Shown one piece after another: positions 1 through 64,000 of a stretch of DNA of 64,000 nucleotides. The notes under the pieces were generated by a model that made no database searches, was not told the origin of the DNA, and was given only the letters and a program-made list of their open reading frames with translations. Source of the stretch: an uncultured virus (IMG/VR IMGVR_UViG_3300042519_001519). Lineage: Duplodnaviria; Heunggongvirae; Uroviricota; Caudoviricetes. The translations under genes were made by a program, and so were the position numbers. The stretch spans positions 1 through 64,000 of IMG/VR virus record IMGVR_UViG_3300042519_001519; one strand, 5' to 3'. Positions within the stretch are counted from its first letter, which is position 1. Every line of letters starts with the position of its first letter.

Positions 1-2019
1 TTGGCAGTAAACGGAACTAACGGAAGATTATTTACAGTATCTGACGACTTATCTGATTCTTTATTCTCAGTAAATACTATAGCAGGACTTCCAGTAATAG
101 AAGCTTTTGCCGATAATAGAGTAAACATAGGACAGTACGGAGCAGAAGCTATTAGAGTATCAGGATCACGAGCCTTCATAACAGGTTCGTTATTTGGTAC
201 AGCTTCTTATGCGACTTTTGCACAAACACCAACAGTAACAGGAGCAACAGGAGTAATCGGAGTAAGCGGAGCTACAGGACCGATAGGTGTAACAGGAGCA
301 ACCGGACCAATTGGAGTAAGCGGAGCTACTGGAGTAATAGGAGTATCTGGAGCAACAGGCGTAATAGGAGTATCTGGAGCAACAGGCGTAATAGGAGTAA
401 GTGGTGCAACCGGAGTAGTAGGTGTAAGTGGAGCTACTGGAGTAATAGGTGTAAGTGGAGCAACAGGAGTAGTCGGGGTATCTGGGGCAACTGGGGTAAT
501 AGGTGTAAGTGGAGCTACTGGAACAGTAGGGGTAACCGGTGCAACAGGGCCAGCAGCAGGATCAGCAAACCAAGTAGTATACAAAAATAGTTCAAACGTT
601 GCAGCAGGATCATCTAATTTAACATTTGATGGAACTACATTATTTGGAACACAATTCAGTGCACCAGCTCTAAGTGCAGGAAGCTCAGGAAACTTAAACA
701 CAGACTTTAACAATACACCAGCAAATACTTTTAGGTACCAAGGAGATCAAGCTAGTTTAACTAACAGTCCAGGAAATACTTGGTGGTTCTACCAAAATAT
801 GAGACATAGTAATGCGTCAAACTATTGGGGAACACAAGTAGCATGGGGTTGGGAGGATAACGCAAATAAATTAGCAACAAGAAATATAACCGGAGGTTCT
901 TTTGGATCTTGGGTATATTACTTAAACAGTGCTAACTATAACTCATACGCACCGACTCTAACAGGAACAGGAGCATCAGGTAACTGGGGTATTAATATAA
1001 CAGGAAATGCAGGTACAGCTACTACTGCAGGTGTAATTGCATACTCACCTAACAGAACAGATGGAACAGCATACCCAGTTTTATGGGGAGCTGGATCTAC
1101 AACTACTCAGGCGTATTCTGCAGCAGCAGTTACTATTCAATCTAGCACAGGTACATTAAACGCAACTACTTTAGCAGCAACAACTCAAATCACTGCACCA
1201 ATATTCTACGAGACTGGCACCACATCATATTATGTAGATCCAGCAAGTACATCTAGATTATTTCAGTTGGAAGTATATGAAAAAGTTCGAGCTGGGAACG
1301 GTTATGCAGGAGAGCCAACATTCACATTCACAGGAGATACCAATACAGGTATGTATAACATATCAGCAGATGTATTAGGATTCTCAACAGCTGGAACTGC
1401 TAGAATGGCAATTCATGACAACGGAAAAGTATCTGTAAATAATACTGATAATACATTAGGGCAATTCTCAGTAAATAATAATGCATCAGTTACATCATAT
1501 AATACAACATTTCGTATGCTTGAGGGAGCTACTTTTAAAAATGATACTATACTTGGCTGGAATGTAGCAGGACAATATTCATTTTTTGGTAACTATCAGA
1601 ACTTTCCGTTAATACTTAGAACAAACGATCAAAATAGAGTTTGGATTACTGCTGGTGGCGCTATGGGATTAGGTATAACACCTACCAATACTGCCGGTAG
1701 ATTTGAAGCCTCAAATGATATAGTAGCTTATTCTACTTCAGATAAAAGATGGAAAAATAATATTGTAAAAATAGATTCTCCATTAGAAAAAATATCTCAA
1801 ATTAGTGGAGTTGAATTTGATTGGATAGAAGATGAACCATTCCATGGTAATAAAGGACATGATGTTGGAGTTATTGCTCAAGAAATTGAACTAGTAATAC
1901 CAGAAGCAGTTCAAACTAGAGAAAGTGGAATGAAAGCTGTTCAATATGATAAAATTATACCTTTATTAATTGAAGCTATAAAAGAATTGCAAAAAGAAAT
2001 TAAAGAATTAAAAAAATAA
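1..2019 (+). CDS. Tail fibre protein (probably 5'-truncated by the window) with collagen-like repeats and a C-terminal intramolecular chaperone (peptidase S74-like)
   Basis: G-X-Y repeats (GATGVIGVS)n; C-terminal SDKRWKNNI...GVIAQEIE...[15 protein letters not shown] chaperone signature; lies upstream of the tail genes. Confidence 0.9.
241..549 (+). repeat. 27-nt coding tandem repeat encoding collagen-like GATG(V/P)(I/V)GV(S/T)
   Basis: About 11 copies of a 9-aa unit with synonymously diversified codons. Confidence 0.9.
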
Positions 2020-2031
2020 AAAATAAATGTT

Positions 2032-3252
2032 ATGAGTAATGCATCTTGCGGGATAGCAACGGTTATTATAGGTAGAGAATTTTCATTAACACCTCTACTA
2101 AGTTATTTTAAAAATGTAGAAGTACCTGAGAATATAGATGTGAATCTGTATATAGTATTAGGATGCGATGCAGACTTTGAAATATTGGTAAAAGATAGAA
2201 TTAAAGAGTTAGAATTAAGTAGTAAATATAATAACATTTCTTATATAAAAGGAGTTTCAAAATGCTATTCTGATTTGAGTTGGAATGAATGGGAAACATT
2301 TACAAGACAACAAGACCCAGAAAAAAAACATAGAGCTGCATTAGAGAATATTGAGATAGGATTAGATGCTGCAAAAAATGAAACATACGTTCATTTTGTA
2401 GATGACGATACAATACCGCCAGTTAATGCTTTAGAAGATTTATTAAAATCTTATCAGAGTATTAATAATTGCGGAATAGCAAGTGGTATTTATTTTAATA
2501 AGACTTGGGTAGAGCCTACAATAGCAGTACGGAAAGTAGAAACATCTAGAAGAATAGTAGGAAGTTTTAAGAAAGAGACTTGGAAAGGATGTTCTATTGA
2601 TGATTTAGCAATTGAAAATTATCAAGATGTAGGATTTGTAGGAAATGGATGCATGTTGTTATCAGGTAGTGATGTAAAAAAAATAATACCCCTACCTAAG
2701 TGGCATGAGGATGGAGATGATATAGCACCACCGGATTTTATAATATGTAGACGAATTAGAAGATTAGGTAAAATAATATCCATAGTTCCATCTGTTATAG
2801 CTGAGCATTTAGATCAATCAGGTGAACCAGTAGGACTTACATTAAAGTATTTAGAGAATATAAAAAACTCAACAGGTACTTTAAAATGCCTAGTTACACA
2901 TTATAGTAAGTATCTGAATTATGAAATACTAAGTAAACAGTATGATAAAATATTAGTTATCTACTATACTGAAACTCATAAGGAAGTACCAAGCAAATTA
3001 TATAACCTCAGTAATATAGAAATTATAAAGAGGAGTATAAAAGAAACTTGTAACAAATACTCAGATATTAGGAACTACAAGGAAATTAGAGGAGAGACTA
3101 TGCAGTATGATATTTTAGAAGAAATGCATAATTTTATTAAAGATAAATTTAACTATGTAATATACTACTATAACATATTAGGTAATGTAATAACAAAAAT
3201 ACCTTTACTAGACAGTAGAAATTTAAAAAAATTATTGAATACAAAACCATGA
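2032..3252 (+). CDS. Glycosyltransferase, GT-A/GT2-like
   Basis: HFVDDD (DxD) motif, VGFVGNGCMLL and PDFIICRR segments typical of GT2 folds. Confidence 0.65.
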   Translation: MSNASCGIATVIIGREFSLTPLLSYFKNVEVPENIDVNLYIVLGCDADFEILVKDRIKELELSSKYNNISYIKGVSKCYSDLSWNEWETFTRQQDPEKKHRAALENIEIGLDAAKNETYVHFVDDDTIPPVNALEDLLKSYQSINNCGIASGIYFNKTWVEPTIAVRKVETSRRIVGSFKKETWKGCSIDDLAIENYQDVGFVGNGCMLLSGSDVKKIIPLPKWHEDGDDIAPPDFIICRRIRRLGKIISIVPSVIAEHLDQSGEPVGLTLKYLENIKNSTGTLKCLVTHYSKYLNYEILSKQYDKILVIYYTETHKEVPSKLYNLSNIEIIKRSIKETCNKYSDIRNYKEIRGETMQYDILEEMHNFIKDKFNYVIYYYNILGNVITKIPLLDSRNLKKLLNTKP

Positions 3253-3500
3253 ATGAACAAATTAGGTTATCAGAAGAAGAAATAGGAGTAAGTAGTACTC
3301 TTTATAAAAAAAGAATTGAATATTTGATTAAGCTAGGTGAAGTGAAACTTGCAGAAATTACTAATGAAAAAATTACTGAAGAGACTTACTTTAACCTACT
3401 GGAGTTAAACACAAGAGAAATTCAGTTTAAAGAATTACTAACTGAAAGATATGGAATAGGATCTATTGATTCAGCTACAGGATACTATATAAAAAAATAG
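3249..3500 (+). CDS. Small coiled-coil protein, paralog of 5320..5592
   Basis: Shared L(S/T)xEE start, LG(E/Q) core and YGxGSID..G C-terminus. Confidence 0.6.
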   Translation: MNEQIRLSEEEIGVSSTLYKKRIEYLIKLGEVKLAEITNEKITEETYFNLLELNTREIQFKELLTERYGIGSIDSATGYYIKK

Positions 3501-3521
3501 AAACAGCTAATAGAGTAAATT

Positions 3522-3845
3522 ATGACTTATACTTGGAAAGTAACAGGAGTTAAAACAGTAGATACAGGAGATGTAACAGACGCAGTTATACAGACCTATT
3601 GGGAAAAAACAGGAACTGATGAAAACGGAAATGAAGCAACATTTACAGGAGCAACACCATTTCCGCAATCTACAATTAATTCAGAAACGTTTGTACCATA
3701 TACAGAATTAACAGAAGAAATTGTACTAGGATGGATTCAAGCTGTTGTTGTAGGTTCTTACGAAGAACACGTAAATGATCAAATACAAAAACAAATTGAC
3801 GCTAAGGCTATTAAAACACCAGGACTTCCTTGGGCATCTGAATAA
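3522..3845 (+). CDS. Tail-fibre-associated protein, paralog of 4858..5274
   Basis: Shared W...GTDENG...G...F.P..E.....GW pattern; acidic; next to the fibre gene. Confidence 0.6.
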   Translation: MTYTWKVTGVKTVDTGDVTDAVIQTYWEKTGTDENGNEATFTGATPFPQSTINSETFVPYTELTEEIVLGWIQAVVVGSYEEHVNDQIQKQIDAKAIKTPGLPWASE

Positions 3846-3869
3846 ACTAATAAATTAAAAGTAAAGTAA

Positions 3870-4277
3870 ATGGCATTACCAGCTAGTGGAGTATTAAGCT
3901 TCTCAACAATAGCAACAGAGTTAGCAACAGCCCCGCCATTCTCTCTAAGAAGTATGTCTTCAATAGCAGGATTTTCTACTCCTGATGCTGTAAGTGAGTT
4001 TTATGGATACGGTGCTGTGACTTATACATACCTTAATAACTATGCTGCAGGAGATCCTTGTAACTATGACTATTGGGAGATCTATTTAGGAAGTGATGGG
4101 ATATACTACAGGTTTGATGGAGCATATTACGACCCAATGTATAATTATACAGACCTCTGGTACGAATACCTATATTATGAACCATTATTTCCTGCTGATA
4201 TATACCAAGAATGGGAGATTAATTCAGCCTCAACAGTATTGACAAGTAATGGAAATGTAGCAGTTAACTGTTTTTAA
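3870..4277 (+). CDS. Putative virion/tail-fibre-associated protein
   Basis: MALPASG.LS...SEFYG N-terminus typical of small fibre-region proteins; Tyr-rich C-terminus. Confidence 0.5.
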   Translation: MALPASGVLSFSTIATELATAPPFSLRSMSSIAGFSTPDAVSEFYGYGAVTYTYLNNYAAGDPCNYDYWEIYLGSDGIYYRFDGAYYDPMYNYTDLWYEYLYYEPLFPADIYQEWEINSASTVLTSNGNVAVNCF

Positions 4278-4283
4278 GTAAAG

Positions 4284-4835
4284 ATGAAAGAGAAAATAGA
4301 GCCATATACAATTGAAGGTCAAGGAGTAGCTACAGAAGCTTTAGTTGAAATACAAAGTCGGTTTACAACACAAGACAAAGCAGTAATCTACTACGATTTA
4401 AGAGATAAAACTCAGACAAGTACTGTACGCGTACTCACCACAGGTGAAATACTTACTCTACCTTATAAAATACTATCTTATCAAAAAATAACAGTTACAG
4501 GAGATGATCGTGCCGCTATTGGAGCAGATGCAACATTTGCATCAAATATAGTATTTAGAGAGAGAACAGATGTAGTAAAAAGATCAAGTTCGACTGCTAT
4601 TATGGTAGGAATATCTTATGGTGATTCAAAAGAAGCTTGTATGAATTTCATTAATGGAAAAACAAAAGTATTTTATATAGATAATGAAGACTTCAGTCTT
4701 GCTACTCTACTGGCCGAAGACGAAGGTATGACTATGGGAGTAAAAGATGCAGTATATATCGCCGGCGATTCAATAATCAGGTACTGGAAAGGAGATGGTT
4801 TTGATCAGGAATTCCTAGACGTTTGTGAAGAGTAA
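4284..4835 (+). CDS. Hypothetical protein
   Basis: 183-aa ORF tightly packed in the operon. Confidence 0.6.
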   Translation: MKEKIEPYTIEGQGVATEALVEIQSRFTTQDKAVIYYDLRDKTQTSTVRVLTTGEILTLPYKILSYQKITVTGDDRAAIGADATFASNIVFRERTDVVKRSSSTAIMVGISYGDSKEACMNFINGKTKVFYIDNEDFSLATLLAEDEGMTMGVKDAVYIAGDSIIRYWKGDGFDQEFLDVCEE

Positions 4836-4857
4836 TAATAAAAACAAATAAAAACAA

Positions 4858-5274
4858 ATGACAACATTTAATTGGACAATCTCTGCAGTAGAGAGAGAAG
4901 TAAACCTAGACGGTTTAGAAAACGTAATTAAAACAATTCACTGGAGGTACAAAGGTACAGACGAAAACGGTGTAACAGCTGAAACTTATGGAGCAACCGC
5001 TATTGGAAATCCAAACCCCGAAAGCTTCACACCTTGGGAAGAAGTATCAGACCCAGTAGCAATTGGATGGTTAGAGGATATAATGAATACAACACCGGCG
5101 CTAATGCCAGAAGGAGCAGAGACAAGCCCTACTACGTTAGAGAGACTACAAGCAAATATCGAAGCACAAATTGCACTACTTGTTGCACCTAAAACAATTA
5201 CAGGTCCTTTATATAGCGCACCAGTTGTAGAGGGAGTAGTAGGAGAAGAAGTAGTGTTGGATACTCAAGAATAA
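4858..5274 (+). CDS. Tail-fibre-associated protein, paralog of 3522..3845
   Basis: IHWRYKGTDENG...FTPWEEV...GWL. Confidence 0.6.
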   Translation: MTTFNWTISAVEREVNLDGLENVIKTIHWRYKGTDENGVTAETYGATAIGNPNPESFTPWEEVSDPVAIGWLEDIMNTTPALMPEGAETSPTTLERLQANIEAQIALLVAPKTITGPLYSAPVVEGVVGEEVVLDTQE

Positions 5275-5319
5275 ATTACTATATTATAGTATTAATCGAT
5301 TAACATAAAAATAAGTTTC

Positions 5320-5592
5320 ATGGAAAACAAAAAATTAACACAAGAAGAGTTACAACAAATTGAAGCAGTAAAACAAAAAAGCCAAGCAGTTGTACAAGAA
5401 TTAGGTCAGATTGAATTATTAAAATTAAATCTAAAGAGTAGAAGAGAAAGTGTACTTGCTTTTTTAGAAGAATTAAAACAAGAAGAAAAAGCATTGGCTG
5501 AAGCATTAGAAACTGCTTACGGAAAAGGTTCAATTGATCTTGAAAAAGGAGAATTCACACCTCTAGTAGAAGAAGTAGAAGTAGCAGAATAA
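5320..5592 (+). CDS. Small coiled-coil protein, paralog of 3249..3500
   Basis: Heptad pattern; YGKGSIDLEKGEF. Confidence 0.65.
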   Translation: MENKKLTQEELQQIEAVKQKSQAVVQELGQIELLKLNLKSRRESVLAFLEELKQEEKALAEALETAYGKGSIDLEKGEFTPLVEEVEVAE

Positions 5593-5617
5593 TTACTGTA
5601 AAAAGTAAGAGGAATAT

Positions 5618-5642
5618 AAGGAGGGTTTTGACTCTCCTTTCC
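5618..5642 (+). terminator. Probable intrinsic terminator
   Basis: AAGGAGGGT-tttg-ACTCTCCTT hairpin after the ORF. Confidence 0.55.
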
Positions 5643-5700
5643 TATTTATTAGAGAATATAGAACCTCTAATCATATAAGATGGTTATCGAAATCCCAAGA

Positions 5701-5708
5701 TATTTATA
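5701..5708 (+). promoter_or_regulatory. Putative late-promoter motif TATTTATA (also at 7874, 8463, 9484, 12553, 20465, 28537, 29557)
   Basis: The same octamer occurs in short intergenic gaps just upstream of sheath, tube, chaperone, tape measure and other genes. Confidence 0.65.
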
Positions 5709-5733
5709 ATAAATTAAAACAAATTAAATAAAC

Positions 5734-7857
5734 ATGGCAGAATCAATTATCTCTCCAGGAGTATTTACAAGAGAAAACGACCTTTCTTTTATACAACCAG
5801 CACCGGTAGCGGTAGGAGCAGCATTTATTGGACCAACAGTTAAAGGGCCTGTAGAAATGCCTACAGTAGTAACTTCTTATAATGATTATGTAAGAAAGTT
5901 CGGAGTAACTTTCGCCTCAGGTTCAGACAAATTCGAATATTTAACTTCATTAGCCGTTAAGAATTACTTCTCTCAAGGAGGTAATACAGCCTTAATCACT
6001 AGAGTCGTAGACCACATTGGCCCTGATTACTCAGAAGCACAAAGTACAAACATTGCTTCTAACAAAGTAACAGGAGTAAATAGAGCAACTGGATCAGGAA
6101 CTTTAACAAATGACATTGCAGTCAATCAAGAGTTTAAAGTACAGTACGGAACAGCAGCTTATAGATTTATTCCAGCAGGTACCCCACTTCCAGCAGATAG
6201 TGGAACAGGTAATGTATACTTCTTCCAATCAGGTTCAACAATTGCAGCAACAGTAACTAGCTTAGCAGCAGAAATTAACAATGCAATCCCAGGAGTATTA
6301 CAAGCAACAGGATCAGGAGCAAATTTACTTTTAAGCGGATCAGTAGCTGGTACTTTAAGAAATGGAATTACATTCTTTACAGGATCTATTACAGACTCTA
6401 CCGTATCATCAAGCTTATTCACAATAGCAGGAGGTACAGACGCAGCAGCTTCTTCTTTCCCATTCTCAATTAATACAATAGGTAAAGGAGCTATTTACAA
6501 CAACTCTCCTCTAGCAACAGATGCAGGAGCTCAAAACTCTGACGGATCTTTAGTATCAGGTTCAGAAGATAACTTAAGATGGGAAATCACAAATGTAAAT
6601 AACTCTAGAGGTACTTTTACATTATCAATAAGAAGAGGAGACGATAGTACAAATACTAAAGTAATCTTAGAAACGTTTAACAACCTTTCATTAGATCCAG
6701 CTTCAGATGATTATATCGAGAAAAGAATCGGTAGTCAATATACAACAATTGGTACAGACGGAAGTTCAACATTTTTAAGACTAGTAGGAGATTATCCAAA
6801 TAGATCAAACTTTATTAGAGTAAGTGCAGTAAATTTACCTACAATTAACTACCTAGGAAACGACGGAGTATCAGTTAATGCAGATGCAGCAGGACTTTCT
6901 TACTCAGCATCTTTACCGCAAGCAGTTTCTGGAGCATTTCATAGTGCAGGAGGTACAATTATAGCAGGAGCTAACTTCTTTAAAAACATAGACGCTCAAA
7001 CACAGGGATTAATAGCAGGAGATTATACAGATGCAATTGCATTATTAGAGAATAGAGATGATTATCAATTCAATGTAATAACAGCACCAGGAGTAACTAC
7101 AGCAGATCACTCAACAGTAACAGACGCACTTATCTCTTTAGCAGAAAATAGAGGAGATTGTATTGCAGTAGTAGACTTAGTAGGATATGAATCTACACTT
7201 TCTCAAGTAACAGATGAAGCAGCAGTATTAAATAGTTCTTACGCAGCATCTTACTGGCCTTGGTTACAAACTAAATCAGCTACAGGTAAGAATGAATGGA
7301 TACCAGCTTCAGTTGTAATACCAGGAGTTTATACATTCACAGATGCAGCTTCAGCACCATGGTTTGCACCAGCAGGACTTGTAAGAGGAGGTATTCCAGG
7401 AGTAATTCAAGCACAAAGAAGATTAACAAAAGGAGAAAGAGATACTTTATACTCAGGAAAAGTAAATCCAATTGCTTCTTTCCCAGGAACAGGTATATCA
7501 GTATTCGGACAAAAAACATTACAAACAAAAGCTTCAGCTTTAGATAGAGTAAACGTTAGACGTTTGTTAATAGAACTTAAGAAGTTCATTGGTGACCAAG
7601 CTAAAAACTTAGTATTCGAACAAAATACTATTGCAACAAGAAATAAATTCTTAGCGACGGTTAATCCTTACTTAGAATCAGTAGTACAAAGACAAGGTCT
7701 TTATGCATACAGAGTAGTAATGGACGAATCTAACAACTCAGCAGATGTAGTTGATAGAAATCAATTAGTAGGACAAATCTACATTCAACCAGCTAAAACA
7801 ATTGAATTCGTAGTATTAGACTTCACAATTGAACCAACAGGAGCAACGTTTGTATAA
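5734..7857 (+). CDS. Contractile tail sheath protein
   Basis: SPGVFTREND start; PWFAPAGLVRG, VNPIASFPG, GQKTLQ, DRVNVRRLL, FEQN motifs. Confidence 0.97.
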   Translation: MAESIISPGVFTRENDLSFIQPAPVAVGAAFIGPTVKGPVEMPTVVTSYNDYVRKFGVTFASGSDKFEYLTSLAVKNYFSQGGNTALITRVVDHIGPDYSEAQSTNIASNKVTGVNRATGSGTLTNDIAVNQEFKVQYGTAAYRFIPAGTPLPADSGTGNVYFFQSGSTIAATVTSLAAEINNAIPGVLQATGSGANLLLSGSVAGTLRNGITFFTGSITDSTVSSSLFTIAGGTDAAASSFPFSINTIGKGAIYNNSPLATDAGAQNSDGSLVSGSEDNLRWEITNVNNSRGTFTLSIRRGDDSTNTKVILETFNNLSLDPASDDYIEKRIGSQYTTIGTDGSSTFLRLVGDYPNRSNFIRVSAVNLPTINYLGNDGVSVNADAAGLSYSASLPQAVSGAFHSAGGTIIAGANFFKNIDAQTQGLIAGDYTDAIALLENRDDYQFNVITAPGVTTADHSTVTDALISLAENRGDCIAVVDLVGYESTLSQVTDEAAVLNSSYAASYWPWLQTKSATGKNEWIPASVVIPGVYTFTDAASAPWFAPAGLVRGGIPGVIQAQRRLTKGERDTLYSGKVNPIASFPGTGISVFGQKTLQTKASALDRVNVRRLLIELKKFIGDQAKNLVFEQNTIATRNKFLATVNPYLESVVQRQGLYAYRVVMDESNNSADVVDRNQLVGQIYIQPAKTIEFVVLDFTIEPTGATFV

Positions 7858-7902
7858 TATTTAGAAACACAGATATTTATAATTAAATAAGTAAACAATA
7901 AA

Positions 7903-8391
7903 ATGGCAGTATTAGATCCAAACGAAATAATGTTCAGAGCCTTCGAACCAATGGTTCAGCACAGGTTCGTAATGTACATAGACAATATCCCAGCATTCAT
8001 GATTAAAAACGTGAAAGCTCCTAACTTTCAAGATTCTATGATCAAACTTGATCACATTAACTCTTACAGAAAAATAAGAGGAAAAAGAGAGTGGCAGGAT
8101 ATGGATATGACTTTATACTCACCAATCACACCTTCAGGGGCTCAAGCAGTAATGGAATGGGCTCGTTTAGGATATGAATCAGTAACAGGTAGAGCTGGAT
8201 ATTCAGATTTCTATAAGAAAGATTTAACTTTAAACATTCTAGGTCCTGTAGGAGATATCGTAGGGGAATGGATTATCAAAGGAGCTTTCTTAACAAAAGG
8301 AGATTTTGGACAATTTGACTGGACTTCTGCTGACGGAGTAGTAGAGATAGGAATTTCAATTGCAATGGATTATTGTGTATTAAATTACTAA
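7903..8391 (+). CDS. Tail tube protein (T4 gp19-like)
   Basis: Follows the sheath; W...G...YKKDLTL...GPVGDIVGEWIIKGAF pattern. Confidence 0.92.
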   Translation: MAVLDPNEIMFRAFEPMVQHRFVMYIDNIPAFMIKNVKAPNFQDSMIKLDHINSYRKIRGKREWQDMDMTLYSPITPSGAQAVMEWARLGYESVTGRAGYSDFYKKDLTLNILGPVGDIVGEWIIKGAFLTKGDFGQFDWTSADGVVEIGISIAMDYCVLNY

Positions 8392-8413
8392 TAACCACTC
8401 AAATAAAATTAAC

Positions 8414-8444
8414 AAGCCTGGCAGTAGCCGGGCTTTGTTGTTTT
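8414..8444 (+). terminator. Intrinsic terminator after the tail tube gene
   Basis: AAGCCTGGC-agta-GCCGGGCTT followed by tgttgtttt. Confidence 0.8.
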
Positions 8445-8500
8445 AAAAAAGTTTTTTTCATATATTTATATATAGAAAAAGTTACTAACAAATAAAATTT

Positions 8501-9241
8501 ATGGAACAAAAGCAAAAATTTCCTACCGAAATGGTAGAATTACCATCAAGAGGGTTACTCTATCCTAAAGATTCTGCATTAGCAGAAGGTAAAATCGAGA
8601 TGAAATACATGACAGCTCGTGAGGAAGATATTCTAACAAATCAAAACTACATACAACAAGGAGTAGTTATTGATAAATTACTACAATCTCTTATTGTAAC
8701 TCCAATCAACTACGGAGATCTTTTATTAGGAGATAAGAATGCAATTCTAGTTGCTTCTAGGGTATTAGGGTACGGTAAAGATTATGAATTTGAATACAAA
8801 GGACGAAAAGAAGTAGTTGATCTTGCAGAATTAAAAACTAAAGAAATTAATTACGATGCTCTTAAGGGAGGTAAAAATGAATTTGCATATATAATGCCAT
8901 CTTCAAGTACCAATGTTACTTTCAAATTACTTACTCACGCAGATGAGCAATTTATCGATCAAGAAGTAAAAGGATTAAAAAAATTAACAAAAGATGCTTC
9001 TCCGGAATTATCTACAAGATTGAAAAGAATAATTACTTCTGTAGAAGGAGATTCAACACCTAAAGCAATTAGAGATTTTGTCGATAATTACTTATTAGCA
9101 AGAGACTCTAGAGCATTTAGAGAACACATTAGACAGGTACAACCGGATGTTGACTTAAAATTCTTCCCAGAAGATGGACCTGAAGGAGGGGTAGATATCC
9201 CAATTGGGGTTAGCTTTCTTTGGCCTGACGCCGGAATATAG
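8501..9241 (+). CDS. Tail assembly chaperone / baseplate hub assembly protein (T4 gp26-like)
   Basis: VELPSRGLLY, MTAREEDILT motifs; lies between tube and tape measure. Confidence 0.8.
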   Translation: MEQKQKFPTEMVELPSRGLLYPKDSALAEGKIEMKYMTAREEDILTNQNYIQQGVVIDKLLQSLIVTPINYGDLLLGDKNAILVASRVLGYGKDYEFEYKGRKEVVDLAELKTKEINYDALKGGKNEFAYIMPSSSTNVTFKLLTHADEQFIDQEVKGLKKLTKDASPELSTRLKRIITSVEGDSTPKAIRDFVDNYLLARDSRAFREHIRQVQPDVDLKFFPEDGPEGGVDIPIGVSFLWPDAGI

Positions 9242-9470
9242 AGCCGGGTTATTTGCTCAACTACATGACATAGTTTTTAACGGACAAGGAGGGTACTCTT
9301 TCGATACAGTATACGAGTTTCCGATATGGTTAAGAAAGTATATTCATAGAACTATGGTAGAACATTATCAAAAACAGAATAAGGAACAGCAGCAGCAATC
9401 CGGTAAGGCATCGGTATTGCAAAACGGACATATAAAAGCACCGGATTATAGTACAAAAGCTTCTAGATAA
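9216..9470 (+). CDS. Second tail-chaperone segment, probably reached by a +1 frameshift from 8501..9241
   Basis: Overlapping +1-frame ORF (FFGLTPEYR...GGYSFDTVYEFPIWLR) with no ATG at its 5' end; immediately before the tape measure gene. Confidence 0.6.
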   Translation, partial: FFGLTPEYRAGLFAQLHDIVFNGQGGYSFDTVYEFPIWLRKYIHRTMVEHYQKQNKEQQQQSGKASVLQNGHIKAPDYSTKASR

Positions 9471-9507
9471 TAGAAGCTTTAGCTATTTATATTAAAATCT
9501 TTATTGA

Positions 9508-12500
9508 ATGTCAGATCAATACGAAAATAAAAATGCCGGGGAATTAAGAGACATTCTTAAGTCCATAACAGGGGAACTTTCTAAACAGAGAACTATACAA
9601 GCTGAATCAGCAGCAGAGTATAGAAAAATGGATAGTATTGCAAGGAACCTTCAGGACACTTCTATGGGGATAAGTAATCTGACTTCTGAAGAGTTAGACA
9701 AACTTAGATCAAAAAACCAAAACCATATAAAGGAGTTACAGTACCAAGCTGAAAGACTAGCTAGACAAAAGATAGGTTTAGGGTTTGAAGGAAAAATAAC
9801 TGCAGAAACTATAGAAAGGTTAAAGTACCTAGATAAGTTATCAATACAGGAAGAGGCAATCTTACGAGCAGCAGCTGATCATTTTGAAATTGAAAAATCA
9901 CTTACAGCAGAGGTAGAAGATCAGTATAAAAAAAGACTGGCATTTGAAAAGCAAGTAAGTAACTCATTAGGAGTTAGTGGAGCAATCATAGGTGGTATAG
10001 ATGGGATAATGAGTAAACTGGGAATGAACTCAGGAATATTCAAAGACTCTATAGAAGAATCTAAGAAAGCAATGCAAGAGGCTGCAGAAGCAGCAGCAAG
10101 AAATGGAGAGCATATAAGTAAGACCGCTATCATGATGAAAGGCTTAGGTCCCTTAGCTTCCGGCTTTGGAAAAGCTCTTTTAGATCCATTAACAATAATT
10201 ACAGCAATATTAGACGGATTCTTCCGAGTAAATAAAGCATCTGTAGAAGTACAACAGTTAACAGGTCAATACGAAACATCTATTGCAGGAGTTAATGATA
10301 GATTAGCAACATCAGCACAATTTTTACAAACCGCAGCAGAACTAACAAAACAGTTAGGAGTATCCGCAACTCTAGTATTTGCACCAGATCAAATAGCACA
10401 ATTAGCAGAAGCTAAAAATTTATTAGGACTTTCAGCCGAACAAGCAGGTAGAATGGGAATCTTAATGAAGACTACCGGAAAGTCTGCAGATCAAGTAGGA
10501 CAAGGAATTTACGATACAGTAAATGCGTATAATGGAGCAAATCGAGCAGGAATAGCGCACGGAGTAGTGTTACAGGATGTACTAGGTGCTTCAGATAGTA
10601 TAACAGCTTCTTTAGGAAATAGTGAGAAGAAGATAGGAGCTGCAGCAGTAGCGGCAAGAGGATTAGGATTAAGTCTAAGCGAAGTAGATGAAATTGCAGG
10701 AAGCTTTCTTAATTTTGAAGATTCTATATCTGCAGAATTAGAAGCACAATTACTTACCGGGAAAAACTTAAACCTATCTAAAGCAAGAGAACTTGCATTG
10801 AATAACGACCTAGAAGGAGTAGCTAATGAACTAAAGAAGAACGGAGCATCAGCAGCAGAGTACGCTGGTATGAACCGTCTTGAACAAGAAAGTTTAGCTA
10901 AAGCATTAGGAATGTCCAGAGATCAACTTGCTAAAAGCGTACTAACGCAAGAAGCAATGAAGAACATGACTGACGAGCAAATAGCAAAAGCAAGAGGAGT
11001 TACTTTAGAGCAGTCAAAAGCAATGGATGTTCAAGAAAAGATGCAAGTAGGTATGCAAAAATTAGCAGAAGCATTTGCCCCAGTCTTGGATGTAGTTGTT
11101 AATTTAGTAGATGCATTGATGTTTGTAATAACACCTGTAGCAAAGCTTATTGCAATGGTAGTAGGAAACCCTATAGGAAAAGCAATACTTCTAGCAGTAG
11201 TAGCAGCTAATTTCTTAGGAGTAGCAGTATCGGGAGTAGGGAAAGCTTTTGGATCAATGTACCAGTTAGGAGCAAAAGCTCTAACAGGTATAACAAGTTT
11301 ATTTAAAAGTGGAGGATTAAAATCCGCTTTAGGAGGCCTTAAAGATAATTTAACAGGAGGATTTAAAGGAGGAGCTGGAGGCTTAAAAGATAAGATAATG
11401 GGTCCAGCAGCTGATAAGACGAAAAGTCTTGCAGGAGATGCCGGAGGAGCAGACGCAAAGAAAGGTGGAGGAATAAAAGGATTTTTAAAAGGACTAGGAG
11501 ATGGTTTAGCCAGTATGGGTAAACAAATGGGCGATATAATAAAAGGAGCAATAGCATTAGGAATTGCAGGAGTTGCAATAGCAGGAGGATTAGCAATTGC
11601 TATGATGATTATTAAAGATGTTGATCCCGCTAAGATGTTAGCATTTACAGGATCAATAGCTATGTTAGGGCTTACTTTAGCCATTATGGGTAAGATAGGA
11701 GGTAACGTTATACAAGGAGCCTTAGCTTTAGGAATAGTCGCTCTAGCTTTAATACCAGCAGCATATGCATTCAGTTTATTAAAAGATGTAGATACAGATA
11801 AGATTATAGCATTCTCAATAGCAGTACCTTTATTAGCTCTTGCAGCAGCAGGTTTAGGATTCTTACTAACGCCAATTGCTATGGGAGCATTAGCATTAGC
11901 AGCTTTAGGAGTTGGATTAATGGCAGTAGGAGCAGGGTTTATGGTGTTAACAGCTGGACAAGCAGGCTTTGGCCTATTCAACCAGTTACTAGATACTATG
12001 GCAGACAAAGGAGTAGCAGCAGGACTAGGATTAGGAGCAACAGGAATAGGGATGGGGCTACTAGGAGCAGCAGGATTCCTTGCATTCCCAGGAATGTTAT
12101 TAGCAGCAGTCGCAATGAGTGCGATGATTATACCACTAACACTACTAAGCGCAGTCGCATCAGCCGGAGTACTTCCAATACTAGCAACAACCTTAATGCA
12201 AATAGCAGCCGCAGCACCAGGATTATTAGGAGTTGGAATGGCTTTATTTAGTATAGCAGCAGGATTAGGAGCAGTAGCCCTAGCAGGAGTTCTGGCAATA
12301 CCGGCAATCGGAGGAGCAGTAATGCTTGCAGCAGTATCACCAGCATTAGTATCTTTAGCAGAAGCTTTTGGAATGGGAGGAGATAGTGCAGGAGAAGCTA
12401 AAGGAAAATCAGAGGAAGGATCTATGGCAGTAGTAGAAGCTAAATTAACAGAACTTATAGCAGTAGTAAAAGCAGGAGGAAATGTATACTTAGATTCTAA

Positions 12501-12546
12501 CAAAGTCGGTAGAGCACAAGTACTCGGAAGTTATAAATCTTCATAA
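9508..12546 (+). CDS. Tape measure protein
   Basis: 1012 aa, helical, Ala/Gly-rich, with long hydrophobic C-terminal segments; position after the chaperones. Confidence 0.9.
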   Translation: MSDQYENKNAGELRDILKSITGELSKQRTIQAESAAEYRKMDSIARNLQDTSMGISNLTSEELDKLRSKNQNHIKELQYQAERLARQKIGLGFEGKITAETIERLKYLDKLSIQEEAILRAAADHFEIEKSLTAEVEDQYKKRLAFEKQVSNSLGVSGAIIGGIDGIMSKLGMNSGIFKDSIEESKKAMQEAAEAAARNGEHISKTAIMMKGLGPLASGFGKALLDPLTIITAILDGFFRVNKASVEVQQLTGQYETSIAGVNDRLATSAQFLQTAAELTKQLGVSATLVFAPDQIAQLAEAKNLLGLSAEQAGRMGILMKTTGKSADQVGQGIYDTVNAYNGANRAGIAHGVVLQDVLGASDSITASLGNSEKKIGAAAVAARGLGLSLSEVDEIAGSFLNFEDSISAELEAQLLTGKNLNLSKARELALNNDLEGVANELKKNGASAAEYAGMNRLEQESLAKALGMSRDQLAKSVLTQEAMKNMTDEQIAKARGVTLEQSKAMDVQEKMQVGMQKLAEAFAPVLDVVVNLVDALMFVITPVAKLIAMVVGNPIGKAILLAVVAANFLGVAVSGVGKAFGSMYQLGAKALTGITSLFKSGGLKSALGGLKDNLTGGFKGGAGGLKDKIMGPAADKTKSLAGDAGGADAKKGGGIKGFLKGLGDGLASMGKQMGDIIKGAIALGIAGVAIAGGLAIAMMIIKDVDPAKMLAFTGSIAMLGLTLAIMGKIGGNVIQGALALGIVALALIPAAYAFSLLKDVDTDKIIAFSIAVPLLALAAAGLGFLLTPIAMGALALAALGVGLMAVGAGFMVLTAGQAGFGLFNQLLDTMADKGVAAGLGLGATGIGMGLLGAAGFLAFPGMLLAAVAMSAMIIPLTLLSAVASAGVLPILATTLMQIAAAAPGLLGVGMALFSIAAGLGAVALAGVLAIPAIGGAVMLAAVSPALVSLAEAFGMGGDSAGEAKGKSEEGSMAVVEAKLTELIAVVKAGGNVYLDSNKVGRAQVLGSYKSS

Positions 12547-12579
12547 ATAAACTATTTATAATAAATTAAAACAATTAAT

Positions 12580-12804
12580 ATGGGACTATTAGACTTATTA
12601 CCATCGTCAAACTTAGGATTACAGGGATCTACACCAGCAACAATTGCAAGTGCTAATCCAAATTCAACACTACACAATCAATCATCAATCAATAACACAC
12701 CAGCGATTGATCAATCTCCTTCTGCTTTAGACTTAGACGGACAAATACCAGTAGTGTCTCCATCAGGACAAGGACTTCCTTACATGAGTAACCTACCAGG
12801 ATAA
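12580..12804 (+). CDS. Small putative tail protein
   Basis: ORF preceded by the TATTTATA motif within the tail cluster. Confidence 0.55.
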   Translation: MGLLDLLPSSNLGLQGSTPATIASANPNSTLHNQSSINNTPAIDQSPSALDLDGQIPVVSPSGQGLPYMSNLPG

Positions 12805-12811
12805 AAATTAA

Positions 12812-14962
12812 ATGGCAAACGGACTATTAAATCTCCAGACAGACCTTAAAAGTCTCCGTTATGGAAGCGATAAACCCTACATTACTAAGGATATAAACAA
12901 CCCTCCTTCTAGTAATCAAACGGGTATGCAAATAACTAAGCGTATAGATGACACTTCCCGTATTGCCCAAATGCTTATTGACCGTCCTGGATTAAAGTAC
13001 CTAGGAAACGAAGCTTTACTTCAACAGGTAAATGTTGGAGATAAAATAAGAAAAGCAAAAGATAAAGGTAAGAGTACAGTAGGGGCTGTTTTACAGCAAG
13101 CTGGAAATACTTTAGTAAATACAGTTAAAATTGCAGGTTCAACTCTTGCACAAGTTCCAGTAAATGGAACAGGTACGCATTTCTTAAAAGGATTTAGAAC
13201 AGATACATACTTAAGACCAGATCCAGAAGGAGTAAAACCATCAGGCTTTGCTCAATTTTTTGGAGCAGGAGGAGTAGAAGGAGCACCTTACGCACTTAGT
13301 GGGAAAGAGGTTCCTATGTATATCAATTCAGATATATACGACCAAAAGACAGGAGAGTTAATTACAGGTAGTAAATTTGGATATGATGAAAAAATAAACA
13401 AACCAATTCCTCAAGGTGAAAATAGAACATATTCACAAGGGGATGGAATTATTATACAAGATAACGAAGGTCAAGAAGGCTGGAAACCTTGGTCATCACT
13501 TTCAGTAACATCAAGTCTAGTTTCTAGAGACGATACAAAACTATTAAAAGATAGTAAATACGATTCTGACGATACTAAAGACAGAGATAAGCAATCAAGA
13601 TATTTAGCAGAAGAAGGAAAACCAGTACCAGTAGGTCCTGTTCAGAAATTTGCAAATGGAAATCCACAGCAAAATCAAACAACAGCACAGACAGGTTCCT
13701 TAAACAGTCTACCAAACTCAGTAGACTACACAGACCTTATTGCTTCAAAAGATACAATACAGAGTATTGCAGCTTCGGCATTACAGTTAGGAAATAAGTA
13801 TAAAGATAGATCAACTTTCACAGGTGTAAACACTCAAGACAATGTAAATAGTGTAGCAGCAGGTACTCCAATAAAAGTAAGTAAACAAGCAGGTATAAGA
13901 AATACAACTCTAGCATCAGGAAGTATGCCAGGGGGTAGTTTAATTAACTCAGGAGAATATGCCGCACCAATTGCTGAAACCACAGTACCTTCCTCAAGTA
14001 AGTATACAGACGGAGCAACTTATACCGGAACAAATACACAGAGTAATATTAACAGTGCAAATGAAGGCGGTTTTATTACAGTAACTGATAAAGTAAATAC
14101 TGAACAGACTTATAAAGTAGAAGGAAGTATACCTCTATCAGGAAAAGAAGATAATAAAGTTGTTGATGAGAATAGTGTTAATAGAAATGTAAGTGACTTT
14201 AGAACAGGTCCAACTTCTTTTGCATACGGCAGTCCTACTATCAATAAAGAAACAAGAGTTAATTTAGGTAACCAAGGTAAGAATATAGGAAAAGTTAGCT
14301 ACAGTAATATAGATCCAGATAAAGTAGATCAATTAAATGCTTTACAGGAGAGTGAAACTAGAATAGATGGAACAAGCGCAGCAAGAGATTTAGCTAAATT
14401 CTACTTTGAAATAATAACACCAGACAATGTAGATGACGGTGATGGTACCTTTCTACACTTTAGAGCACATATTGACAGTATAGATGATAGTTACTCAGGA
14501 GACTGGGATTCACATCAATATGTAGGTAGAGCAGAAGAGTTCTTTACATACAAAGGATTTAAAAGAGATATATCAGTAGGGTTTAAAATATCAGCTCAAT
14601 CTAGAGCAGAGATGAAACCTCTTTACAGAAAAATGGTATACCTAGCCTCAGCTACAGCACCAACTTATGGAGGTGGGTCAAAATTTATGAGGGGTACGCT
14701 TGTTAAATTGTCAATTGGTTCGTATTTTAGTCAAATACCGGGGATAATAACCTCTGTTAAGTATACATGGAATCCAGACTATATGTGGGAAATAGCAATG
14801 CAAAACCCAGAAGGCGGAGTAGATGATGATCAGCAAGAGTTACCAATGACTTTAGACTGTAGCATTTCATTTAAACCAATTCACAATTTTGCTCCACAAA
14901 CAGGATTACATCATTACTTTACAAGTCCAGCACCATTAAACGGATCAAAACCGTTTTTTTAA
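12812..14962 (+). CDS. Putative baseplate/tail-tube initiator protein
   Basis: C-terminal tube-like domain (FRAHIDSIDDSY..W...YVGRAE.F.TY.GF.R.IS..FKI); tail cluster context. Confidence 0.6.
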   Translation: MANGLLNLQTDLKSLRYGSDKPYITKDINNPPSSNQTGMQITKRIDDTSRIAQMLIDRPGLKYLGNEALLQQVNVGDKIRKAKDKGKSTVGAVLQQAGNTLVNTVKIAGSTLAQVPVNGTGTHFLKGFRTDTYLRPDPEGVKPSGFAQFFGAGGVEGAPYALSGKEVPMYINSDIYDQKTGELITGSKFGYDEKINKPIPQGENRTYSQGDGIIIQDNEGQEGWKPWSSLSVTSSLVSRDDTKLLKDSKYDSDDTKDRDKQSRYLAEEGKPVPVGPVQKFANGNPQQNQTTAQTGSLNSLPNSVDYTDLIASKDTIQSIAASALQLGNKYKDRSTFTGVNTQDNVNSVAAGTPIKVSKQAGIRNTTLASGSMPGGSLINSGEYAAPIAETTVPSSSKYTDGATYTGTNTQSNINSANEGGFITVTDKVNTEQTYKVEGSIPLSGKEDNKVVDENSVNRNVSDFRTGPTSFAYGSPTINKETRVNLGNQGKNIGKVSYSNIDPDKVDQLNALQESETRIDGTSAARDLAKFYFEIITPDNVDDGDGTFLHFRAHIDSIDDSYSGDWDSHQYVGRAEEFFTYKGFKRDISVGFKISAQSRAEMKPLYRKMVYLASATAPTYGGGSKFMRGTLVKLSIGSYFSQIPGIITSVKYTWNPDYMWEIAMQNPEGGVDDDQQELPMTLDCSISFKPIHNFAPQTGLHHYFTSPAPLNGSKPFF

Positions 14963-14971
14963 AAAAAATAA

Positions 14972-15277
14972 ATGGCAGATAGATATAAAAATATAAAAGA
15001 GGTAATAACTTCAGATAACGTAAGGTATAGGTTAAATGCTATATACCCTGAAATACCTTTATCTCAAGATGACTATTATGTTATCTCCACAGGAGGTGAC
15101 AGGTATGATACACTAGCTCAGCAATTTTACAAAGACCATACTCTATGGTGGATAATTGCATCTGCAAATAATTCAGAAAGAGCCTCTCTAATAGTAGAGC
15201 CAGGCGTACAGTTACGAATTCCCGCTAATAAAGAATATATATTACAATTATATAGTGAGGTAAATAAATCAAGGTAA
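14972..15277 (+). CDS. LysM-like baseplate wedge protein (gp53/gpX-like)
   Basis: GDRYDTLAQQFYKDHTLWWIIASAN...PGVQLRIP. Confidence 0.85.
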   Translation: MADRYKNIKEVITSDNVRYRLNAIYPEIPLSQDDYYVISTGGDRYDTLAQQFYKDHTLWWIIASANNSERASLIVEPGVQLRIPANKEYILQLYSEVNKSR

Positions 15278-18084
15278 TGGGATTAGAAGTAGGAACAGGC
15301 ATAAGCCCAGGAATCGCAGAACAGCTCGAAGCAAGAAAAAAAGTCATAGGTAAAACAAAAGATAGAACCAATGACGACTTAATGTACATGAACAGTAAGA
15401 CTGGATGGGTAAAATTATCTTCCGGTGTTAATACATTAACTGATGATGAAGTAGCTCAACTTAGAATACAGAAAGGCAGACTTACAATAAAAGGAGACGA
15501 TACATTAGCAAAAGAAAATGTGCTTTTTGGAGGTATAATGAAACCAGGGGGAGGTCTACGACAAGGGATAGACACCTCAGGAAATGTAAACACAAATAGT
15601 GCATACTTACTAAGACCTAGTATGGGATTTAGACCTATGGGAGGTATAACATCCATGACAGTAAAGTCAAAGAATACTTACGGTACCTTAAGAGAAGCAG
15701 ATGTTAAATTTTCTGTATGGTCTTTAGAAGAGTTTGAAGTAATGGAAAGACTTTATCTACGACCAGGATTTACAATGCTACTTGAATGGGGACATTCTCT
15801 TTATATTAATAATGATACTACATTAGAGAAAACAATTAAGACAATAAGCCCAGACTTATTTTTTAAGAAAGGTTTAGAAATGTCTAAAATTACAGATGAA
15901 ATAAAAAAAATAAGACAAGAGAGTGATTACAATTACGAAGGAATGATTGGGTATTGTAAAAACTTTTCTTGGAATTATAACTCAAACGGAGGGTACGACT
16001 GTAGTGTAAGTATAATATCAACAGGAGAGATACTAGAATCAGCACCGGTAAAACTCTCCCCAGGTAATTTAATACCTAAAGATGAAATGGATTCTGCAAC
16101 TAGTGATGAAGGTAAGGAACAGAGAAAAAGTATCTTCCACTACTTCTTACAAAAACTAGCATTACTAAAACAAGGTGTAGTCGGTAAAGAAACCCTTGCC
16201 AGCGAAGCACCATCATTAGCTGCCCCGCTACAAGACTTTATAGTATTTTGGGCAGCTGTTGAAATAGATGATAGTTGGCTTTGGGATACAGAGGCACCGA
16301 TGCATTGGGTACCGCTGGCACTTATCTTAGATATATACAATAATTTTGTAGCGATAAAAGATCTTACAAAAACACCGGGTACTCCAAATGCTACTATGTG
16401 TAAGTTTAATACAGATATTAAGAAATCCACAAAGTTTATAACAGGTCCTAAGCACTTTTCACCGGATCCGTTGGTATGTGTAATACTGGCTCCAAACGAC
16501 GAAGGGTTAGGCGTACTGCCTTTTATACACGGAGCTACCCAAGGTCTGCCAGCGGAAATAACTAGTGATGTACTTAATATATATATTAACTCTCTATACC
16601 TAAAAAGCAAGTTTGATGAAGCTTTGGATACAGATGGAAAGTTTAACAAAAGTATGTCCGATGTATTGAAGAGTATTCTAGATGGAGTATCTACAGCACT
16701 GGGAGGTATAAATGATTTTGATATAGCATACGATGATGAAGATCAAGGAGGAACTTTTTACGTAATTGATAGAAACTTAACACCAGAAACCAAACCACCT
16801 GCAGAATTAACACTAGTAGGGGTTAACAGTATCTATAAAGAAATAAGTATTAGTAGTAAAATTAGTAACGAGACTTCCTCTCAAATTGCTATTGCTGCAC
16901 AAGGGACAACACAGAACTATTCTGAAAATGTGGAGAACATGTTAAAATGGAATCCAGGTATTGTAGATAGGGTTGTAGTAACTAAAGATGTTCAAGCTAA
17001 AAATAAAGACGGAGAAGAGGCAGTAAAAGCAGATCAAGAAGAAATTCTACAGGATTGGAAAGACTCTATAAAAACATTCTTTACAGATTTTACAGGAGGA
17101 GGATATGATAAAGACGAGTTAGAAGCTGTAAAAACAGAACACGCTCACTATACTGTAGAAAACGTAACAAGAAGACCGGCTTCAGGAACAGATGCAGGAC
17201 CATCTCCAATACCTGTTGAACTTACTCTAAAACTAGACGGTATTGGAGGACTTAGAATAGCATCAACCTTTAGAATATCTCCAGGACTTTTACCTGACAA
17301 GTATAACGGTAAGTTCGGATATATCATAACAGGGGTAGAACACACAATCGGTACCAATAGTGTATGGGAAACCTCAGTAACAACTCAGTTTTATTTATTA
17401 GAACAGTTAAAACAAGAAGCAAGACAACCACAAGTAATTAACCCAACACCGCCACCTTCACCAAAAGCAGTTGGAGCAGCAAATTATACACCACCAGGAC
17501 CAGTACAACCAGGAGAGGACCCAGCACCTATTATTAATCCTAAGAAAGTAGGAGCAGTAGGTTATAATGCATCACCACTTGTTGCAAACTCAAAAACAAA
17601 TGGAGGACAGAATGGTTTACTAAGTCAAACAAATCCTAAACTACTTGTATTTATAGGGGAAACTAGCGGAGCAAGTACTTATTACAAAAACCCTGCTACA
17701 AAAGCACCAGAATACATGTTACATCCAGCAGCTGCTAAAGCATGGAAAGCCTGGAAAGCAGATATGAAAGCTGCAGGAATTTCCTACAGAATGTCCAGTG
17801 CATATAGAAGTAAGGTACACCAAGGAGGATTAAAACCAGGCAGCACTGTAGCAAGCCCAGGATCATCACCACATGGATGGGGAGGAGCATTAGACTTTGG
17901 AAACCTTCATGGAATTGTGAATGGAAGCGGTGATCCAAAGAGAAATCAAGAAGGAAGAAAAACTCCTATCTATAAACAAATGGCAACACTGGGTGCTAAA
18001 CACGGATGGTATAATCCTTGGAGATTATCAGACGTATCAGGTACAGATGAATTATGGCATTTTGAATACTGGGGACCAGCTTAA
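15277..18084 (+). CDS. Baseplate hub-like protein with a C-terminal M15 (VanY-like) Zn peptidase; virion-associated peptidoglycan hydrolase
   Basis: SAYRS, SPHGWGGALD (SxHxxGxAxD) and ELWHFEY motifs after a Pro-rich linker. Confidence 0.85.
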   Translation: MGLEVGTGISPGIAEQLEARKKVIGKTKDRTNDDLMYMNSKTGWVKLSSGVNTLTDDEVAQLRIQKGRLTIKGDDTLAKENVLFGGIMKPGGGLRQGIDTSGNVNTNSAYLLRPSMGFRPMGGITSMTVKSKNTYGTLREADVKFSVWSLEEFEVMERLYLRPGFTMLLEWGHSLYINNDTTLEKTIKTISPDLFFKKGLEMSKITDEIKKIRQESDYNYEGMIGYCKNFSWNYNSNGGYDCSVSIISTGEILESAPVKLSPGNLIPKDEMDSATSDEGKEQRKSIFHYFLQKLALLKQGVVGKETLASEAPSLAAPLQDFIVFWAAVEIDDSWLWDTEAPMHWVPLALILDIYNNFVAIKDLTKTPGTPNATMCKFNTDIKKSTKFITGPKHFSPDPLVCVILAPNDEGLGVLPFIHGATQGLPAEITSDVLNIYINSLYLKSKFDEALDTDGKFNKSMSDVLKSILDGVSTALGGINDFDIAYDDEDQGGTFYVIDRNLTPETKPPAELTLVGVNSIYKEISISSKISNETSSQIAIAAQGTTQNYSENVENMLKWNPGIVDRVVVTKDVQAKNKDGEEAVKADQEEILQDWKDSIKTFFTDFTGGGYDKDELEAVKTEHAHYTVENVTRRPASGTDAGPSPIPVELTLKLDGIGGLRIASTFRISPGLLPDKYNGKFGYIITGVEHTIGTNSVWETSVTTQFYLLEQLKQEARQPQVINPTPPPSPKAVGAANYTPPGPVQPGEDPAPIINPKKVGAVGYNASPLVANSKTNGGQNGLLSQTNPKLLVFIGETSGASTYYKNPATKAPEYMLHPAAAKAWKAWKADMKAAGISYRMSSAYRSKVHQGGLKPGSTVASPGSSPHGWGGALDFGNLHGIVNGSGDPKRNQEGRKTPIYKQMATLGAKHGWYNPWRLSDVSGTDELWHFEYWGPA

Positions 18085-18096
18085 TAATATACCACA

Positions 18097-19071
18097 ATGG
18101 CAAACATAGAAGTAAAAAGCTTTACATACAGAACATACCTTGAAGGTATGGACCCTGTTATAGAGGTGTACGCAGATGGGGCATTTGTAAGAAAAGAAGT
18201 ATGGTCAGGAGTAAATTTTAATATAGATTCCGCAAAAGGACATGTTTCTAGAACAGTAGAAAATTTTGGAGCATTAGGAAAAGGTAATGTAAATTTTTAT
18301 AAATTAGCACCACCACCACCTCCGCCTCCAACACCGGAAATAGTACCACCACCACCACCACCGGAGCCACCACCAGCACCGGATAGAAAAAAGAAAGGAT
18401 CTTGGTACTTACCAAAATCTAGATATAGAAAACCTAAATCAACTAACGGAGGAGAATTTGTTATTAAATCTACAAAAGAACCATACACAGGGAGTTATAT
18501 AGAGACTTTCAAGAAAAAATACTATGCAGGGAGCTCTCCAGAGCAAATGGGTGAGGAGTTAGAAAAGGTAAGAGATAGAGGAGATTTTGACTTATTGGGG
18601 GAAGCTTTTGCAACCCTAAGTCCATTACTACTCAAGGCACTGAAAGGAGGAGTAATTAGAAAAAAACCAACCACAAGTGAAGTAGTATTAGGAGAGGTAA
18701 AAAGATACTTTACACAAGATCCGGTAACAAATAAAATTGTAGAATTAACAAAACCGGATTATGTAGAGCTTAAAAAACAATTACCAAATAGGAAATATGC
18801 AGAAGTGAATTGGAAGATACAAGGTCCTGCAGAAGATATAATGTTTGGAAATTATAAATACGAAGGAGCAGCAACTAAGAATCTAAATACTATAGTAGCA
18901 CTGGAAAAACAAATGCCAGGAATTACTAGAGTTGTAAGAGACTTTGCATACCTTGTACCGCCAACACGTCCAAGTCAACTATTCATACCAGACACACTTT
19001 CAGCAACAGTAAAAGATCCTCTGATAGAATTAGAAAATTACCGAAAAGCAAATTTCGATACAAAAGAATAA
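18097..19071 (+). CDS. Hypothetical protein with a poly-Pro linker, probably baseplate-associated
   Basis: Last ORF of the tail operon; PPPPPPP tracts. Confidence 0.55.
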   Translation: MANIEVKSFTYRTYLEGMDPVIEVYADGAFVRKEVWSGVNFNIDSAKGHVSRTVENFGALGKGNVNFYKLAPPPPPPPTPEIVPPPPPPEPPPAPDRKKKGSWYLPKSRYRKPKSTNGGEFVIKSTKEPYTGSYIETFKKKYYAGSSPEQMGEELEKVRDRGDFDLLGEAFATLSPLLLKALKGGVIRKKPTTSEVVLGEVKRYFTQDPVTNKIVELTKPDYVELKKQLPNRKYAEVNWKIQGPAEDIMFGNYKYEGAATKNLNTIVALEKQMPGITRVVRDFAYLVPPTRPSQLFIPDTLSATVKDPLIELENYRKANFDTKE

Positions 19072-19075
19072 AAAT

Positions 19076-19111
19076 AAGGCTTGCTTTTGCAGGCCTTTTT
19101 TCTTATATTAA
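19076..19111 (+). promoter_or_regulatory. Terminator hairpin overlapping a Bacteroidota-type promoter (TTG-N20-TATATTA)
   Basis: AAGGCTTGC-tttt-GCAGGCCTT plus T-tract; TTG at 19081, -7 element at 19104. Confidence 0.75.
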
Positions 19112-19128
19112 AGAAAAGGTTATAGAAA

Positions 19129-20454
19129 ATGTTTTATATAGTAGAGACAGAGGAGCAAATACAGCTTCTAAAAAATTTAGGAAGGAAAGGAGGGTATGTA
19201 GAAGTCATTTCTTCAAATGATAACTACCATCCACTTCTTACAACTACTGTAGCAATCTACTTAAGACCCTTAGATCATCCAGAAGGATACATTATTCCAA
19301 TAAGCCATGACGAAGGATTAAACTTATCAAAAGATTGTGTCTCTGACATACTAAAAGAATACACAACCCTTTATACGTTTGATAAGAAAGAATTGATGTA
19401 CCACTTTATATTAAAGGATGTTATAGATCTTTCCCTACTTTATTCAATGACTTCTTACAATAGACTTGAACTTCCAAGATCTAATTCAACTTGCAATTGG
19501 TATTACAATCGCTTTCATGATTTTAAAGAAATAAATGCTATAATTCCAATATCAAAGCTATTTGAAAAATGTGAGGAGAATTATAAGTCATTACAAAAGA
19601 TATTGCAGATTGCAATACCCAATGGCTTTGATTTCTATAATAAAACTGCAACGTCTGTTTTCTTTATGATTGAGAGAGCTGGACTGAGAATAACCTATCA
19701 ATCTTTTCTAGAATTGTTTAAACCAAACAATCCTGTATATAGTATTGATAACAATATTATATATACTTCGTATAATTTATATAATACAACTTCTCGTCCA
19801 ACAAATGCTTTTAATTCAGTAAATTTTGCTGCAATACCAAAAGCACCTGAATTTAGAAAAGCAATTATTCCTCAGAACGATGTATTTGTAGAAATGGACT
19901 TTGATGGATATCATTTAAGACTATTATGCGAACAAATAGGTTATGAATTAACAGATGAATCCGCACACGTTCAATTGGCTAGACTGTACTTCGGTAAAGA
20001 TGAAATAGCTGAAGATGAATATGCGAAAGCAAAACAAATTAACTTCCATGCCATTTACGGAAAGATTCCACCTGAGTATGCTTTCTTAGAAATCTTCGAT
20101 AAGATTCAGAATTATATAAACGGTCTTTGGAAGCAATTTAAAGAACAAGGATATGTAGAAGATCCAATATCAGGAAAAAGATTTACACAAGATCTTCCAG
20201 AGATGCATCCGCAGAAGCTTATGAACTATATGATGCAGAGCTTGGAAACCTCAAGAAATATTCTTATATTAAAAGATGTGCTTATGTTTCTTCAAGATAA
20301 GAAGAGCAGTTTAGCACTCTATACTTATGATGCTTTTGTATTTGACTTTGATAAATCAGACAGCAAGGAAACACTAGAATCTTTAGAAAAAATAATGAAC
20401 CAGGGAGGAAAATACCCTATAAAGTTCAAATACAGTAGTAACTTAGTTTTATAA
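19129..20454 (+). CDS. Family A DNA polymerase, short and divergent
   Basis: TTSRP..(S)VNF, motif A DFDGYHLRL, motif B AKQINFHAIYG, NYMMQ, motif C YTYDAF. Confidence 0.85.
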   Translation: MFYIVETEEQIQLLKNLGRKGGYVEVISSNDNYHPLLTTTVAIYLRPLDHPEGYIIPISHDEGLNLSKDCVSDILKEYTTLYTFDKKELMYHFILKDVIDLSLLYSMTSYNRLELPRSNSTCNWYYNRFHDFKEINAIIPISKLFEKCEENYKSLQKILQIAIPNGFDFYNKTATSVFFMIERAGLRITYQSFLELFKPNNPVYSIDNNIIYTSYNLYNTTSRPTNAFNSVNFAAIPKAPEFRKAIIPQNDVFVEMDFDGYHLRLLCEQIGYELTDESAHVQLARLYFGKDEIAEDEYAKAKQINFHAIYGKIPPEYAFLEIFDKIQNYINGLWKQFKEQGYVEDPISGKRFTQDLPEMHPQKLMNYMMQSLETSRNILILKDVLMFLQDKKSSLALYTYDAFVFDFDKSDSKETLESLEKIMNQGGKYPIKFKYSSNLVL

Positions 20455-20473
20455 AATAAAAACCTATTTATAA

Positions 20474-20929
20474 ATGATACAAAATAATGTAGCGCCAACA
20501 ATATTCGATTATGACATCGAGTATAATTTTAATGCAGCCGACATGAGCAATAAGTTATTTTGTACTTTTTCTTCTGAACAACAACTAGAAGGTATATTAA
20601 GTACAATACAGACCAAATACAAGATCATTTATAACAAAATTTTCGTTCTTTATTCAAAGAGCCAAGATGAATATATCTGTACATATAATGTAGAATTTGG
20701 AAACGTTTCTAATTTCTTAGAAAATACTATCTTAGTACATAGAAAAAAAGAATCAAACACCCTATACACAATCAATTCACTAAATCGTCTAATAGAGTCT
20801 TTAAACGGAGGAGTATTAGATACAAGCTTTAAAGTAGATTGGAATGACTATCAAAACTGCATACTATTAACAAAAGGTGCAGAACTAAAAAGAGTCAACA
20901 CAAAATTATTTAGAATTATAGAACTATAG
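20474..20929 (+). CDS. Hypothetical protein in the replication module
   Basis: ORF between the polymerase and SSB genes. Confidence 0.6.
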   Translation: MIQNNVAPTIFDYDIEYNFNAADMSNKLFCTFSSEQQLEGILSTIQTKYKIIYNKIFVLYSKSQDEYICTYNVEFGNVSNFLENTILVHRKKESNTLYTINSLNRLIESLNGGVLDTSFKVDWNDYQNCILLTKGAELKRVNTKLFRIIEL

Positions 20930-20960
20930 TTGGAATATCCAATTATATTTCTTATATTAT
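20930..20960 (+). promoter_or_regulatory. Bacteroidota-type promoter TTG-N20-TATATTA
   Basis: Matches the motif repeated 16 times with an exact 20-nt spacer. Confidence 0.7.
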
Positions 20961-20995
20961 ATAGATAAAAGTTTTAATTAAAAATCAGTTACATT

Positions 20996-21847
20996 ATGGA
21001 CATTAATGCTATCAAAGCTAAACTGGCCGCTTTAAACAGCACCGGAAATCAAGACCGTGAAAAAGTAGACTTCGACAAAATCTATTGGAGACCTGCAAAC
21101 GGAAAATCAACAATTAGAATCGTTCCTTCAGCTTTTAATGCTGCAGATCCTTTCACAGAATTGAAACTGCACTACAACATTGGGAAGTTCCCTATGATGT
21201 CATTGTCGAATTACGGCAAACAAGATCCAATCGAAGAATTTGTAAAAGAGTTAAGAAAGACTTCTGATAAAGACAACTGGTCATTATCTGGAAAGTTATC
21301 TCCTAAGTCAAGATTTTTTGCTCCTGTTATTGTAAGAGGTGAAGAAGAAAAAGGAGTTCGTCTTTGGTCATTCGGAGTAAACATCTACAAAGCATTACTT
21401 GCTTTAGCAGAAGATGAAGACATTGGAGATTTTACAGACGTAATGAGCGGATGGGATATGGTTGTAGAAAATACACCAGCAGCAGGACCAGGTCAATTCC
21501 CAACAACTACAGTTCGTATTAAACCTAAACAAACAACATTGTCAGATGATAATACTAAAGTTGACTTGTGGTTAAAAGAACAACCAAATGCTTTAGAAGT
21601 ACAAACTCAGTACGACTACGAATACATCAAGAAAAAATTACAAGAGTACCTTAACCCAGGAGAAGAAGTTGCTACACCAGCAAACATTCCAGCAGAATCA
21701 ATTGCACCAGCAACTCCGGTTGCAGTAGTGGCAGAAGAAACTGATCTATCAGCAACTTTAGGAAATCATAAAACAGATTTCACTTTAGAGACTGCAGTAG
21801 AGGGTAACAAAAGTACAGTAAATAAATTTGACGAATTATTTAACTAA
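20996..21847 (+). CDS. Single-stranded DNA-binding protein (T4 gp32-like)
   Basis: WRPANGKSTIRIVP, DPIEE, GVRLWSFG, GDFTDVMSGWD; acidic tail ending FDELFN. Confidence 0.85.
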   Translation: MDINAIKAKLAALNSTGNQDREKVDFDKIYWRPANGKSTIRIVPSAFNAADPFTELKLHYNIGKFPMMSLSNYGKQDPIEEFVKELRKTSDKDNWSLSGKLSPKSRFFAPVIVRGEEEKGVRLWSFGVNIYKALLALAEDEDIGDFTDVMSGWDMVVENTPAAGPGQFPTTTVRIKPKQTTLSDDNTKVDLWLKEQPNALEVQTQYDYEYIKKKLQEYLNPGEEVATPANIPAESIAPATPVAVVAEETDLSATLGNHKTDFTLETAVEGNKSTVNKFDELFN

Positions 21848-21849
21848 TA

Positions 21850-22929
21850 ATGGCAGTTAAAAAAACAGCCCCTAAAACCGCTAGCGAGATAATCAAAGGC
21901 GGTTTCAGTCTTGATAACTTTAAGAAAAACAAAGGATTTAGTAATTCTTCTGTAAAATTTAAAGAACAAGACTGGATTAAAGTCTCAGATGCTTTTACTG
22001 AAGTAACATCTCTCAAAGGAATTCCTATGGGACATATTACTCTCTTAAGAGGACATTCTGATACAGGTAAAACTACTCTATTACTAGAAGCAGCCGTTGA
22101 AGCACAAAAGCAACAGATACTTCCAGTATTCATTATTACTGAGATGAAATGGTCATGGCCTCATGCTCAAATGATGGGTCTTCAAGTTGAAGAAGTAGTT
22201 GATCAAGAGACAGGAGAAATAACTGACTACAAAGGATTTTTCTTATACGCAGATAGAGGAACTCTAAACACGATAGAAGACGTAGCAGTTTACATATTAG
22301 ACTTAATCGATGAACAGAAGAAAGGAAATCTTCCTTATGATCTACTATTCTTATGGGATTCAGTTGGATCAGTTCCAAGTGATTTATCAGTAAGGTCGAA
22401 TAAGAATAATAATGAATGGAATGCCGGAGCAATGTCTACTCAATTTGGAAATAACGTAAATCAAAAGATTATGTTATCAAGAAAAGAAGCAAGTAAGTAT
22501 ACAAATACTCTAGTAGCAATTAACAAAGTCTGGACTGCAAAACCTGAACATCCAATGGGTCAACCTCGATTGGAGAATAAAGGAGGAAAGACAATGTGGT
22601 ATGACGCAACAGTCATCATTACATTTGGAAACATTACCAACTCAGGTACTTCTAAAATTAAAGCTGTAAACAAAGGAAAGGAATATGAATTTGCTAAAAG
22701 AACAAAAGTTCAGATAGAGAAGAATCATATCGATGGAGTACAGTCAAGAGGAGCTATCATTATGACAAGTCATGGATTTATTGCAGACGATAAGAAAGCA
22801 ATTGATGCATATAAAGACGCACATAAAGGATCTTGGGCTAATACTTTAGGGTCAACAGACTTTACAGTAACAATAGAAGCCGAAGTAGGAGAAGATGTAA
22901 GAACCGATATGGAAATGCTCGATGAGTAA
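21850..22929 (+). CDS. RecA/UvsX-like recombinase
   Basis: GIPMG, Walker A GHSDTGKT, Walker B LWDSVG, GGK. Confidence 0.9.
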   Translation: MAVKKTAPKTASEIIKGGFSLDNFKKNKGFSNSSVKFKEQDWIKVSDAFTEVTSLKGIPMGHITLLRGHSDTGKTTLLLEAAVEAQKQQILPVFIITEMKWSWPHAQMMGLQVEEVVDQETGEITDYKGFFLYADRGTLNTIEDVAVYILDLIDEQKKGNLPYDLLFLWDSVGSVPSDLSVRSNKNNNEWNAGAMSTQFGNNVNQKIMLSRKEASKYTNTLVAINKVWTAKPEHPMGQPRLENKGGKTMWYDATVIITFGNITNSGTSKIKAVNKGKEYEFAKRTKVQIEKNHIDGVQSRGAIIMTSHGFIADDKKAIDAYKDAHKGSWANTLGSTDFTVTIEAEVGEDVRTDMEMLDE

Positions 22930-23944
22930 TTATTTAGACATCCTAAATAAAATCGAAAAAAAACCAGACAGGAAACTAAACGACCATGTTTTGATTGTAG
23001 ATAGTATGAATACCTTTATAAGGTCTTTTGCAATGCTACAGTCTATGAATCCACAAGGCCATCACACTGGTGGTCTTGTTGGTTTTTTAAGGTCACTGGG
23101 TTTTCTAAATAGAACAATTGACCCTACTAGAATCATTTGCGTATTTGACGGACAAGCTTCCTCTTCAAGTAGAAAGAGTATTGATCCTGAATACAAAGCA
23201 AATAGAAATATTAAGAGGATTACCAATTGGGAAATATTCGATGATAAAGATGATGAATTCCAGAGCATGACAATGCAAATGGGACGATTGGTTGAGTACC
23301 TACAATGTTTACCTCTTACTCTAATCTCTATTGATAAGATAGAAGCAGATGATACTATATCCTATCTAGCTCAGAAATTTGGAGCTAATGGTAAAAAGGT
23401 AACAATTGTTTCTTCTGATAAAGATTTTTTACAGATAGTGGACGAAAATATAGAAGTTTATTCCCCTATTAAGAAAAAAACCTATGGAAAAAAAGAGGTA
23501 CAGGAAGAAGTAGGAGTACTTCCTGCGAATTATTTAATCATGAAAGCACTTCTAGGAGATAACTCAGACAACCTGACAGGTATAAAAGGGTTAGGACCTA
23601 AGACATTACTAAAAGAATTTCCAGGACTAGTAAAGCATCCTTTATTTGAATTAAAAGATATTCATAAAATTTGTACAGAAAAATTACAGACTAAGAAAAT
23701 ATTTGCACAAATACTGTATGATTGGAATAAAGTAAAAACTAACTATGAATTAATGAATCTTTTAGAGCCAAGGTTGGGAGATTACGAAATAGTTCATATA
23801 TTAGATAAGATAAGAGAGCCAATACCTGCTCTACAGGTTGTTACTTTTTTAAACATGTTAGAGGCGGATCAAATCGAAGCTCTAAACAAAAACGTTGAAG
23901 GATGGCTTGAAATATTTAGACCGCTTTCAACATATAAAAAATAA
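22922..23944 (+). CDS. 5'-3' exonuclease / flap endonuclease (T4 RNase H-like)
   Basis: IVDSMN, FDG, EYKANR, EADD, SSDKD, GDNSDNLTGIKGLGPKT. Confidence 0.93.
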   Translation: MSNYLDILNKIEKKPDRKLNDHVLIVDSMNTFIRSFAMLQSMNPQGHHTGGLVGFLRSLGFLNRTIDPTRIICVFDGQASSSSRKSIDPEYKANRNIKRITNWEIFDDKDDEFQSMTMQMGRLVEYLQCLPLTLISIDKIEADDTISYLAQKFGANGKKVTIVSSDKDFLQIVDENIEVYSPIKKKTYGKKEVQEEVGVLPANYLIMKALLGDNSDNLTGIKGLGPKTLLKEFPGLVKHPLFELKDIHKICTEKLQTKKIFAQILYDWNKVKTNYELMNLLEPRLGDYEIVHILDKIREPIPALQVVTFLNMLEADQIEALNKNVEGWLEIFRPLSTYKK

Positions 23945-23964
23945 GTTATAATAAAATAAGTTAC

Positions 23965-25317
23965 ATGACATCATTAGCAAAATTATCTTCTTACGGAAAA
24001 GGGTTCCAATTAAAAGTATTGGGAGCATTATTAACAGACAAAAAATTCTTGCTTAACACAAGAGATTTATTACGACCAGATTATTTTGATTCAGATGCTC
24101 ACAAATGGATTCTAGAAACTACTATTAAGTATTATGATAAGTATCATACTACAATTTCTTTAGAGGCATTAAAAATCGAATTACAGAAAGTAGAGAATGA
24201 TATTCTACAAGTAGCAGTTAAATCAGAATTGAGAAATTGTTATGAAGCAACTCAGGAAGATTTAGCATACGTTGTAGAAGAATTTACTACCTTTGCCAAG
24301 AACCAAGAACTTAAAGCAGCATTATTAAACTCAGCAGATCTTTTAAACCAAGGAGACTTTGATGGAATCAGAGGATTGATTGAAAGAGCTATGAGAGCTG
24401 GTATGGATAAGAATATGGGTCATGAGTATAATAAGGATGTAGAGAGCCGTTATAGAGAGAACTACAGACCAACTATTCCAACACCTTGGCCGATTATGAA
24501 TGAGACTATTGGAGGAGGATTCGGACCTGGAGATTTAATTATTATGTTTGGTAACCCTGGAGGAGGAAAGTCTTGGACGATGGTTGCAGCAGCAGCACAT
24601 GCAGTACTAATGGGTTATAATGTAAATTACTATACTTTAGAACTTGGAGAGGATTATGTAGGTAAACGCTTTGACTGCTACTTTACAGGTTACGGAATTG
24701 AAGAAGTAAATAAGCATAGAGGAGAAGTAGAAAAAATTGTAGGTAAGTTAAAAGGAAAACTTATCGTAAAGGAATATCCACCAAAAGGAGCTTCAATTAA
24801 TACAATTAAATCTCATATTCAGAAATGTATGGATATGGATCACAAACCAGATATGATTGTTATTGACTATGTCGATTATTTAAAAGCACCTTCGAAATCT
24901 CGTTTCACAGAGAGAAAAGATGAAATAGATGACGTATTCATTGCAACGAAAGGATTAGCTAAGGAACTTCAAATACCTATTCTAACACCATCTCAAGTTA
25001 ATAGAATGGGTGCTAAGGATTCTGTTATTGAAGGAGACAAAGCAGCAGGTTCTTACGACAAGATGATGGTAGCAGATGTTTGTTTATCTCTATCGAGAAT
25101 GAAAGAAGATAAAGTTTTAGGAACAGGAAGAATTCACGTAATGAAGAACAGATATGGAATGGACGGTATGACTTGGGATGCTAAAGTTGATACAAATAAT
25201 GGACATATTGAGATCTTAGGGCACATGTTAATCGACGAATCAGGTGACAAACCAAGAGGGAGTTACAAAGATATTGCCAATAAGTTCTTCGAATTAGAAT
25301 CTCAAGTTCCAGGATAA
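23965..25317 (+). CDS. DnaB-like replicative helicase
   Basis: GNPGGGKS, TLEL, IVIDYVD, SQVNR, KNRYG. Confidence 0.93.
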   Translation: MTSLAKLSSYGKGFQLKVLGALLTDKKFLLNTRDLLRPDYFDSDAHKWILETTIKYYDKYHTTISLEALKIELQKVENDILQVAVKSELRNCYEATQEDLAYVVEEFTTFAKNQELKAALLNSADLLNQGDFDGIRGLIERAMRAGMDKNMGHEYNKDVESRYRENYRPTIPTPWPIMNETIGGGFGPGDLIIMFGNPGGGKSWTMVAAAAHAVLMGYNVNYYTLELGEDYVGKRFDCYFTGYGIEEVNKHRGEVEKIVGKLKGKLIVKEYPPKGASINTIKSHIQKCMDMDHKPDMIVIDYVDYLKAPSKSRFTERKDEIDDVFIATKGLAKELQIPILTPSQVNRMGAKDSVIEGDKAAGSYDKMMVADVCLSLSRMKEDKVLGTGRIHVMKNRYGMDGMTWDAKVDTNNGHIEILGHMLIDESGDKPRGSYKDIANKFFELESQVPG

Positions 25318-25371
25318 AAGCCTATTTATTTCTACAGCCATAATCTATAACAAATATTAAAAAAAGCCGAT

Positions 25372-26349
25372 ATGAGTCTAAAAGACGAACGCATAGTTTA
25401 TAAACCATTTGAATACCCACAAGCACACGATTACTGGCTTAAAGCGCACCAAGCGCACTGGTTACATACAGAAGTTCCAATGTCACAAGACGTAACAGAT
25501 TGGAATTCAAACCTTAAACCGCACGAAAAAAACCTTATAGGAGGAATCCTAAAAGGCTTTGCTCAAACAGAAACAGTTGTAAATGATTACTGGACATCTT
25601 TAGTAACAAAATGGTTTAGAAAACCAGAAGTTATTATGATGGCAGTTACTTTTGGAGCTTTCGAAACAATCCATGCTGAAGCATATGCTTTACTAAACGA
25701 ACAATTAGGATTAGATAATTTTGCAGAATTCTTAGAAGACGAATCAACTGCAGCTAAAATTCAATCTTTAATGGATGTTAGAGATGGAAATGCAGGAGAA
25801 ACAGATTGGCATGAAGCAGCTAGATCTCTAGCAATATTCTCAGCATTTACTGAAGGAGTAAATTTATTCTCTTCTTTTGCAGTATTGTTATCATTTAAAA
25901 TGAGAAACAAGCTAAAAGGAGTAGGGCAGATAGTTGAATGGTCTGTAAGAGATGAATCACTTCACTCAGAAGCAGGATGTTGGTTATTCAGAACTTTAAT
26001 GGAAGAATATCCAGAATTAAAAACAGAAAGACTTATCAACGATATTAGAGAAGCGGCAACGCTTGCTTTAGAATTAGAATTCAATTTTATTGATAAAGTA
26101 TTTGAAATGGGAGATTTAGAAAACTTATCTAAAAACGAACTAAAAAACTTTATTAAACACAGAGTAAATACTAAGATGGGAGATTTAGGATTAAAACCAT
26201 TAATACCTTCAGATCAAATCGATAAAGGAGCTTTAAAACAAATGTTATGGTTTGATGCTGTAGTAGCAGGAAAACAGCATACAGATTTTTTCGCATCAAG
26301 AGTAACAAATTATGCTAAAGGGCATATGGATTGGGACAACGCATTTTAA
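25372..26349 (+). CDS. nrdB: Class I ribonucleotide reductase beta subunit
   Basis: YKPFEYP, ETIH...Y, EG..LFSSF, RDESLH, DFF. Confidence 0.95.
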   Translation: MSLKDERIVYKPFEYPQAHDYWLKAHQAHWLHTEVPMSQDVTDWNSNLKPHEKNLIGGILKGFAQTETVVNDYWTSLVTKWFRKPEVIMMAVTFGAFETIHAEAYALLNEQLGLDNFAEFLEDESTAAKIQSLMDVRDGNAGETDWHEAARSLAIFSAFTEGVNLFSSFAVLLSFKMRNKLKGVGQIVEWSVRDESLHSEAGCWLFRTLMEEYPELKTERLINDIREAATLALELEFNFIDKVFEMGDLENLSKNELKNFIKHRVNTKMGDLGLKPLIPSDQIDKGALKQMLWFDAVVAGKQHTDFFASRVTNYAKGHMDWDNAF

Positions 26350-26358
26350 TTTAATTTT

Positions 26359-28068
26359 ATGGGAGTAGATTACAGTACCTGGAAACCAGGTGTAGATTAT
26401 CCGGAATGGATGAATGAAGTATCTTTGGCTACAATTTCAAATGGTTATTTATTACCTGATGAAAATCCAAAGAAAGCTTACAAAAGAGTTGCTGATGCAG
26501 TAGCTAAGAGATTAGATCGTCCTGATCTAGCAAATAAATTTTACAAGTACATGTGGAAGGGTTGGTTAAACCTAGCTTCACCTGTATTATCAAACACTGG
26601 AACTGACAAAGGACTTCCAATCTCATGTTTCGGTATAGATACTCCTGATTCAATCAGAGGTATAGGATTAACTAATGCAGAACTAATGAGACTTACTTCT
26701 TTAGGAGGAGGAGTTGGAATTGGATTAGGAAGAGTTAGAGGAAGAGGAAAGAAGATCGCAAATGGCGATACAGGTAACTCAGAAGGAATTGTGCCTTGGG
26801 CTAAGATCTATGATTCAACTATCATTGCTACAAATCAAGGATCAGTTCGTAGAGGAGCAGCTTCTGTAAACTTAGATATTAATCACGAAGACATAAAAGA
26901 GTTTTTACGTATTAGAAGACCTCAAGGAGATCCAAACCGTCAGTGTTTAAATTTACACCAATGTGTTTCTATTGATGATAAGTTTATGCAGAGATTAGAG
27001 CATAGAGATCCAGAGGCAATGGAATTATGGGTTGAGATTTTAAAGTCAAGAGTTGAGACAGGAGAGCCTTATCTTATGTTTAAGGATAACGTTAACAACG
27101 CTAATCCACAGGCATACGTAAAAAACAACTTAGATGTAACAATGACTAATATCTGTTCAGAGATTGCATTACATACTGACGAAGAGCATTCATTTGTTTG
27201 TTGTTTATCTTCTTTGAATATTACAAGATACGATGAGTGGAAAGATACTGACTTAGTTGAAACAGCAATCTATTTCTTAGACGGAGTATTAGAAGAATTT
27301 TTAGTTAAGACAAATGGTAAAGATTCTATGATTAGAGCACACCGTTCTGCTAAAAAAGGAAGAGCATTAGGATTAGGAGTATTAGGATGGCATTCATTCT
27401 TACAATCAAAAGGATTACCATTTAATTCAATCGCATCTACTTCTTGGACAAATAGAATATTTGCACAGATTAAAACACAAGCAGAAGCAGCTTCTAGAAA
27501 ATTAGCTGAAGAGTATGGTGAACCAATCTGGTGTAAAGGAACAGGAATGAGAAATACGCATTTAATTGCTATTGCTCCAACAGTATCCAATTCAACAATC
27601 TCAGGAGGAGTATCAGCAGGTATTGAACCAATTCCAGCAAACGTTTATACTTTTAATTCATCTAAAGGAACTTTTATTAGAAAGAATCCAGTATTAGAAA
27701 AGTATTTAGAAGACAAAGGACATAATACAGAAGAGGTATGGCAACAAATTTTAAAAGATAGAGGATCAATTGCAAATCTACCTGAAGACATTATGCCGTT
27801 TGACGATAAAGAAGTATTCTTAACATTTGCAGAAATAAATCAATTGGCTTTAGTAGAACAGGCTTCAGTAAGACAGAAGTATGTTGACCAGGCTCAATCA
27901 TTAAACTTAGCATTCGATCCGGGAGATAGTCCTAAATTTATAAACCTTGTTCACCAGACAGCTTGGAAACTTGGATTAAAAACGTTATATTATCTAAGAA
28001 CCGATTCTGTCATAAACGGAGATATTGGAAGTAGAACTTCTGAAGACTGTTTAAGCTGTGATGGATAA
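26359..28068 (+). CDS. nrdA: Class I ribonucleotide reductase alpha subunit (no ATP cone apparent)
   Basis: SPVLSN, ISCF, GGGVG, TNICSEI, CCLSS, APTVSNS, LYYLR, C-terminal CLSCDG. Confidence 0.95.
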   Translation: MGVDYSTWKPGVDYPEWMNEVSLATISNGYLLPDENPKKAYKRVADAVAKRLDRPDLANKFYKYMWKGWLNLASPVLSNTGTDKGLPISCFGIDTPDSIRGIGLTNAELMRLTSLGGGVGIGLGRVRGRGKKIANGDTGNSEGIVPWAKIYDSTIIATNQGSVRRGAASVNLDINHEDIKEFLRIRRPQGDPNRQCLNLHQCVSIDDKFMQRLEHRDPEAMELWVEILKSRVETGEPYLMFKDNVNNANPQAYVKNNLDVTMTNICSEIALHTDEEHSFVCCLSSLNITRYDEWKDTDLVETAIYFLDGVLEEFLVKTNGKDSMIRAHRSAKKGRALGLGVLGWHSFLQSKGLPFNSIASTSWTNRIFAQIKTQAEAASRKLAEEYGEPIWCKGTGMRNTHLIAIAPTVSNSTISGGVSAGIEPIPANVYTFNSSKGTFIRKNPVLEKYLEDKGHNTEEVWQQILKDRGSIANLPEDIMPFDDKEVFLTFAEINQLALVEQASVRQKYVDQAQSLNLAFDPGDSPKFINLVHQTAWKLGLKTLYYLRTDSVINGDIGSRTSEDCLSCDG

Positions 28069-28079
28069 AAAATAAAAAT

Positions 28080-28535
28080 ATGACACTATTAATTATTTCA
28101 CTATTTCTAGCAGTTGTAATTTTTCTACTAACAGTAAAGCTAAAAGACTATGTAGAAGAAGTAGCGCAATTGAGAAAACAAATTGAAGAAACAGCTGCAG
28201 CTCATATAATTGAGAAAGCAAAAGTAAAAAAAGATTCAACATTTAGATCTTCAGCAGTTAACTGGGGTAAAACAATTGAACACTTTGTTCCGTTTATGAC
28301 AAAGTTCCCTATACCGGCAGAAGATGTAGTATTCCTAGGAATGCCAATCGACTATGTAGGGTTTACTAACACAGAGAGTAAAACCAAATGTGAGGTACAT
28401 TTCATTGAAGTAAAATCAGGAAATGCATTTTTAATGGGAAAACAAAAGAATATTAAAAAAGCAATTCAAGAAGGAAGAGTTCACTGGCATGAAATTGCAG
28501 TAGATGGAAACCGAGTAGAGATCACGGAAGAATAG
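28080..28535 (+). CDS. PD-(D/E)XK endonuclease (Holliday-junction-resolvase-like) with an N-terminal membrane anchor
   Basis: FLGMPIDYVGF...FIEVKSG; hydrophobic N-terminus. Confidence 0.8.
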   Translation: MTLLIISLFLAVVIFLLTVKLKDYVEEVAQLRKQIEETAAAHIIEKAKVKKDSTFRSSAVNWGKTIEHFVPFMTKFPIPAEDVVFLGMPIDYVGFTNTESKTKCEVHFIEVKSGNAFLMGKQKNIKKAIQEGRVHWHEIAVDGNRVEITEE

Positions 28536-28548
28536 CTATTTATATGAA

Positions 28549-29547
28549 ATGAATATATTAGCCAAAATAGTAAAAATGTTATACCCTCTACTAATACTAG
28601 GGGGTATTTTATCTACGTACGGTCAAACCTTTACGCACTCTGGTTATATCTATGGATCAAACGCTACAGGTATACAAGGAGTACAGGTGCAGTTATATAG
28701 TAGAACAACACCTACTTTAACAGGATTTACAAACCAGCAAAATTATAACGGACATTCCTATTATAGATCAACAAGTTCAATGACATGGACAGCTGCAAGA
28801 CAGGCTTGTGCTAATATGGGAGGATATTTAGTAACTGTAACTACAGCAGCTGAAAATAACTTTATATTTAACTTATGGTCTGATGGATGGATAGGATTAA
28901 CAGATGAAGTAGTAGAAGGCCAATGGAGATGGGTAACAGGAGAGCCGTACACTTGGGGAAACTGGAACTCAGGAGAACCTAATAATTCAAATAATGAAGA
29001 TTATACTCAATTTGTAGGAAACGGTAAATGGAATGATTTACCAAATACATCTTTACCGTATGTATTAGAATTTGACTATATAGTGACTTTTACACCCTGG
29101 ACTTTGGTAACAACAGCAACAACAGATGTAACAGGGAGATATGTATTTTCAACACCAACAAATCCTTCTGTAGAATATTACATAACTTTTACTCCTCCAA
29201 CCCTACCTACATTGCAAATAAGTGATGCACAGATTTCAAACACTGTAACTCTAGGATCACTGGCTTTAAAGAGTAGAGACTATTTTAGATTTGATGTTAA
29301 TAATGATGGTAGAGTAACAATATCAGATACTTATTCAATATTTGCTAGAAGAAACGGAATATTTACATCCTTTCCAGCATCCCCTCCAGACAGTAGAATA
29401 TTTACAACAACTCAATGGAGTACAATTAATGCAAGTACAACAAACCTGAAAGCAACATTTCCAGGGGTACAGACAATTACAATTAATACACCTGTATCGG
29501 GTGGAGTTTCTTCTTACTATATTACTAGACTAGGGTATAGCAACTAA
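28549..29547 (+). CDS. Secreted C-type lectin domain protein with a dockerin/EF-hand-like motif
   Basis: Signal peptide (YG/Q); TWTAARQAC...WIGL...GEPNN...WND; DVNNDGRVTISD. Confidence 0.85.
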   Translation: MNILAKIVKMLYPLLILGGILSTYGQTFTHSGYIYGSNATGIQGVQVQLYSRTTPTLTGFTNQQNYNGHSYYRSTSSMTWTAARQACANMGGYLVTVTTAAENNFIFNLWSDGWIGLTDEVVEGQWRWVTGEPYTWGNWNSGEPNNSNNEDYTQFVGNGKWNDLPNTSLPYVLEFDYIVTFTPWTLVTTATTDVTGRYVFSTPTNPSVEYYITFTPPTLPTLQISDAQISNTVTLGSLALKSRDYFRFDVNNDGRVTISDTYSIFARRNGIFTSFPASPPDSRIFTTTQWSTINASTTNLKATFPGVQTITINTPVSGGVSSYYITRLGYSN

Positions 29548-29625
29548 AATCAGTACTATTTATAAAAGGTATGAGAGTGCATAAGCACCCGGTTGTGAAA
29601 TAAAAATAACTTAAAAACAAAAGAA

Positions 29626-30717
29626 ATGAAAAAATTACTTTTAGTATTGAGTTTAGTTTTAGTATCATTAACAGGATTTGCACAAACTATCGCACCTGAT
29701 GCTACTAAGCCTTACTTAATATTTGACGCTAGTTACAACCTGGCACCACTTGGAGCAACACCTACAAACGTTGCAATTTATTATGATAATGCTGGTTCTA
29801 CAGCTATCAAAGCAGTACAGTACAGATTTTGGTACGACAAAAACGTATTTGCTTCTCCTACAGTGACTTACACTGGAACTGAAGCAAACAATTATTTCCA
29901 AACATTAGTAAATGCTACTGAAGGAAATGTAACAGTTACATGGGTTTACACAGGAGCAGATGCTGCTTTCAATATTGCTGACGGAGCAATGTTCAACGTA
30001 GCTTTACCATTTAAAGCAGGTTATACAAACGGTGCAGTAACAGCAATGGCGTTTACAGGAGCGACAGCTTACCCGGCTTACGGTACTCTAGCAAATGGAA
30101 CTGATACTACACTAGGATTACATAATTACGGAGGAGCGTTCACAGAACCAGTATTTAACTATGCTGCTACATTCTTAAATGATCCAACCAACCCAGCTTC
30201 AGACGTTCCAGTAATATTACAAAAATCTTCAAACGGAACAACTTGGGTAGATGTAATGACAGTTAATACAGCAACTACAACAGGAGTAGCATCATTCACA
30301 ACTAACTTAGATCAAAACTACTGGCAAATTAGAGTAAAAGTAGCACCAGGATTAACAGCACCAGGAGCATTAGCAGCAGCAGATGCAAATATGATTGCTC
30401 AAATCGCTACAGGAATACAAGCTCCAACTGGAACTCAATTCTATACTGCTAACCCTAACCAAGCAAATGGAATAACAATTTCAGATTCATATACAGTATT
30501 CTCTAGATTGGCTCAAGGTTTATCAGTTTACCCAAACACACCTGATTTACTATTCTTTACAGAAGCTCAATACAACACTATTGCAGCAGCTACAACAGAT
30601 CAGTCAGCAACAATTCCAGGGGTAGCAACATTCTTATCAGCTAACATTAACAATACAACAGCAGCCAATTACTATCTTCTAGTATTAGGAGACGCAAACG
30701 GAACAGGACGCAACTAA
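29626..30717 (+). CDS. Secreted cohesin-like plus degenerate dockerin-like protein
   Basis: Signal peptide (FA/Q); IKAVQYRFWYDK cohesin-like strand; ANPNQANGITISD and GDANG; C-terminal half resembles that of 28549..29547. Confidence 0.6.
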   Translation: MKKLLLVLSLVLVSLTGFAQTIAPDATKPYLIFDASYNLAPLGATPTNVAIYYDNAGSTAIKAVQYRFWYDKNVFASPTVTYTGTEANNYFQTLVNATEGNVTVTWVYTGADAAFNIADGAMFNVALPFKAGYTNGAVTAMAFTGATAYPAYGTLANGTDTTLGLHNYGGAFTEPVFNYAATFLNDPTNPASDVPVILQKSSNGTTWVDVMTVNTATTTGVASFTTNLDQNYWQIRVKVAPGLTAPGALAAADANMIAQIATGIQAPTGTQFYTANPNQANGITISDSYTVFSRLAQGLSVYPNTPDLLFFTEAQYNTIAAATTDQSATIPGVATFLSANINNTTAANYYLLVLGDANGTGRN

Positions 30718-30718
30718 T

Positions 30719-31450
30719 ATGCTACGCTATATAATCATAGCACTGTTATCAATAAATTCACTCTATTCCCAGGTACAATTTCAAGTGCCTGGGATTACAG
30801 TGTCTCCGTCTAATACCATAGATCTACCTGTAGCTATTCTAACAAATGGAAATGCAGTAGGGAGTTTAGAATTTGCTTTAAATTACGATCAAAGCATTTT
30901 ACAATTCTCAGAAATAATTTTATCTGAAAAAGCACAAACCTGGTTAACCTATACAATGGATACCGGAAGTGGAAAAGTAAGATGGGGAGGATATGATAGA
31001 ACACATGGACAGCATACTGTAACAGCTCCAACAGAATTATTCATATTAAAATTTACAGTACTTAATCCTAACTGGACTACAACTCCTATAACCGTAGGAA
31101 GAAAGACAGCTGGAAATGTACAAGGGTGGGATATCGCTGTAACTAATACAGATGGTTATATCAACTATAATAGGTATGCAGCTCCTTTAGATGAAGATGG
31201 AATTCACGGAAAAGTATATCCAGTACCTACAGATGGAATTATAACAATGGAGATGTCTTTACCAGTGAGTGGAGATTATGAAATTGCAGTTTACGACATG
31301 GGAGGAAATCAACTAAGTATAAAGAAAGAACGTTTTGCAAAAGGACCGAATACTACTTATGGAGATCTAACTGCTTACCCAAGTGGTAACTATTTATTAA
31401 ATATAAGAAGTAAGAACTTCGCAAAAACATTTAAAGTAATAAAAAAATAA
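30719..31450 (+). CDS. Cohesin-like protein with a T9SS type-A C-terminal sorting domain
   Basis: Signal peptide (YS/Q); VGSLEFALNYDQSILQF...LFILKFTV; KVYPVPT...VYDMGG...SGNYLLNI...KTFKVIKK. Confidence 0.8.
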   Translation: MLRYIIIALLSINSLYSQVQFQVPGITVSPSNTIDLPVAILTNGNAVGSLEFALNYDQSILQFSEIILSEKAQTWLTYTMDTGSGKVRWGGYDRTHGQHTVTAPTELFILKFTVLNPNWTTTPITVGRKTAGNVQGWDIAVTNTDGYINYNRYAAPLDEDGIHGKVYPVPTDGIITMEMSLPVSGDYEIAVYDMGGNQLSIKKERFAKGPNTTYGDLTAYPSGNYLLNIRSKNFAKTFKVIKK

Positions 31451-31453
31451 GCT

Positions 31454-31777
31454 ATGTCAGAAGAAACAAACAACGAAGGTGGATTATCAGGATTGAAAAA
31501 AACCTTAATCGGAACTCTAACTACAGTAATCGGTGGAGCAGGTATTTGGGTATCAACAACTTTATTCGGAGGTCACTCAGAAGATAAAGAAGAAGTGAAA
31601 ACAGAACAAGTAGCACCAGCACCAGCAGCAGCACCTGTCATTAATGTTAATTTGGAGAACAACAACACCAACCAACAAAAACAACAATCAAACAACTCTA
31701 ATTCAGCTAAAGCCGCTCCTGCTCCAGTTCAACAAGCAGCACCAGCACCAGCTCCTGCTCAAAAAGAATCTTGGTAA
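31454..31777 (+). CDS. Single-pass membrane protein with a low-complexity Ala/Pro/Gln tail
   Basis: Hydrophobic segment LIGTLTTVIGGAGIWVSTTLF. Confidence 0.6.
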   Translation: MSEETNNEGGLSGLKKTLIGTLTTVIGGAGIWVSTTLFGGHSEDKEEVKTEQVAPAPAAAPVINVNLENNNTNQQKQQSNNSNSAKAAPAPVQQAAPAPAPAQKESW

Positions 31778-31780
31778 TAG

Positions 31781-32050
31781 ATGGAAGAGACAAAAGGGTT
31801 CATGGATACATTCCTGTCTAAACTAAAGGAACAGTCTTTTACTATAATAGTTATGGTAGGAATAATCTGGTACCAGGGAGTGATGATGGAAGAAAGAGTT
31901 GCCTATTGGCAAAAACTCTATGAGGCTCAAAAGGCTTATATTGAGGAAACTACTAAAGAAGATAAAGCAATTTTATTAGAAAGAGTAAAAGATTTAACAG
32001 ATCAAAGAGAAAAGTATATAGAAGATTTATTAATACAAAAAAATAAATAA
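31781..32050 (+). CDS. Small membrane protein with coiled coil
   Basis: FTIIVMVGIIWY segment followed by heptads. Confidence 0.55.
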   Translation: MEETKGFMDTFLSKLKEQSFTIIVMVGIIWYQGVMMEERVAYWQKLYEAQKAYIEETTKEDKAILLERVKDLTDQREKYIEDLLIQKNK

Positions 32051-32052
32051 AA

Positions 32053-33036
32053 ATGGCAGACGAAACAATCGGAGTTGTAGTAGGTAACGAACAAGCAGGT
32101 GCATCAGCAGAAGCACACGCGGGAACAGAAGTAACAGATACATCAGTATCAGCAAATGCCGGAGTATCAGCCGAGGCTCATGCCAATGTAGAAAATACAA
32201 CCGAAGTTGTAGAAGGAGTAGATATTAATTCAGAAGCACACGCTACAGCAGAAGCATCAGTAGAAGCACAAGCACAAGCAGGATGGGATGGACATGACGC
32301 TTCAGCATCAGCTGGAGTAACAGCTGAAGTAAAAGTAGAGGTAGAAGCTTCAACAGAAGTAGAAACTGATTACGGAACAGCAGGAGTACATGCCGGAGCA
32401 TATGCAGAAGCACATGCAGGAGTAGAAGCAAATGCTTCAATAGGAGAACATGGAGCTGAAGCTAACGCAGGAGCATCAGTGGGAACATCAGTAGGAGTAG
32501 AAGCAGGAGTAACAGCACAATCAGGTGATGTATCAGCAGAAGCAAATGCAGGAGTATCTGTAGGGGTACAAGCAGGAGCAGAAGTTGGAGGTGGAGCTAC
32601 TTACGATGATGGAGCTATCACATTAGGAGTTGAAGGTGAATTAGCACTTTTAGTTGGTGTAGATGTAGACGCATCAGTAACTATAGATGTATCGGATGAA
32701 GTAGAAGCAGCTAAAGCAGCGGCAGAAGAAGCGGCTAAAGCAGCAGCAGATTTATTAGCATCTCAAGAAGCAGCTGAAGCACAACGTGTAGCAGAAGAAA
32801 CAGCAGCAGAAACAAAACGTGTAGCAGATGAAGCAGCTAGAGTATTAGCAGAACAAGCTGCAGCAACTGAGAGAAGATTAGCTGAAGAAGCAGCAGCAGC
32901 TCAAAGAGAATTAGAAAGACAAGCAAGAGAAGCTCAAGACGTACTTGATAGAAAAGCAAGAGAAGCTCAAGATGCACTTAATAATGCAGGTAAAGCAATA
33001 GAAAAAAGTAAAGCTAATCCAAGAAATTGGTTCTAA
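32053..33036 (+). CDS. Ala/Gly/Val/Glu-rich repetitive beta-strand protein with a C-terminal coiled coil
   Basis: Repeated AxAGVSAEAHA-type strands; EAAKAAAEE helix. Confidence 0.65.
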   Translation: MADETIGVVVGNEQAGASAEAHAGTEVTDTSVSANAGVSAEAHANVENTTEVVEGVDINSEAHATAEASVEAQAQAGWDGHDASASAGVTAEVKVEVEASTEVETDYGTAGVHAGAYAEAHAGVEANASIGEHGAEANAGASVGTSVGVEAGVTAQSGDVSAEANAGVSVGVQAGAEVGGGATYDDGAITLGVEGELALLVGVDVDASVTIDVSDEVEAAKAAAEEAAKAAADLLASQEAAEAQRVAEETAAETKRVADEAARVLAEQAAATERRLAEEAAAAQRELERQAREAQDVLDRKAREAQDALNNAGKAIEKSKANPRNWF

Positions 33037-33749
33037 TGGTAAGAAAATTAATATTTATACTATTTTTATTAGCAAGCATAATAGGCTCTGCTCAAAAAGT
33101 AGGGTCTGTTAAAACTGAAGTCTACCAAGCCGATTTTGAAAAGAAGCAATCATTAGAGGTTGTATCTGATTATAGCGGAGACATAGTCATCCCTATTCAG
33201 ATCCTTAAGATTGGTATCAATGAGGAATTATATGAAATGTACCCTGAACTAAAAGATAAAAGAGTTGGTTTAGGAGTATCAAATATAGTATTAGAGTATT
33301 TAGAGTCCACAAATAGATTTAAGTTTACAGAAGACAGAGAAGAAATAAAACAAAAAATGATTGCTCAACACATAGCTTCAGCTAAGGGTATATCAGAAAA
33401 TAAAATAGAAGTTAAAGGAAATGTTATATTAGCAAAGTATTTTGTTTATATAGAAGTCTATGATTTCAGCATAGGTGAGGATGAAGAAGTTTCAACCTCT
33501 GGAGCTGAGATAAGACAAAAAACAATATTAGGGTTACAAGTAAGATTTGTGGATGCACAGAGCGGTGAAATAATTACTGGATCAGGATCCGGTGAAGCAG
33601 TTACAGTGAAGAAGGCAAGCTTATTAGATGGACTCGACGATATTAAATTTAATCAATCAACAATCGGAGTATCTACCAAAAAGTCATTAGAAACTGCCTC
33701 TTCAAGAGTAGTATCAAAAATGATTAAAAAGGGGATATTTCCGAACTAA
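33036..33749 (+). CDS. CsgG/HfaB-like envelope protein
   Basis: Signal peptide (SA/Q); LEYLESTNRFKFTEDRE and LGLQVRFVDAQSGEII motifs; start placed at the TAATG overlap. Confidence 0.75.
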   Translation: MVRKLIFILFLLASIIGSAQKVGSVKTEVYQADFEKKQSLEVVSDYSGDIVIPIQILKIGINEELYEMYPELKDKRVGLGVSNIVLEYLESTNRFKFTEDREEIKQKMIAQHIASAKGISENKIEVKGNVILAKYFVYIEVYDFSIGEDEEVSTSGAEIRQKTILGLQVRFVDAQSGEIITGSGSGEAVTVKKASLLDGLDDIKFNQSTIGVSTKKSLETASSRVVSKMIKKGIFPN

Positions 33750-35179
33750 TGAAAAAATGGATTTCTTTATTTATATTCTTTGCTTTCCTACAGGCTTCAG
33801 CCCAGTACAGCTACACCTATACAGATCCGTGTACACTACAATCCAAGAGCGTATTCGTACCTGCTGGGGGAAATGTAATGGTAAACTACTTTGATAACCA
33901 TAATACATTTTCTGCAAATGACTTCTCCTCAGGAGTCTTCGATAACTGGATAACTCTAGTATCTCAACAAAATTCAAACTCACCTTGTGAATCAGTAACT
34001 ACAGCTATTGTAAATAGTATAACCAATGTAACAGTTGCTAACACATTAACTGTTGTTACAAATGTAATATCAGTAACAAACGTAGCTCAATCCATAGCGA
34101 CCATAGGAGGATCTATGGGAAGCTCTATGACAGCTACAGCCGGAGGCGTAACAAACTCTTCACAAAGTGAAGGAGGTAGTACTAACCAAAACTCAAAAGA
34201 TGAAAAAAAATCCGATTCAAATACCAATTCAGGAACAAATACAGGAACTACTGGAACAAGCCCAACAGGTAACCAAAGTCAAGGAGGCCAAACCACTTCT
34301 AACCCTTCTGGAGGAACACCTACAGGATCTTCAACAGGAACACCTCAACAAGGAGGAGAAACTACAAGTCCAAATCAACCAGCTTCAACAGGAGGTTCAT
34401 CGTCTGAGTCGTCTGTAGAAGGTTCAAGCGGTGGAGGAAGTAATTTAGCTAACTCTTTATCCAACTCTGTAGATGGAGGATCATCTGACGGAGGAAGTTC
34501 AGGCGGTGGAGGAACATCAGGCGGTGGTAAAAAATCTAATAATGCAGCTAAAAGTGTAGGAAGTTTAATTGCCTCAGGAGATATAGTAGCTATTGCCAAT
34601 ACTGATCAAACTCAGAACTTTAGATTTGTAGGAAGTATAACTCATGCCAATACTAGAGGAACTAGAATCAAAGGAGTATTATTCAATTATACCTCAGGAG
34701 TTAATAACTTAAATGTTACTTTTTATAAATCCTGGATTAATAAATCTAAAAAATTAAACACAGTAGGAGCTCAATCCATTATGATGGATTTTGATAAAAA
34801 TTTCTTTAGTACAACGACAGTATTAGAATCATATAAAGTAAGTAACAAACTAACAGGAATGTTTGGTGTCAATTTTACAGCAGGTAAAATGGGAGAAAGA
34901 GCTTTATTGAATCTATCAGCTGTAGGTGGAGCACATAGTAGTTTTAAACTAAGCGATAGAGTTAGTACTAGCGTACTTGTATTAGGAGTATACTCTCCAT
35001 TCACTCAGTTCTACGAAGGTAAATGGTGGGATGCTGGCATAATAGTAGTACCATTTAATTCATGGGATTTAAAAATAACTAAGACATTTAAGTTTAATGT
35101 AAGTTTTACAGGAGTATACGAAGCAGGTAAAGAATTTTTAAATTACCAAATATTAACAGGTGGTAAATTGACATTTTAA
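33749..35179 (+). CDS. Secreted protein with a Ser/Gly/Thr linker and a putative C-terminal outer-membrane beta-barrel
   Basis: Signal peptide (SA/Q); alternating-hydrophobic strands; ends GGKLTF (beta-signal-like terminal Phe). Confidence 0.65.
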   Translation: MKKWISLFIFFAFLQASAQYSYTYTDPCTLQSKSVFVPAGGNVMVNYFDNHNTFSANDFSSGVFDNWITLVSQQNSNSPCESVTTAIVNSITNVTVANTLTVVTNVISVTNVAQSIATIGGSMGSSMTATAGGVTNSSQSEGGSTNQNSKDEKKSDSNTNSGTNTGTTGTSPTGNQSQGGQTTSNPSGGTPTGSSTGTPQQGGETTSPNQPASTGGSSSESSVEGSSGGGSNLANSLSNSVDGGSSDGGSSGGGGTSGGGKKSNNAAKSVGSLIASGDIVAIANTDQTQNFRFVGSITHANTRGTRIKGVLFNYTSGVNNLNVTFYKSWINKSKKLNTVGAQSIMMDFDKNFFSTTTVLESYKVSNKLTGMFGVNFTAGKMGERALLNLSAVGGAHSSFKLSDRVSTSVLVLGVYSPFTQFYEGKWWDAGIIVVPFNSWDLKITKTFKFNVSFTGVYEAGKEFLNYQILTGGKLTF

Positions 35180-35181
35180 TT

Positions 35182-35250
35182 ATGAAAAAATTAAATCAAT
35201 TATTTGAAAGGTTTTACGATAAGGTATCAAATTTCCTTTTTGGAAGATAA
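35182..35250 (+). CDS. 22-aa amphipathic peptide MKKLNQLFERFYDKVSNFLFGR (not in the ORF track)
   Basis: ATG 2 nt after the previous stop; fills the gap; amphipathic helix pattern. Confidence 0.4.
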   Translation: MKKLNQLFERFYDKVSNFLFGR

Positions 35251-35264
35251 AACAGTTTAGTATT

Positions 35265-35720
35265 ATGAAAAAATTATTTTTATTATTAGCATTAGTATTT
35301 TTAGTATCAGCTGATACAACTACTAAGGAATGTTATAAAGTAACAAAAGTGTCTTCACAAGTTGAAGCACCTGAAATGAAAAAAGAAAGAGTTGTATTCG
35401 GAATTAAACAAATGACAGAAGAAATTCTATCTGAAAAGCATGACATATGTGAAGATGGAACTCCAGTAGAAGTAGAAGTACTATCAGTTGAAGCACCTTC
35501 CACAAATACATCTTTAGGTCCATTCTCTAAAACTAAAAAAATTACTATTGTAAAATTAAGACTTATAATAGGAAAAGAGGAATACTGGGGTCAAGGAGAA
35601 GCAAACGTAACAGTTCAATCAACATTCTTAGATTTGAACGACGATAACTTACCATTTAACAAGACTGCATTCTCAGGAGCAGTTAAAAAAGCTTTAGTAG
35701 AAGCTGTTGGAGAAATGTAA
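35265..35720 (+). CDS. Secreted protein, divergent paralog of the CsgG-like protein
   Basis: GQGEANV...LDLNDDNLPFNKTAFSGAVKKAL aligns by eye with GSGEAV...LDGLDDIKFNQSTIGVSTKKSL. Confidence 0.6.
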   Translation: MKKLFLLLALVFLVSADTTTKECYKVTKVSSQVEAPEMKKERVVFGIKQMTEEILSEKHDICEDGTPVEVEVLSVEAPSTNTSLGPFSKTKKITIVKLRLIIGKEEYWGQGEANVTVQSTFLDLNDDNLPFNKTAFSGAVKKALVEAVGEM

Positions 35721-35737
35721 AAAATTTCGTATCTTTA
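35707..35737 (+). promoter_or_regulatory. Bacteroidota-type promoter TTG-N20-TATCTTTA
   Basis: Repeated motif. Confidence 0.7.
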
Positions 35738-35741
35738 AGAT

Positions 35742-35945
35742 ATGGAAGAATTCACTTTTAAATTTAGAGGAAAGACATACCGACTTACAGACAAGTGGGA
35801 GGAAACCTGTGTGAATGATTCTAAAGTTTTTCAGATACAGCAATTCAAATATGTAGACAAAGTAGGTGATTATGTTACTATGGAAAATAGAATAAATAAT
35901 CAGATAATGCTTGGATACCTGGAAGAAATTTCGTATATTAAATAA
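35742..35945 (+). CDS. Hypothetical protein
   Basis: ORF directly after a promoter. Confidence 0.5.
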   Translation: MEEFTFKFRGKTYRLTDKWEETCVNDSKVFQIQQFKYVDKVGDYVTMENRINNQIMLGYLEEISYIK

Positions 35946-35963
35946 TAATCAAAAATCAAATTT

Positions 35964-36119
35964 ATGTCTAAAAATTCAGCAAAGAGTATCTATACTCAAC
36001 TAATGGAATGGATTCCTACACTGAACCGTCCAAAACAAGCCGTAGAACAATCATCAACTAAATTCAGCAAAGCTGATCACTACAAATCAAAAGGAGCATA
36101 TGGCAAAGCAGGTAATTAA
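35964..36119 (+). CDS. 51-aa basic hypothetical protein (not in the ORF track)
   Basis: MSKNSAKSIYTQLMEW...; A-rich leader; fills the intergenic gap. Confidence 0.5.
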   Translation: MSKNSAKSIYTQLMEWIPTLNRPKQAVEQSSTKFSKADHYKSKGAYGKAGN

Positions 36120-36366
36120 ATTTTTCGCCGATTGGTGTGGACCTTGTAAGATCTACGGACCATCTTTTACTCAAGTGAGAGAAGAATTAGAAAGTGATGA
36201 GATTACTTTCTTAGAAATTAATGTTGAAAATGATCCTGAAAATTTAGCAGGTGAATACGGAGTAAGAGGAATTCCTCATACGGTAGTTGTACAAGAGGGA
36301 GTAGAACCAAAAGCTGCATCCGGAAGACTAGGAGTAGAAGAATTAAAAGAATTTATTTTAAACTAA
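36100..36366 (+). CDS. Thioredoxin
   Basis: FFADWCGPCK, GIP. Confidence 0.93.
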   Translation: MAKQVIKFFADWCGPCKIYGPSFTQVREELESDEITFLEINVENDPENLAGEYGVRGIPHTVVVQEGVEPKAASGRLGVEELKEFILN

Positions 36367-36378
36367 AAACTAAAACAA

Positions 36379-36687
36379 ATGTTACGTAATCCAAACACAA
36401 TACCAGCAGGTGATACAGTTATCGAGGATCCAATCATGGAGCCATTCTTCATTACGCATTCTTCATCAGGAGGATATACAGTTTACGAAAGAGTAAACAG
36501 AGGTAAAGATGATAAAGCATATCTGAGAACTGTATGCTATCCAGCCACATTCAATTATGCATTGAGAGCTGTTTCAAAAGAGCTATTAAGTTTTAATAGT
36601 AACAAGCACTTTAAGACAATAAAGGAATATATTGAAACTTGGGACTCTATTGAGCAAAGTATGAAGACAATGACTACTATCGGATAA
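36379..36687 (+). CDS. Hypothetical protein
   Basis: ORF in operon. Confidence 0.6.
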   Translation: MLRNPNTIPAGDTVIEDPIMEPFFITHSSSGGYTVYERVNRGKDDKAYLRTVCYPATFNYALRAVSKELLSFNSNKHFKTIKEYIETWDSIEQSMKTMTTIG

Positions 36688-36697
36688 GAAAGAGAAT

Positions 36698-36847
36698 ATG
36701 GTAGAGACATTTAGACATGCGATGGGACTATGTGGAGAGCATTGGCACCCTAATTTATTAAATATTTCTGCATTTTCTGTTGCCTTCGGAGGAAGTATTT
36801 CATATATTAAGTATAAAATAAAATCATTATGGAAGAAGCAGGATTAA
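36698..36847 (+). CDS. 49-aa membrane peptide (HAMGLCGEHWHP; not in the ORF track)
   Basis: His/Cys cluster followed by a hydrophobic segment. Confidence 0.45.
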   Translation: MVETFRHAMGLCGEHWHPNLLNISAFSVAFGGSISYIKYKIKSLWKKQD

Positions 36848-37032
36848 TATCGTTATACGATTATTTAGGTTATGCAGCCGGGGGTGAATTAGGTAAACAG
36901 GTAGCTACAGCTGCTGCTAAGTCTAAAGAGAAGATTGGCAAAAGAGCAATCAGCAATACTCGATATAAAGGAGAAGTATTGTTATACCGTAGAGAGTTCT
37001 TACAAGAGTATTTTAAAACTCAACAACTATAG
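36829..37032 (+). CDS. Hypothetical protein
   Basis: ORF downstream of the promoter at 36780-36810. Confidence 0.55.
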   Translation: MEEAGLISLYDYLGYAAGGELGKQVATAAAKSKEKIGKRAISNTRYKGEVLLYRREFLQEYFKTQQL

Positions 37033-37080
37033 CGTTTGCCTATACGCTTAAAATACCTGGCTTATTTAAAATTATAAATT

Positions 37081-37971
37081 ATGTCTAAAAAACATGTTGT
37101 AGTATCCTTAAGTGGAGGAATGGACTCAAGTACATTATTACTTAGATGTCTAAAAGAGTATGATAGTGTAACAGCTATCTCATTTGACTATGGTCAAAAA
37201 CACAGAGTAGAGCTAGATAGAGCTCAATCATTGGTGAATTATATAAATTCAAACGATTCTATTGAAGCTAATGGAAGTAATTACATATTTTACCCAAAAG
37301 TAAACTATCGCCAAATCAAACTAGACGGATTAGTTGACTTACTAGATTCAGCTTTAGTAACTGGAGGTGAAGATGTACCAGAAGGTCACTATGCAGAAGA
37401 TAATATGAAAGCAACAGTTGTTCCTAACAGAAACAAAATATTTGCTTCTATTACTCAAGCAATAGCTTTATCAGTTGCTCAAAGAACAGGTGAATTTTGT
37501 AGTATTGCTTTAGGTATTCACGCTGGAGATCATGCAATTTATCCTGATTGTAGACAAGAATTCCGTGATGCTGATGATTATGCATTTAGAATAGGAAATT
37601 GGGGAGCTGAAAATGTAGGGTATTTTACACCTTACTTGAAAGGAGATAAATTTACTATCTTACAAGACGGAGAAGTATTATGTGAAGAATTAGGATTAAA
37701 TTTTGATGAAGTTTATAAAAGAACTAACACATCTTATAAACCAATTTGGATACCTGGACCTGAAAGTAACTCAAGAGTAGAAGAAACACTTAGAACTAAA
37801 TTTGGAGAATGGTACTCAGATTATAAATCAGCTTCATCAGTTGAAAGAGTAGAAGCATTTATTAAATTAGGAAGAAAAGATCCAGCTCCTTATGCAGACG
37901 AAACAGGACCAGTAACATGGGAACATGTGGTAGCAGAGGTAACAAAAGTATTAGATAACCATAACAATTAA
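37081..37971 (+). CDS. queC: 7-cyano-7-deazaguanine synthase
   Basis: SLSGGMDS, FDYGQKH, TVVPNRN, HAGDHAIYPDCR. Confidence 0.95.
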   Translation: MSKKHVVVSLSGGMDSSTLLLRCLKEYDSVTAISFDYGQKHRVELDRAQSLVNYINSNDSIEANGSNYIFYPKVNYRQIKLDGLVDLLDSALVTGGEDVPEGHYAEDNMKATVVPNRNKIFASITQAIALSVAQRTGEFCSIALGIHAGDHAIYPDCRQEFRDADDYAFRIGNWGAENVGYFTPYLKGDKFTILQDGEVLCEELGLNFDEVYKRTNTSYKPIWIPGPESNSRVEETLRTKFGEWYSDYKSASSVERVEAFIKLGRKDPAPYADETGPVTWEHVVAEVTKVLDNHNN

Positions 37972-37975
37972 GATT

Positions 37976-38446
37976 ATGAACGAAACAAACAGCAACTGGC
38001 TGACAAACAATCCTTGTAATATAACTACAACAGGAATAACAACAGGAACATCCACTATAAACGGATACTCAGGAACAACAATATCCGGAAATTCTACAAC
38101 ACATATAAACGGAACAGTAGGAATGGGATGTATTAATCCTTCAGAAAAACTTACAATATCGGGAACAAACTTTAACCAAGGATTAACCCTACAAGGAAAT
38201 TCAACAATTAATTATTCAACAAATCAAATTCAAAATAACATGGCACCAAGACAAGTACAAGTAGCAGTATTCACAATCACAAGAGATGTAGATACAAATG
38301 AAATCAATTCAACAACATTTGTAAAAGAATTATGGGTTGAGCAAAAAAACGGAACATCAATCGATTTAATTGTTGCAAAAAAATTAGATAAAGATTTTGA
38401 TCCTGAATTTACAATTATTAAAGTACTTTCAACAGTATCTTTTTAA
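37976..38446 (+). CDS. Hypothetical protein with a Thr/Gly/Asn-rich N-terminus
   Basis: ORF; VGMGCINPSEKL resembles fibre-type VGIGTTNP repeats. Confidence 0.5.
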   Translation: MNETNSNWLTNNPCNITTTGITTGTSTINGYSGTTISGNSTTHINGTVGMGCINPSEKLTISGTNFNQGLTLQGNSTINYSTNQIQNNMAPRQVQVAVFTITRDVDTNEINSTTFVKELWVEQKNGTSIDLIVAKKLDKDFDPEFTIIKVLSTVSF

Positions 38447-38514
38447 TAAAAAAGTTGCTCAATTGAATTAAAGTTCGTATCTTTAAGTATTATTAATAAC
38501 AAAAGAAAGTAAAA

Positions 38515-38715
38515 ATGAAAAAAGTATTTTTAGTATTAGCATTAGTATCAGCAGTATTAGTGTCTTGTAAAAAAGTAGAAGCACCTGCAAGATTAACAAC
38601 AGTAGACTCAACAGCAGTAGTAGTTGATTCAGCATCAGTTGATACAACAGAAGAAGGTGCAATCATTGAAACTGAAAAAGTTCAGGATTCAATCGACGCT
38701 GCAACCACAAAGTAA
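38515..38715 (+). CDS. Small lipoprotein
   Basis: MKK-hydrophobic-LVSC lipobox; own promoter at 38455-38485. Confidence 0.75.
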   Translation: MKKVFLVLALVSAVLVSCKKVEAPARLTTVDSTAVVVDSASVDTTEEGAIIETEKVQDSIDAATTK

Positions 38716-38922
38716 AACACACCCCAGTAGATAGGTCCGCCAAGAAAGTCTTTAAACAACGTGGGAACTGCGGCTCTCCCAATGTGGCTGGAATGTTTTA
38801 AAATTACCAATGCTCGCTGTTAATTGAGAAGTAGAGTGTATTAATTTCCGAACAAGGGTTTATAGTAGGAAGGCGTCACTTATTGCACTCAATCAGAAAC
38901 CCTGAAAGACCAAGGTTGGTAA
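38714..38922 (+). ncRNA. Unassigned structured RNA (two pseudoknotted domains)
   Basis: CCAGT/GCTGG, TGGGA/TCCCA, CCGC/GCGG; TTACCAA/TTGGTAA enclosing crossed GAGTGTA/TGCACTC and AGGGTTT/AAACCCT. Confidence 0.5.
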
Positions 38923-38927
38923 AAAAA

Positions 38928-39015
38928 GAATCGGTTAGTGTCAACGGGAAAGTTCCTGCTAGGGTTAACATGGACGATAAGTCTGGATGAGGGTTCGAAT
39001 CCCTCACCGATTCCA
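38928..39015 (+). ncRNA. tRNA-like element with an expanded D-loop and an aberrant anticodon arm
   Basis: GAATCGGT/ACCGATTC stem; perfect T-arm GAGGG-TTCGAAT-CCCTC; no 7-nt anticodon loop. Confidence 0.6.
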
Positions 39016-39024
39016 AATTTTAAG

Positions 39025-39386
39025 ATTACCGTTCTTTGAATTTAAAAAACAAAACTATGGAACAAATTTTAGCATTTGTTTTAGGTGTTAGTATAGCTCT
39101 TCTTGTATGGGGAGTTGTGGTAGCGTTTAAGACAGTAAAGAAAGTAAAGCAGATTGAACAAAAGATTGCAGGACATCAAGAGTGGATTCAAAGAAACGAT
39201 GAGATGGTGAATCGTAGAATAGATCAAGAAGTTGATCGAACAAATAATGTCTTCAATGACTGTATCAGACATACAGATTCAAGAGTAGATAAATTAGAAC
39301 AAAAACTTACATCAATTGACAGAAACGGATGTGAGCCAGTTAAAGACAAGTTATTAAAAGGATAAATTAACCCAAAGAACGGTAAT
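39025..39386. repeat. 14-bp perfect inverted repeat flanking ORF 39057..39365
   Basis: ATTACCGTTCTTTG (39025-39038) / CAAAGAACGGTAAT (39373-39386). Confidence 0.85.
39057..39365 (+). CDS. Membrane-anchored coiled-coil protein
   Basis: N-terminal TM segment; ATG at 39057 with A-rich leader. Confidence 0.65.
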   Translation: MEQILAFVLGVSIALLVWGVVVAFKTVKKVKQIEQKIAGHQEWIQRNDEMVNRRIDQEVDRTNNVFNDCIRHTDSRVDKLEQKLTSIDRNGCEPVKDKLLKG

Positions 39387-39387
39387 T

Positions 39388-39879
39388 ATTAAAAAACTAT
39401 TATACATAATATATTTCATCCCATTACTATGCTATTCTCAGAATATCATAATAGGAGACTCACAAACACCTTACATTGATAAAAATTCAAATAAGGTAGA
39501 AAAAGTAAGCTCTTTATGGAAGGGAGGGATAGGAGTTGATAAATTGACCTCAATGGTTTCAAATTATAAAACATCTCCTAAAGTAAAAAATATAATTTTA
39601 TGTATAGGAACAAATAACAATTTCCGAACAGGAAATATTAAAGAATTATTCAAAGCAGTAAAGAAAACTTTTCCAAATGCTACCATTTATGTAATAAAAG
39701 GATCATGGGGTTGGGGAGGAAACAAAAGAATAACAGAAGAAAAAGTAAATAATTATTACAAACAATACGAAAAAGAAGGAGGAATCATAATAAATCCAGC
39801 AATAGGAAGAAATGAACCTCACCAGAATTTAACAGTTTATAAAACAATAGGACAACAATTGGATAATATTTTAAAATAA
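39388..39879 (+). CDS. Secreted SGNH/GDSL-like hydrolase with no canonical start (ATT start or pseudogene)
   Basis: In-frame extension of 39544..39879: IKKLLYIIYFIPLLCYS/Q signal, IIIGDS, IGTNN, EPH. Confidence 0.65.
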   Translation: MKKLLYIIYFIPLLCYSQNIIIGDSQTPYIDKNSNKVEKVSSLWKGGIGVDKLTSMVSNYKTSPKVKNIILCIGTNNNFRTGNIKELFKAVKKTFPNATIYVIKGSWGWGGNKRITEEKVNNYYKQYEKEGGIIINPAIGRNEPHQNLTVYKTIGQQLDNILK

Positions 39880-39891
39880 TTTATTTAATAG

Positions 39892-39922
39892 TTGGTTTGG
39901 AAAGGAAAAGTTCATATATTTA
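39892..39922 (+). promoter_or_regulatory. Promoter upstream of the leader peptide
   Basis: TTG-N20-TATATTTA. Confidence 0.7.
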
Positions 39923-39940
39923 TATATAGAAACAAATAAA

Positions 39941-40081
39941 ATGAAAGCACAACAAAACATACATCAACTTAATCTTACAGCGCAGAGAGCCATTAGTATA
40001 TGGTCGGATTCGTTATGTGGAGATGTGATTGTAGGCTTTACGTATAATAACGAACCGAAAAAAGGCAAGACCGGGGTATGA
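39941..40081 (+). CDS. 46-aa putative attenuator leader peptide (not in the ORF track)
   Basis: MKAQQNIHQLNLTAQRAISIWSDSLCGDVIVGFTYNNEPKKGKTGV; A-rich start context; contains all 20 amino acids. Confidence 0.65.
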   Translation: MKAQQNIHQLNLTAQRAISIWSDSLCGDVIVGFTYNNEPKKGKTGV

Positions 40082-40114
40082 TATAATTAACTTATACATA
40101 TAAATTCTAATAAG

Positions 40115-40152
40115 AACCCGGATCAAATAAAAAAGATTCGGGTTTTTTATTT
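40115..40152 (+). terminator. Intrinsic terminator (candidate attenuator)
   Basis: AACCCGGATC-loop-GATTCGGGTT plus TTTTATTT. Confidence 0.85.
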
Positions 40153-40160
40153 AAAAAAAG

Positions 40161-40191
40161 TTGCTAGAAAGAATTAAAGATCGTATCTTTA
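40161..40191 (+). promoter_or_regulatory. Promoter directly upstream of the tRNA array
   Basis: TTG-N20-TATCTTTA. Confidence 0.7.
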
Positions 40192-40213
40192 GGTATATAA
40201 ATAAAGAATAAGA

Positions 40214-40229
40214 GTTCATTGACATATTG
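40214..40229 (+). promoter_or_regulatory. boxA-like antitermination element
   Basis: GTTCATTGACATATTG resembles rrn boxA (GYTCTTTAACA); lies between the promoter and the first tRNA. Confidence 0.55.
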
Positions 40230-40241
40230 GATAAAGCATAA

Positions 40242-40325
40242 GGAAGGCGGCCGAATGGACGAGGAGCTTGTCTTGAAAACAAGTAGCGGGTAACACCGTT
40301 GTGGGTTCGATTCCCATGTCTTCCT
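40242..40325 (+). tRNA. tRNA-Ser(TGA)
   Basis: Cloverleaf; CTTGT-CTTGAAA-ACAAG; long variable arm. Confidence 0.9.
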
Positions 40326-40331
40326 CAATAT

Positions 40332-40403
40332 TGGCTTATAGTGTAACGGTTAGCACAAAACACTTTGACTGTTTTAGTCTAGGTTCGAATCCTAGTAAGC
40401 CAA
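40332..40403 (+). tRNA. tRNA-Gln(TTG)
   Basis: AAACA-CTTTGAC-TGTTT; canonical T-arm. Confidence 0.92.
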
Positions 40404-40412
40404 CAATAATTT

Positions 40413-40488
40413 CGGGTAGTAGAGGAGTCTGGTTTATCTCGCTGGCCTTGGACGCTAGAGCACGCAGGTTCGAATCCTGCTTACCCGA
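40413..40488 (+). tRNA. tRNA-Pro(TGG)
   Basis: CTGGC-CTTGGAC-GCTAG. Confidence 0.92.
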
Positions 40489-40494
40489 CGAATT

Positions 40495-40566
40495 GCCCCT
40501 ATAACTTAACGGCTAAAGTACTATACTTTTAATATAGGAATCCAAGTTCGATTCTTGGTGGGGGTA
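40495..40566 (+). tRNA. tRNA-Lys(TTT)
   Basis: CTATA-CTTTTAA-TATAG. Confidence 0.9.
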
Positions 40567-40571
40567 CAAAA

Positions 40572-40667
40572 GCTACATACACAACCTTACAATCTCTCAG
40601 TTAAAAGCTGTTGTAAGATCAAGTAATAAGCCAATATGCTTGTTAGTTGTGATCAGGTGTAGCACCA
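40572..40667 (+). ncRNA. Non-tRNA structured RNA with an acceptor-like stem and ACCA end
   Basis: GCTACAT/GTGTAGC+ACCA; CACAAC/GTTGTG; CTTACAA/TTGTAAG; TAATAAGC/GCTTGTTA. Confidence 0.65.
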
Positions 40668-40738
40668 GCCTCGTTGGCGTAATGGGAGCGTATTTCTTTT
40701 ACATGGAAATGGCAGTAGTTCGATTCTACTACGAGGTA
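40668..40738 (+). tRNA. tRNA-Val(TAC)
   Basis: TTTCT-TTTACAT-GGAAA; full cloverleaf. Confidence 0.85.
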
Positions 40739-40837
40739 CAAAATTCTGGGTAGCAAGTAAAATACCGGCAAGTATTTTCAAGTCTATATGGAGTCTATTA
40801 TGAGTTATTAATTTGCCGATGAAAGCTTGTTATAGTT

Positions 40838-40909
40838 TCGTTCTTGGTAGATTGGTGACTACGCTGCCCGCGGAGGGTGGAGAAGCAGGTTCGATTCCTG
40901 TAGAATGAT
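40838..40909 (+). tRNA. Atypical tRNA, anticodon CGG (Pro?), with G at position 33
   Basis: TCGTTCT/AGAATGA; GTAG/CTAC; CTGCC-CGCGGAG-GGTGG; canonical T-arm. Confidence 0.6.
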
Positions 40910-40915
40910 CAAATT

Positions 40916-40996
40916 GGGATGCTTCAGTCACTGGTGTGATAAGCGGTCTGTAAAATCGTTCTGTAAGAAGGTGTGGTTCGATTCCACAGTGTCCCA
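40916..40996 (+). tRNA. tRNA-Tyr(GTA)
   Basis: GCGGT-CTGTAAA-ATCGT; variable arm. Confidence 0.85.
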
Positions 40997-41058
40997 CAAA
41001 TATGGAATAACATCGCTCCCGTAATGCCATGGCTTGTATACGAGTGACGGGAGACAAT

Positions 41059-41131
41059 GGACCTTTGGTATAGCTGGTGCGTACGCTAGTCTGAAGAACT
41101 AGAGGAGTAGGTTCGATTCCTACAGGGTCCA
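41059..41131 (+). tRNA. tRNA-Phe(GAA)
   Basis: CTAGT-CTGAAGA-ACTAG. Confidence 0.92.
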
Positions 41132-41133
41132 CG

Positions 41134-41208
41134 AAGTAGAGAGGTATGGGTTCGAGTCCCATCCGGGCCGTTAGCGGCGCGGTAGTATAACGGTAGTAAC
41201 GCTTTCTT
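41134..41208 (+). ncRNA. Circularly permuted tRNA-like element (YrlA/Y-RNA-like topology)
   Basis: T-arm first, then acceptor stem closed by a TTAG loop, then D-arm; termini pair AAG-T-AGAG/CTTT-CTT. Confidence 0.7.
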
Positions 41209-41280
41209 GGGTTTGTCGTATAACGGCTATTACGGATGACTGTTAATCATCTTATGAAGGTTCGATTCCTTCCAGGCCCG
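41209..41280 (+). tRNA. tRNA-Asn(GTT)
   Basis: GATGA-CTGTTAA-TCATC. Confidence 0.92.
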
Positions 41281-41286
41281 CAAAAT

Positions 41287-41360
41287 AGGTAATTAGCTCA
41301 ATTGGTTAGAGCACTCGCCTGATACGTGAGAGGTTATAGGTTCGATTCCTATATTACCTA
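41287..41360 (+). tRNA. tRNA-Ile(GAT)
   Basis: CTCGC-CTGATAC-GTGAG. Confidence 0.92.
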
Positions 41361-41365
41361 CAAAG

Positions 41366-41448
41366 GGAAAGTAAATCAACTAGGAGTTGAGACCGCTTGC
41401 TAAGCGTATCGTGCCTTCGGGCATGGGGTTCGATACCTCTGCTTTCCT
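41366..41448 (+). tRNA. tRNA-Ser(GCT)
   Basis: TTGCTAA loop; GTGCC-TTCG-GGCAT variable arm; some mismatches. Confidence 0.8.
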
Positions 41449-41579
41449 CAAAAAAACCTCCTCACCGTCCTCACAACGCATCTAAGGAATGCAGGAGAAG
41501 GAAGTACGAACGGGGCCCCGTGGTAAGACACATTAAAATCAGATAGTACAGCGATAGGGTAAGAGGTTCCCTATCAACT

Positions 41580-41648
41580 ACCGACTTGATCTAGGATCGA
41601 GAATATCTCATAAGTATTCTCAGACAAGAGCGTAACTTGTAGTCGGTA
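41580..41648 (+). tRNA. Atypical tRNA(CAT) with a minimal D-arm and non-canonical T-loop
   Basis: ACCGACT/AGTCGGT; GAATAT-CTCATAA-GTATTC; ACAAG-AGCGTAA-CTTGT. Confidence 0.6.
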
Positions 41649-41765
41649 CTAAATTATATGGGTAGGTAGGAAGTTAAGAAACGTTTCTCAAAAAACGACT
41701 TAATGAGGTAAAGCGTTAGAGTAGTAAAATTGAGTAAGCGTTATTAAAGTAGTATAATTTTATAT

Positions 41766-41837
41766 GGTGTTCGAAGCTTTTTAGTGAAGCGCAAGACTGT
41801 GAATCTTGAGAAGACGGGGCGGTACCGTCCTTACACC
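41766..41837 (+). tRNA. tRNA-His(GTG), divergent
   Basis: CAAGA-CTGTGAA-TCTTG; G-1/C73; T-loop GGCGGTA and two acceptor mismatches. Confidence 0.75.
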
Positions 41838-41843
41838 CAACAT

Positions 41844-41923
41844 GCCTCTGTGGTGAAATAGGTAAACACACCAGGCTTAAAACTTGGCGCTCAGGCTTGC
41901 TGGTTCGACTCCAGTCAGGGGTA
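41844..41923 (+). tRNA. tRNA-Leu(TAA)
   Basis: CCAGG-CTTAAAA-CTTGG; variable arm. Confidence 0.9.
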
Positions 41924-42012
41924 CAAAAAAATCGCTGATGTCCTCTTTAATTGTTCGACATTGAAGATGTGTAATGATATAAACATCGTAGGTTAAGCGA
42001 TATCCTACAACT

Positions 42013-42084
42013 GGTCTTATAGTTTAATTGGAAAAACTTATCGCTACGAACGATAGAACGTAGGTTCGACTCCTACTAAGACCT
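42013..42084 (+). tRNA. tRNA-Arg(ACG)
   Basis: TATCG-CTACGAA-CGATA. Confidence 0.92.
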
Positions 42085-42244
42085 CAAAATATAATTACAA
42101 AGCGTAGGTAAGAAGACGTGGAGAGACGTTGCGCAAGGGTACACACTAAGGATAAGTATTTATACTCAACTCTCTAAGGGTGTGTGAAGCACTAAGAAAT
42201 TAGATCCCAGATTCCTGATAAAACTTACTAATTATATTTTAACC

Positions 42245-42316
42245 GCCCTATTAGTTAAACGGATATAACGAATCTCTTCTAAAGATTAATTCTAGGTTCG
42301 ATTCCTGGATGGGGTA
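42245..42316 (+). tRNA. tRNA-Arg(TCT)
   Basis: AATCT-CTTCTAA-AGATT. Confidence 0.92.
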
Positions 42317-42322
42317 CAACAA

Positions 42323-42393
42323 GCGGGTCACAGACAAGGTGTCGGTACGGTCTCCAAAACTGCTACGGGTAGGTTCGATTCCTACGGTCTGCG
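42323..42393 (+). tRNA. tRNA-Trp(CCA), short D-arm
   Basis: CGGT-CTCCAAA-ACTG; canonical T-arm. Confidence 0.8.
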
Positions 42394-42460
42394 CAAAATT
42401 ATTAATTATGAAAAAGAAATTCGATGCTCATTAGGTTTATTAACCTAAAATTTGAGCAAG

Positions 42461-42643
42461 ATGAGAATCAAAAACTATACTCAGAAAGAGTATAAAAAAG
42501 AAAAAAGAAAACAATCCAAAGATGGTGGAATGTGGTTTGAAGACTATTGGAGTAAATGTAAATCCGGAATATGGGCCTTCAAGTACAGAGAGTACCGTAC
42601 TTGGAAGTACAACAGAAAAACACAGTATAAACCTTTAAATTAA
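42461..42643 (+). CDS. Small basic hypothetical protein
   Basis: Lys/Arg/Trp-rich; ends RTWKYNRKTQYK. Confidence 0.5.
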   Translation: MRIKNYTQKEYKKEKRKQSKDGGMWFEDYWSKCKSGIWAFKYREYRTWKYNRKTQYKPLN

Positions 42644-42648
42644 AAATC

Positions 42649-43155
42649 ATGAGTAAGTATCAAAAAGCACTAGTAGTGGATGCAAGCTTTACAGCAAGAT
42701 CAGTTATAAGTACCGAACGAGCGTTCGTGATTTTTTATAAGGGTAATGCTGAAGTAGTAGCAGAGCATCCAGAAACATTTAGTTTAATTAATCCTGAACT
42801 AACCATTTACAAACCTTCTATTATTAGAGTAGCTAAGTATGTAAAACAAAACATTCAAAAAGTACCTCTAACAAGAGAGAATATTTACCGAAGAGATAAT
42901 TATGAATGTGTTTATTGTGGTAGTTCAAATCAAAGAATATTAACACTTGACCATGTTATCCCTCAATCAAAAGGAGGAAAAGATGCTTGGGATAATTTAG
43001 TAACAGCTTGTAGACCATGTAATCATGAGAAAGCAGATTTAACATTAGAGGAATATGGTAAGGAAATTCCAGAACCAAAAAGACCTCATTATTTAATGTT
43101 AATGAGAAGTATGACATACATACCTAAAGAATGGGAAACATTTTTATTCTTTTAA
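42649..43155 (+). CDS. HNH endonuclease inside the tRNA array
   Basis: RDNYECVYCG...LTLDHVIPQSKGG...NLVTACRPCNHEK. Confidence 0.93.
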   Translation: MSKYQKALVVDASFTARSVISTERAFVIFYKGNAEVVAEHPETFSLINPELTIYKPSIIRVAKYVKQNIQKVPLTRENIYRRDNYECVYCGSSNQRILTLDHVIPQSKGGKDAWDNLVTACRPCNHEKADLTLEEYGKEIPEPKRPHYLMLMRSMTYIPKEWETFLFF

Positions 43156-43158
43156 ATA

Positions 43159-43314
43159 ATGGAAGAGTGGAAGCCAGGATATTATGATAAATGGGAGAAT
43201 TTTATTCCTTATGATAAAAAATGGTATTGTAATGAAAATAAAAGAATCCATCAATCAGAAAAGGAAAAAAATAATTGTAAGTATTGCAATAAAGGTTTGG
43301 AAAACCAGAAATAG
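43159..43314 (+). CDS. 51-aa possible Zn-binding peptide (not in the ORF track)
   Basis: C-x6-H-x8-C-x2-C spacing. Confidence 0.4.
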   Translation: MEEWKPGYYDKWENFIPYDKKWYCNENKRIHQSEKEKNNCKYCNKGLENQK

Positions 43315-43327
43315 TTTCATATATTAA
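43297..43327 (+). promoter_or_regulatory. Internal promoter for the second half of the tRNA array
   Basis: TTG-N20-TATATTAA. Confidence 0.7.
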
Positions 43328-43424
43328 GGTATAAGAAAGTAAAATATATCACCTACTACAAAACGGCGCGCGAAACAATAGAATCCCGACTTGTACTGTC
43401 TGGAAGGTCAGGCTAGGTGAAAAT

Positions 43425-43495
43425 GGGCAGTTGGCCGATTGGTTAGGCACAGGATTGCAAACTCTGTTAGGTTGGTTCGATTCCAACACTGCCCT
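43425..43495 (+). tRNA. tRNA-Cys(GCA)
   Basis: TTGCAAA loop; U73. Confidence 0.88.
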
Positions 43496-43590
43496 CATTT
43501 AAGGTTCGACCCTCTACCAAATGTGTTACACCCACAAATGGACAACGAGAGGGAGCTACCGATTGATAAGTGGCCGCACATGCGGCAAAT

Positions 43591-43664
43591 GCCCGAGTGG
43601 TGGAATTGGCAGACACGGCGGCCTTAGAAGTCGTAAACTGAGAGTTCGAGTCTCTCCTTGGGTA
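43591..43664 (+). tRNA. tRNA-Leu(TAG) lacking the long variable arm
   Basis: GCGGC-CTTAGAA-GTCGT; Leu-type D-loop; 5-nt variable region. Confidence 0.85.
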
Positions 43665-43668
43665 CAAA

Positions 43669-43735
43669 TTAGAGTTAGCTTATAGTAAAGCAGCAGGGGC
43701 TAACCTGCAGAACGGATACGAAAACCGGCTCTAAT
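43669..43735 (+). ncRNA. Degenerate tRNA-like element (6-nt loop GGCTAA, aberrant T-arm)
   Basis: TTAGAGT/GCTCTAA; GCTT/AAGC; GCAGG/CCTGC; CGG/CCG. Confidence 0.55.
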
Positions 43736-43740
43736 TATCT

Positions 43741-43814
43741 GCTTCTGACGCACAAATGGTGGTGCACCGGATTTGTAACCCAGAATAGAGTCGGTTCGAT
43801 CCCGTCCAGAAGCT
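43741..43814 (+). tRNA. tRNA-Thr(TGT), mismatched anticodon stem
   Basis: GCTTCTG/CAGAAGC; TTTGTAA loop. Confidence 0.7.
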
Positions 43815-43819
43815 CAACT

Positions 43820-43891
43820 GCGACTATCGTATAATGGTCATTACTTCAGACTTCCAATCTGAAGATGAGAGTTCGATTCTCTCTAGTCGCT
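43820..43891 (+). tRNA. tRNA-Gly(TCC)
   Basis: TCAGA-CTTCCAA-TCTGA. Confidence 0.93.
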
Positions 43892-43942
43892 CAGGGGTGT
43901 GTAGGAGCCCAAGAGTATGTGATGAGCATACGCCTACAATTT

Positions 43943-44014
43943 GCTGCCATCGTCTAACGGCTAGGACCTATGGTTTTCATCCATAAAATCGGAGTTCGAT
44001 TCTCCGTGGCAGTA
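43943..44014 (+). tRNA. tRNA-Glu(TTC)
   Basis: TATGG-TTTTCAT-CCATA. Confidence 0.92.
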
Positions 44015-44019
44015 CAAAA

Positions 44020-44091
44020 GGGGCTATAGTGAAATTGGCATCACGATAGATTTGCATTCTGTTATTCCGGGTTCGAATCCCGGTAGCTCCA
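44020..44091 (+). tRNA. tRNA-Ala(TGC)
   Basis: TTTGCAT loop; G3-U70 pair. Confidence 0.93.
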
Positions 44092-44096
44092 CAAAA

Positions 44097-44168
44097 GGTC
44101 TATTCGTTCAACGGCTAGGATACTACCCTGTCACGGTAGGGATGAGAGTTCGATTCTCTCATAGACCG
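44097..44168 (+). tRNA. tRNA-Asp(GTC)
   Basis: CTACC-CTGTCAC-GGTAG; G73. Confidence 0.93.
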
Positions 44169-44177
44169 CTTATAAAC

Positions 44178-44247
44178 TGCGTTAAAGTGTAAAGGTTGCA
44201 TCCCGGTCTCATAAGCCGGGGGGGTGGTTCGAGTCCACGCTACGCTA
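44178..44247 (+). tRNA. tRNA(CAT), initiator-like
   Basis: CCGGT-CTCATAA-GCCGG; 1:72 mismatch. Confidence 0.7.
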
Positions 44248-44253
44248 CAAATT

Positions 44254-44327
44254 GTCCTTTTAGCTCAGATGGTGAGAGCAGCTCGCTCATAACGAGAAGG
44301 TCACAGGTTCGAGCCCTGTATAGGACA
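44254..44327 (+). tRNA. tRNA(CAT), elongator Met or Ile2
   Basis: CTCG-CTCATAA-CGAG; canonical D and T arms. Confidence 0.85.
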
Positions 44328-44391
44328 CTAAATTTTATCCACTATGAGGTCAATTCCTTCGTCTCCAATGTAGGTTAGCTATTGCTAACTT

Positions 44392-44625
44392 ATGACTCAG
44401 AAATTGAGAATTTGGAGAGTAGTCCCAACCAGCATGACTGGTGTTCAGGCTCCCACGTTTTTTGTAGAAACTACAGAAAATGGTAGAGAAGAAGCAGAAA
44501 AATCTGCAAACCTACAAGCAAGACAAAAATCTCGCTTGGGTAAGTTTAACAATTGGTATTTTGATTTAACAAGAATGAATGTCAGAGTAGACAGACATGG
44601 GAGGTATATCAAACATCACCAATAA
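44392..44625 (+). CDS. Hypothetical protein
   Basis: ORF after the tRNA array. Confidence 0.55.
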   Translation: MTQKLRIWRVVPTSMTGVQAPTFFVETTENGREEAEKSANLQARQKSRLGKFNNWYFDLTRMNVRVDRHGRYIKHHQ

Positions 44626-44692
44626 GAAATATTCGGAGAAAGGTTTGGAAACCTGAACCTTTCTTCTTATATTAAATAAAAATAAAGGTAAT

Positions 44693-44908
44693 ATGGTCTG
44701 GTCTGTATTTAGTATTGAAGTAAAAGAGCAATTAGCATGGACAATACATACTAGACTATTTATGGGCGATCTATCTAATATAGATCTTACAACAGATTGG
44801 AGATTTTGTGATGTTAAAGGAAAAAGAAGGAATTGTATATTCTTAGGTTTTATTGACAACCCAGAATTTCCATTAAAAGAACCAATAAAAACATATAGAA
44901 ATAATTAA
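44693..44908 (+). CDS. Hypothetical protein
   Basis: ORF after the promoter at 44645-44675. Confidence 0.5.
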   Translation: MVWSVFSIEVKEQLAWTIHTRLFMGDLSNIDLTTDWRFCDVKGKRRNCIFLGFIDNPEFPLKEPIKTYRNN

Positions 44909-44923
44909 ATAAAAATCATAGTT

Positions 44924-45835
44924 ATGAAAAATTCGTTATCTACAAAAGGGTTATCAATGTCTCAAGCACAATCAATCTCAAACTTGTGCAATCAACGTTC
45001 AAAAGATATTACAGCGAAATTGGCTGATATCAATAACGTTTCTAAAGAACTAGTAATAGGTTCAGAAACCTATGTAGAGACTAATGGGAATCCTATCCCA
45101 GTAAACGTAGTTGAGCTATTAACTGCTAAGGCAAGATTATCTGCCACTCAAGCTTTCTTGATGGAGAATATCAAAGCAAAGGATGAATTGATTACTAAAA
45201 TCAAATTTGAAAAGTATAACTACGAGGTTGAATCTCCAGAGAGACCAAAACTAATCTCAGAAGTAATTCCAACAGAAGTGGATGAAGATTTTGGTTGGGA
45301 TACTTTATCTACAGCCGAATACAACGAATACCTAGAGGCAGAAGCTTATGCTTCACATATCGGACAATTCATCCATAAAGGAGGAAAATTGGATAAGTTG
45401 AGAGGAGAACTTCCTACCATTAAAACTTTAGAGTTTATGGAAATAGAAGTAGGAAAGAAAACTCCTATGAAAGTATCTATTCACCATACAGCAGAACAAT
45501 TGCTTTCAGTTCATGAACAATTAGCAGCTCTTCATAGAGGATTTGAACAAAGAGTAAATTACTTTAAATCTAAAGTAAAAAATGCTACTACTTCTGAGAA
45601 TGCTAGAATTCAGAAAGAGAGAGGTATCATTCAAGCAAGAGTGAATAACGAGAATGCAGAAGCTGCAAACAATTATAAGTTAGCTTATGATAAGTGGTCT
45701 GGAGAGGAACGTCAAGCACAACACGAGTTTGAAGAAAAACGTCAAGCAAGAATCCAAGAAGCTGTCAATTTAAAAATTGAAGTAGCAGAAAGATTCCAGG
45801 ACGTAGTAGATGAATTCTTGAATCAACTAAAATAA
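44924..45835 (+). CDS. Helical/coiled-coil protein of unknown function, followed by a structured RNA
   Basis: 303 aa; heptad-rich N- and C-terminal regions. Confidence 0.75.
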   Translation: MKNSLSTKGLSMSQAQSISNLCNQRSKDITAKLADINNVSKELVIGSETYVETNGNPIPVNVVELLTAKARLSATQAFLMENIKAKDELITKIKFEKYNYEVESPERPKLISEVIPTEVDEDFGWDTLSTAEYNEYLEAEAYASHIGQFIHKGGKLDKLRGELPTIKTLEFMEIEVGKKTPMKVSIHHTAEQLLSVHEQLAALHRGFEQRVNYFKSKVKNATTSENARIQKERGIIQARVNNENAEAANNYKLAYDKWSGEERQAQHEFEEKRQARIQEAVNLKIEVAERFQDVVDEFLNQLK

Positions 45836-46146
45836 TTTGGTGCTAAGGAGGTAAGCACAAGCCGATCCTCCAAAGCTTTATGCTGGGATAGTAGAGTTTT
45901 AAATATAAACTATATGATATATGTAATCATCTACAGACTAAACGGCCATGGGCCCTTTAAAACTCGCTTCCCTACAACTTAAACCAAACTGAGATAGAAC
46001 TCAACAGCTAGACATGTTACTCTTGAGGGAGACTAAAAGTGGCTAGCGACTCTAAGACTTAGTTTTTGTCCTTGCCCTTGTGGTAGTGGAAGGTTTTTGA
46101 CTTTGATTTTGCATTTGACCTAGGCTATATGCTTTACATCCCAGCA
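45836..46146 (+). ncRNA. ~310-nt structured RNA with period-6 G-NN-(Y)TT repeats
   Basis: GTGCT/AGCAC with GGAGG/CCTCC pseudoknot; TGCTGGGAT/ATCCCAGCA; GAGTTTTAAA/TTTAAAACTC; CTTCC-CTAC/GTAG-T-GGAAG. Confidence 0.7.
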
Positions 46147-46224
46147 ACATTTTTTTAAAAATAATTAACAAAAAGCTTGCTTAGGCAGGCTTTTATTCGT
46201 ATATTTAGGTATAGAAAAAAGATT

Positions 46225-46467
46225 ATGAAAGATGCATTAGGAATAGAGATTCAAATAGGACAGCGATACGGATACTCCAGAAATGAAAATGGATTTACTT
46301 ATGTACGAATAGGTACTATAAGTAAGGTAAATGAAAAGACAGTAACAATGGATGTAGAGATTACAAAGAGAGCATTATACAGTGCAGACTTGGTAATAGA
46401 TTCTACATCAAGTAAAAAAATATCAATAAAAGGAAATATGTTATTCCCAGTTAATACAATAGATTAA
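46225..46467 (+). CDS. Hypothetical protein (start reassigned to ATG 46225)
   Basis: The TTG at 46177 is the promoter -33 element; MKDALGIEIQIG start. Confidence 0.6.
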   Translation: MKDALGIEIQIGQRYGYSRNENGFTYVRIGTISKVNEKTVTMDVEITKRALYSADLVIDSTSSKKISIKGNMLFPVNTID

Positions 46468-46468
46468 A

Positions 46469-47119
46469 ATGAAACTAGTATTAGAAAAAGGACAGCAATT
46501 GTTCTTTACATCAGACACACATTACTCACACTCAAACATTTGTAGTGCTACTACAAACTGGTCAGTGAATGATGGATATGCTCGTAAGTTTGATTCATTG
46601 GAAGATATGAACCAAAGACTAGTTGATAACATTAACAACATGGTCGGTGAAGATGATATCTTAATCCATTTAGGTGACTGGTCATTTGGAGGATTTGATA
46701 AGATTGAAGAATTCAGAAGTCAAATCAACTGTAAAAACATTCACTTGACATTTGGAAACCATGATCATCACATCGAAAGAAACAAAGAGGGAGTACAAAA
46801 ACTATTCTCTTCAGTACAAAACTATTTGAGATTAGAAGTACAAAGACCAATCAATAAAGCAACAACTGAAAAGTTTATTTTCGTTTGTATGCACTATCCA
46901 ATAGCGTCATGGCATGATATGAACCAAGGAGTAATTCACTTGCATGGCCACGTTCATTTACCTTCACACCTAAGAATAGCAGAAGGTAAGGCAATGGATG
47001 TTGGAGTAGATGGAAATGGTTTAGAGCCTTTATCATTAGATGAAATAGTAGAATTGATGAAAGATCGTCCAGTTAAAAAATTAGCTTTACCAAAGGATCA
47101 TCACGAAAAGAGAATTTAA
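46469..47119 (+). CDS. Calcineurin-like metallophosphoesterase
   Basis: SDTH, HLGD, GNHD, HYP, HGHVH, DVGVD. Confidence 0.92.
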   Translation: MKLVLEKGQQLFFTSDTHYSHSNICSATTNWSVNDGYARKFDSLEDMNQRLVDNINNMVGEDDILIHLGDWSFGGFDKIEEFRSQINCKNIHLTFGNHDHHIERNKEGVQKLFSSVQNYLRLEVQRPINKATTEKFIFVCMHYPIASWHDMNQGVIHLHGHVHLPSHLRIAEGKAMDVGVDGNGLEPLSLDEIVELMKDRPVKKLALPKDHHEKRI

Positions 47120-47120
47120 T

Positions 47121-47336
47121 ATGAATATAATATACTCATACAGTCCACAAAAGGTTAAAGAACCTCAATGGTATAAATTTTATAATACTGAAGAGTTTAA
47201 CATAACTACTCAGAGAGATTATACAGCAAGAGCTGCATCTAGGTTAGATCTAATACCAGAACCTAAATGTTTTACTCAAGAGTTTTTACGTAAACATGGA
47301 GACCATAGTAATATGATGTTAAAAAAGAAAATATGA
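47121..47336 (+). CDS. Hypothetical protein
   Basis: ORF in operon. Confidence 0.45.
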   Translation: MNIIYSYSPQKVKEPQWYKFYNTEEFNITTQRDYTARAASRLDLIPEPKCFTQEFLRKHGDHSNMMLKKKI

Positions 47337-47740
47337 AAGAGTTATTTTTATTAAGAGGATTACCTGGATCAGGTAAATCAACATTAGCAGAATCTTTAAC
47401 AGGAGGATCTTTTTTTGAAGCAGATCTTTTTTTCTTAGATGAGAAAGGAGAGTATAGATTTGATGCTTCTAAATTAAAAGACGCTCATAAGTGGTGCCAA
47501 GATCGTGTAGAAGCTATTATGAAAGGATTTGGAGCACATATACACCCAGCAAACAGGATTGTAGTGTCGAATACATTCACTCAGGAATGGGAAATGCAAC
47601 CATACTTTGATCTAGCAGAAAAATACAGATACAGAGTTTATTCTTTGATTGTAGAAAATAGACATGGAGGAGTAAACGAGCATGGAGTCCCAGAAGAAAA
47701 ATTAGTACAAATGAAAAATAGATTCGAAATAAAATTATAA
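47333..47740 (+). CDS. P-loop polynucleotide-kinase-like protein (AAA_33-type)
   Basis: RGLPGSGKST, EAD.FF, AHKWCQ, VSNTF, HGVP. Confidence 0.85.
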   Translation: MKELFLLRGLPGSGKSTLAESLTGGSFFEADLFFLDEKGEYRFDASKLKDAHKWCQDRVEAIMKGFGAHIHPANRIVVSNTFTQEWEMQPYFDLAEKYRYRVYSLIVENRHGGVNEHGVPEEKLVQMKNRFEIKL

Positions 47741-47839
47741 GAAATGGAATTTTGGAAAGTATGGTTAATAGTAGTGTCTTTATGGTACATAGGTTTTAAA
47801 TTGCATGATATTTTAAATGAACTTAAAAAGAAATAAAAA

Positions 47840-48967
47840 ATGGAAAATCAAAATAGTGTTTGCTTTGTAGCAACAATCAAAGAAGTAAAAGCAATCGAAG
47901 GAGCTGACAACATCGAACAAGTAGTTGTTGGAGGATGGAATGCTATTACCAAAAAAGGTGAATTTAAAGAAGGTGACTTAACAGTTATTGCAACTACGGA
48001 TGCAGTAATTCCAGAAGCATTTTCTGAAAAAATGGGAGTTACTTCTTATCTAAGAAAAGGAGGTAGAGTAAGAACTGTAAAATTAAGAGGAGTTTATTCT
48101 GAATGTCTAATCATTCCAACCAAATACATTCCAGGATATGGAGACAGATACCAAGATGGAGATGACATGATGGAAAAATTTGGTATTGTAAAATACGAAC
48201 CACCAGTTAAGCAAATTCAACTTGCTTCAGGTAGAAAAATTAAATGGAGAGACAATCAAAACTTCCATATCTACTACAAATTCCCAAACCTTAAAAACGT
48301 AGCAGGAATGTTTACTGAAGAAGATTTAGTAGAAATTACTAGAAAGGTTCACGGTACAAATGCTAGATACGGTATTGTAAAGAAAGGTAAATTATCATTC
48401 TGGGATAAAGTAAAAAAATTCTTTAGACTAGCTGATGAATGGATTGACTATGAATACATTTATGGATCTCATAACTGTGAAAAAGGAAGTGACTCTCAAG
48501 GATTCTATTCAACTGATGTTTGGAGAACAATCGCTGAAAAGTATAACATCAAAGAAAAACTTTGGAGTTATATTAAAAACAGAAATATTGAAATAGGTGA
48601 AGGTATTATCCTATACGGAGAGATTTACGGAGCAGGTATTCAGAAAAACTATGACTATGGTTTGACTGATATTGAGTTTGCAGGGTTTGATGTGAAACTT
48701 AAAGGAGAATACGTAAGTACATATGATGCTTGGGTTTTAATTGAAAACCATTTAAAATTACCTTATGTAGAGGTTTTACATTATGGGGATTGGACACAAG
48801 AAATCCAAGATAAATTTACATTCAACAACTTCATTGAAGGAACTAAAGTACCACATGAAGGAATTGTAATTAAATACTTCACCGGTGAACGTCAAAAGGT
48901 AGCAAAGGTAATCAATCCAGACTATTTGATCTACGGAGAGAAGAATGATGTAGGAGATTCTCACTAA
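47840..48967 (+). CDS. RNA ligase (DRB0094/Rnl5-like) with an N-terminal OB domain
   Basis: IEGADNIE, RVRTVKLRGVYSECL, KVHGTN (motif I), YGEIYG, FDV, EGIV, AKVINPDYL. Confidence 0.9.
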   Translation: MENQNSVCFVATIKEVKAIEGADNIEQVVVGGWNAITKKGEFKEGDLTVIATTDAVIPEAFSEKMGVTSYLRKGGRVRTVKLRGVYSECLIIPTKYIPGYGDRYQDGDDMMEKFGIVKYEPPVKQIQLASGRKIKWRDNQNFHIYYKFPNLKNVAGMFTEEDLVEITRKVHGTNARYGIVKKGKLSFWDKVKKFFRLADEWIDYEYIYGSHNCEKGSDSQGFYSTDVWRTIAEKYNIKEKLWSYIKNRNIEIGEGIILYGEIYGAGIQKNYDYGLTDIEFAGFDVKLKGEYVSTYDAWVLIENHLKLPYVEVLHYGDWTQEIQDKFTFNNFIEGTKVPHEGIVIKYFTGERQKVAKVINPDYLIYGEKNDVGDSH

Positions 48968-49040
48968 AATAATTGTTAAAAGAGTTGCTAGTTCAACTCT
49001 TTTTTCATATATTTAGGTATAATAATTAAACAAAAAGGTT

Positions 49041-49601
49041 ATGTATTACAAATTTAATGAACAGACACTGTTACCAGAAAAAGTTAAATTGACCAACAAG
49101 TCATTACTAGGATTCGGAGCAGCAGTAGGATTACTATTAGTATTTGGATTTACATCTAATCCAGCTAATGAAGTACAGAATCTTTCTCAGGAAGAGAAAT
49201 TGATTGTAGTTAGAGAATATAACGAGTTTAGTGAGACTAAACTAATTGAAAAGATTACAGAGTTAAATTTTAAGTATCCTTATATTATTTTAGCACAAGC
49301 TAAATTAGAATCAGGGCATTTTAAATCAACTATCTTTCTAGAGAACAATAACATGTTCGGTATGAAAGAAGCTAAGTTAAGAGCTAATTTAGCAAAAGGA
49401 ACAAATAGAGGTCATGCCTATTATGAAACATGGCAAGAATCAGTTATCGATTATGCTTTATACTATTCATCTTACTTAAGAAGTATTAAAACTGAAGGAG
49501 AGTATTTTGAATACTTAAGACAGAATTATGCTGAGGATTTAACTTACGTTCAGAGATTAAAAGAGATAATTAAAAAAGAAGAATTAAAAAATAAATTCTA
49601 G
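49041..49601 (+). CDS. Glucosaminidase (GH73-like) peptidoglycan hydrolase with an N-terminal TM segment
   Basis: AQAKLESG, NNMFGMK, YAED..Y. Confidence 0.85.
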   Translation: MYYKFNEQTLLPEKVKLTNKSLLGFGAAVGLLLVFGFTSNPANEVQNLSQEEKLIVVREYNEFSETKLIEKITELNFKYPYIILAQAKLESGHFKSTIFLENNNMFGMKEAKLRANLAKGTNRGHAYYETWQESVIDYALYYSSYLRSIKTEGEYFEYLRQNYAEDLTYVQRLKEIIKKEELKNKF

Positions 49602-49602
49602 T

Positions 49603-50220
49603 ATGGAAGATTTTTTTGAAGATTTAAAAAACCAACCAAGACCAAACTTCTTTAGAAGAATATGGCTGTGGTGGGAGCATGACGGAAAGTATTATCACAA
49701 ATACTTCATACAAGGAGTAAAGAACATTGTCTATTGGTTTCCAATCATCTGGAAAGACAGAAATTGGGATGGACATTACATCTATGAAATAATGAAGCAT
49801 AAATTGAAAGCTCAAGCCAATTATATCGGTAGAAGAGATTTTCATACAAGAGCACAACAAGACGCTCGTAGAATGAGACTATGTGTTAAATTAATTAAAG
49901 CATGTCAGGAAGAGCCTTACTCAATGGAGTATATGGATTACCATAAAGACAGAGTTTGGTTTACTGATTGTGAAGACAGACCAGGATCATCTTTATATAA
50001 TTCAGAAGAGGTATGGGAAAATTATGATGAGTTCTTTAAAAAGTATCCTTTAGTTTATAAAAGAGTATTAAAAGGTGAAGGGCCATTTACTCTAGATGGT
50101 AGAGATGAATCTGAAATGAAAAGAATCATTGCAATGAGCATTGCACATATAAATCAAGATAGGGCAAGAAAATTGCTATTTAAAATAATGGAAGAAAATA
50201 TTGAAGGATGGTGGGATTAG
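49603..50220 (+). CDS. Hypothetical phage protein
   Basis: WFPIIWKDRNWD...IEGWWD. Confidence 0.65.
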   Translation: MEDFFEDLKNQPRPNFFRRIWLWWEHDGKYYHKYFIQGVKNIVYWFPIIWKDRNWDGHYIYEIMKHKLKAQANYIGRRDFHTRAQQDARRMRLCVKLIKACQEEPYSMEYMDYHKDRVWFTDCEDRPGSSLYNSEEVWENYDEFFKKYPLVYKRVLKGEGPFTLDGRDESEMKRIIAMSIAHINQDRARKLLFKIMEENIEGWWD

Positions 50221-50346
50221 TAATAGTATCAGTAGTAGCAGCAGCTTTTATAATAGCAGTAGGACTGTGGGTAGAAGGAATTGATTACATGAATACAAAT
50301 CATCCAGACTACAAAGGAGAAGATTTATTTAACGAAGAAAAAGAAG

Positions 50347-50757
50347 ATGCTAAGACATAGAATATACTTAGACGACGTAAGAACACCAGTTGATCCAACT
50401 TGGATCGTGGTAAGAAATTACGAAGAGTTTGTACAAAAGGTACAAGACTTAGGACTGGAAAACATTGATATAATTTCATTAGATCACGATTTAGGACCTT
50501 CGGCAATGGCTGAATGGCACTCAAACGTGTATCACAATTATGAATTAAATTATGATAACATTGAAGAGAAAACTGGAATGGATTGCACTAAATGGCTGGT
50601 GGATAAATGGTTGGACGGAGCTCCTGTTGTTGATGTTGTAATACATTCTGCAAATGCTGTGGGGAGTGCTAACATGATGGGGTACATAAACAACTACAGA
50701 CATATCCACAGATTACCTCAGAATTGTGTAAGAGTACAAATTGAACATACAGTATAA
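50347..50757 (+). CDS. Cyclic-phosphate-processing receiver-like domain protein
   Basis: IYLDDVR, ISLDHDLG, TGMDC, IHSAN.VG. Confidence 0.8.
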   Translation: MLRHRIYLDDVRTPVDPTWIVVRNYEEFVQKVQDLGLENIDIISLDHDLGPSAMAEWHSNVYHNYELNYDNIEEKTGMDCTKWLVDKWLDGAPVVDVVIHSANAVGSANMMGYINNYRHIHRLPQNCVRVQIEHTV

Positions 50758-50760
50758 GTT

Positions 50761-51117
50761 ATGATAGGAGGAGCACAACCAAAAGTATTACTAACTCAAA
50801 CTGAGGAAGGTACATTTGATCTAGATGAAGCATTTAAGTCCATATTTGGTAAAGAATTAAAACCAAACTACAAATTAGTAAGAGAAAGAGACGGTCTAAC
50901 TAAAACATCAGTAGGAGTAAAATGGTTAGAGTTTAACGAGGAAGGAAGGTATAAAGCAGACTTTGAAGACATTGCTGTTGGAAGAAGTTTATTAATGTCT
51001 CCATTCGGACCTTCATTTACTTGGCAAACAACTCTAGTAACAGAGATTGTAGAGCAAAGAGAAGATTATATTAAATTTAATACAGAAAATAGTAACTACG
51101 AATTATTTAAAATATAG
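50761..51117 (+). CDS. Hypothetical protein
   Basis: FTWQTT...FNTENSNYEL. Confidence 0.6.
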   Translation: MIGGAQPKVLLTQTEEGTFDLDEAFKSIFGKELKPNYKLVRERDGLTKTSVGVKWLEFNEEGRYKADFEDIAVGRSLLMSPFGPSFTWQTTLVTEIVEQREDYIKFNTENSNYELFKI

Positions 51118-51120
51118 ATT

Positions 51121-51351
51121 ATGATTTGGATATTATTACTTTACGTTTTACCACTAGTACTTAGTATGTTAGTGGCATATTTCCTAATAAAAAAAGAAGG
51201 AGGGTCAGTAAAAGACTTTTTAGAACCACTTCCTTTTTTATTCATTCCTATAATGAACATTGCAGCCTTAGGAGCAGGGTTAGTTATTTTTATTGAGAAA
51301 TTTTTAGAAGAAGATGAATCTTGGCAAAACTTTAAAAACAAAAAACTATAA
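51121..51351 (+). CDS. Small two-TM membrane protein
   Basis: Two hydrophobic segments. Confidence 0.6.
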   Translation: MIWILLLYVLPLVLSMLVAYFLIKKEGGSVKDFLEPLPFLFIPIMNIAALGAGLVIFIEKFLEEDESWQNFKNKKL

Positions 51352-52067
51352 TGAGAATAACAGTACTATCAGACACACATACAAGACATGGATTGATTCC
51401 TATGGAAGATTTACCTGGAGGTGATCTTCTTATTCATGCTGGAGACATAATGAATTCAGGGTACAACAAGAACGACATCTGGGATTTCTGTCATTGGTTC
51501 CAATCTCTAAAGCAATACCAAGACAAAGTATTCATAGCAGGTAACCACGATCGAATGTTTGAAAATCATCCTGAGGATGTAAAGGAATGGGTAGACAAGT
51601 TTGGAGATATAATCTATCTTCAAGATGATGACTTAGTACTATACGGAGATGGTCCAAATGGAGATTCTCCTCAAGACAATATTCGCATTTACGGATCACC
51701 TTGGCAACCGGAATTCTATTCTTGGGCATTCAATTTACCAAAAAATGGAATTGAAATAGCAGGTAAGTGGGAAGGTATTCCTGACAACACAGACATCTTG
51801 GTTACACATGGTCCTTCATTTGGAACTCTAGATACAGTAGCAGGAAGACCTTGGGACGGATTAGGATGCGAATTGTTAGCTCAAAGAATTGAAATTATTA
51901 AACCAAAGATCCATGTATGTGGACATATTCATTCAGGATATGGTTATGAGTTTAAAAATGGTACTCACTTCTTTAATGCATCAGTATTGGATGAGGCTTA
52001 CGAGTACACTCAAAAGCCAATGACGTTTGATTGGGACAAGGAAACAAATACAGTAAAATTTATTTAA
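51351..52067 (+). CDS. Metallophosphoesterase (MPPED-like)
   Basis: SDTH, HAGD, AGNHD, YGSPWQP, THGP, CGHIH. Confidence 0.92.
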   Translation: MRITVLSDTHTRHGLIPMEDLPGGDLLIHAGDIMNSGYNKNDIWDFCHWFQSLKQYQDKVFIAGNHDRMFENHPEDVKEWVDKFGDIIYLQDDDLVLYGDGPNGDSPQDNIRIYGSPWQPEFYSWAFNLPKNGIEIAGKWEGIPDNTDILVTHGPSFGTLDTVAGRPWDGLGCELLAQRIEIIKPKIHVCGHIHSGYGYEFKNGTHFFNASVLDEAYEYTQKPMTFDWDKETNTVKFI

Positions 52068-52122
52068 GAAAAGTTGGCTCTTCGGAGCCTTTTTCTTATC
52101 TTTAAGTATAATTAAAAAGGTT

Positions 52123-52359
52123 ATGGAAGATCAAGGTACATTATTAGAACAAGCATCATTTATATTCTCACAAGATGCTAATTGTTTATCAGACAGGGAT
52201 GAGTATGAATCTTTAGAGATAGAAGCACGTTCAAGTATAGGAATTGATAGAGACGAGGATTGTTTCTTTATACTAAAAACAGACAAATGGTCAGTAGGTT
52301 CAATAGAGGAACTAGAAACATTATTTGATAGAATAAAACAAGTAGTAATTAAAAAATAA
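52123..52359 (+). CDS. Hypothetical protein
   Basis: ORF after the promoter at 52074-52104. Confidence 0.55.
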   Translation: MEDQGTLLEQASFIFSQDANCLSDRDEYESLEIEARSSIGIDRDEDCFFILKTDKWSVGSIEELETLFDRIKQVVIKK

Positions 52360-52364
52360 AGGTT

Positions 52365-52712
52365 ATGATATTCAAAAGATTTTTCAAGTACACACCAACA
52401 CAGCAAGAGCAACAATTCATAGATATTGTTACTAAATTATTAGCACATCCTAAAACATCTTTAAGGATGACACCTCTAACAGATAAGTATTTTCTTATCA
52501 ATGAGCAGAAACATTACTATGTTTTGCTAAAAGAGAATGGAATTCAGATTACTAACTCTAAGTTTTCTTTTGCAAAGTCTTTGCATTCAAAAGCTTATGA
52601 TATGATCATAAAAATAATTCATGCTCACATGGAAGAGAATAGACAAGCCTTAGAAGACAAACTATTTGTAAATGAAACAAATATGCTGGATACAGTATTA
52701 ACAAGCTTATAG
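52365..52712 (+). CDS. Hypothetical protein
   Basis: Tightly packed ORF. Confidence 0.55.
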   Translation: MIFKRFFKYTPTQQEQQFIDIVTKLLAHPKTSLRMTPLTDKYFLINEQKHYYVLLKENGIQITNSKFSFAKSLHSKAYDMIIKIIHAHMEENRQALEDKLFVNETNMLDTVLTSL

Positions 52713-52714
52713 TA

Positions 52715-53044
52715 ATGCAAAGACTTGAAAAATATTCTGAGAGATTTGATAATGATAAATCTCCAATAGGCAACTCAGATACTTGGGGTAAGAGGTTAGT
52801 TGAAGATAAAAATCCTTACATAGGATCATTTCTTCTTAAGAATGGATTTTCAAAAGATGTACTTGATAACAATGTATACCATAATCTAGAATGCATTATA
52901 ACAGTTCTAGATGAATGCTATCAGATTGACTTTGATCATCCAGAGTATGGAGCTGTTTCAACCTACACAGACTCCTATTCAATTATACATTTAGTAGGAA
53001 TTTTAACCTGGAATGATTTAATAGATAGAAATTATATAAAATGA
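52715..53044 (+). CDS. Hypothetical protein
   Basis: Tightly packed ORF. Confidence 0.5.
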   Translation: MQRLEKYSERFDNDKSPIGNSDTWGKRLVEDKNPYIGSFLLKNGFSKDVLDNNVYHNLECIITVLDECYQIDFDHPEYGAVSTYTDSYSIIHLVGILTWNDLIDRNYIK

Positions 53045-53259
53045 AAAAAACATTATTGACAGTGACGGTGAATGGAAATGAAATTGCATTTGTAAAAGAT
53101 AGAGAACATTATTTTATTCATTGGGGAGAACAAGGAAAGCCTAGAGCAGTAAAGAAGATAACAACTCCAACTGGAAGAAAGCCTTCACAAAAATCAGCAC
53201 ACAGACAGTTCCTAGAAGCAGTAAAAGCGACTAAAGTATTAAAATTCAGCAGACTATAA
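53041..53259 (+). CDS. Small basic hypothetical protein
   Basis: Tightly packed ORF. Confidence 0.5.
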   Translation: MKKTLLTVTVNGNEIAFVKDREHYFIHWGEQGKPRAVKKITTPTGRKPSQKSAHRQFLEAVKATKVLKFSRL

Positions 53260-53453
53260 TGGCAGCACTAACAGATAATAAGTACGATGTATACAATTGG
53301 ATAGAAAAAGTAATTGATTCTTGTACTACTTATTTTCATTTTAAGAGTGTAGATGCTCTTATAACAAACTTCGATAGAGTATATGATGATTGGGAATTAA
53401 CAGGAAAATTATTAGTTTACTCAAGTCATAAATACTATAAAACAAAAAGATAA
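53259..53453 (+). CDS. Hypothetical protein
   Basis: TAATG overlap with the previous ORF. Confidence 0.5.
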   Translation: MAALTDNKYDVYNWIEKVIDSCTTYFHFKSVDALITNFDRVYDDWELTGKLLVYSSHKYYKTKR

Positions 53454-53768
53454 ATGAGAGCACAGAAGATAAAAGTAAATAAGATTATCAAGGAGTATAA
53501 AGAAGCAACCAATAGAGAAATTTGGGAAGGAGTTAGAGATAATTTTACTTTTGGATTCATAGGAGCAACTCTAGTAGTATTCATTGCAACAAAGACAGAC
53601 CTTGCAGTATTGCTAGGATATCTAGCCTACTACTTCTTTGTAGGTAAAATAGTTAACCGTCCAAAGTACGTAACAGATTTAGGAAAGCTAATAGTATTTC
53701 CATTCCCTTCAGCACTTGGAGCATTTACCGGGTATAAATTAAGTTACATTTTATTACAGTACATATGA
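53454..53768 (+). CDS. Membrane protein
   Basis: Two to three hydrophobic segments. Confidence 0.6.
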   Translation: MRAQKIKVNKIIKEYKEATNREIWEGVRDNFTFGFIGATLVVFIATKTDLAVLLGYLAYYFFVGKIVNRPKYVTDLGKLIVFPFPSALGAFTGYKLSYILLQYI

Positions 53769-54103
53769 ATTTTATAATAGGTTTTAGCTTTGGAGTACTA
53801 GCACAAATACTTACATTTGTTCAACTACAGGGACAATTCAGATGGGAATGGTTCAAGCAACATCCATGGGCAGTTTCATTGATGGGAGTACCAATCTCAT
53901 TTCTTTATATTATGTCTGTAAAGTATATGGTATCACATTTTGGAGGAGAGTTATGGCCTTCAAGACTAATGGGATTCTCAATCGGAGCAATAGTATTTAG
54001 TTACATGGCACATTTATGGTTTCAAGAACCATTCACCCTTAAGACACTTATATGTCTTGGATTAGCTTTTGCAATAATGATGGTTCAATTATTTTGGAAA
54101 TGA
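53765..54103 (+). CDS. Four-TM small membrane protein (SMR/DMT-like)
   Basis: Four hydrophobic helices; WFQEPFTLKTLICLGL. Confidence 0.65.
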   Translation: MNFIIGFSFGVLAQILTFVQLQGQFRWEWFKQHPWAVSLMGVPISFLYIMSVKYMVSHFGGELWPSRLMGFSIGAIVFSYMAHLWFQEPFTLKTLICLGLAFAIMMVQLFWK

Positions 54104-54330
54104 TACAACTTAAATCTACAGACAGAATACATGGAGTATATGAGGTGTATTTTAGTGAAAAAAGAATAGGTACCTTCCTTATACAGGAGGATGGATACTA
54201 CGGATTCTATACAGAAAGTGACTCTGGATACTGGAGTTCATATGCTTTAAGGCTTATAGCAGATAAGTTAGATGAAATGAATAAAAAGTGGGATGATCAA
54301 GTAAAAAAAGATATAGGTAATGGAAAGTAA
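54100..54330 (+). CDS. Hypothetical protein (start reassigned to the ATGA overlap at 54100)
   Basis: MIQLKSTD...IADKLDEMNKKWD. Confidence 0.55.
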   Translation: MIQLKSTDRIHGVYEVYFSEKRIGTFLIQEDGYYGFYTESDSGYWSSYALRLIADKLDEMNKKWDDQVKKDIGNGK

Positions 54331-54769
54331 ATTAGAAACATGTCATCACTGCGGTGAAGAAAAAGAAAATTGCTATCACGGATTTATAACAATGTGTATC
54401 CCTATTCCTGAAATGGAAGAAAAGATTAATAAGTGGAATCTGATTGATGCTTATAAAAGCTACGAAAAGGAATGGATGTTAGAAAATCCTCCATTTGCTG
54501 GTCCTTATACTGATACTTGCCTAACTCAGGAAGAATTTAATAGTAAAATAAAAACAGACTCAGAATTTTCACTGGAATGGTTTACCAATAAATGGTTTAA
54601 CAATTTAGAAAGAGAAGATCTTACTGAGGAAGAACTAGAAGAACTAGATAAGCTTTCTTTATATGATCAGATGTTAAACAGTATTGGAAGAGGAGTTCAA
54701 TGTAATGACTGCGGAAAGAAAGAATCAGAGCTTTATGAAAAATATTACCCAAAACATTTGGTACCTTAA
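54320..54769 (+). CDS. Hypothetical protein with two CxxC motifs
   Basis: CHHC and CNDC. Confidence 0.55.
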   Translation: MESKLETCHHCGEEKENCYHGFITMCIPIPEMEEKINKWNLIDAYKSYEKEWMLENPPFAGPYTDTCLTQEEFNSKIKTDSEFSLEWFTNKWFNNLEREDLTEEELEELDKLSLYDQMLNSIGRGVQCNDCGKKESELYEKYYPKHLVP

Positions 54770-54793
54770 AATAAATTTACTATATTAAAAACT

Positions 54794-56464
54794 ATGAATA
54801 ATAAATTTACATTCCACGTATTAGGACTTCCTCATACAATCACTAATAGAGAATTTGTAGCATGTGCTTATACACAAAAGGCTTGGAAATTCTGTAAGAT
54901 GATGGGGGAAAGAGGGCATACTATCTACCATTACGGACATGAGGAGAGCGACGCTCCATATGCGGAAAACGTAACAGTTATCACCAATAAGGTATGGAAA
55001 AAAGTATACGGTACTCATGACTATAAATCTAAATTCTTTAAATATAATGTAGAGGATGAAGCCTATCAAACCTTCTATAAAAATGCTATAAAGGAAATAG
55101 GAAAGAGAAAACAGAAGAATGATTTCATTTTACCATTCTGGGGGTCAGGAGTAAGGCCGGTATGTGACGGACATCCAGATTTAATAACTGTTGAACCAGG
55201 AATAGGCTATGCAGGAGGGCATTGGGCAAATTGGAAAGTATTTGAATCTTATGCAATCTACCATGCATACTACGGACTGATGGGAGTGAATTATTGCGAT
55301 ATGAAAAACTACGAAGTAGTAATTCCAAACTACTTCGACCTCTCTGATTTTGAATTTAGCGATAAAAAAGAAGATTACTTTCTTTATTTAGGAAGAGTCT
55401 TTGACGGAAAAGGAGTTAATATAGCAATCCAGGTTACTGAACACTTAGGGTATAAATTAAAGATAGCAGGACAGATTGACGCCGATGGACCTTATAAGGA
55501 TGGAAAGTTTCCTCCTCATGTAGAGTTTGTAGGGTATGCTGGAACCGAAAAGAGAAAAGAACTGATGAAGAGTGCAAAAGGATGCTTCCTACCTTCACAA
55601 TATGTTGAACCATTTGGAGGAGTTCAAATAGAAAATTTACTATCAGGAACACCAACAATTACCTCAGACTGGGGAGCCTTTGCAGAGAATAATATAAACG
55701 GAGTAACTGGTTACAGATGTAGAACGTTTGATGATTACTTGCAGGCAACTATAAAAATTAACAACGGAGAAATAGATTACAAGACTTGTAGAGAGTATGG
55801 AGAAAAGTTTTCATTAGAGAATGTAGCTCCTATGTACGAAAAATATTTTAAAGATATTTTAAATGTTTATGAAGGAGAAGGATGGTATCAAACAGATATT
55901 CCTAGAGGGAAGACTGATGCTTTCAATTATACAAATATGGAGGAAGAAGAAAAGCCATTTGCAGATAATCTAGCTAAGTGGATTAAAAAGTATTACAATC
56001 CTAAAAAAGTAGTCGATGTAGGTTGCGGGAGTGGGACTTATGTAAGGTCCTTAAGAAAAGAAAAAATTGATGCTATTGGGTACGATATTAACGATGTAGT
56101 AGAAGATCAGGACTTTCTCTTTAAAAAGAGTATCTTTGACCTAAACCATAAATCAGAACTAATTATCTGCCTGGAAGTAGCCGAGCACATAGAGACAGAA
56201 CACAACGACAGTATTGTTGAAAAGTTATACGAAAACCTTAAACCAGGAGGTACTTTAATCTTCACAGCAGCACATCCAGGACAGCAAGGAATAGGTCATA
56301 TAAACTGTCAAACAAAAGACTACTGGTGGGAGAAGTTTGCAGAAAAAGGATTAGTCCGAGATTTAAAAGCAGAGAAGGATTGGGAAGATTATTTTGATCA
56401 AGGAAGAGAGTACATGGGATGGTTCCGTATGAACAAGCTCTTTTTAACTAGAGTAGGATCATAA
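54794..56464 (+). CDS. GT-B (GT4-like) glycosyltransferase fused to a class I SAM methyltransferase
   Basis: YLGRV..GKG, EPFGGVQIE; VVDVGCGSG, CLEVAEHI, LKPGG. Confidence 0.88.
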   Translation: MNNKFTFHVLGLPHTITNREFVACAYTQKAWKFCKMMGERGHTIYHYGHEESDAPYAENVTVITNKVWKKVYGTHDYKSKFFKYNVEDEAYQTFYKNAIKEIGKRKQKNDFILPFWGSGVRPVCDGHPDLITVEPGIGYAGGHWANWKVFESYAIYHAYYGLMGVNYCDMKNYEVVIPNYFDLSDFEFSDKKEDYFLYLGRVFDGKGVNIAIQVTEHLGYKLKIAGQIDADGPYKDGKFPPHVEFVGYAGTEKRKELMKSAKGCFLPSQYVEPFGGVQIENLLSGTPTITSDWGAFAENNINGVTGYRCRTFDDYLQATIKINNGEIDYKTCREYGEKFSLENVAPMYEKYFKDILNVYEGEGWYQTDIPRGKTDAFNYTNMEEEEKPFADNLAKWIKKYYNPKKVVDVGCGSGTYVRSLRKEKIDAIGYDINDVVEDQDFLFKKSIFDLNHKSELIICLEVAEHIETEHNDSIVEKLYENLKPGGTLIFTAAHPGQQGIGHINCQTKDYWWEKFAEKGLVRDLKAEKDWEDYFDQGREYMGWFRMNKLFLTRVGS

Positions 56465-56499
56465 AAAGATATTTCTTATATTTATTAACATATAACAAC

Positions 56500-56529
56500 A
56501 GTGTCGTAGCACCACTTTAAAAACACACC
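56500..56529 (+). promoter_or_regulatory. preQ1-I riboswitch-like aptamer heading the queD/queE operon
   Basis: AGTG-TCGTAGCAC-CACT-TTAAAAACAC between the promoter (56454-56484) and ATG 56532. Confidence 0.7.
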
Positions 56530-56531
56530 TT

Positions 56532-56855
56532 ATGGCAACATATTTTAAGAAGCCTTCCATAGAGAAAGCAGAACAATCGGTTATAATGGATAGAGTTCTA
56601 GAACAAAAAAAGAAAGAACTCTCACCAGGAGATTTCAAAACCTATGCAAACTTTACTACTCAGCAAGAACTGCTTGAAGAAGCAACTAGAAGAAATCTAT
56701 TAGCAATTCCAGATCCAAAACTACATCAACAAATTTCATTTATCAAATCCGGTATAAGAATACTTGGATACTTTCTATTACCTTTTAATCTTTTATTAGG
56801 AGCTGGAGTATTAATTTTAAGTGAAATAGTTGGAATTTACGAAGAATTAGTTTAA
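56532..56855 (+). CDS. Hypothetical protein with a C-terminal hydrophobic hairpin
   Basis: HQQISFIKSGIRILGY...EIVGIYEELV. Confidence 0.6.
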   Translation: MATYFKKPSIEKAEQSVIMDRVLEQKKKELSPGDFKTYANFTTQQELLEEATRRNLLAIPDPKLHQQISFIKSGIRILGYFLLPFNLLLGAGVLILSEIVGIYEELV

Positions 56856-56864
56856 ATTAGAGTT

Positions 56865-57014
56865 ATGAGAGAGGTGAACGATCACGTAAAAGAAGCTTTA
56901 GGTATAAAGCCTAAGAAGAGATTTAAGAAAGACTACACAAAAGCATTTGTATGGATAGGGCTTGCTCTAATCACAATTGCTATATGGACAACAATTTACA
57001 ATTTAATATTTTAA
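56865..57014 (+). CDS. 49-aa membrane peptide (not in the ORF track)
   Basis: Basic N-terminus plus C-terminal TM; fills the gap before queD. Confidence 0.5.
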   Translation: MREVNDHVKEALGIKPKKRFKKDYTKAFVWIGLALITIAIWTTIYNLIF

Positions 57015-57017
57015 CAA

Positions 57018-57479
57018 ATGAAATTTCAAGCAACAAAACTATTTGACGGCTACTCAGCATGCTTTCGACAATGGAAAGCAGAGGGTACACATTGCAGATT
57101 TCTTCACGGCTATGCCGTATCATTCCGAGTATGGTTCGAAGGAGAACTAGACGAAAGAAACTGGGTATGGGACTTCGGAGGAATGAAAAGAGCTAAAGGA
57201 AACATCGAAGGATATTCTCCAAAAGCATTTTTCGATTACCTATTAGATCATACAACTATTGTAGCAGAGGATGATCCTTATATGGATACATTTAAACAAA
57301 TGCATAACGACGGCGTTATACAGTTAAGAATACTTCCTGCTACAGGATGTGAACGATTTGCAGAATACTTACATTTAAAAATCAATACATTTTTACTTGA
57401 AGAAACAAACAGTAGAGTAAGAGCTACTAAGGTAGAAGTTTACGAACATGAAAGGAACTCAGCATCTTATGGTGAGTAA
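57018..57479 (+). CDS. queD: 6-carboxy-5,6,7,8-tetrahydropterin synthase
   Basis: CRFLHGY, WVWDFG, LDH, CE, VYEH..NSA. Confidence 0.9.
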   Translation: MKFQATKLFDGYSACFRQWKAEGTHCRFLHGYAVSFRVWFEGELDERNWVWDFGGMKRAKGNIEGYSPKAFFDYLLDHTTIVAEDDPYMDTFKQMHNDGVIQLRILPATGCERFAEYLHLKINTFLLEETNSRVRATKVEVYEHERNSASYGE

Positions 57480-57596
57480 GCCTAACTTAACAATGGACGA
57501 GTTTCATCAGTACTTACAAAATGTAATAGACTCTAAATTAGATCTAAGACAGAAAGTAGTAGCGGTAGAAAGGTATATAAAACAAATAACAGGAAG

Positions 57597-57791
57597 ATGA
57601 AACTGAGTGAAATAATTTACCTAGCAACAAAAGCATTCGATAAAGGATGGGACTTTGAAACTCTAAAGTACGGAGATGATTTGTATGGAAAGGAAAAATA
57701 TGCTTCTGAAGTATGGGAGTATGTAGAAGAGCTGCAAGAAATAGGAAGAACTGAATTTTACATAAAATATTGTCAATACAATTTATATTAA
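57597..57791 (+). CDS. Hypothetical protein
   Basis: ORF in operon. Confidence 0.5.
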   Translation: MKLSEIIYLATKAFDKGWDFETLKYGDDLYGKEKYASEVWEYVEELQEIGRTEFYIKYCQYNLY

Positions 57792-57792
57792 G

Positions 57793-58566
57793 ATGAAAAG
57801 AATAGAAGATTATAACAAAACACTTCCCATTGTAGAGCTTTATACAGCAGTACAATCAGAAGGAAGTAGAGCAGGTTATCCAACCGTAGTAATCAGAACA
57901 ACAGGCTGTACTCACAGATGTTGGTTTGGTGATGGTGGATGGTGCGATTCTTGGTACACAAGTATACATCCTGAAAAAGGACATATCAGTTTTCAAGATA
58001 TTATTAACATGTATGATGCCAATCCCCACATCACAGAGATGATGCTAACAGGAGGATCACCAACAATGCATCCAGCATTAGTAAACGAATTAACACATTT
58101 TGCACATGAAAGAAATATTTTCATTACGATTGAGACCGAAGGAAGTCATTTTCTTGAGACAGATTACCCAATTAATCTATTATCAATCTCCCCTAAGTTC
58201 AGTAATTCTGTCCCTAAGGTTGGCATTGCAACACCTCAAGGAGACATTACAGATGAGAAAATGATTAAACAGCATAACAAGCTAAGATTAAACTACGATG
58301 CAATATCCAAATCAATCTCTTATCATTCAGACTACCATTTAAAACCGGTATGGGATGGAGAGGATCAAGAAGCATTAAAAGAGATTATGAATTGTATTAA
58401 AATGCTAGACATACCAGAAGATAAAGTATGGTTCATGCCAGCAGGAGATTCAAGAGAAGCTTTATTCAAATCATATCCAAAAATGTTTGATTGGGTTAGA
58501 GATAACGGTTATAGATTGACCTGGAGACCTCACATCATTGCATTTGAAGACCAAAGAGAAGTGTAA
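57793..58566 (+). CDS. queE: 7-carboxy-7-deazaguanine synthase (radical SAM)
   Basis: VQSEG..AG.P, RTTGCTHRC...WCDS, LTGGSP, IETEG, ISPK. Confidence 0.92.
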   Translation: MKRIEDYNKTLPIVELYTAVQSEGSRAGYPTVVIRTTGCTHRCWFGDGGWCDSWYTSIHPEKGHISFQDIINMYDANPHITEMMLTGGSPTMHPALVNELTHFAHERNIFITIETEGSHFLETDYPINLLSISPKFSNSVPKVGIATPQGDITDEKMIKQHNKLRLNYDAISKSISYHSDYHLKPVWDGEDQEALKEIMNCIKMLDIPEDKVWFMPAGDSREALFKSYPKMFDWVRDNGYRLTWRPHIIAFEDQREV

Positions 58567-58567
58567 G

Positions 58568-58759
58568 ATGGCAGTAAAAAGAGCAACAGAGTTTGAAGTA
58601 CTAACAGTATTTCATACACTATGGAAAAGTAGAGGGCTTGAAGCAGCAACAGTAAAAAGACTTTTAAAGGAAGAGTTTGATTTAGAACTAACAGTTCTAG
58701 CAAACGGAGAAATATCAGCACAATCACCAGACGGAAAAACTAAATATACAATTAAATAA
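58568..58759 (+). CDS. Hypothetical protein
   Basis: ATG 1 nt after the queE stop. Confidence 0.5.
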   Translation: MAVKRATEFEVLTVFHTLWKSRGLEAATVKRLLKEEFDLELTVLANGEISAQSPDGKTKYTIK

Positions 58760-58771
58760 AAAAACAAAGTT

Positions 58772-59065
58772 ATGACATTAAAAGATCTAATCGATTTAGC
58801 AGGGGATAGAGAACTATCAAAATCATATCCAAAAGCAGATGGCCTTTACATCTGGGATTATAAGTTACAATTCAATCAAGACCTTAATTTAGAGCTAGTA
58901 TTAATACCAAGTGACTCAGGTAAGACAGGATTTAAAGATAAAGTATCTATCGAAGAATTAGTAAATTACGTATTGGAGTCAACAGATCCAGAAGTATCAG
59001 GAGACGAAGTTATCTCACAACTACAAATTGTAGACGTGGAAGGAATTACAATCGCAAAGGTATAG
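58772..59065 (+). CDS. Hypothetical protein
   Basis: ORF in operon. Confidence 0.55.
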   Translation: MTLKDLIDLAGDRELSKSYPKADGLYIWDYKLQFNQDLNLELVLIPSDSGKTGFKDKVSIEELVNYVLESTDPEVSGDEVISQLQIVDVEGITIAKV

Positions 59066-59066
59066 T

Positions 59067-59651
59067 ATGAAGAAGTTTTTATTATTACTCTTACTTCCGT
59101 TATTAGGGTTTGGACAGTTAAGAGATAGCGTTTATGTAAAGACAGACATATACGAGGTAATGTATTCAGAGACATTAGAGCAACCATTGTGGGTAAAGTA
59201 CCAAGTACTGTGCACTGGAGTAGGAGCATCTAGAAAAGGAATGGATTTCTATAAAGATAAAACAATTCATACCTCAGATGAAAAAGACTATGCATTCAAT
59301 ATCTACGACAAAGGACATTGTGCACCAGCAGCTGACTTTAACTGTACTAGAGAAATGTTATTTAAAACATTCTCATACCTAAACTGTACTCTTCAAAATG
59401 AAAGACTAAATAGAGTTCATTGGAGACTATTAGAAGACTATGAAAGACTTTTAGCCTTTTCAGAAGGACCAGTCAACGTTGAAATAAAAATAGTATTTGA
59501 TAAAAATCCCAGACGAGTTCCGGCAGGTGCAGCTATTCCTACGGCTTTCTATAAGATTATCAAAACTAAGAGTAAGACAATTGCTTTTTACTTTCTAAAT
59601 GAAGCACCAAAGAAAGCAACGTTTGTAGATTATCAAGTAAAAATTAAATAG
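59067..59651 (+). CDS. Secreted DNA/RNA non-specific endonuclease (NucA/EndA-like)
   Basis: Signal peptide (FG/Q); YDKGHCAPAAD, TFSYLN..LQ..LNR..W..LE, IPTAFYK. Confidence 0.9.
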   Translation: MKKFLLLLLLPLLGFGQLRDSVYVKTDIYEVMYSETLEQPLWVKYQVLCTGVGASRKGMDFYKDKTIHTSDEKDYAFNIYDKGHCAPAADFNCTREMLFKTFSYLNCTLQNERLNRVHWRLLEDYERLLAFSEGPVNVEIKIVFDKNPRRVPAGAAIPTAFYKIIKTKSKTIAFYFLNEAPKKATFVDYQVKIK

Positions 59652-59653
59652 TT

Positions 59654-60049
59654 ATGGCACTAAAAATAGGAAATAAAGTTTATTTAAGCTGGGATGATAT
59701 CAACATCTTAGTAGAAGATTTAGCAAATACAATAGCAGCATCAGGAGCAGAGATTAAATCGATAACAGGTATTCAAAGAGGAGGATTAATACCAGCAGTA
59801 ATGATCTCCCACAAGCTCCACATACCTTACGTTAGTAGAATAAATAAAGATACTTTGGTAGTAGATGATATTTGTGATACAGGAGAGACGTTAAAAAATA
59901 CTATTGGAATGTATACTGCAACGCTTCATTACAAACCAACAGCAATCTTTACTCCAGACTTCTACTCAAAAGAAGTAGGAACAGAGTGGATTGTATACCC
60001 TTGGGAAAGAAATGACTCAGAAACTATTCAAGATTATTTGAAAAAATAG
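59654..60049 (+). CDS. Purine phosphoribosyltransferase (Gpt-like)
   Basis: GIQRGGLIPA, LVVDDICDTGET, WIVYPWE. Confidence 0.9.
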   Translation: MALKIGNKVYLSWDDINILVEDLANTIAASGAEIKSITGIQRGGLIPAVMISHKLHIPYVSRINKDTLVVDDICDTGETLKNTIGMYTATLHYKPTAIFTPDFYSKEVGTEWIVYPWERNDSETIQDYLKK

Positions 60050-60087
60050 TTGCAGGATAAAGTAAAAAATGTTATATTAAATAAAAC

Positions 60088-60114
60088 GGAGTCGTAGAAC
60101 CTCCATAAAAACAA
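60088..60114 (+). promoter_or_regulatory. preQ1-I riboswitch-like aptamer upstream of folE
   Basis: GGAG-TCGTAGAAC-CTCC-ATAAAAACAA between the promoter (60050-60080) and ATG 60121. Confidence 0.75.
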
Positions 60115-60120
60115 TCTTAT

Positions 60121-60828
60121 ATGTCAAATAAAAAATTTATCGACGGTACAGAATTAGTACAAGCCGGATTCGCTAATGGTATTTCCTCTCAATTGGCAAA
60201 AAAACAACTAACAGAAGGTCCAGAAGCAAGATTAACTGAAGTAGAAAAGCAACACATCATTGAAGATGCAGCAGAAGCTTTCGGACAATTCCTTTCAGCT
60301 TTAGGATGTGATTGGCAGAATGATCCAAATTCATCTGATACTCCTAAAAGAGTTGCAAAAGCATACGTAAACGATTTATGGGCAGGTCGATTTGAACCAC
60401 TAACAAGAATTACAGCATTCCCTTCTGATGGTTATGATGGAATAGTACAAGAGAGTAATATACCAGTTACCTCAATGTGCTCACATCACCACCAAACAAT
60501 TTCAGGAGAGGTAAGTATAGCTTATGTTCCTTCAGCAGATGGAAAGGTAGTTGGGCTTTCAAAATTAAATCGAATTGTAGAGCAGTTTGCTAGACGTGGA
60601 GCTATTCAAGAGCAGTTAACAGTTGCAATTCATAATGCAGTAGATAAAATCTGTGAAGGTAATCTAGGAGTAGCAGTAGCAATTTCAGCAACACATAACT
60701 GTGTATCGTGTAGAGGGATTAAACATCAGGGAGCTTCAATGCAAACAGCAAAGTTAACAGGGTGTTTCTTAGATGAAGCATCAGCAAGAGCAGAATTCTA
60801 TACAAATATTAAACTTGGAAAAAAATAA
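60121..60828 (+). CDS. folE: GTP cyclohydrolase I
   Basis: DTPKRVAK, SMCSHHH, VGLSKLNR, QEQLT, HNCVSCRG. Confidence 0.96.
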   Translation: MSNKKFIDGTELVQAGFANGISSQLAKKQLTEGPEARLTEVEKQHIIEDAAEAFGQFLSALGCDWQNDPNSSDTPKRVAKAYVNDLWAGRFEPLTRITAFPSDGYDGIVQESNIPVTSMCSHHHQTISGEVSIAYVPSADGKVVGLSKLNRIVEQFARRGAIQEQLTVAIHNAVDKICEGNLGVAVAISATHNCVSCRGIKHQGASMQTAKLTGCFLDEASARAEFYTNIKLGKK

Positions 60829-60843
60829 CTAAAACCAAACATT

Positions 60844-61041
60844 ATGAATTATTGGCAAGTAACTGTGCAATTGGAGCACGAAAATGACCGAGGTCGTATT
60901 CAAAGAGTAAAAGAACTTTATTTAGTAGATGCAATTTCAGCAACAGAAGCTGAAGCAAAGATCTATACAGAGTTCGAAGGAGAGTCTAACTTCGCAGTAG
61001 TAGGAGTTAATCAATCTAAAATTATTAAAGTAATTGAATAA
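60844..61041 (+). CDS. Small protein (DUF4494-like)
   Basis: G.IQRVKELYLVDAISATEAE. Confidence 0.65.
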   Translation: MNYWQVTVQLEHENDRGRIQRVKELYLVDAISATEAEAKIYTEFEGESNFAVVGVNQSKIIKVIE

Positions 61042-61093
61042 TAAGTTGGCTCTTCGGAGCCAATTTCTTATATTAATAAAAAAGTAAAAAGTT

Positions 61094-61606
61094 ATGATTA
61101 CAGATCCAAAAGTACCTTTTATTGATGAGGTAGAGGAATTTAATGCCGTAATGGGTAAACCTAATAACTATGAACCAACTATCCCCGAAAGAAAAGAATG
61201 GGAATTTGTATACAATTTCATCCTTGAGGAATTGGAAGAATATAGAGAAGCTTGCGAAGCAGGAGACATCGTTGAGGTTCTGGATGCTTTGTGCGATATT
61301 ACTTATGTTGCCACTGGGAACGGTACTATGTTACATGGCCTTAAGGATAAGATATGGCCAGCATATCAAGAAGTTCAAGCTTCAAATCTATCAAAAGCTT
61401 GCCAAACAGAAGAAGACGCTAAAGCAACTGTCATTCAGAGATCGAGTGAGCAAGGTGAGGAGTGTCATTACGAAAAAGTTGGAGAGTATTACGTTGTTTA
61501 TAGAACAAGAGATAGAAAAGTAATGAAGAATGTAAATTACTTCCGACCAGATCTTTCTCAGTTTTTTACTCAAGAGCAGTTAAGTAAATTTAATAGAATT
61601 AAATAA
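61094..61606 (+). CDS. MazG-like/all-alpha NTP pyrophosphohydrolase
   Basis: LEELEEY...EVLDALCDITYV...EVQASNLSK...KVMK. Confidence 0.88.
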   Translation: MITDPKVPFIDEVEEFNAVMGKPNNYEPTIPERKEWEFVYNFILEELEEYREACEAGDIVEVLDALCDITYVATGNGTMLHGLKDKIWPAYQEVQASNLSKACQTEEDAKATVIQRSSEQGEECHYEKVGEYYVVYRTRDRKVMKNVNYFRPDLSQFFTQEQLSKFNRIK

Positions 61607-61809
61607 TGCAAGCAGCACTAGACCATTTAGAAAAGCATAAAGTGTTTATTGATACTTTAGGTATAGATATGATTCCTTTATCAGAGGCATATAAAGCAGT
61701 TGAGAAGTCTATCGATAGTCAACTGGCAGAAGTTATGGAAACATTACAAGCACAGTTAGGAGGATTAGTAGAAGATTTACAAGATATAACACCAGAAGAT
61801 AATGATTAA
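61606..61809 (+). CDS. Small acidic hypothetical protein
   Basis: TAATG overlap. Confidence 0.55.
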   Translation: MQAALDHLEKHKVFIDTLGIDMIPLSEAYKAVEKSIDSQLAEVMETLQAQLGGLVEDLQDITPEDND

Positions 61810-62596
61810 GATAGCACACGAATCACCGAAGAGTATCTTTAAAGAAGTACAGAAGTATACTGACTATGATTATGCATTAGTGCATTTATTTGAAGAAGAT
61901 CCAGAATACTTAAAACAGTTTCAAGATGCTAAAGAAGCAGGTAGAGAAATTATTTTAGATAATTCTATCTTTGAATTAGAAGAAGCTTTTGATGCAGAGA
62001 AGTTTGCAGGCTGGGTATTAGAATTAAAGCCAGATTGGTATATAGTTCCGGATGCTTTAGAGGATGCAAAGAAGACTGTACAGCAAATGACAGAATGGAA
62101 TAACAAGTATAAAAATCTTCCAGGAAAGAAAATAGGAGTTGTTCAAGGAAAGACTTACAGTCAAATTAAGACTTGTTATGAGTATATGGATAAGATTGCA
62201 AATGTAGATATGATTGCAATTTCATTCGACTACTCGTACTATACAAATACTATTTCACATCCTAACAAGTATGTTAGTTGGATGCTAGGAAGGGTTAAGC
62301 TACTAGGAGATCTATTGAGAGACGGTGTTATAAACGAAGAGAAGAAGCATCACCTATTGGGATGTGGATTACCTCAAGAGTTTTCTTTCTACTCAGACTA
62401 TAAATGGATCTATTCTTTAGATACTTCTAATCCAGTTGTACATGGTATAAAAGGAGTTGAGTATAGAGCAGATGGATTATGGTCAAAAGAGTCTCAAAAG
62501 TTATTTGAATTAATCAACTACGTACCGGAAGATACGAATATGATTCTTCAGAACATTCATAAATTCAGATGGTTTGCAAATGGACGCAAAGTATAA
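61802..62596 (+). CDS. dpdA: DpdA/TGT-like deazaguanine transglycosylase-fold protein
   Basis: ILDNSIFE, IVPD, GVVQG, HHLLG, SLDTS: TGT barrel motifs; located within the que cluster. Confidence 0.75.
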   Translation: MIKIAHESPKSIFKEVQKYTDYDYALVHLFEEDPEYLKQFQDAKEAGREIILDNSIFELEEAFDAEKFAGWVLELKPDWYIVPDALEDAKKTVQQMTEWNNKYKNLPGKKIGVVQGKTYSQIKTCYEYMDKIANVDMIAISFDYSYYTNTISHPNKYVSWMLGRVKLLGDLLRDGVINEEKKHHLLGCGLPQEFSFYSDYKWIYSLDTSNPVVHGIKGVEYRADGLWSKESQKLFELINYVPEDTNMILQNIHKFRWFANGRKV

Positions 62597-62762
62597 GATA
62601 GGGGAAATGGTTATTATAAATCTCGATAATGAGATTATAGATGCCGAAGTATTTGGAATAGTAGACAGTAATTCAGGAGGAAAACCTTCGTACAGTTTAA
62701 GAGTGAAAGGAAATTTTATCTTTATGAATGAGGATAGAATAATAAGTATATCACATGAATAG
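62580..62762 (+). CDS. Small beta-barrel-like hypothetical protein
   Basis: KYKIGEMV...YSLRV. Confidence 0.45.
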   Translation: MDAKYKIGEMVIINLDNEIIDAEVFGIVDSNSGGKPSYSLRVKGNFIFMNEDRIISISHE

Positions 62763-63282
62763 ACCTTGGATAGCATTCTTTAGTCAAACAGGATCAGAGA
62801 TCGTAGAAGTATCAAAGCTACTAGGAAGATGGCCTGACCTTATTATTACAAACGAAAGACCAGAACATCTTAGAAAGATTCATCCTGCTTTAGAAAATAA
62901 GCACTTAATCTTCGTAGACAATAAGCCTTCAGAAGAAGAACTATTTCCTCTATTGGCTCAGTATGATAATGCTTTAGTAACTCTTCATGGATGGTTAAGG
63001 ATTATGCCACCAGGTATTTGTAATCGATTTGAAATCTATAATGGACATCCAGGACTTATAACTCAGTATCCAGAACTAAAAGGAAAAGATCCTCAGCAAA
63101 AAGCTTTTGACTTAGGATTAGAACATTCTGGATGTGTTATTCATAGAGTAACAGAAGGAGTGGATGAAGGAGCTATACTTTTACAGAGACAAGTTTCTAT
63201 AAAAGGGTTGGAAATAGGAGAATTATTTCATATCTTACATAGTATATCAGTAAGTCTTTGGGTAGACTTTTTAAAAAATTAG
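62755..63282 (+). CDS. PurN-like formyltransferase (probable preQ1 formyltransferase, DpdN-like)
   Basis: FSQTGS, LHGWLRIM, YNGHPGL, GCVIHRVTEGVDEG; no other pur genes nearby, adjacent to dpdA and queF. Confidence 0.8.
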   Translation: MNRPWIAFFSQTGSEIVEVSKLLGRWPDLIITNERPEHLRKIHPALENKHLIFVDNKPSEEELFPLLAQYDNALVTLHGWLRIMPPGICNRFEIYNGHPGLITQYPELKGKDPQQKAFDLGLEHSGCVIHRVTEGVDEGAILLQRQVSIKGLEIGELFHILHSISVSLWVDFLKN

Positions 63283-63284
63283 TT

Positions 63285-63809
63285 ATGAAAAGAATAGCAT
63301 TAGTAGGAGCATCATCAGTAGGGAAGACTACAGTATACGAATTACTTAAAAGTAAATTACCTGAGTATGATTTTATAAATGAATCAACAAGAACGGTTGG
63401 TAGTTATGGATTTCCTATTAATGAAGCAGGAACTTCTGAAACACAGCTTGCTATTTCTTCTTTCCATTTAGAGGCATTATTAGCTACTAAAGATGTAATA
63501 CTTGATAGATGTTATTTAGATCTATTAGTTTATTCTACTTATATGGATAATTTATCCGATAGTGCTTATACATACATCTTAGATACTTGGTTAAGAGTTA
63601 AAGATCAATATACACATTTTATTTATTTCCCTATTGAATTTGCTTCTGTAGATGATGGAGTAAGGAGTGTAAATGAAGGATGGAGAGAAGCAATTGATAA
63701 GCAGTTTGAAATTAACTTAAAGTCAATTAAGTTTGCTGGAGGAGATTACTTAACAGTAACAGGAAGTCCTAATCAAAGAGTTGAACAAATATTAAACTAT
63801 ATAAAATAA
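63285..63809 (+). CDS. P-loop nucleotide kinase-like protein
   Basis: [25 protein letters not shown]. Confidence 0.8.
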
Positions 63810-63810
63810 A

Positions 63811-64000
63811 ATGACACAAGAATTAAATCAAGCAGAAGTTGTAAAGATTGCAGGAAAGCATCTAGGACAAGTAGGTGGAGCAGGATATAGCGATACTTAC
63901 GATCCAAGTCTATTGGTAGAAATTCCACGTTACTTGAATAGAGAAGCGTATGGAATTGACGATAATAACCTTCCATTTGTTGGAGGAGATGTTTGGAATG
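63811..64000 (+). CDS. queF: preQ0 reductase, 5' part (runs off the window; not in the ORF track)
   Basis: HLGQ...[20 protein letters not shown]...[10 protein letters not shown] matches the N-terminus of bimodular QueF. Confidence 0.85.

Follow-up and report, generated by a model that had tools for sequence, protein, structure and literature searches.

Conserved hairpin in the leaders of phage 7-deazaguanine genes is a probable miniature relative of type II preQ1-I riboswitches

The window analysed here, a stretch of 64,000 nucleotides, is part of a 76-kb IMG/VR record of a Flavobacterium-type phage. It carries genes of a 7-deazaguanine pathway in addition to those next to the two leaders described below:

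37096..37743, + strand: queC match within a 297-aa open frame (PF06508, 117.9 bits)
61802..62596, + strand: DpdA, DNA guanine transglycosylase, 96% identical to the annotated DpdA of immuto_2-6A
62755..63282, + strand: DpdN-like formyltransferase (PF00551), 87% identical to the immuto formyltransferase
63811..64000, + strand: start of queF, which runs off the window (PF14489, 56.5 bits, G000 64438-64674, 310-aa frame)

The closely related phage immuto_2-6A, in which all G is described as replaced by 7-formylaminomethyl-7-deazaguanine (fdPreQ1), and whose formyltransferase was named DpdN (PMC10516641), likewise has FolE, QueD, QueE, QueC, QueF, DpdA and DpdN. Its folE region shares 86% DNA identity with that of the window. 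The window also contains 19 tRNA genes arrayed along the + strand at 40242-44327 (Rfam tRNA, 33-72 bits).

The leader of folE at 60088-60120 reads GGAG-UCGUAGAAC-CUCC-AUAAAAACAA-UCUUAU and is followed by the ATG at 60121. The features of this region are:

60050..60078, + strand: promoter-like pair, TTGCAG (60050-60055) and TATATT (60073-60078) separated by 17 nt
60088..60091, + strand: 5' strand of P1 in the folE copy, GGAG, pairs with 60101-60104
60092..60100, + strand: loop UCGUAGAAC, with U60092, G60097 and C60100 as candidate functional bases
60101..60104, + strand: 3' strand of P1, CUCC, judged by stem conservation and covariation
60105..60114, + strand: tail AUAAAAACAA, followed by UCUUAU at 60115-60120
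60105..60111, + strand: A-rich linker AUAAAAA, L3 equivalent, within the region upstream of the start codon
60112..60115, + strand: CAAU, candidate 3' strand of P2, in which C60112 could pair with G60097
60121..60828, + strand: folE, GTP cyclohydrolase I, 235 aa (PF01227, E 2.6e-44)

The GGAG/CUCC hairpin with an A-rich tail before the folE ATG, as given in the original prediction, was confirmed letter for letter, and the PF01227 match bears out the assignment of folE. The segment 59067-60049 between queE and folE holds a non-specific endonuclease gene (PF01223) and an ORF with a phosphoribosyltransferase domain, the stop of which is at 60049. Downstream of folE are a DUF4494 ORF and a gene for a MazG-like pyrophosphohydrolase.

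A promoter had also been predicted before folE. The TTGCAG/TATATT pair is present, and a TATATT-like box upstream of the motif is conserved among related phages, but a generic sigma-70 promoter scan did not include the pair in its output. We interpret the pair as a putative promoter because of the conservation of TATATT in relatives. In the folE copy, no more than 9 nt separate the end of this box from P1, so that transcription may begin right next to the stem.

A structural search identified a second copy of the motif, which had been omitted from the original prediction. It heads the genes orf107-orf49-queD-queE and has the sequence AGUG-UCGUAGCAC-CACU-UUAAAAACACA:

56477..56482, + strand: TATATT box, 17 nt before P1 of the second copy
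56500..56527, + strand: second motif copy, composed of AGUG (56500-56503), UCGUAGCAC (56504-56512), CACU (56513-56516), UUAAAAA (56517-56523) and CACA (56524-56527)
56532..56855, + strand: orf107, first gene after the second copy, encoding a small protein whose hydrophobic C-terminal part is conserved
56865..57014, + strand: orf49, with a sub-threshold match to DUF6747 only
57018..57479, + strand: queD, 6-pyruvoyl-tetrahydropterin synthase family (PF01242, E 5.4e-15)
57793..58566, + strand: queE, radical SAM (PF04055), in synteny with immuto QueE

The second copy ends 4 nt before the ATG of orf107 (56532). Two of the four pairs of its stem differ from those of the folE copy, and each is changed on both sides. 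The motif before folE of immuto_2-6A is identical to that of the window, whereas the second copy is absent from immuto because the homologue of orf107 there overlaps the preceding gene. In the window, a 556-aa ORF (54794-56464) ends just before the second copy. Its C-terminal part contains a GCGSG stretch resembling that of SAM-dependent methyltransferases, and immuto has different genes at this place. Proteins of the orf107 family have a variable N-terminus and a highly conserved hydrophobic C-terminal part of about 45 residues, ending in ..EELV. There are 607 homologues of orf107, and all of the 120 listed are annotated as 'hypothetical protein'; orf107 did not match any Pfam or PHROG family.

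The motif is specific to few places in the phage genome. A degenerate pattern of the motif with at most one mismatch matched the window twice, compared with 0.00 matches expected from 100 shuffles. A covariance model built from 71 unique motif instances (R1) scored 50.5 bits at 56497-56530 and 45.4 bits at the folE copy, and the next best place in the 76-kb record reached 15.4 bits. Because these are the only two strong R1 sites in the record, the motif is not a general promoter-associated feature. No R1 site precedes queC in the record. In the 160-kb genome of immuto_2-6A, R1 identified one site, before folE.

The hairpin precedes folE in many of the best 80 FolE-encoding IMG/VR loci (70-94% protein identity), with the stems GGAG/CUCC, GGUG/CACC, UGAG/CUCA, UGUG/CACA and AGUG/CACU. 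A scan of IMG/VR with the degenerate pattern gave at least 140 matching stretches. Among the 140 matches listed, 122 satisfied strict criteria, which required a TATATT-like box, three or more stem pairs and a C after the A-run. Four more (L132, L155, L171 and L194) were added by eye, which brings the accepted instances to about 126. L132, L171 and L194 reach 41-50 bits with R1, and the motif of L155 is identical to that of L132. The other 14 listed are chance matches without a TATATT-like box; 12 of them also have no nearby start codon, and L157 and L168 have one nearby but poorly paired stems. In about 126 of the 140 listed matches, the motif lies directly before folE, folE2, queD, queE or an ORF leading the operon. 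In all of these accepted instances it is on the coding strand, with the tail facing the ATG. The genes directly downstream of the motif, counted among the approximately 126 accepted of the 140 matches listed, are:

FolE: 59-60
small membrane ORF, hydrophobic C-terminal part conserved: 50-51
197-aa lipoprotein-like ORF: 5
QueD: 3
QueE: 3
FolE2: 1 (PF02649, 91.6 bits)
locus too short to read: 3

FolE2 and FolE are GTP cyclohydrolases without sequence relationship, which ties the motif to the pathway and not to a single gene or mRNA. In the FolE2 case, a phage fragment (L182 / G429:C1:8520-8936), the outer stem pair is an A-G mismatch. Among the listed matches, the small membrane ORF, which is of the orf107 type, follows the queD-type motif directly more often than any other gene, and orf107 is therefore probably part of a 7-deazaguanine regulon. 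The 197-aa ORF, which belongs to another group of phages (L100:1230-1820, also in L120, L123, L145 and L197), has a signal-peptide and lipoprotein-like N-terminus and did not match any family over the curated cut-off.

A narrow exact pattern had 10 matches in 185,579 bacterial species genomes. Two of these are real, and both belong to the same 5.9-kb phage-like contig binned in a Verrucomicrobiales MAG. With R1, 151 genomes each of Bacteroidota and Clostridia, in which 46 first-look candidates per genome were scored, yielded no site at E <= 0.1. Among the genomes searched, the motif thus appears to be phage-specific.

The alignment of 77 distinct sequences shows that the 4-bp helix P1 is paired in 99.3% of cells, compared with 80.0% in shuffles, none of which reached the observed value (0/500). 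Slid registers of P1 are 28.6-65.6% paired in the same sequences. Pair 1 is AU in 46, GC in 15 and UA in 13 sequences, and pair 3 is UA in 58 and AU in 19, while pairs 2 and 4 are G-C throughout, with the exception of L280, which has A-U at pair 2. The same result for P1 was obtained from another alignment. The covariation upstream of folE that the original prediction had proposed to look for is therefore seen at two P1 pairs, and it fits an RNA helix and a DNA palindrome alike, because the other two pairs do not vary and no G-U pair occurs.

The loop and the tail are more constrained than the stem. Loop positions U1, A5, G6 and C9 are invariant in all 71 unique instances, and A8 is conserved in 70. 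Between P1 and the tail C, 55/71 instances have a 7-nt linker (range 5-9); it ends in an A-run in 71/71, where an ending of at least three A was a criterion of the motif finder. In the 71 unique instances, 5-13 nt separate the tail C from the start codon, and the distance from the end of P1 to that codon is 13-20 nt. This conservation of loop and tail in related phages is the opposite of what had been named beforehand as evidence against a riboswitch-like element. The predicted hairpin energy is only -2.4 to -3.9 kcal/mol (-3.9 for the folE copy), and the folding energy is no better than that of shuffles in either copy (z -0.56 for the folE copy and 0.04 for the second), so that the support for the hairpin is comparative, not thermodynamic. 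A conserved, covarying but marginal helix is what would be expected of a ligand-stabilised pseudoknot, although this is an argument rather than a test. The comparisons support the description of the element as RNA-like, with a conserved structure and compensatory changes in the stem.

A second helix, P2, would turn the hairpin into a pseudoknot, and the alignments give it marginal support. A G-C pair between loop G6 and the tail C is possible in 71/71 instances, which is uninformative as covariation because both bases are invariant. One sequence, L061, has the G6-C pair changed to A-U. A second candidate pair, between loop position 4 and tail position +3, is possible in 51/71 instances, and 185 of 5000 shuffles score as high. 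The G and C variants of loop position 4 change compatibly with tail position +3, and all five unique A variants are uncompensated. P2 is perhaps reduced to one G-C pair.

The layout of the motif resembles that of preQ1-I aptamers. In the solved structures described in PMC10622847, the ligand is held by an L1 uridine, an L2 cytidine and L3 adenines, and the equivalent positions of the phage motif are invariant. U60092 would be the counterpart of the L1 uridine and C60100 that of the L2 specificity cytidine, with G60097 as a candidate partner in P2. The position of C9 is also that of the invariant C in our alignment of aptamers from Bacilli. The closest resemblance is to type II, known from the Thermoanaerobacter tengcongensis and Bacillus subtilis aptamers, which is reported to discriminate weakly against preQ0 (PMC10622847). 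As in type II, U is the first and C the last base of the hairpin loop, the 3' strand of P1 follows directly, and an A-run precedes a C able to pair with a loop G. Both elements lie upstream of 7-deazaguanine synthesis genes and overlap the translation start region. However, P1 of the phage motif has 4 bp instead of the 5 bp found in 32 bona fide sequences, and its loop has 9 nt, compared with 10 in two Clostridia sequences and at least 11 in the Bacilli set. The phage tail is ..AAAACA(A/C) rather than ..AAAACUA or ..CAAGG, and P2 does not contain a Shine-Dalgarno sequence. Unlike type II, the motif was found only on phage contigs, and it precedes folE, folE2, queD and queE genes serving the modification of DNA rather than tRNA.

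These differences are reflected in the model searches. At the motif, the Rfam preQ1 model RF00522 remained below its gathering score (39 bits) and gave no match at E <= 10 in 301 or 50 bases. The search of the phage genome with RF00522 returned four other weak places (10.2-13.6 bits), none of them the motif. The Rfam check suggested with the original prediction thus failed at every threshold tried, and the element is not a member of RF00522 as modelled. The reading of the leader as preQ1-I-like is upheld in part, by the arrangement of U, C and A-run, by P1 and by the pathway genes, but not by RF00522, and P2 is marginal.

RF00522 exceeded its cut-off in 24/121 Bacilli, 0/151 Bacteroidota and 1/151 Clostridia genomes. 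A set of 30 Bacilli aptamers has invariant GGUUC, CCC and AAAACUA. The model built from this set (R2) touched 4 of 29 phage motif sites, with 7.7-9.8 bits and E of 1.7 or more. In the reverse direction, R1 did not find any bona fide aptamer at E < 0.1 in the 30 Bacilli loci. Nine of its 26 weak matches there fall exactly on true aptamers and in register, a faint sign that the architecture may be shared. The closest look-alikes are two Clostridia sequences, L324 (31.2 bits) and L325 (30.4 bits), which are sub-threshold for RF00522. In both, P1 comprises 5 bp, the 10-nt loop is UCGCAG..AC, and the tail consists of an A-run and CAAGG, followed by a Shine-Dalgarno sequence. The phage loop differs from that of L325 by one substitution and one deleted base. 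Because these look-alikes reach only 30-31 bits, the RF00522 model is also weak on the subtype that they represent. R1 did not score L324 or L325 at all.

The smallest naturally occurring aptamer according to PMC10622847 is the type III preQ1-I aptamer of E. coli yhhQ, the wild type of which is a 36-mer. It is similarly a very small translational H-type pseudoknot with a pocket formed by L2 C, L3 A and L1 U, but its loop is rich in pyrimidines, its linker is long and variable, and a GGA Shine-Dalgarno sequence touches the ligand (PMC10622847). In contrast, the phage motif has a purine-rich loop, a 7-nt linker and no Shine-Dalgarno sequence, and it is approximately 28 nt long.

Taken together, the sequence comparisons make it probable that the leaders of folE and of orf107-orf49-queD-queE contain a metabolite-sensing RNA that is a miniaturised relative of preQ1-I type II. 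The ligand is suggested by the genes that accompany the motif. Among 45 larger contigs, QueF is encoded by 34 of the 39 that bear the motif, and the five without QueF are at most 32% complete. QueF exceeded the cut-off in one of the six FolE-bearing contigs without the motif (Fisher p 0.0011, uncorrected for relatedness). Among records at least 90% complete, QueF is present in 5/5 with the motif and 0/2 without it. The association may mark one phage lineage. Since the motif tracks queF, the gene for the preQ1-forming step, preQ1 or a derivative is favoured as the ligand. Cellulophaga phage phiST, which has 7-deazaguanine DNA, does not contain the motif; its best R1 score is 20.9 bits, at a place far from the que genes. 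A possible preQ1 riboswitch in Streptococcus phage Dp-1 was considered as a precedent, and this idea was dropped because no Rfam preQ1 family matched at the que cluster of this phage at E <= 0.1.

Based on these comparisons, a mechanism can be proposed, in which the pseudoknot, the ligand, the direction of regulation and the transcription start are what we infer. The weak 4-bp P1 would close the 9-nt loop, into which a 7-deazaguanine base may bind, most likely preQ1, although preQ0 and formyl-preQ1 are also possible. The ligand would pair with the invariant C60100 and be held in addition by U60092 and a tail adenine. The A-run 60105-60111 would dock in the groove of P1, and the pair G60097-C60112 would complete a minimal H-type pseudoknot. 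The folded aptamer would end 5-13 nt before the start codon, hide the A-rich region and lower initiation. Such an effect is plausible because flavobacterial ribosomes skip Shine-Dalgarno sites and mRNA structure tunes initiation; Bacteroidetes mRNAs are described as being without Shine-Dalgarno sequences, with initiation tuned by mRNA structure (PMC6847099). No GGAG-like Shine-Dalgarno sequence occurs between the tail and the ATG, and the terminator scan did not identify a terminator on the + strand near the motif. A Shine-Dalgarno platform is not expected in a Bacteroidota host. The original proposal that the tail coincides with a Shine-Dalgarno-free initiation region agrees with this position of the tail and fits translational control. 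Ligand-induced repression of translation is the likeliest mode of action, by analogy with known preQ1-I aptamers. In this way, the first steps of the pathway supplying DpdA would be under feedback control by the phage.

An unlikely alternative is that the element is a translational operator, with its loop read by a phage or host RNA-binding protein that represses or times translation. Translational repressors of phage T4 act in a comparable manner. A short hairpin with a sequence-conserved loop beside a start codon has the look of an operator, neither RF00522 nor the Bacilli model identifies the element as preQ1-I, and P2 lacks clear covariation. However, the invariant positions coincide with the U, C and A of preQ1-I that contact the ligand, and the loop is nearly the same as that of the two Clostridia aptamer-like sequences. 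Furthermore, the occurrence of the motif before two non-homologous GTP cyclohydrolases points to a pathway rather than to one mRNA, and the motif tracks queF.

It is much less probable that the motif is a DNA operator, an inverted repeat bound by a transcription factor that controls two pathway promoters. The repeat is located 9-17 nt downstream of the conserved TATATT in the two copies of the window, and the stem changes preserve complementarity without G-U pairs, as in a DNA palindrome. Nevertheless, the half-sites comprise only 4 bp, and the most conserved parts, the 9-nt loop and the one-sided A-rich tail, are asymmetric and, in all of the accepted instances, on the coding strand. The spacing to the TATATT-like box (last upstream regex match) varies from 0 to 20 nt, whereas the distance to the start codon is steady at 13-20 nt. 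Equally improbable is a constitutive 5' element that stabilises the mRNA or tunes initiation without sensing, which would suit a weak hairpin at the extreme 5' end of a presumed transcript before highly used genes, but would need structure rather than an invariant 9-nt loop and tail. Such an element would also not be confined, within 76 kb, to a pair of leaders serving a single pathway, or be common to unrelated downstream genes.

Within the preferred reading of a metabolite-sensing relative of preQ1-I, a bolder variant is conceivable, which we regard as doubtful. The element could be the smallest natural aptamer, of about 28 nt, and constitute a class restricted to Bacteroidota phages, which would work without a Shine-Dalgarno sequence by folding the A-rich initiation region. 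Its ligand would be the product of the phage pathway itself or another 7-deazaguanine, for example formyl-preQ1 or preQ0, not plain preQ1, and it would act as a sensor for DNA hypermodification instead of tRNA queuosine.

Riboswitches are rare in phages according to PMC5473149. For phages, that survey (McCown 2017, PMC5473149) gives only c-di-GMP-I riboswitches of Clostridioides difficile prophages and glutamine riboswitches of cyanophages. Like the motif described here, these are phage-borne metabolite sensors before phage metabolic genes, but they belong to other classes with other ligands and are ordinary members of bacterial classes (PMC5473149). Unlike them, the phage motif was not found in the bacteria searched, and it serves DNA hypermodification. 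The original prediction named no earlier description of riboswitch control of a phage DNA-modification pathway, and we did not find a published account in the literature searched. The word riboswitch is absent from the two principal papers on 7-deazaguanines in phages, and in the immuto paper (PMC10516641) 'riboswitch' and 'regulat' occur 0 times each.

If ligand binding is confirmed, phages that replace all of their G would meter a costly GTP-consuming pathway by sensing the free base. The motif would then be a natural riboswitch in an organism whose ribosomes ignore Shine-Dalgarno sites, and the lower size limit known for natural aptamers would drop. In viral metagenomes, the motif can serve as a practical marker for QueF-type 7-deazaguanine pathways. 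It also points to the small membrane protein and the lipoprotein-like protein, both uncharacterised, as new members of the regulon.

Assembled metatranscriptome contigs of relatives with 90-95% identity, from four runs, reach both leader regions. One 540-nt contig, from the marine run X19, has its end precisely at 56490, a position that lies in the second copy after the TATATT box and before P1, and the summed word depth rises approximately 20-fold there. The contig end is a weak hint, and no conclusion about transcripts is drawn from these data, because contigs cannot show starts, strand or level. Another contig spans 58339-60179, across the folE leader.

The minimum-energy fold of the second copy contains a competing GUGU/GCAC hairpin (56501-56513) with a 4-nt loop, which uses the C variant of the motif loop and precludes P1. 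This hairpin could be an alternative ligand-free state, or it could be meaningless. The window's own queD-type copy is without the GAC(A/U)AU that is conserved directly 5' of P1 in many queD-type copies of other phages (L094, L096, L116, L137 and others), where its GAC could pair with a GUC spanning the end of P1 and the loop.
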